DNA of 32,000 nucleotides, taken from contig OY780959.1 of the NCBI GenBank assembly GCA_963675915.1, positions 480,001 through 512,000 on the forward strand. Direction: 5' to 3'. The translations under genes were made by a program, and so were the position numbers. The notes under the pieces were generated by a model. It was not told the DNA's origin. It made no database searches and worked only from the letters and a program-made list of their open reading frames with translations. This document shows, piece by piece, positions 1 through 32,000 of this stretch; the stretch's first letter is position 1; every line of letters starts with the position of its first letter. Source of the DNA: Coprobacillaceae bacterium (GTDB lineage: Bacteria; Bacillota_I; Bacilli_A; Erysipelotrichales; Coprobacillaceae).

Positions 1-2085
1 GCTGCCAACAAGGAAATTGATACTAGCAGTCAAATCAGCAGCGACAAAATCAGAGATTTGGCGAACATAATAGCGTCAAAAATCAATGAGGGCGAAGATG
101 TGGAAAAAATCCAAGACAAAGTTGAAGATGTCTTGTTGGAAGGGGCAAATTTCGACCTGGCCAAAACGTATATCAAATACCGTTATAAAAGAGCGTTGGT
201 AAGAAAATCGAATACTATCGATGCCCAGATTCTAAGCTTGATTGAAACTAAAAATGAAGAAGTCAAGGAAGAAAACTCAAACAAAAATCCGACTATCGTT
301 TCAGTACAGCGTGATTATATGGCCGGTGAGGTCAGCAAAGATATCACTCGCCGTTTCCTGTTGGATGAAGACTTGGCCCAAGCTCATGATGATGGAATCA
401 TCCATTTCCATGATGCGGACTACTTCGCTCAGCATATGCACAACTGCGATCTGATCAACCTTGAAGATATGCTTCAAAACGGGACGGTAATTAGCGGGAC
501 AATGATTGAAAAACCGAAGAAATTTTCAACTGCCTGCAATATCACGACTCAAATCATCGCTCAGGTTGCCAGCTGCCAGTACGGTGGTCAATCAATCACT
601 CTTAGTCATTTAGCTCCTTTTGTAGATGTCTCACGTCAAAGAATCATCAAAGAACTCAAAGGGGAATTGACTATGGCTCAAATCGACCTTTCAGATGATG
701 ATTTTGCCAAATTAGTTGATAAACGCTTGAAAGATGAAATCAAGCATGGATGTCAGATGATTCAATATCAGATCATCACTTTGATGACTACCAACGGACA
801 AGCTCCTTTTGTGACGGTATTCATGTATCTTAACGAACTTGAAGAAGGTCAGACCAAACAGGATTTGGCTTTGATCATCGAAGAGATGCTTAAACAAAGA
901 TATCAAGGGGTTAAAAATGAAAAAGGAATCTGGATCACTCCAGCCTTCCCGAAACTGATTTATGTCCTCTCTGAAAACAATATCCAAGCTGATTCGAAAT
1001 ATTTCTACCTGACTGAAATGGCGGCCAAATGTACTGCCAAAAGAATGGTACCGGATTATATTTCGGAAAAGAAAATGATGGAACTTAAAAACGGGGATTG
1101 TTATACCTGTATGGGATGCCGTTCATTCCTGACACCATACCGTGATGCCGACAACAAACCTAAATACTACGGTCGTTTCAACCAGGGTGTTGTGACTATC
1201 AACTTGGTCGATATCGCACTTTCAAGCGAAGGTGATGTCAACAAGTTCTGGTCAATCTTCGATGAACGTCTCGAACTTTGCTACCGTGCCCTGATGATCC
1301 GTCATAACCGTCTTAAAGGAACCAAATCGGATGCGGCTCCTATTCTATGGCAACACGGAGCCCTGGCCCGACTTGAAAAAGGCGAAGTCATCGATCCATT
1401 GCTTTACAACGGTTATTCGACAATCTCACTTGGTTATGCCGGTTTGTATGAATGTGTCCGTTTCATGACGGGAAGATCTCATACTGATGAAGTGGCGGAA
1501 CCATTTGCGCTTAGCGTGATGCAGTATATGAATGATACTTGCAATAAATGGAAAGCTCAGCATAACATCGACTTCAGTGTTTATGGAACACCGCTTGAGT
1601 CAACTACTTATAAATTCTCAACCAAACTGAAAGAACGTTTCGGGGTAGTCGAAGGTGTTACTGACCGTGACTACATCACCAACTCATACCATGTTCATGT
1701 AACTGAACCAATCGATGCATTCACAAAACTGGGATTCGAATCGAAATTCCAGGAATTATCACCGGGTGGAGCTATCTCTTATGTCGAAGTTCCTAATCTG
1801 CTTGACAATATCCCGGCGGTAGTGTCATTGATGCAATACATCTATGACAATATCATGTATGCAGAATTGAATACAAAATCTGATTATTGTCATGTTTGTG
1901 GTTTCGATGGCGAAATCGAGATAACTGAAAGCGACAGCGGCAAACTGGGATGGAAATGTCCACATTGTGGCAATGAAGACCAAAACAAGATGTCGGTAGC
2001 CCGCAGAACCTGCGGTTATATCGGAACCCAGTTCTGGAACCAGGGCCGAACTCAGGAAATCAAAGAAAGAGTTCTGCATCTGTAA
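1..2085 (+). CDS. nrdD: Anaerobic ribonucleoside-triphosphate reductase (class III RNR), 5' end outside window
   Basis: Frame 1 is open from base 1, with no stop before the listed TTG at 58, so the gene begins upstream of the window. It has an ATP-cone-like N-terminus, a C-terminal zinc ribbon (CHVCG...CPHCG) and the glycyl-radical motif RRTCGYIG. nrdG follows directly. Confidence 0.95.
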   Translation, partial: AANKEIDTSSQISSDKIRDLANIIASKINEGEDVEKIQDKVEDVLLEGANFDLAKTYIKYRYKRALVRKSNTIDAQILSLIETKNEEVKEENSNKNPTIVSVQRDYMAGEVSKDITRRFLLDEDLAQAHDDGIIHFHDADYFAQHMHNCDLINLEDMLQNGTVISGTMIEKPKKFSTACNITTQIIAQVASCQYGGQSITLSHLAPFVDVSRQRIIKELKGELTMAQIDLSDDDFAKLVDKRLKDEIKHGCQMIQYQIITLMTTNGQAPFVTVFMYLNELEEGQTKQDLALIIEEMLKQRYQGVKNEKGIWITPAFPKLIYVLSENNIQADSKYFYLTEMAAKCTAKRMVPDYISEKKMMELKNGDCYTCMGCRSFLTPYRDADNKPKYYGRFNQGVVTINLVDIALSSEGDVNKFWSIFDERLELCYRALMIRHNRLKGTKSDAAPILWQHGALARLEKGEVIDPLLYNGYSTISLGYAGLYECVRFMTGRSHTDEVAEPFALSVMQYMNDTCNKWKAQHNIDFSVYGTPLESTTYKFSTKLKERFGVVEGVTDRDYITNSYHVHVTEPIDAFTKLGFESKFQELSPGGAISYVEVPNLLDNIPAVVSLMQYIYDNIMYAELNTKSDYCHVCGFDGEIEITESDSGKLGWKCPHCGNEDQNKMSVARRTCGYIGTQFWNQGRTQEIKERVLHL

Positions 2086-2580
2086 ATGCATTACGGAAAC
2101 ATAAAAAAATGCGATGTCGCCAACGGGGTTGGTGTGCGAACATCACTGTTTGTATCGGGATGCCGCAACCGCTGCAAAAACTGCTTCAATCCGGAAACAT
2201 GGGATTTCAATTATGGCGACGAGTTTACTGACGAAGTTGCCGATGAAATCATCGCCAGCCTCAAACCAAACCATATCGCCGGTTTGACGATTCTTGGCGG
2301 AGAACCGATGGAGCCGGAAAATCAAAAGGGGCTGCTGCCTTTTATCCAAAGAGTGCGTCGTGAAGTCCCTGATAAGACAATCTGGATTTACACCGGCTAC
2401 ACTTTGGAAAAGGACCTGCTTCCAGGCGGGGCCAAAAACACCCCGGAGACGCTGGAGATACTAAAAAATATCGACGTTATGGTTGACGGGCGTTTTGTCG
2501 AAGAACTCAAGGATGTGACCTTGAAATTCCGGGGCTCTTCAAACCAACGGATATTGGAAATGAAAGATTACGATCTATAA
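2086..2580 (+). CDS. nrdG: Anaerobic ribonucleotide reductase activating protein (radical SAM)
   Basis: 164 aa with the CxxxCxxC cluster motif (GCRNRCKNCFN). The ATG abuts the nrdD stop (TAAATG), which is the typical nrdDG arrangement. Confidence 0.93.
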   Translation: MHYGNIKKCDVANGVGVRTSLFVSGCRNRCKNCFNPETWDFNYGDEFTDEVADEIIASLKPNHIAGLTILGGEPMEPENQKGLLPFIQRVRREVPDKTIWIYTGYTLEKDLLPGGAKNTPETLEILKNIDVMVDGRFVEELKDVTLKFRGSSNQRILEMKDYDL

Positions 2581-2584
2581 TAAA

Positions 2585-2618
2585 AGACACCAAATGAAAA
2601 TTTGGTGTCTATTTTTTT
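2585..2618. terminator. Bidirectional intrinsic terminator between convergent nrdG and fur
   Basis: Hairpin AGACACCAAA (2585-2594) / TTTGGTGTCT (2601-2610) with a 6-nt loop, an A-run upstream and a T-run at 2612-2618. The fur stop codon lies in the 3' arm. Confidence 0.8.
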
Positions 2619-3049
2619 GCCCGGCAATCTTGGCAAAGACCGTAAAATTTGGTTTCATGATCGCTGACTTGAAAGCCGTAGTTTTCCAGCAGCATTCTTT
2701 CAATCGAATCCATCAGATCTTCCTTGACTTCAATCACTTTGTTGCAGTTGGTGCAAATCAGGTGATGGTGGCGATGGGTTTTGGAACGGTGGCCGACCTC
2801 GTAGCGGACGAACCCGTCATCAAGATTGAGCCGGTCGATGATATTCAGGTCGCAAAGCAGTTTGACATTGCGATACACCGTCGCCAGTCCGATTTCGGGA
2901 TGTTTTTTGGTGATGATCCGGTGAAGTTCTTCGGTGGTCAGATGGCGATTCTGGTTTTCGAGCATCGTCTCAATAATGATTTTGCGCTGGTTGGTTACTT
3001 TGTAGCCTTTTTCTTTGAGTGATTGGTAAAAATAATTATAATCGATCAT
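2609..3049 (-). CDS. fur: Fur-family metalloregulator (Fur/PerR/Zur subtype not resolvable)
   Basis: 146 aa with an N-terminal winged-HTH-like region, HRHHHLICTNC and CQDC metal-site motifs, and a GGAAAGG RBS. It is divergent from feoAB, whose promoters carry Fur boxes. Confidence 0.88.
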   Translation of the reverse strand: MIDYNYFYQSLKEKGYKVTNQRKIIIETMLENQNRHLTTEELHRIITKKHPEIGLATVYRNVKLLCDLNIIDRLNLDDGFVRYEVGHRSKTHRHHHLICTNCNKVIEVKEDLMDSIERMLLENYGFQVSDHETKFYGLCQDCRAKK

Positions 3050-3090
3050 GTGGTTTGCCTTTCCAATGTTTTTAGCTTGATGTTATTCCA

Positions 3091-3119
3091 ATTATAAGCA
3101 ATTAAGATTAAAGTGTCAA
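3091..3119 (-). promoter_or_regulatory. Consensus sigma-A promoter for fur
   Basis: On the minus strand, TTGACA (3119-3114), a 17-bp spacer and TATAAT (3096-3091), about 42 nt upstream of the fur ATG. Confidence 0.7.
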
Positions 3120-3124
3120 CCAAA

Positions 3125-3158
3125 CGGATTTTGATTCATAGACCGGATTTTGATTGAT
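3125..3158. repeat. Direct 15-mer repeat (14/15 identical) just upstream of the fur -35
   Basis: CGGATTTTGATTCAT (3125-3139) and CGGATTTTGATTGAT (3144-3158), with 19 bp between their starts. Confidence 0.6.
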
Positions 3159-3240
3159 TCAACAGGCTCTATAACGTAAATATCGAAACTATTTTTATTG
3201 ATAGGATCTAAGTATAAAAGAAATATTTTTACATTATCAA

Positions 3241-3289
3241 TTGACAGCAGTGCTTCTTTTTGATAATATCTATTTGATAATGAATCTCA
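3241..3289 (+). promoter_or_regulatory. feoA promoter overlapped by Fur-box hexamer array
   Basis: TTGACA (3241-3246), a 17-bp spacer and TG-n-TAATAT (3261-3269). GATAAT-type hexamers sit at 3262-3267 and 3276-3281. TGATAATGAATCTCA (3275-3289) matches the 7-1-7 Fur box TGATAATnATTATCA at 12/14 defined positions. Confidence 0.7.
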
Positions 3290-3336
3290 TTACCGAACAG
3301 TTTGACCGGAATATCCGATCCAAAGGAGTGAATGAA

Positions 3337-3660
3337 ATGGAAAATGGTTCAACATTAAAATCATTGTTTCAATTTGGCTCAGGCCGTAAACGAAATATCA
3401 AACAAAAAAGGGCCTGTAAGGAAAGAGCAGGGCGACTTGATTCGCTAGTCCATGCCCATTTGGAACAGGAATATGCGATTGCATTGATTGAAACGCAAGA
3501 TCAAAGCATCAAGGATTTTCTTTTCACCCTGGGTTGCTATCCTGGTGAAAAGATCACGGTGATTTCCAATGTCGCCAATCAGTATGTGATTGTAATCAAG
3601 GATGCTCGTTACAGTATCGATGGCAATCTCGCTGCAGCGATTATCCTGGAGCAGCTTTAG
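3337..3660 (+). CDS. feoA: Ferrous iron transport protein A (FeoA domain with N-terminal extension)
   Basis: The C-terminal roughly 70 aa has the FeoA/SH3-like pattern (LGCYPGEKITVISN...VIVIKDARYSIDGNLAAAIIL). I chose the ATG at 3337 because AAAGGAG lies 7 nt upstream. The ORF-track start at 3241 is the -35 hexamer itself. Confidence 0.8.
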   Translation: MENGSTLKSLFQFGSGRKRNIKQKRACKERAGRLDSLVHAHLEQEYAIALIETQDQSIKDFLFTLGCYPGEKITVISNVANQYVIVIKDARYSIDGNLAAAIILEQL

Positions 3661-3688
3661 TAAGCGTCTTATTTTTTTACCAACCAAA

Positions 3689-3703
3689 TGATAATGATTA
3701 TCA
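3689..3703. promoter_or_regulatory. Perfect 7-1-7 Fur box between feoA and feoB
   Basis: TGATAATGATTATCA is an exact match to the B. subtilis-type Fur consensus TGATAATnATTATCA. It overlaps a possible -10 (TATCAA, 3699-3704) of an internal feoB promoter. Confidence 0.75.
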
Positions 3704-3734
3704 ATAGAAATATACATCAAGAAGGAGATACTAT

Positions 3735-5729
3735 ATGAAAATAGCACTGGCAGGAAATCCCAACAGCGGTAAGACAACTATGTTTAACGCATTGACGGGA
3801 AAAACGGAAAAAGTAGGAAACTGGGCGGGAGTGACCATCGCCAAAAAGGAAGCCCGACTGAAAAAAGCCCTTGATCTAAAAGGTCAGGGAATTACAATCG
3901 TCGATTTGCCGGGAGCTTATTCGATGTCGCCTTTCACATCTGAAGAAAGTATCGCCAGCGATTTTATCAAGCGCGAGAATATCGATGTAATCATCAATAT
4001 TGTCGATGCGACCAATCTCAGTCGCAGTCTTTTTCTGACAACCCAATTGATGGAACTGGATATCCCGGTTGTGATTGCTCTTAACAAGATGGATCTTGTG
4101 CGTAAAAAACGGCTTGATATCAATACTGCCAAACTGGCTGAAGTATTGAAATGCCAGGTGATTGAAACGACTGCAAGCAACCCGACCAATCTTGCTGAGC
4201 TTATCGGGACCGCCGTTGCAGTTGGAGGATTGGGGCAAGTTCAGCCAATCAGTACCATCAATACCGATTTTGACGACAAAAAGCAGGTGGAACAATTGGA
4301 CCGCCATCGCTATGTCTTTGTCAATAAACTGGTGGCCAGGGTCGAGCAGCGCAAGATCACCACGGCGACAAAAAACATCCAGGATAAAGCCGATTCGATT
4401 TTGGCCCATCGTTTTTTGGGACTGCCGATCTTTGCGGGAGTGATGTGGTTGGTGTTCTCCATTTCCCAGACCTATGTCGGGGTTTACCTGGCAGATCTGT
4501 TGGTTGGCTGGATCGACCGTTTTTACCAGGTGGTCGCAGGTCTGGTTGAAGGAAATGTGTCGCCGCTCTTGGCGACTTTGCTTCTTGACGGTGTGATTGG
4601 CGGAGTCAGCGCGGTGGTTGGCTTCTTGCCTTTGATCATGGTGATGTTCTTTCTTTTGGCTTTGCTTGAAGATGTCGGTTACATGGCCCGGGTTGCGGTG
4701 ATAATGGACCGGTTCTTCAAAAGAGTCGGACTTTCGGGAAAATCGATCATTCCGATGATTATCGGGACTGGTTGTGCGATTCCGGGAATCATGGCGACTA
4801 GAACCATCAAGGATGACCGTCAGCGCCGCACTACGGCGATGTTGACGCCATTCATGCCCTGTGGGGCCAAACTGCCGATAATCGCTCTTTTTGCCGGAGT
4901 ATTCTTCAATGATGCCTCATGGGTAAGTACCCTGATGTATTTTATGGCGATTGGATTAATTATTATCAGTGCCCTGATTGTCCGAAAGATCACCGGTGAT
5001 CCGGCGGTCAAAAATTATTTCATCATGGAATTGCCGGAATATCGGGTTCCCAGTCTTAAACGGGCATTACGCTCGATGGTGGCACGAGGTAAGGCGTTTG
5101 TGATCAAGGCAGCGACAATCGTCTTGCTGTGCAACGCTATCGTCCATATCATGCAGACGTTCAACTGGCAGTTCCAGGTAGTCGAGCCGGGAATGGCAGA
5201 TACCAGCATTCTTGCCAGTATTGCCACACCGTTCGCGTTTATTCTCGTGCCGCTGGGGTTTGGAGTTTGGCAGATGGCAGCCGGAGCGATTACCGGATTC
5301 ATCGCCAAAGAAAACGTGGTCGGAACGTTGGCGGTTGTCTACTCAATCACCAATTTCATCGATGTCGATCAGCTGGCTTTGATTGATGGAGCCAACTCCG
5401 TAGCGCAAATCATGGGAATCAGCTCTTCGGCGGCACTGGCATATTTGGCCTTTAATCTGTTCACCCCGCCATGTTTTGCGGCCATTGGAGCCATGAATGC
5501 CGAAATGGATTCGCGCAAATGGCTGTTTGGGGCAATCTCGTTCCAACTGGCGATGGGCTATGTGGTTGCCTTTGCCATTTATCATGGTGGCACTTTCCTG
5601 GAAAGCGGTACGGTTGGTCGGGCGTTTGTTCCCGGACTGGTTGTCGTGGGATCAATTTTTGCCATAATCGGATCATTGATCATCAAAAATCAGGATATCG
5701 GGGCAGTTGATAATTATCAGGAAACTTAA
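3735..5729 (+). CDS. feoB: Ferrous iron transporter FeoB
   Basis: 664 aa with an N-terminal G-domain (GNPNSGKTTMFNALTG, DLPG, NKMD) followed by a polytopic membrane domain. The RBS is GAAGGAG. Confidence 0.96.
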   Translation: MKIALAGNPNSGKTTMFNALTGKTEKVGNWAGVTIAKKEARLKKALDLKGQGITIVDLPGAYSMSPFTSEESIASDFIKRENIDVIINIVDATNLSRSLFLTTQLMELDIPVVIALNKMDLVRKKRLDINTAKLAEVLKCQVIETTASNPTNLAELIGTAVAVGGLGQVQPISTINTDFDDKKQVEQLDRHRYVFVNKLVARVEQRKITTATKNIQDKADSILAHRFLGLPIFAGVMWLVFSISQTYVGVYLADLLVGWIDRFYQVVAGLVEGNVSPLLATLLLDGVIGGVSAVVGFLPLIMVMFFLLALLEDVGYMARVAVIMDRFFKRVGLSGKSIIPMIIGTGCAIPGIMATRTIKDDRQRRTTAMLTPFMPCGAKLPIIALFAGVFFNDASWVSTLMYFMAIGLIIISALIVRKITGDPAVKNYFIMELPEYRVPSLKRALRSMVARGKAFVIKAATIVLLCNAIVHIMQTFNWQFQVVEPGMADTSILASIATPFAFILVPLGFGVWQMAAGAITGFIAKENVVGTLAVVYSITNFIDVDQLALIDGANSVAQIMGISSSAALAYLAFNLFTPPCFAAIGAMNAEMDSRKWLFGAISFQLAMGYVVAFAIYHGGTFLESGTVGRAFVPGLVVVGSIFAIIGSLIIKNQDIGAVDNYQET

Positions 5730-5741
5730 AGGGGTGATGGT

Positions 5742-5879
5742 ATGGGAGATTTGATTGTAATCTTGGTTTTGGGAGCAATTGTGGCTCTGGCGGTGAGCAA
5801 ACTGATCCGTGATAAAAAGCGGGGTAAGACCTGTTCGGGGTGTTCGTCGTGTCATTTGAGTACCAAAAGCCAAAGATAA
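5742..5879 (+). CDS. FeoB-associated Cys-rich small membrane protein (45 aa; below ORF-track cutoff)
   Basis: My own translation is MGDLIVILVLGAIVALAVSKLIRDKKRGKTCSGCSSCHLSTKSQR: one TM helix, a basic patch and a C-x2-C-x2-C tail. The RBS AAAGGGG lies 12 nt after the feoB stop. This layout is typical of the small Cys-rich ORF found after Firmicute feoB. Confidence 0.65.
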   Translation: MGDLIVILVLGAIVALAVSKLIRDKKRGKTCSGCSSCHLSTKSQR

Positions 5880-5894
5880 ATAAACACTAGGATA

Positions 5895-5920
5895 AAAAGA
5901 GGCCCATGGGCCTCTTTTTG
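5895..5920 (+). terminator. Intrinsic terminator of the feo operon
   Basis: AAAAGAGGCCCATGGGCCTCTTTTTG forms a GC-rich palindromic hairpin followed by a T-run. Confidence 0.85.
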
Positions 5921-5960
5921 GTACGGTTTCAAAAAAATTCAAAAAAATTCATTTTTATCC

Positions 5961-5989
5961 TTGATTAATTGGTGCTACAATGTTATTAT
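5961..5989 (+). promoter_or_regulatory. tRNA operon promoter with upstream A-tracts
   Basis: TTGATT (5961-5966), a 17-bp spacer and TG-n-TATTAT (5981-5989). It is preceded by a tandem TCAAAAAAAT x2 A-tract (5929-5950) that resembles an UP element. Confidence 0.6.
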
Positions 5990-6017
5990 GAACAGGCTTT
6001 GTTGAAAAGATATCTAT

Positions 6018-6093
6018 GGCCCGTTGGAGAAACGGTTAACTCACATGCCTTTCACGCATGCATTCACGGGTTCGAATCCCGTACGGGTCACCA
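6018..6093 (+). tRNA. tRNA-Glu (anticodon UUC)
   Basis: The acceptor stem GGCCCGT/ACGGGTC pairs, with one G-U. The anticodon stem is CATGC/GCATG with loop CTTTCAC. GGTTCGAATCC forms the T-loop and CCA is encoded. Confidence 0.93.
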
Positions 6094-6101
6094 ATTTAAT
6101 C

Positions 6102-6177
6102 GGGGGTTTAGCTCAGTTGGGAGAGCATCTGCCTTACAAGCAGAGGGTCAGCGGTTCGAGCCCGTTAACCCCCACCA
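6102..6177 (+). tRNA. tRNA-Val (anticodon UAC)
   Basis: GGGGGTT/AACCCCC acceptor stem, TAGCTCAGTTGGGAGAGC D-arm, anticodon loop CTTACAA, GGTTCGAGCCC T-arm, and CCA encoded. Confidence 0.93.
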
Positions 6178-6180
6178 TTT

Positions 6181-6256
6181 GACCCGCTAGCTCAGTTGGT
6201 AGAGCATCTGACTTTTAATCAGAGGGTCAGGCGTTCGAGTCGCCTGCGGGTCACCA
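6181..6256 (+). tRNA. tRNA-Lys (anticodon UUU)
   Basis: GACCCGC/GCGGGTC acceptor stem, TAGCTCAGTTGGTAGAGC D-arm, anticodon loop CTTTTAA, and CCA encoded. Confidence 0.93.
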
Positions 6257-6266
6257 TTTGCAAGCC

Positions 6267-6294
6267 AACCATGATGAAAATCATGGTTTTTTTT
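6267..6294 (+). terminator. Terminator of tRNA operon
   Basis: AACCATGA (6267-6274) / TCATGGTT (6281-6288) hairpin followed by a T8 run. Confidence 0.8.
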
Positions 6295-6301
6295 ATAAAT
6301 T

Positions 6302-6326
6302 AAAAAAGCGCATCAGCGCTTTTTTT
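6302..6326 (-). terminator. Bidirectional terminator serving rubredoxin
   Basis: AAAAAAGCGC-ATCA-GCGCTTTTTTT sits 7 nt beyond the rubredoxin stop. Confidence 0.75.
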
Positions 6327-6332
6327 GCAATC

Positions 6333-6497
6333 CTATTCTTCAACTAAAGAGAATGATTCTTTTCCTACACCACATAAAGGGCATACAAAATCTTCTGGCA
6401 AATCTTCCCATTTTGTTCCTGGTGCGTATCCGTTGTCTACATCACCTTGTTCTTCGTCGTAGATCCAACCGCAAACGTCACATACATATTGAGCCAT
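6333..6497 (-). CDS. Rubredoxin
   Basis: MAQYVCDVCGWIYDEE...DFVCPLCGVGKESF carries two CxxCG knuckles. I chose the ATG at 6497, where AAAGGAG lies 7 nt upstream, over the GTG at 6515. Confidence 0.93.
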   Translation of the reverse strand: MAQYVCDVCGWIYDEEQGDVDNGYAPGTKWEDLPEDFVCPLCGVGKESFSLVEE

Positions 6498-6569
6498 ATT
6501 CAAATCTCCTTTCACGATTATAATGAAATTATATCATATTCATTATTTTTTGTCTCTTGATTTGCACCA

Positions 6570-6582
6570 TAATAATATCATT
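6570..6582. repeat. Left copy of 13-bp flanking direct repeat TAATAATATCATT
   Basis: An identical 13-mer recurs at 8283-8295. Each copy is separated from the IS30-type terminal inverted repeat by 2 nt. Confidence 0.7.
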
Positions 6583-6584
6583 AT

Positions 6585-6607
6585 TTAATTGTAATTTGAA
6601 ATTCCAC
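6585..6607 (+). repeat. IS30-family left terminal inverted repeat
   Basis: TTAATTGTAATTTGAAATTCCAC compared with the reverse complement of 8258-8280, TTAATTGAAAACTGAAGTTCCAC. Confidence 0.8.
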
Positions 6608-6728
6608 CCCAGTATATTTTAGGGGTGGAATTAATTTATACAAAACTCACATGGAACTTAACCTTACAAATATGAAGCTGTATAATTTAAGTATAGATTT
6701 CCCTGAACCATTGAAGGGAGTGTTTCTG

Positions 6729-8030
6729 ATGAGAAACAAACATTTACTTCTAGATGATCGCAAGATCATTGAGAATTCTCTTAATAGCGGTTGTTCTTTT
6801 AAAGCCATTGGTATTCAACTTGGCAAGGACTGCACTACCATATCTAAAGAGGTAAGGCGTAATTTCACAATTAAAAATACTGGCAGGTTTGGCTATGGTT
6901 TCAACGACTGCATTAATCGATATGATTGTTCCGAAAACTTCGCTTGTCAAACTTGCAATCGACGAAGAAAAATTAAGTGCAAATTCTGTGGGTTATGTGT
7001 CACTCAATGTTCAAAATACCAAAGAGAATCCTGCCCGACGTTGTTGAAAGCACCGTATGTCTGCAATAGCTGCGATAGCAAACACAAATGCCCATTGTCA
7101 AAGCATTACTATTTTAGCGAATCAGCTCAGAAAAAGCATGATCTTAGATTAAGTGAATCAAGATCCGGATTTATTATTGATGAAGCTCAAATTGAACGAT
7201 TGAACTCGATTCTCGGTGATCTTGTAAAAAACAAGCATCAGTCCATCCATCACGTTTTCATTAATCATAAAGATGAACTGATGGTTAGCGAAAAAACTCT
7301 GTACAATTTGGTTGATGCCTGTATTTTAAATATCCGTAACATTGATCTTACTCGAAAAGTCAAGTTTGCACCTAGAAGGAAGAAATCCAAGCAATACAAG
7401 GTTGACAAAAAATGCCTTGAAGGTAGGACCTATGAAGATTATCAGAGTTTCATTGAACAGCACCCTAGTGTCGCCGTAGTTGAAATGGACAGTGTCGAAG
7501 GAACCAAGGGTGGCGCCTGCTTGCTTACCCTCCACTTCAACAATTCTTCTTTCATGATCGCCATAAAACGCGATTTTAACGATTCGGCCTCAGTTACAAA
7601 CTATTTCAATCATATCTATGAGGTGCTGGGTCATGATCAGTTCAAAAAATTGTTTCCGATAATTTTGACAGACAATGGGTCGGAATTTTCAAATCCTGCC
7701 GCTATTGAATTCAATGACAAAGGTGAAAGAAGAACCTACATTTTCTACTGTCATCCATCAGCGCCTGAAGAAAAAGGTGAATGTGAGAACAATCATAGGT
7801 TCATTAGATATTTCGTCCCCAAGGGCAAATCCTGGGATGAATACAAGCAAAAAGACATCAACTTAATGATGTCTCACATTAATTCTTATGCACGAAAGTC
7901 TTTGAATGATAAACCACCATATTTATTATTCACGACACTATACTCGATTGAAGCAGCTACAAAATTAGATGTTTCATACATAAGACCGGATGATATCACT
8001 TTATCACGATTATTGATATCAAATAAATAA
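6729..8030 (+). CDS. IS30-family DDE transposase with Cys-rich insert
   Basis: N-terminal HTH (DDRKIIENSLNSGCSFKAIGIQLGKDCTTISKEVRRN), a Cys-rich block, and DDE signature segments VEMDSVEG, ILTDNGSEF and ECENNHRFIRYFVPKG. I chose the ATG at 6729 (RBS AAGGGAG) over the ORF-track start at 6651. Confidence 0.9.
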   Translation: MRNKHLLLDDRKIIENSLNSGCSFKAIGIQLGKDCTTISKEVRRNFTIKNTGRFGYGFNDCINRYDCSENFACQTCNRRRKIKCKFCGLCVTQCSKYQRESCPTLLKAPYVCNSCDSKHKCPLSKHYYFSESAQKKHDLRLSESRSGFIIDEAQIERLNSILGDLVKNKHQSIHHVFINHKDELMVSEKTLYNLVDACILNIRNIDLTRKVKFAPRRKKSKQYKVDKKCLEGRTYEDYQSFIEQHPSVAVVEMDSVEGTKGGACLLTLHFNNSSFMIAIKRDFNDSASVTNYFNHIYEVLGHDQFKKLFPIILTDNGSEFSNPAAIEFNDKGERRTYIFYCHPSAPEEKGECENNHRFIRYFVPKGKSWDEYKQKDINLMMSHINSYARKSLNDKPPYLLFTTLYSIEAATKLDVSYIRPDDITLSRLLISNK

Positions 8031-8257
8031 AGAATCTATCCAGGGAAATCAAACAAACTTGATAACACAAGGGTGGAATTTCGCAATTCAAAAAAAATTC
8101 GAAAAATCACACTGATTTTTAGTGCGCCCAAAAATCATTCAATTCTTATTTACTAATTCAATTATATCTATATATTGGTAAAAATAATAGATATAATTCG
8201 AAATATTCGGATATCAATTTTCAAACAAATACTAAGAGTGGAAGTTAATCAAACAAA

Positions 8258-8280
8258 GTGGAACTTCAGTTTTCAATTAA
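8258..8280 (-). repeat. IS30-family right terminal inverted repeat
   Basis: GTGGAACTTCAGTTTTCAATTAA is the reverse complement partner of 6585-6607. Confidence 0.8.
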
Positions 8281-8282
8281 CC

Positions 8283-8295
8283 TAATAATATCATT
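8283..8295. repeat. Right copy of 13-bp flanking direct repeat TAATAATATCATT
   Basis: Identical to 6570-6582. Confidence 0.7.
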
Positions 8296-8350
8296 TTGTG
8301 AAAAAAATTTATGCCCAAAACAGTCTTGATGCGCTGATGGGAGATAATTG

Positions 8351-8450
8351 GCCAAAAGAAAAAAGAGCGTTTGGGGGTTGCGCTCTTTTAAAGTCTATGG
8401 GCAATGTTACTGTTAGAGGAACATCAAGGCTGATTCATTACCCGCTTTAT
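8351..8450 (-). ncRNA. Candidate small regulatory RNA (about 100 nt, unclassified)
   Basis: It lies between a near-consensus minus-strand promoter (8457-8485) and a strong intrinsic terminator (stem 8389-8381/8369-8361 plus a U-tract). There is no plausible ORF. The predicted 5' stem-loop exposes CCUCU and the terminator loop is CAACCCCCAAA. Confidence 0.5.
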
Positions 8451-8456
8451 GTTTAT

Positions 8457-8485
8457 ATTATATTACTAAAAAAAATTAATTTCAA
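8457..8485 (-). promoter_or_regulatory. Near-consensus sigma-A promoter of the candidate sRNA
   Basis: On the minus strand, TTGAAA (8485-8480), a 17-bp spacer and TATAAT (8462-8457). Confidence 0.65.
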
Positions 8486-8654
8486 GAAGAATGTGTATAA
8501 TACCACAATATTAACCATAAAAATTGTAATCGGTTACAAATAATTCACCAATTTTTGTTTTTGGGTTGGAATTTTTTGACAATCTGAGTTAAGTTGTTAA
8601 AAAACATTCAATTTATCGTCCAAATTTGGTAACATGGAGATAAGGAGAAATTTT

Positions 8655-9455
8655 ATGAAAGAGATAAAAATGGTATTATGCGATTTGGACGGGACACTGC
8701 TCAATTCGCAGGGGAAAGTAAGTGAACCGACTATTGCCAAAATCAGGGAACTCCGCGCCAAGGGTATCATGTTCGGTCTGGCAACCGGACGTGATGTCGA
8801 TGTCTGCGAACTCTTGTACGAGAGTTGGGGGCTTGATGGACTGGTCGATATCATGATGGGAATCAATGGAGCGCACATAGTTGACTACATCAAAGAAGAA
8901 GAACGTTTTTTCAATTATACGCCCGGAGAGGAATTCAAAAAGGTGATTGACCACTTCCAGGGACTTCCAGTCAACTATGCCATTTCTCATGATGGCATGC
9001 TCAAGGTGGCTTATGAACATGAATTCAATGCCGATTTCCAACGAATCGAACAGACTTTGGTCAGGGTCTATGACTATGAAAAATTGCTTGACGACAGTCA
9101 TGCCAAGATTCATGTCATTTTCCGGCCGGAGTATCTGGACCTTGTTTCATCCCGGGCCAAGCAATTCGCTGATGAAAAACTCAAGGCGGTCTGTACCGGT
9201 TCAATCATGTGGGAGGTCTTCAACAAGGATATTTCCAAAGCCAACGGTATCCGCCATCTGGCTGCATCTCATGATCTTGATGTTTCCAATATCCTGGTCT
9301 TTGGTGATGGCGACAATGATTTTGAAATGATTATGGAAGCCGGTATCGGTGTGGCGATGGCCAATGCTTCCCAAAATGTCTTGAATATTGCTGACTACAC
9401 CACCGCTGATAATGACAGTGACGGGATAGCGGCGTTTATTGAAGAGCATTTCTAG
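8655..9455 (+). CDS. Cof-type HAD-IIB family hydrolase (sugar-phosphatase-like)
   Basis: HAD motif I is DLDGTLL, motif II is ATGR, and motif IV is GDGDND. The cap region is of the Cof subtype. I chose the ATG at 8655, 7 nt after AAGGAG. Confidence 0.88.
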   Translation: MKEIKMVLCDLDGTLLNSQGKVSEPTIAKIRELRAKGIMFGLATGRDVDVCELLYESWGLDGLVDIMMGINGAHIVDYIKEEERFFNYTPGEEFKKVIDHFQGLPVNYAISHDGMLKVAYEHEFNADFQRIEQTLVRVYDYEKLLDDSHAKIHVIFRPEYLDLVSSRAKQFADEKLKAVCTGSIMWEVFNKDISKANGIRHLAASHDLDVSNILVFGDGDNDFEMIMEAGIGVAMANASQNVLNIADYTTADNDSDGIAAFIEEHF

Positions 9456-9461
9456 CTTGTT

Positions 9462-9485
9462 AAAAGAGTGCAGAGCACTCTTTTT
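9462..9485 (+). terminator. Terminator of HAD hydrolase gene
   Basis: AGAGTGC-AGA-GCACTCT hairpin followed by T5. Confidence 0.75.
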
Positions 9486-9491
9486 ACTTGT

Positions 9492-9517
9492 AAAAAAACA
9501 GGACCGATGGGTCCTGT
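9492..9517 (-). terminator. Terminator of the 424-aa minus-strand gene
   Basis: ACAGGACC-GATG-GGTCCTGT hairpin followed by U7 when read on the minus strand. Confidence 0.8.
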
Positions 9518-9526
9518 TTGGTTTCA

Positions 9527-10801
9527 TTAAAGATCATCCTTGAATGCTTCGTAAAGATTGGTAATCAACTGTTTTAGTTTTTCGTCATTGACATCGAAAT
9601 TGTTCGAGCGGAAATTGTTGGCGAGATTCATCATATCCATCATTGACAGATTTCCGGAACTCATGATTTTCTTGGTGAGTCCGTCATAACCGTATTTATG
9701 GATCAGTTTGCTCATCAACTCCTGGGCTTTATCGCTGTCAAAGCCACCTTGACTAAACGGATTGGTGGTCAAGTCGGTCAAATCGAAGCCGGTGTTTTTG
9801 ATATCGATATTGTAGCGCATCAGCGGCAACAGAATGTTTTTGACATTGTCATCATTGACTTCGATAACCGGGACGCTGCCGATAGTGTTGATCTTTTCGA
9901 GAGTCAGTTTTCTGATTTGATGGACCAGATCACTAAAGCTATTATAGGTCAGTTCTTTTTTGTCGATGATGTTTTCATAAATTAGATTCAGGACCACTTG
10001 GTTGTCTTTATCGCTTTCAATGGCGATGGCAACTTGGAGTTTTCCGGGGATGTAATTGAAATTGTCGACAATGACATCTTCATAGAAATAGTTGATTTGG
10101 TGGCCGGCGATTGTTTCAAGGTTCAGATGGCTTTGATATTTGGCCATTTCATTGATGGTGTCGGCCATAAGGCTCATCGCTTCTATCGAATCTATTTCCA
10201 AGACTTCGCCGAGATTGAACTCCGAGATATCGATGTAATCGTCCTCGACATCGTACAAGAGATTCAGGCACGTTTTAAAAACGCTGTCACCTTGGGAGTT
10301 GAGGGCCAGGGCGAAATCCTCGATATTCTTGAAAATGCAGATTTCATAACTGCCATCTTCTTTATTGTAATAGAAATAGTTGTCCCCGTGTTTGATGGCA
10401 TAGGTGCCATAAAAGTTGTCAATTGAGCGTTTGAAGCTGTTTTCCACTGCACGGGCATCACTTTTTGACAGGCTAGTTGGCAGCAGGAAGTTTTGACGGA
10501 GATTGCGACTTAGCTTTTCATCATCGCTTCTTGGATAAAGATTTGACGAGATTGTAGCGCTAATCACCGTAATATCAAACAGATCGCTGCCATAGCTGTA
10601 ACTGAAATTATTGGAAACCTCGTTGATTTTTCGTGACGGGGTTTGATTGGAATGGATTTCTTTGTTATCATCTATGAAGTGATACGGCTGATTATAATCA
10701 AGTTGGAATAAATACTGGATTGTATAGTGCAGCTGTTCAAGGGTGCAACTGGCTGGTATTTGCAGTTGGCTGTTCCTTACTTTCAAGTTGTATATTTGCA
10801 T
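9527..10801 (-). CDS. Uncharacterised acidic 424-aa protein, N-terminus resembling the pRiA4b ORF-3 / MM3350-like domain
   Basis: It has a strong RBS (AGGGGG) and its own terminator. The N-terminal IYNLKVRN...IPASCTLEQLHYTIQYLFQLDYNQPYHF follows the Y-x-LKV ... TLxxLHxxIQxxF ... HxF pattern of that family. I recognise nothing in the rest of the protein. Confidence 0.55.
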   Translation of the reverse strand: MQIYNLKVRNSQLQIPASCTLEQLHYTIQYLFQLDYNQPYHFIDDNKEIHSNQTPSRKINEVSNNFSYSYGSDLFDITVISATISSNLYPRSDDEKLSRNLRQNFLLPTSLSKSDARAVENSFKRSIDNFYGTYAIKHGDNYFYYNKEDGSYEICIFKNIEDFALALNSQGDSVFKTCLNLLYDVEDDYIDISEFNLGEVLEIDSIEAMSLMADTINEMAKYQSHLNLETIAGHQINYFYEDVIVDNFNYIPGKLQVAIAIESDKDNQVVLNLIYENIIDKKELTYNSFSDLVHQIRKLTLEKINTIGSVPVIEVNDDNVKNILLPLMRYNIDIKNTGFDLTDLTTNPFSQGGFDSDKAQELMSKLIHKYGYDGLTKKIMSSGNLSMMDMMNLANNFRSNNFDVNDEKLKQLITNLYEAFKDDL

Positions 10802-10887
10802 AATTATTCCCCCTTTTTTTGCAATTCTACACCATTTGAATGCAATCTACAATGATTATTTGGCAAATAAAAAAATCAGGAGAAAAT

Positions 10888-11538
10888 ATGACAAGACAAT
10901 ACGAAAAACAGGTGCTCAGCTACTGCATCAACGAGCCCGATTATCTCTTTGAAGAAGCGTTTTATTACCGTCTTAAAGTTGAGGACGACTCGGCGGTGAC
11001 GATCTATCACGGAACTGATATTGTATTTGTCACCAGCACTGATCCGGTAGCTTCCATCAATGCCAGGCGCCAGTTGCTTGCTGATGCGATTTTTGTCGGG
11101 ACGGAGGTAATTGCCCAATTCCAGAAACTTGAAGCTCTCAAGACCGGTCTTAAGGTTTTGCGCTACCAGCCTCGCCCGACAGACGAGGTTAGCTGCTATT
11201 ATTTTAAAACGGAAACATCGCAGGCCCTGGACAATCAGCTTGATTATATTGTCAATCTCGAGTTGATTGACATGTCCAAAAGCTTTGTCATGTCGGGGAA
11301 GTTCACCGAGATATCCCGTGGTGATCTATACCGGGTGATCAGGAACCACCAGGGGCAGGTGCTTTCGGCAGTCTCCCAAAAATGTGATTATGTGGTGATC
11401 GGGTCTCAAAAATCGGCTGGATGGAAGTTTGGTGATTATGGTACCAAGATCAACAAAGCCTTGGAAATCAACCGCAATGGCGGGCGGATTTTGTTTGTGA
11501 GTGAAAGTCAGTTTATTGACTATCTCAAAAGGGACTAG
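10888..11538 (+). CDS. BRCT-domain protein with unknown N-terminal domain
   Basis: The C-terminal FVMSGKFTEISRGDLYRVIRNHQGQVLSAVSQKCDYVVIG...GGRILFVSESQFIDYL fits the bacterial BRCT pattern seen in the LigA C-terminus. I chose the ATG at 10888 (RBS AGGAGA) over 10840. Confidence 0.65.
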   Translation: MTRQYEKQVLSYCINEPDYLFEEAFYYRLKVEDDSAVTIYHGTDIVFVTSTDPVASINARRQLLADAIFVGTEVIAQFQKLEALKTGLKVLRYQPRPTDEVSCYYFKTETSQALDNQLDYIVNLELIDMSKSFVMSGKFTEISRGDLYRVIRNHQGQVLSAVSQKCDYVVIGSQKSAGWKFGDYGTKINKALEINRNGGRILFVSESQFIDYLKRD

Positions 11539-11576
11539 AAAACGGTCAATTTTTTCATTTCAATTACTAAGATTTC

Positions 11577-11605
11577 TTTACATAAGTTACTTGATTTGAT
11601 AAAAT
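11577..11605 (+). promoter_or_regulatory. Upstream promoter P1 ahead of the bioY/FAS operon
   Basis: TTTACA (11577-11582), a 17-bp spacer and TG-n-TAAAAT (11597-11605). No terminator is visible before bioY. Confidence 0.5.
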
Positions 11606-11761
11606 ATAGTAGTATTATTGCACTCGAATATTTATTATTCAAACGCCCGGTTGAAAACTATTGGGATTGTCTTTGACTTGGCGGCGGTTGTGTGCTTTAA
11701 TGACAAGACACTGCTGTGGACTTAGTATCCAGAAGGTGATGGTTTGTAGTTACAACAAAAT

Positions 11762-11778
11762 AGTTTGACTGCCAAAAT
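11762..11778. promoter_or_regulatory. FabT-type operator palindrome 1
   Basis: AGTTTGACTGCCAAAAT matches the S. pneumoniae FabT site AGTTTGACTGTCAAATT at 15/17 positions. Confidence 0.6.
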
Positions 11779-11782
11779 AAAA

Positions 11783-11799
11783 TGTTTGACAATCAAACA
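11783..11799. promoter_or_regulatory. FabT-type operator palindrome 2 (overlaps -35 of P2)
   Basis: TGTTTGACAATCAAACA has TGTTTGA/TCAAACA perfect 7-bp arms and shares the TTTGA-N-TCAAA core of FabT boxes. Confidence 0.55.
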
Positions 11800-11814
11800 A
11801 TTATTGGGTATCAT
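11786..11814 (+). promoter_or_regulatory. Promoter P2 of bioY/FAS operon
   Basis: TTGACA (11786-11791), a 17-bp spacer and TATCAT (11809-11814). Confidence 0.6.
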
Positions 11815-11832
11815 GGTTGCGAGGAGGATGTT

Positions 11833-12363
11833 ATGAATAACTCAAAACGTATTGTAAACATCGGGATCATGATTGGATTATTAATCATTGCCTCACAGAT
11901 CTCATTTAGAATCGGACCAATTCCGATAACCATGCAAACCATGATGATTATGATCATTGCGACTATGCTCAATCCCCGGGATTCGATCACAGTCGGACTG
12001 GTTTATTTGTTGATGGGGGCGATTGGATTGCCTGTATTTGCATCTTTCGGTGGTGGTCTGGCCTATTTGTTAGGTCCGACAGGGGGATTTTTAATTAGTT
12101 TCCCAATTATTTTAGGGGTCATGAGTTATATCATGTCTTATAATGATGGGGTTGCCTTTAAAATGATCGCTTATTTTATCGGTACCGTAATTTGTTATCT
12201 CATCGGAGTCGAGTACTTCATGGTGGTGACGAATTATTCATTGACTGACAGTATCAACTTATGCGTGGTTCCATTTGTATTGGGCGACCTATTGAAAATT
12301 GTCGGTGCGGTAATAAGCACTAAAAAACTTAGACAAATTAATTTTGTCATGACAAGAAATTAA
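11833..12363 (+). CDS. bioY: Biotin transporter S-component BioY
   Basis: 176 aa and strongly hydrophobic, with the BioY pattern (ISFRIGPIPITMQT...GLPVFA..GGGLAYLLGPTGGFL). I chose the ATG at 11833, which follows GAGGAGG. Confidence 0.88.
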   Translation: MNNSKRIVNIGIMIGLLIIASQISFRIGPIPITMQTMMIMIIATMLNPRDSITVGLVYLLMGAIGLPVFASFGGGLAYLLGPTGGFLISFPIILGVMSYIMSYNDGVAFKMIAYFIGTVICYLIGVEYFMVVTNYSLTDSINLCVVPFVLGDLLKIVGAVISTKKLRQINFVMTRN

Positions 12364-12374
12364 GGAGAATGAAT

Positions 12375-12602
12375 ATGGAATTTTCAAAATTAAAAGAAGT
12401 ATTAGTAGAAACATTAAACTGTGATGAAGACAAAGTATCTTTAGAAGCATCTTTAAAAGAAGACTTGGAAGCTGACTCATTAGACGCTGTAGAATTAGTT
12501 ATGGCTATCGAAGATGAATTTGACATCGAAATCCCAGATGACAAAGTAGCTGGATTTATTACTGTTCAAGATATCGCTTCATATATCGAGTCTGTAGAAT
12601 AA
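12375..12602 (+). CDS. acpP: Acyl carrier protein
   Basis: 75 aa and acidic, with the LEADSLDAVELV phosphopantetheine-attachment motif. The second ATG has better spacing from AAGGAG. Confidence 0.93.
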   Translation: MEFSKLKEVLVETLNCDEDKVSLEASLKEDLEADSLDAVELVMAIEDEFDIEIPDDKVAGFITVQDIASYIESVE

Positions 12603-12603
12603 T

Positions 12604-13056
12604 ATGGAAGTTAAAGAACTTTTAAATTTATTTGAACAATCATCTTTTACATCTTTTGATTATGAAGATGGTAATTTTAAATTGAAAGTTTCTCGTGGAG
12701 GTTCAACTACAACTGGTGAAGTTAAAGTAGTTGAACCTACTTTTACAAATACGCAAGAAACTATCAAAGCTCCTGTTCAAACACAACAACCACAAGAAGA
12801 AGCGAAACCAGTTGAAGTTGAAGGGACTAAAGTACTTTCTCCTTTGGTAGGGATTTATTACGATGCGGCATCACCAGAGAGTGAGCCATTTGTAACTTTG
12901 AACCAAAGAGTGGAAGCTGGACAAACATTATGTATTATTGAAGCGATGAAAGTAATGAACGAAATCAAAGCTCCTGTCAGCGGAGTTGTCACAAAAATAA
13001 ATTGTAAAAACGAAGAACTTGTCGAATTTGATGAAGAAATTATGGTGATTAGTTAA
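12604..13056 (+). CDS. accB: Biotin carboxyl carrier protein of acetyl-CoA carboxylase
   Basis: 150 aa with a P/Q/E-rich linker and the biotinyl-lysine motif EAMKVMNEI. Confidence 0.95.
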   Translation: MEVKELLNLFEQSSFTSFDYEDGNFKLKVSRGGSTTTGEVKVVEPTFTNTQETIKAPVQTQQPQEEAKPVEVEGTKVLSPLVGIYYDAASPESEPFVTLNQRVEAGQTLCIIEAMKVMNEIKAPVSGVVTKINCKNEELVEFDEEIMVIS

Positions 13057-14417
13057 TGTTTAAAAGAATATTAATTGCAAACCGTGGTGAGATAGCGGTT
13101 AGAATTATCCGCACTTGCCATGAAATGGGGATCGAGACTGTCGCAATCTATTCAACTACGGATCGTGACTGTCTTCATGTCCAGCTTGCAACTAGATCCG
13201 TGTGTATCGGACCTAGTAAATCAAGTGAATCATATCTGAAAATGGATCGCATCATTCAGGTTGCTCTGGCAACTGGCTGTGACGCAATCCATCCTGGATT
13301 TGGATTCCTGTCTGAAAATGCGGATTTTGTCGAAATGGTCGAAGCCTGCGGGTTGGTCTTCATCGGACCTAGCGCTGCTTCAATCAATGCCCTTGGAAAC
13401 AAGATGGCGGCAAGAACTTTGATGATCGAAGGGAATGTCCCGGTTGTTCCAGGTTCTCTGGCACCGTTGCAATCATTGGCGGAAGCCAAAGAATTGGCTA
13501 ATGAAGTCGGTTATCCGATTTTAATCAAGGCCAGTGCCGGTGGGGGAGGCCGCGGAATGCGGATCGCCAAAGATGACAGCGAAATCGAATCAGCCTACAA
13601 TCAGGCTAAACTGGAAGCGAAACAATGTTTCTTGAATGATGAAGTTTATTTGGAAAAACTGATTCAAAATCCAAAACATATCGAGATCCAGATTCTGGCC
13701 GACAATTTCGGTAACGTTATCCATTTAGGAGAGCGTGACTGTTCAATCCAACGTCGTAACCAGAAAATTATTGAAGAGGCACCAAGTTGTGTCCTTACCG
13801 AAGAATTGCGTGATCAAATGGGTCAAGCGGCAATCAATGCTGCCAAAGCGGCCGATTATACCAATGCGGGTACCGTGGAATTCGTTTACGTCGATGGTGA
13901 ATTCTATTTCATCGAAATGAATACCCGGATTCAGGTTGAACATCCGATCACTGAAATGATTACCGGAATCGACCTGATCAAGGAACAAATCCGAATCGAA
14001 GCTAATTTGAAATTGAGCTACACTCAAGAAGACATCGTTTTAAACGGAGTTGCCATCGAGTGTCGGATCAATGCCGAAGACTTCAGAAGAGGATTCACTC
14101 CAACCCCAGGTAAAGTTGAGAGTCTCCATTTCCCGGGTGGATTTGGTGTGCGAATCGACAGCTTGTTATATCAAGGTTACAAGGTTTCTCCTTTCTACGA
14201 TTCAATGGTTGCCAAGATCATTGTTCATGGAAGCACTCGTCTTGAAGCAATCAGAAGAATGCGTCGCGCATTGGAAGAGTTGGTAATCGACGGTTTTTCA
14301 ACAAACCAGGAATTGCTTTACTACATCATGCATACAAAAGACTATGTCAAAGGGAACTTCAATACCGGATTTATTGAGGCGAACTTAGATACATACCTCG
14401 AAGAAGGGGATGAATAA
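13056..14417 (+). CDS. accC: Biotin carboxylase
   Basis: 453 aa with ILIANRGEIAVRIIRT, ATP-grasp KASAGGGGRGMR, and EMNTRIQVEHPITE. Confidence 0.97.
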   Translation: MFKRILIANRGEIAVRIIRTCHEMGIETVAIYSTTDRDCLHVQLATRSVCIGPSKSSESYLKMDRIIQVALATGCDAIHPGFGFLSENADFVEMVEACGLVFIGPSAASINALGNKMAARTLMIEGNVPVVPGSLAPLQSLAEAKELANEVGYPILIKASAGGGGRGMRIAKDDSEIESAYNQAKLEAKQCFLNDEVYLEKLIQNPKHIEIQILADNFGNVIHLGERDCSIQRRNQKIIEEAPSCVLTEELRDQMGQAAINAAKAADYTNAGTVEFVYVDGEFYFIEMNTRIQVEHPITEMITGIDLIKEQIRIEANLKLSYTQEDIVLNGVAIECRINAEDFRRGFTPTPGKVESLHFPGGFGVRIDSLLYQGYKVSPFYDSMVAKIIVHGSTRLEAIRRMRRALEELVIDGFSTNQELLYYIMHTKDYVKGNFNTGFIEANLDTYLEEGDE

Positions 14418-14419
14418 AT

Positions 14420-15289
14420 TTGGAAAATAGTTTCAAACAACAAAAAGAGAAATTAAGTATTTTCAAAAGACTGCGCCGTAAAAGCGATAACGGAAAAGGT
14501 AAAAAGGATATTCCTGAAGATTTGTTCAAGAAATGTCCTAACTGTGGCGAAATCCAAACCACAGCTTCGTACAAACTAAATGTTTGTCCAAGCTGTGGTT
14601 ACCATTTGCCTCTTACTGCCAAAGAACGTTTTGATCTGATCTACGATGGCAAATACAAAGTGGTTTTGAATTCTAAAGAAATCAACGATCCTTTGAATTT
14701 TCCTGGTTACAAAGATAAGATCAAGTCGCTCAAAGACAAAACCGGTCTTGACGAAGCAGTTGTTTGCAGTGTCGGAACGATTGCCAAAGTAAAGGTTGTC
14801 GTTTGCGTCATGGATAATCGCTTCATGATGGGATCTATGGGTTCAATCGTGGGTGAAAAAATCACCAGAGCAGCTGAGTACGCTCTGAAGAAAAAACTGC
14901 CGCTGGTCATTTTTACAACTAGTGGTGGAGCAAGGATGCAAGAAGGGATTTTCTCTTTAATGCAGATGGCTAAAATCAATGGAGCCCTGGCAAGATTCAA
15001 AGATGCCGGGTTGCTGTACGTTTCATACATCACCCATCCTACCTATGGTGGGGTATCGGCCTCATTTGCGCCGGTTGGTGATATTGTTATCGGGGAACCA
15101 TATGCAATGTATGGGTTTGCCGGACGTCGGGTTATTGCTTCGACGATCAAGCAACAACTCCCAGCTGATTTCCAGACTACCGAATACAATATGGAAGCTG
15201 GATTTATCGATTTGATTGTACATCGCGAACAGTGCAAAGATACTTTAAGCAAGATTTTAGCGATCCATCAAGGTGATAGAAATGAGTAG
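14420..15289 (+). CDS. accD: Acetyl-CoA carboxylase carboxyltransferase beta subunit
   Basis: An N-terminal zinc ribbon (CPNCGE...CPSCGYH) followed by a carboxyltransferase domain. The start is TTG, and no in-frame ATG is nearby. Confidence 0.93.
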   Translation: MENSFKQQKEKLSIFKRLRRKSDNGKGKKDIPEDLFKKCPNCGEIQTTASYKLNVCPSCGYHLPLTAKERFDLIYDGKYKVVLNSKEINDPLNFPGYKDKIKSLKDKTGLDEAVVCSVGTIAKVKVVVCVMDNRFMMGSMGSIVGEKITRAAEYALKKKLPLVIFTTSGGARMQEGIFSLMQMAKINGALARFKDAGLLYVSYITHPTYGGVSASFAPVGDIVIGEPYAMYGFAGRRVIASTIKQQLPADFQTTEYNMEAGFIDLIVHREQCKDTLSKILAIHQGDRNE

Positions 15290-16067
15290 ATACGAAAAAG
15301 TAGTTAAGGCCCGTGATTTATCTAGGCCGAACATTTATGATTATATAGATAACATATTCAATGACTTCATCGAGTTCAAAGGTGACCGCGCCGGGGGAGA
15401 CGATAGTGCAATTGTTGGTGGCATTGCATTTTTCCATAACCAACCGGTTACGATCATCGGACATTTGAAGGGACATGATCTCAATTCCAATTTGAAAGTG
15501 AATTTCGGAATGGGATCGCCATCTGGGTATCGCAAAGCTTTGCGATTGATGGAACAAGCCAATAAATTCAACCGACCAATCATCTCTTTCATCGATACAC
15601 CGGGTGCTTATCCGGGCGTTGAAAGCGAAAAGAACGGAATCGGAGAGGCGATTGCCAAGTGTATTGAAGAATCGTTCAATTACACAGTACCTAAAATCTC
15701 AATCATTATCGGAGAAGGCGGTAGTGGTGGAGCCTTGGGATTTGGAGTAAGCGATAAAGTTGCGATGTTGGAAAACAGCGTCTACTCGATTCTTTCACCT
15801 GAAGGTTTCGCTGCAATCCTATTCAAGGATAAGGACGGTTCACGCAAAGAGGAAGCTGCCGAGTTGATGAAACTGACAGCAGAAGACTTGCTTGAACAGG
15901 GAATTATAGATGAAATAATCCCGGAAACTGCCGATGGACTGAGAAATCCGCAGAATTTCGTATTCGACAAAGTGAATGATTATCTTCTTGAACAGCTCCA
16001 AACACTAGGAAAATTAGATAGTAAGACACTTTTAAAGAACCGTTACGAAAGGTTTAGGAAATTTTAA
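15282..16067 (+). CDS. accA: Acetyl-CoA carboxylase carboxyltransferase alpha subunit
   Basis: Motifs FIDTPGAYPG and GEGGSGGALG. The ATG at 15282 lies 6 nt after AAGGTG; a GTG at 15273 is an alternative start. This is a short streptococcal-type AccA. Confidence 0.92.
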   Translation: MSRYEKVVKARDLSRPNIYDYIDNIFNDFIEFKGDRAGGDDSAIVGGIAFFHNQPVTIIGHLKGHDLNSNLKVNFGMGSPSGYRKALRLMEQANKFNRPIISFIDTPGAYPGVESEKNGIGEAIAKCIEESFNYTVPKISIIIGEGGSGGALGFGVSDKVAMLENSVYSILSPEGFAAILFKDKDGSRKEEAAELMKLTAEDLLEQGIIDEIIPETADGLRNPQNFVFDKVNDYLLEQLQTLGKLDSKTLLKNRYERFRKF

Positions 16068-16534
16068 TGGATTATGAATTAATTGAGGCACGAGGAACTA
16101 TCATTGATCAGTTTATGGTTTTGTATCATCAAATCCTTTCTTCACAAAAGAAGTTTCTAATCAATCATGGGGTTACTGATATAACGGTGCAGGACGTTCA
16201 TATCCTGGAAACCATTTCTTTGTCAAACAAGCCGACCGTCTCTTCTCTAGCCAATGTCACCAGTGTGACAAGAGGCAAGATTACCAAAGGGACAATGTCG
16301 GTTGAACTGAAGAAATTGGAAAAGTTGGGATATATCGAGCGGGAAAAATCAAAGCAGGATCGCCGCGTAAGCTATTTCGCCCTGACTCCCAAAGGAGAAG
16401 CGGTGATGGAGATCCACGACGAATTCCACGAAGCGCTTAACGATAAAGTAGCTAAATATACCAGTGAAGTCGATACCGAGGTATTGATTAAATCTTTGGA
16501 TGCCTTAATTGGTTCATTAGATAAAATAAAATAA
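16067..16534 (+). CDS. fabT: MarR-family regulator embedded in the fab cluster (FabT-like)
   Basis: 155 aa with a winged HTH (VQDVHILETISLSNKPTVSSLANVTSVTRGKITKGTMSVELKKLEKLGYIERE). It sits immediately upstream of fabH, as in streptococci and lactococci. Confidence 0.75.
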   Translation: MDYELIEARGTIIDQFMVLYHQILSSQKKFLINHGVTDITVQDVHILETISLSNKPTVSSLANVTSVTRGKITKGTMSVELKKLEKLGYIEREKSKQDRRVSYFALTPKGEAVMEIHDEFHEALNDKVAKYTSEVDTEVLIKSLDALIGSLDKIK

Positions 16535-16544
16535 CATAGAGGTA

Positions 16545-17474
16545 ATGATGTCAGGACTAAAAATAATAGCAGCCGGTTCCTATTTGCCGGAGAACACAAT
16601 CACAAATTTCGACCTGGAAAAAATGGTGGAAACAAATGATGAGTGGATCCGTCAAAGAACTGGTATAATCTCACGTCATCAAGCAGTTGATGAAACAGCC
16701 ATTGATATGGCAGTAAAGGCTAGCATGCCATGCCTTGAAGAGATTGATAAAGAAAAAATAAAATATGTAATAGTCGCCACCATGACGCCAGATTATTTTA
16801 CTCCCTCATGTGCTAGTATCGTCGCTAGCAGATTAGGTATTGAAAGTGAAGGGGTCATGGTTTTTGACTTGTCGGCAGCCTGTTCAGGGTTTGTTTACGC
16901 ATTGAATGTTGCCAGCAAAATGCTGGGTGACGATGAATTGGCACTGGTAATCGGAGTTGAAAAACTTACAAAAGCGGTTGATTATACTGACCGTGGAACT
17001 TGTATTTTGTTCGGCGATGGTGCTGGTAGTGTAGTTGTTTCAAAAAGTGAAACCAACTATCAAAGCTATCTTGGATACAGAGGAAATATTGAATCATTGA
17101 ATTTGGAGACAACTGAAGGAGCTAAACTTAAAATGCTTGGTCAGGATATCTTCAAATTTGCGGTGAGAGTCGTACCTAAGTGTATTGAAAACTTGCTGGA
17201 ATCAAACAATATGACCATGGATGAAATCGATTATGTCATCCTTCATCAGGCAAATGAAAGAATTATCGAGTCGGTGGCCAAAAAATATAAAGGCCAGCAG
17301 GAGAAGTTCGTTGTCAGTCTGGCAGAGGTTGGTAATACATCCGGAGCTAGTATCCCATTGGCTTTTGATAAATTGCAAAAAGAGAAAAATCTTACAACTG
17401 GAAAAGTCATGATGATTGGCTTTGGTGGAGGTTTAACATGGGGAGGATGTATTGTTGAATATGCGCTTAGATAA
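16545..17474 (+). CDS. fabH: 3-oxoacyl-ACP synthase III
   Basis: 309 aa with TNDEWIRQRTGI, active-site AACSGF, HQAN, and GNTSGASIP. Confidence 0.95.
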   Translation: MMSGLKIIAAGSYLPENTITNFDLEKMVETNDEWIRQRTGIISRHQAVDETAIDMAVKASMPCLEEIDKEKIKYVIVATMTPDYFTPSCASIVASRLGIESEGVMVFDLSAACSGFVYALNVASKMLGDDELALVIGVEKLTKAVDYTDRGTCILFGDGAGSVVVSKSETNYQSYLGYRGNIESLNLETTEGAKLKMLGQDIFKFAVRVVPKCIENLLESNNMTMDEIDYVILHQANERIIESVAKKYKGQQEKFVVSLAEVGNTSGASIPLAFDKLQKEKNLTTGKVMMIGFGGGLTWGGCIVEYALR

Positions 17475-18399
17475 ATTGTTAGGGATAAAATATCCTATTA
17501 TTCAAGGGGGAATGGCAAACATTGCCACCGGTGAATTCGCGGCTCAGGTAGCCAATGCCGGAGGTTTGGGATTGATTGCAGCCGGATCGCTTGATCGTGA
17601 AGGGCTGATCAAACACATTGCTGATGCCAAAGCAATCACTGATAAGCCATTCGGTGTCAATTTGATGCTGATGAACCCGCATAGTGACGACTTGGTTGAT
17701 GTTGTTATCGAACAAGGAGTTAAAATCGTTACAACTGGAGCAGGTAATCCAGGAAAATATGTTGAAAAATTCAAATCAAACGGAATCAAAGTTTTCCCGG
17801 TAGTTCCTTCTGTTGCCTTGGCAAAAAGAATGGAAAGACTTGGAGTTGACGGAGTTATCGTTGAAGGTACTGAAGCAGGTGGTCATATCGGTGATTTGAC
17901 TACAATGGCTTTGGTTCCTCAGGTTATCGCTGCGGTAAACTTGCCGGTAATTGCTGCTGGTGGGATCGCAAGCGGACCACAAATGTTGGCGGCCTTCGCA
18001 CTTGGAGCCATCGGGGTTCAAGTCGGTACAGTATTATTAGGTACTGTTGAGTGTCCGATCCATCAAAATTACAAAGATGCAATCTTGAAAGCTAAAGACA
18101 CATCGACGATTGTAACTGGAAGAATTGCCGGGACACCGGTTCGTTCATTGAAAAATCCAATGACAAAAGAATATGTCAAACTGGAAAAAGAAGGAAAATC
18201 AATGATGGAATTGGAAACCTATACCCTAGGTTCATTACGAAAAGCGGTTATGGAAGGTAATCTTACTGAAGGTTCTTTCATGGCTGGTCAAGTTGCCGGT
18301 ATGGTTACTGAGCTTGATACCATCGCTAACGTCTTTGAAAGACTGATGGATGATTGTAAGGTACAATATAAAAACATTGAGGAAATAGTAAATGGTTAA
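17452..18399 (+). CDS. fabK: Enoyl-ACP reductase II (FMN-dependent, NPD/nitronate monooxygenase fold)
   Basis: 315 aa with YPIIQGGMA, VIVEGTEAGGHIG, and AAGGIASG. The start is ambiguous (TTG 17452/17455 or ATG 17461). Confidence 0.88.
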   Translation: MLNMRLDKLLGIKYPIIQGGMANIATGEFAAQVANAGGLGLIAAGSLDREGLIKHIADAKAITDKPFGVNLMLMNPHSDDLVDVVIEQGVKIVTTGAGNPGKYVEKFKSNGIKVFPVVPSVALAKRMERLGVDGVIVEGTEAGGHIGDLTTMALVPQVIAAVNLPVIAAGGIASGPQMLAAFALGAIGVQVGTVLLGTVECPIHQNYKDAILKAKDTSTIVTGRIAGTPVRSLKNPMTKEYVKLEKEGKSMMELETYTLGSLRKAVMEGNLTEGSFMAGQVAGMVTELDTIANVFERLMDDCKVQYKNIEEIVNG

Positions 18400-19429
18400 A
18401 ATACGTTCTAAAACTATTTTACCTCTCATTCAAGGTGGAATGGGAGTAGGCGTTTCACTGTCAAAATTGGCAGGTAACGTAGCTTTAAACAATTGCATGG
18501 GTGTTATTTCCACAGCTCAAGTTGGATTCCGCGATTTCTCAAAGAGAAGTCAGGTCCAAAAAAATATTGATGCCCTAAAAGAAGAAATCAAAAAGGCCCG
18601 TGAAATTTCCAAAGGTAAAGGGATGATCGCCATCAATGCCATGGTTGCAACCAATGATTATAAACAAATGATCAAAGCTGCAATCGAAAGTGGGATTGAC
18701 GCCATCATTTCCGGAGCCGGTCTGCCATTGCAACTGCCTGAACTGGTAGGAGATGCCGATGTCGCTCTAGCTCCGATTGTTTCATCAAGCAAAGCTTTGA
18801 ACCTGATTATCCGTTCATGGGTTAGAAAAGCCAACCGTCTTCCTGATTTCATCGTGATTGAAGGATTCAAAGCCGGTGGTCACTTAGGTTTCCATAAAAA
18901 GGACATCTGTTCAGGTAATATCCAGCCATTGGAAGATATTCTAAAAGACTGTCTGGAACTGCTTAAGAAAAAAGAATTGGATATCCCGGTTTTTGTTGCC
19001 GGTGGTATTTACGATAAAGACGACATCCGTCATTTCATGGATCTGGGTGCCAGTGGAGTTCAAATGGCGACTCGTTTCATCGCGACAGACGAATGTGACG
19101 CCAGCGATGAATTCAAACAAGCCTTTGTCAATGCTTCAAAAGAAGATATCGATTTTGTCATCAGCCCGGTCGGACTTGATGGTCGTTGCATCAATACAAA
19201 ATTCACTCGTTCTTTAAAAGAAGAGAAACCTAAAATTGATGTATGTACGAACTGTCTGATTCCATGTAACTTCCCGGATACGCCATACTGTATCTCACAG
19301 GCATTGATCAATGCGGTCAATGGAGATATCGACAATGGTCTGGTATTCAGTGGGGTGAATGGTTATCGAATCACTGAAGTGGTTCCGGTTAAACAACTGA
19401 TTGATGAATTGATGGAGGATTTTAAATGA
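18392..19429 (+). CDS. Second NPD/nitronate-monooxygenase-family flavoprotein (divergent FabK paralog) with C-terminal Cys motif
   Basis: 345 aa with LPLIQGGMGVGVS, VIEGFKAGGHLG, and VAGGIYD. It has a C-terminal CTNCLIPCNFPDTPYC (C-x2-C-x3-C-x7-C) that is absent from the upstream FabK. Confidence 0.75.
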   Translation: MVKIRSKTILPLIQGGMGVGVSLSKLAGNVALNNCMGVISTAQVGFRDFSKRSQVQKNIDALKEEIKKAREISKGKGMIAINAMVATNDYKQMIKAAIESGIDAIISGAGLPLQLPELVGDADVALAPIVSSSKALNLIIRSWVRKANRLPDFIVIEGFKAGGHLGFHKKDICSGNIQPLEDILKDCLELLKKKELDIPVFVAGGIYDKDDIRHFMDLGASGVQMATRFIATDECDASDEFKQAFVNASKEDIDFVISPVGLDGRCINTKFTRSLKEEKPKIDVCTNCLIPCNFPDTPYCISQALINAVNGDIDNGLVFSGVNGYRITEVVPVKQLIDELMEDFK

Positions 19430-20346
19430 AAGTAGCATTCTTATATGGTGGCCAAGGTTCTCAGGTAGTGGGAATGGGTCAGTCATTTTATGATAATTAC
19501 GAGGACTCGAAAAACTTCCTGGACAGCGTTGAACTGGATTTTGATTTCAAAAAGCTGATGTTTGACGGTCCTTTGGAGAAATTGAGTGAAACTGAATTCA
19601 CCCAACCATGTCTGGTTATGTACCAAATCATGGTGACAAGACTGTTGGAACAAGCAGGAATCAAAGCTGATTACACTTGCGGACTTTCCCTTGGTGAATA
19701 CACAGCCCTTTACAATGCCAAAGTATTGGATGAAAAAACGGTGATTGATTTGACTCGTTTTAGAGGAATCGCTATGACCAAGGCAGCTGCTGGAATTGAT
19801 TCAAAAATGATTGCAGTACTGACTAAGGATCTTGACCTTGTCAATGAACTGATCGCCAGCGTTGATGCCGGATATCTTGCAATCTCGAACTACAACTGTC
19901 CGGGACAATATGTAATTGCCGGTGAAAGTGCAGCTGTGAGCCAGTTTGTTGAATTGGCTGAAGGAAAAATCAAACGAATTATCGAATTGAATACTTCAGG
20001 TCCGTTCCATACCAAATTATTGGAAGCGGCAAGCCAGGATCTCAAGGAAAAATTCAAGGAAGTTGACTTTGGTGAAAACCAAATTCCGGTAATCATGAAT
20101 ACAACTGGCGCACCATTGGAGTTCGCCAATATTCAGGAATTGATGTCACGTCAGGTCAAAGAACCGGTACTGTTCGAAAAATCGATTCAATACCTGGTTG
20201 AACAAGGCGTTGACACTTTCATTGAAATCGCGCCAAACAAAACACTAAGTAATTTTGTGAAGAAAGTTGATCGAAAATTGACAACTTATTCAATTGTTGA
20301 TAATGAAAGTTTAGAAAAGGTAAAAGAATTATGGGAAACAAAGTAG
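19426..20346 (+). CDS. fabD: Malonyl-CoA:ACP transacylase
   Basis: 306 aa with FLYGGQGSQ and active-site GLSLGEY. Confidence 0.95.
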   Translation: MKVAFLYGGQGSQVVGMGQSFYDNYEDSKNFLDSVELDFDFKKLMFDGPLEKLSETEFTQPCLVMYQIMVTRLLEQAGIKADYTCGLSLGEYTALYNAKVLDEKTVIDLTRFRGIAMTKAAAGIDSKMIAVLTKDLDLVNELIASVDAGYLAISNYNCPGQYVIAGESAAVSQFVELAEGKIKRIIELNTSGPFHTKLLEAASQDLKEKFKEVDFGENQIPVIMNTTGAPLEFANIQELMSRQVKEPVLFEKSIQYLVEQGVDTFIEIAPNKTLSNFVKKVDRKLTTYSIVDNESLEKVKELWETK

Positions 20347-21038
20347 CATTAGTAACAGGAGCCTCAAGAGGAATCGGTCGTGCCATTGCTGACCATTTGA
20401 TTGGTGAAGGATACGTGGTTTACTACAATTATCGTTCAACTATCGATGTTGAAGAAACTGAAACTGTTAAACTCATCAAAGGCGACATCTCTTCTTTTGA
20501 TGATTGTCAGGAAATGATTTCTCAAGTGGTCAAAGCTGAAGGTCAAATCGATATTCTGGTAAACAATGCCGGAATCACTCGTGACGGTTTGTTGATGAGA
20601 ATGAAAGAAGAAGACTTCGACAGTGTCATCAACACCAATCTCAAAGGTGTCTTCAACATGTGTAAAGCTGCTGTAAGACCGATGATGAAAAAACGTACTG
20701 GTAAAATCGTCAATATTTCATCAGTAGTAGGAATCACCGGAAATGCGGGACAATGTAACTATGCCGCAAGCAAGTCAGGTGTTATCGGTTTTTCAAAATC
20801 ATTGGCTAAAGAAGTGGCTACCAGAGGAATCACAGTAAACTGTGTCGCACCTGGTTTCATTCAATCGGATATGACCGATGAACTAAGCGATGAACAAAAA
20901 CAAAACATTATGGTTAATATCCCAATGCAACGTTTCGGAACAGTTGAAGATGTTGCAAAAACTGTCAGTTTCCTGGTTAGCGAAAACGCTAGCTACATTA
21001 CTGGTCAGGTTATTAGTGTTGATGGAGGTATGGTTTAA
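20331..21038 (+). CDS. fabG: 3-oxoacyl-ACP reductase
   Basis: 235 aa SDR with TGASRGIG, NNAG, and YAASK. The call also rests on its position between fabD and fabF. Confidence 0.93.
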   Translation: MGNKVALVTGASRGIGRAIADHLIGEGYVVYYNYRSTIDVEETETVKLIKGDISSFDDCQEMISQVVKAEGQIDILVNNAGITRDGLLMRMKEEDFDSVINTNLKGVFNMCKAAVRPMMKKRTGKIVNISSVVGITGNAGQCNYAASKSGVIGFSKSLAKEVATRGITVNCVAPGFIQSDMTDELSDEQKQNIMVNIPMQRFGTVEDVAKTVSFLVSENASYITGQVISVDGGMV

Positions 21039-22258
21039 TGAAAAGACGTGTAGTTGTAACTGGAGTTGGAACAATCAACTCATTAGGTCACAATAATAAA
21101 GAAACATTTGAAGCCATTAAAAATGGTGATTGCGGTATTGATTTCATTACTGCATTTGATACTACTGATTTCAAGGTTAAGGTAGCAGCAGAACTCAAAA
21201 ACTTCAACGCTGAAGATTATCTTGATAAAAAATTGGTTAGGAAAACTGACCGTTTCATTCAATTGGCATTGATTGCCGGGAAAGAAGCGTATTATGATGC
21301 CAGACTTGATGAAGTTGACAAAAATCATTTAGGTGTCAATGTATCATCAGGTATCGGGGGAATCGATACAATCGAAACTAACCATTCCAAAGGACTTAAA
21401 CGAGGAATGGACCGCGTATCTCCATACTTCGTTCCAAATGCGATCGTAAATATGGCAGCTGGTCAATTGGCAATCGCATCTGGAGCCAAGGGAATGTGTA
21501 CTTGTGTGGTAACTGCTTGTGCTGGTGCTACCAATGCCATCGGAGATGGTTTCCGTGCTATCCGTGACGGATATGAAGAAGTAATGATGGTTGGAGGAAG
21601 TGAAGCTTGTATCACACCATTAGGTGTTGGAGGATTCACGGCCCTTAAAGGACTTACTCAAAGCCAAGATCCAAAACGTGCTTCAATTCCATTTGACAAA
21701 GAACGTAGCGGATTTGTAATCGGTGAAGGTGCCGGAATTTTGGTGTTGGAAGAATATGAACATGCCAAAGCTCGTGGTGCTAAAATCTATGCTGAAATGA
21801 TCGGTTATGGAGCTTCATGTGATGCTCATCATATCACTGCACCGTTGGAAGACGGAAGCGGGGGACAAGCAGCAATCGAAGATGCCTTGAAAGATGCCGG
21901 AATCGAAGCAAAAGATGTTGATTATATCAACACTCACGGAACTTCAACTAACTTGAATGACAAAATCGAAACTAAAGCAATCAAAAATGTCTTTGGTAAT
22001 GATATCGTGATTTCTTCAACAAAAGGAAATCATGGTCACTGTCTGGGAGCAACTGGTGCCATCGAGGCGATCATCTCAATTGATGCCATGAATGAAAACC
22101 TGGTTCCACCGACAATCAATTATCAAGTACCTGATGAAGATTGTGATCTTGATGTTTGTCCAAATACACCTAGAGAAAAAGACATTAACATTATCATGTC
22201 TAACTCTCTTGGGTTCGGTGGACACAACGCAACTATTATATTTAAGAAGGTGAAATAG
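21038..22258 (+). CDS. fabF: 3-oxoacyl-ACP synthase II
   Basis: 406 aa with active-site ACAGATNAIG, His residues in CDAHHITAP and NTHGTST, and a GFGGHNA tail. Confidence 0.96.
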   Translation: MKRRVVVTGVGTINSLGHNNKETFEAIKNGDCGIDFITAFDTTDFKVKVAAELKNFNAEDYLDKKLVRKTDRFIQLALIAGKEAYYDARLDEVDKNHLGVNVSSGIGGIDTIETNHSKGLKRGMDRVSPYFVPNAIVNMAAGQLAIASGAKGMCTCVVTACAGATNAIGDGFRAIRDGYEEVMMVGGSEACITPLGVGGFTALKGLTQSQDPKRASIPFDKERSGFVIGEGAGILVLEEYEHAKARGAKIYAEMIGYGASCDAHHITAPLEDGSGGQAAIEDALKDAGIEAKDVDYINTHGTSTNLNDKIETKAIKNVFGNDIVISSTKGNHGHCLGATGAIEAIISIDAMNENLVPPTINYQVPDEDCDLDVCPNTPREKDINIIMSNSLGFGGHNATIIFKKVK

Positions 22259-22684
22259 ATGGAATTAGATAGTAATCAAATCGCAAAGATCAATCCCCAT
22301 CGTTATCCATTCGCTCTGGTTGACCGTATCACTGAATACAAACCAGGTGAAATGGCAATCGGACGCAAATGTGTCAGTGTCAATGAAATGCACTTCTTGG
22401 GGCATTTCCCTGACTACCATGTAATGCCGGGAGTATTGATCGTTGAAGCTTTGGCTCAAGTTGGATGTATTGCCATCTTGACTAAAGAAGGAAACGAAGG
22501 TAAATTGGTATTCTTCGGAGGCGTTGACAAATGCCGTTTCAAAGGTCAGGTAAAACCAGGTGATGTTTTGGAATTGCACTGTACTTTGACCAAACAAAGA
22601 GGACCAATCGGTAAAGGTGATGCCAAAGCCTATGTCGATGGTAAATTAGTATGTCAGGCCGAATTGACATTCGCTATCAATTAA
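22259..22684 (+). CDS. fabZ: 3-hydroxyacyl-ACP dehydratase
   Basis: 141 aa hot-dog fold with [33 protein letters not shown]. Confidence 0.95.
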
Positions 22685-23322
22685 TTCATCTTGACAGTGT
22701 TGATTCGACACAAAGCTATGCCATACGCAATTTTAATAATTTTATCGGTGATACCTTGGTTGTCTGCAATCTCCAGACAGCCGGGTATGGCAGACAGCAT
22801 AGCAAATGGCTAGATTCTTCGCAAAATCTAGCCTTTAGTTTTGTCTTCAACTATTCCATCAATCTGAATGAATCATTCAAACTGGCGGTCTATATCGCCA
22901 AGGCACTCAATACCGTTTTACAGCGACATCATCTGAATACTCTGATCAAGTGGCCCAATGATATCTATCTTGACAAGAAGATTTCCGGGATGATTATCGA
23001 CTACAAAGACAACAAGGTCGTAGTTGGAATTGGAATCAATCTCAACGAAGATTTCCATGATTTTGCCAAGGCCGATCTTGACGGTGACAAGATTCTGCTC
23101 GCCCAGGAAATCTCCACAGAAATACTTGATACCTTGGACGAAGACTTTCAAAGGGTTTTGGACTATTGCAATCAGTATTCCTATCTTAAGGACAAGCTTT
23201 GGCATGTCAAGGGAATTGGTGAAGTCGAAGTCAAATATTTAGACAAATTTGGCAATCTCCATTATAATAAAAACAATGAAGAGCATACCATCAATGTCAC
23301 GCAGTTTTCACTAAAGAGCTAG
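22651..23322 (+). CDS. birA: Biotin--protein ligase, class I (no N-terminal DNA-binding domain)
   Basis: 223 aa with [20 protein letters not shown] (a degenerate GRGRxGRxW loop), KWPNDIY, and an SH3-like C-terminal domain. The start overlaps the fabZ end by 34 nt, so the start codon is uncertain. Confidence 0.8.
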
Positions 23323-23357
23323 ATGATGTAATTTCGGTGTGCCAATTGGAGAAAATT

Positions 23358-23585
23358 ATGAAACATTTGGAAATCAAGACATTTTTCGATACTTGTTATC
23401 TCGGTGAAAACCGGATCAACAACCGCTTCTCGTTTGTCGAGGGAGTGGAAAAATGCACTGCTTCATGTCCGGACAATACTGTCTACATTGACTTTGATGA
23501 ATCGATTGTAACCCAAGAGGAATTGGAAAGCGTTTTCACGGAAATGGAATTTCCGATAAACGACTCCAAATTATCGGATTTGTAA
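23358..23585 (+). CDS. Hypothetical 75-aa protein, HMA-like (ferredoxin-fold) pattern without a CxxC motif
   Basis: RBS GGAGAAA. The segment ...VEGVEKCTASCPDNTVYIDFDESIVTQEELESVFTEMEF echoes the second half of heavy-metal-associated domains. It is the last ORF before a strong terminator. Confidence 0.4.
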   Translation: MKHLEIKTFFDTCYLGENRINNRFSFVEGVEKCTASCPDNTVYIDFDESIVTQEELESVFTEMEFPINDSKLSDL

Positions 23586-23613
23586 CCACATCATAAAAAG
23601 ATGTGGTTTTTTT
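23585..23613 (+). terminator. Terminator ending the FAS/biotin operon
   Basis: AACCACATC-ATAAAAA-GATGTGGTT hairpin followed by T7. Confidence 0.85.
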
Positions 23614-23711
23614 ATACTTTGAGGGTTGTTTTTGTGAAGTTATTATGATAGTATACCATAGTACGGAAGCGAACTATTTGAGTAGAGGAGGCGGTTTTTA
23701 TCAAGGACACA

Positions 23712-32000: not shown

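Follow-up and report, generated by a model that had tools for sequence, protein, structure and literature searches.

A minus-strand unit at positions 8485-8352 of the window, i.e. of the whole 32,000-nt stretch of Coprobacillaceae DNA analysed here, is with high probability a real and functional non-coding RNA gene, and very probably a previously undescribed small regulatory RNA gene. The main argument for this view is one of conservation, since a unit of about 100 bases that is carried near-unchanged beside genes diverged to saturation is very probably a real sRNA gene. As a joint explanation of the available data we favour, with moderate confidence, an independent gene for a non-coding RNA of ~98 nt that would act on ribosome-binding sites as a small RNA with C-rich loops.

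The signals that delimit the unit are all read on the minus strand. Sequence reading and a promoter scan agree on a -35 hexamer TTGAAA (8480..8485) and a -10 hexamer TATAAT (8457..8462) separated by a 17-nt spacer, which bears out the promoter that an earlier note on this DNA had placed at 8485-8480 and 8462-8457. This promoter is also the top consensus match (11/12) in the 5 kb scanned (6000-11000). The predicted transcript of ~98-100 nt, as delimited by alignment and by a covariance model built from six sequences (CM R1), occupies 8352..8451, starting at ~8451-8450 within ACAUAAAGC, 6-7 nt past the -10 hexamer, and ending in the U-run. Its first paired element is a stem, P1, made up of a 5' arm GGGUAAUG (DNA GGGTAATG; 8436..8443), with a pairing probability of ~1 in every variant, and a 3' arm CAUUGCCC (DNA CATTGCCC; 8399..8406) that forms one G-U pair with it. 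P1 closes an internal loop AAUCAGCCUUGAUGUUCCUCUAACAGUAA (8407..8435), a putative seed region that contains GCCU at 8430-8427 and CCUCU at 8419-8415. Both the coordinates of P1, including its single G-U pair, and those of CCUCU agree with the earlier description when checked on the minus strand.

The terminator hairpin (8361..8389), identified by sequence reading and folding, consists of a 9-bp stem with arms AAAAGAGCG (8389-8381) and CGCTCTTTT (8369-8361) and an 11-nt loop CAACCCCCAAA (8380-8370) that presents CCCCC at 8377-8373, and it runs into the U-tract UUUUUUCUUUU (8354..8364), assigned by sequence reading and alignment. The stem and loop first proposed stand at these coordinates; of the U-tract, the first four U also make up the 3' end of the stem and had been counted twice, a small matter. 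Our terminator scan missed the hairpin because its rule admits loops of 3-8 nt and the loop here is 11 nt long. On the plus-strand side the hairpin is followed by only four T, as against at least six U on the minus side, and termination should therefore be stronger on the minus strand.

Every relative that could be retrieved carries the unit, in five sequence variants besides that of the window. These relatives are MAG, ENA and Logan contigs of a Coprobacillaceae/Erysipelotrichaceae clade of uncultured gut-type Firmicutes. The HAD protein encoded next to the unit has a cluster mate with >90% identity in a second genome and homologues with ~66-70% identity in Coprobacillaceae/Erysipelotrichaceae MAGs. 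When window positions 8097-8660 are compared by blastn with the relatives' loci, the sole match is 8358-8463, at ~90%, and it lies directly after the tpx stop codon. CM R1 recovers the window copy at 8352-8454 (105 bits, E=2e-21) and exactly one strong match per related locus, always in the same place and at 105-128 bits: eleven loci score ~125 bits (L001, L002, L003, L004, L006, L007, L031, L032, L033, L037 and L038), and the window and L035 score 105 bits. Conservation and synteny in relatives, which the earlier note had set as a check on its own proposal, were thus both found.

Beyond this clade, CM R1 yields no strong match in unrelated tpx loci or in chance 18-mer matches. A scan for an 18-nt core in one genome per species, in which the window's own species is absent from the representatives, returns only two known relatives with one copy each; its other 21 matches are due to chance and all fail CM R1. 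The unit is single-copy in that no second exact 18-nt core occurs in the two scanned species-representative genomes. Loop-anchored and P1-anchored scans of JGI metagenomes give no matches, a viral scan gives a single chance match that fails CM R1, and blastn against plasmid and phage collections gives nothing. Following tpx homologues outward leads into other phyla, where the RNA is absent. By these searches, the unit's family is a narrow one, confined to a small Coprobacillaceae/Erysipelotrichaceae clade.

The strength of this conservation is best appreciated against the neutral level. Between the window and the tpx-bearing relatives, identity amounts to 86% in the RNA body, versus 70% in the HAD coding DNA, 76-79% in the rubredoxin coding sequence, 58% in the promoter region (hexamers only), ~50% in the remaining intergenic region and 34-42%, i.e. 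saturation, at the 4-fold synonymous sites of HAD, rubredoxin and accC. The RNA body also holds a run of 45 nt without any change in the six aligned sequences, and the invariant block of the alignment (A1) spans 8452-8356, covering the unit from its predicted start as far as the U-run. Upstream of it, TATAAT is invariant in all six aligned sequences, the relatives have TTGAAT, TTGTAT or TTGAAA aligned with the -35 hexamer, and both the hexamers and their 17-nt spacing are retained while the spacer sequence itself is unrelated. The aligned variants thus reveal a transcript-shaped block under evidently strong purifying selection. Its limits, together with the hexamers and spacing that have been kept, are the signature of a transcribed and selected RNA, and not of chance signals.

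It is hence scarcely credible that the unit is a chance juxtaposition without function, or that it encodes a very small protein. Promoter-like sites are certainly abundant in AT-rich genomes (20 were found in the scanned 5 kb, versus 14.7 expected), and the reading ATG AAT CAG CCT TGA (MNQP-stop), which the earlier note had correctly given as the only ATG between promoter and terminator, is invariant in the alignment. Nonetheless, this four-codon ORF lacks an SD at a usable distance, and the combination of 86% identity and a 45-nt invariant run with saturated neutral sites means that promoter and terminator have not come together by chance; conservation already refutes that notion. The aligned relatives contain no conserved ORF within the unit on either strand. 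The plus-strand ORF at 8298-8543, which had been suspected of being spurious, is indeed so, since its frame is disrupted in relatives by an indel of 1 nt or by a stop, and plus-strand ORFs in general are not kept in frame.

At the level of structure, RNAfold predicts P1 and the terminator as robust and stable features (-19.8 kcal/mol). The 8 bp of P1 close a loop of ~30 nt that is mostly unpaired in the predicted ensemble and whose first 27 nt are identical across all variants. Predicted unpaired probabilities, considering all variants, are 0.79-0.93 for CCUCU and 1.0 for CCCCC, and GCCU is likewise predicted to be unpaired (p within 0.8-1.0). The earlier note had drawn CCUCU in a 5-nt loop closed by UGUU/AACA; the exposure of the motif holds in our predictions, but its mini-hairpin is marginal and specific to the window. 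The two inner mini-hairpins of the P1 loop are both thermodynamically marginal in the ensemble, and in relatives one additional A leads to an inner mini-hairpin of 3 bp with a 6-nt loop. The relatives' terminator has a 12-bp stem, a 5-nt CCCCC loop and six U, and the terminator variants include one compensatory change, from C-G to U-A.

Two columns of P1 alternate between G-U and A-U among variants, and these switches fit a minus-strand RNA only, because a plus-strand RNA would have C-A mismatches in their place. A covariation test on the six distinct sequences detects one compensatory pair and is not significant, the observed score being reached by 40 of 500 shuffles, since six distinct sequences hold too little variation for such a test. 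As a model, the fold (P1 and the terminator, with the fine structure of the 5' half inferred) is compatible with the data but unproven. Folding energies of the minus and plus strands are about equal and therefore provide no means of choosing between them; it is the conserved promoter, the longer U-tract and the G-U/A-U columns of P1 that point to the minus strand as the RNA strand.

The genomic neighbourhood of the unit provides a second line of argument. The window runs from nrdD, nrdG, a Fur-family gene (minus strand), feoA, feoB and tRNAs for Glu, Val and Lys to a rubredoxin gene (minus strand), an IS30-family element, the unit (minus strand) and a Cof-type HAD hydrolase gene (plus strand), and from there to a gene for a 424-aa hypothetical protein (minus strand), a BRCT-domain protein gene, bioY and acc/fab genes. 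In this lineage, fur-feoAB are located 3-5 kb from the unit. Directly after feoB there is an ORF for a 45-aa Cys-rich membrane peptide (5742-5879, plus strand) with no NCBIfam match, similar to small proteins associated with FeoB. Although the longest ORF of the HAD gene opens at 8634, the ATG at 8655 is where the database protein P0001 (266 aa) and every homologue begin.

The next gene downstream on the unit's own strand in the window is that of rubredoxin (6333..6497, minus strand), which has its own promoter, and between this promoter and the sRNA terminator sits the IS30-family insertion, of relevance here as context only (1700 bp; 6583..8282, plus strand; transposase matching NF033563). 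The insertion is bordered by an unusually long target duplication of 13 bp, TAATAATATCATT, at 6570-6582 and 8283-8295, and an inverted repeat reported by a repeat finder at 8071-8096 corresponds to an extra internal copy of the IS end, ~190 bp inside the right end. The right end itself is fixed at 8282 by this duplication together with the corresponding empty site of a sister genome (L035), and lies 69 bp from position 8351, in good agreement with the distance of about 70 bp given before. This IS-free sister genome carries an identical unit in an uninterrupted site, in the same fur-feoAB-tRNA-rubredoxin order as the window and likewise with tpx absent. The notion of an IS-derived promoter or passenger is ruled out by the unit in the IS-free genome and by the target duplication that places the IS end at 8282.

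In the tpx-bearing relatives the gene order is fprA, a 62-aa ORF, nrdD, nrdG, rubredoxin (minus strand), tpx (plus strand), the unit and HAD (plus strand). The order upstream of rubredoxin thus differs, with fprA, the 62-aa ORF and nrdDG directly adjoining it in these relatives and fur-feoAB and the tRNAs in the window. All tpx-bearing relatives (HAD ~70% identical) have tpx between rubredoxin and the unit, and no remnant of the gene is detectable in the window or L035 (spans compared: window 6515-8633, L001 5068-6000, L035 5557-6000). A tpx pseudogene in the window was considered and rejected, since tblastn with the relatives' Tpx gives a non-significant match with stop codons; the lineage of L035 is simply one without tpx. 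The unit hence occurs in two contexts, convergent with tpx in the relatives and ~135 nt upstream of rubredoxin where tpx is absent, and this, together with its presence in an IS-free genome, implies that it was neither made by the IS nor depends on tpx.

These two contexts also bear on whether the unit might be a cis element, be it a bidirectional terminator shared with tpx, a 3'-UTR or antisense element of tpx, or a leader or attenuator of rubredoxin in the window lineage. The hairpin of the relatives begins 11 nt past the tpx stop codon, with an A-tract and a T-tract at its sides. A transcript that reads through the sRNA terminator would run antisense to tpx, and in L035, as in the window, rubredoxin starts ~135 nt downstream of the terminator and on the unit's strand. 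Yet unit and promoter are intact in genomes without tpx, the terminator is a strong one (12-bp stem and six U in the relatives), and the G-U pairs of P1 do not suit a plus-strand RNA such as a tpx 3'-UTR. As for rubredoxin, genomes with tpx have a whole opposite-strand gene between it and the unit, and the gene keeps its own promoter in both lineages, L035 included. A cis role is therefore unlikely. The unit is free-standing, as the earlier note had envisaged: the relatives' copy forms a convergent pair with tpx and a divergent one with the HAD gene, which leaves it no same-strand downstream gene to lead, the next downstream feature being tpx, on the opposite strand, and no Rfam riboswitch matches it.

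Conservation of the block could also, in principle, operate on DNA, if the block was an operator or served the divergent HAD-hydrolase promoter as an upstream element; it belongs to the intergenic region that precedes the HAD gene, and a cre/LacI-type palindrome is found nearby (TGTAATCGGTTACA at 8525-8538; TGTAAAATATTACA in relatives). We deem this very improbable. The block is asymmetric, is ~100 bp long and begins >170 bp from the HAD start, the sequence proximal to HAD being only ~50% identical; its limits coincide with a promoter-to-terminator transcript, and its substitutions keep RNA pairing, all of which speaks against a DNA element. The 14-bp palindrome (plus strand in the window) precedes the HAD start by ~120 nt and is also upstream of the sRNA -35 hexamer, and its counterpart in relatives lies 8 nt upstream of that hexamer (5887-5900 in L001, L002 and L006; 1138-1151 in L007). 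It is absent from the rubredoxin and tpx promoters, and it could control either of the divergent genes.

With regard to other regulators, neither a Fur or PerR box nor a CiaR repeat is found at the sRNA promoter, and the promoters of the six variants contain no Fur-box-like sequence except for a partial half-site in some relatives. The feoA promoter carries TGATAATGAATCTCATTA at 3274-3292, which agrees at 15 of 19 positions with the 19-bp Fur consensus, and a second TTGATAAT repeat occurs within the same promoter region (3255-3292, plus strand). These Fur-box-like sequences fit the divergent Fur-family gene at 2609-3049. An AT-rich dyad, TTATAAT-GAA-ATTATAT (6519-6535, plus strand), overlaps the -10 region of rubredoxin and appears in the sister genome (L035, 5585-5601 region) as a perfect 7-1-7 palindrome, TATAATT-G-AATTATA. 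The dyad could serve as an operator of PerR/Fur type.

If the unit is taken as an RNA gene, the question becomes how the RNA might work, and its anatomy, inference though this is, prompts the following proposal. A constitutive-looking sigma-A promoter would drive synthesis of the ~98-nt candidate RNA, and the intrinsic terminator would end it. The RNA would comprise a short 5' tail, P1, the ~30-nt invariant loop with GCCU and UUCCUCU, a short linker and the terminator with CCCCC. Acting in trans, its exposed C/U-rich stretches could then pair with mRNAs at G-rich ribosome-binding regions, and this pairing would block translation or alter mRNA decay. We put forward this mode of action, i.e. pairing of C-rich loops with ribosome-binding sites, as a tentative one that may well prove incorrect. 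It should be borne in mind that CCUCU is an imperfect anti-SD sequence, as its partner has to be AGAGG, or else GGAGG with a G-U pair.

Target scans in the 32-kb window and in ~13-kb related loci, based on duplex energies and on exact complementary 9-mers, performed no better than shuffled controls. One lead recurs, the ribosome-binding site of the neighbouring 420-424-aa hypothetical protein, which ranks first among start regions in L002, L006 and L007 and second in L035 through a duplex of 13 bp, UUUGGAGGGAUAU with AUGUUCCUCUAAA. This lead may reflect only a strong G-rich SD, and L002, L006 and L007 are closely related and not independent. The 424-aa protein of the window (9527-10801, minus strand) is conserved clade-wide and is assigned to no family, its N-terminus giving only a PRiA4_ORF3 match below threshold; among local sequences, its G-rich ribosome-binding site complements the sRNA loop best.

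The invariant run of 45 nt is longer than a typical seed and hints at a further constraint, e.g. a protein partner or tertiary structure. It is for this reason, namely that the invariant core exceeds what a seed needs, that real weight attaches to a different reading of the same minus-strand RNA, improbable as we hold it to be: the 45-nt core would not base-pair with mRNAs but form a protein- or ligand-binding domain, for instance to trap an RNA-binding protein in the manner of a sponge or decoy, or as an orphan aptamer with a terminator. Complete identity of the run across lineages whose synonymous sites are saturated, the enclosure of a defined domain by P1 and the lack of a convincing local mRNA target all agree with such a role. 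Against it, folding predicts little structure in the loop that P1 encloses, and the RNA has no repeated GGA-type protein-binding motifs and matches no Rfam riboswitch or protein-binding RNA family; on sequence reading no alternative antiterminator pairing is evident, and the relatives have no same-strand downstream gene to control.

The neighbourhood of the unit, in turn, raises a possible link to genes of redox and iron metabolism (rubredoxin; in the relatives tpx, fprA and nrdDG; in the window fur-feoAB). Carried further, the same elements could be construed as the founding member of an Erysipelotrichales-specific class of trans-acting sensor RNAs, with a structured 45-nt core that binds a protein or small molecule, set in an oxygen/iron defence island (rubredoxin, tpx, fprA, nrdDG and fur-feoAB) and constituting an independent functional analogue of RoxS/IsrR in strict anaerobes. 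We give this scenario little credence, and retain the small RNA with C-rich loops as our explanation.

The clade harbouring the unit is known only from metagenome assemblies, and no regulatory RNA is identifiable for this lineage, as nothing in Rfam 15 matches. In this setting the locus is a clean candidate by comparative evidence, being single-copy, sharply bounded, present in two genomic contexts and placed beside oxidative-stress and iron genes. If expressed, it would offer an entry point to post-transcriptional control in the strictly anaerobic Erysipelotrichales, and would add one more independent instance to the Firmicute sRNAs built on C-rich loops. A search of the literature on sRNAs in Erysipelotrichaceae gave, among the papers listed, none that mentions the family.

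When set against known systems, the unit shows the traits of an intergenic, trans-encoded sRNA, namely a conserved promoter, an intrinsic terminator, no conserved ORF and above-neutral conservation limited to the transcript. The RsaE/RoxS family (RF01820, Bacillales) displays a motif pattern of repeated UCCC/CCCC. Like its members, the unit is a free-standing promoter-to-terminator gene of ~100 nt in a redox-gene neighbourhood, with exposed C-rich motifs (the unpaired CCUCU and CCCCC described above), including one near the terminator; it differs from them in having UUCCUCU and CCCCC instead of repeated UCCC/CCCC, in showing no Rex-type box and in its confinement to a small Coprobacillaceae/Erysipelotrichaceae clade. 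The Rfam check suggested by the earlier note, run at gathering score on the whole window and at E<=10 on 8000-8700 and on 5700-5950 of L001, gave no family overlapping the unit. The unit is therefore neither RsaE nor a member of another curated family, and RF01820 in particular matches neither the window nor the L001 version even at E<=10, which accords with the earlier view that it does not resemble RsaE. RsaE is reported to recognise its targets by way of G-rich motifs (PMC6158497), and the C-rich stretches of the unit could likewise pair with G-rich ribosome-binding sites.

The CiaR-dependent csRNAs of streptococci carry sequences complementary to SD sequences and start codons, and the CiaR repeat, NTTAAG-N5-TTTAAG, is located 10 nt upstream of the -10 hexamer (PMC3091779). 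The unit shares with them the layout of a short free-standing sRNA that ends in a terminator and contains SD-complementary sequence, but no variant has NTTAAG-N5-TTTAAG in its promoter, no Rfam family matches and the bacterial order is a different one. Staphylococcal sRNAs, IsrR among them, pair with ribosome-binding sites through C-rich regions, and the partners of IsrR and FsrA are mRNAs for iron proteins (PMC11257911). To IsrR (S596/Tsr25) and FsrA the unit is alike in its C-rich regions and in its setting, adjoining rubredoxin and, in the window lineage, within a few kb of fur-feoAB; these are, however, Fur-controlled iron-sparing RNAs, and the unit has no Fur box at its promoter, whereas feoA in the window has one, and no sequence similarity to either. 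In its proposed way of working the unit comes closest to RsaE/RoxS, IsrR or the csRNAs, but it falls outside each of these systems, and a new sRNA family restricted to this lineage is the most fitting label for it. Such families are common and to be expected, so that the candidate overturns nothing known.
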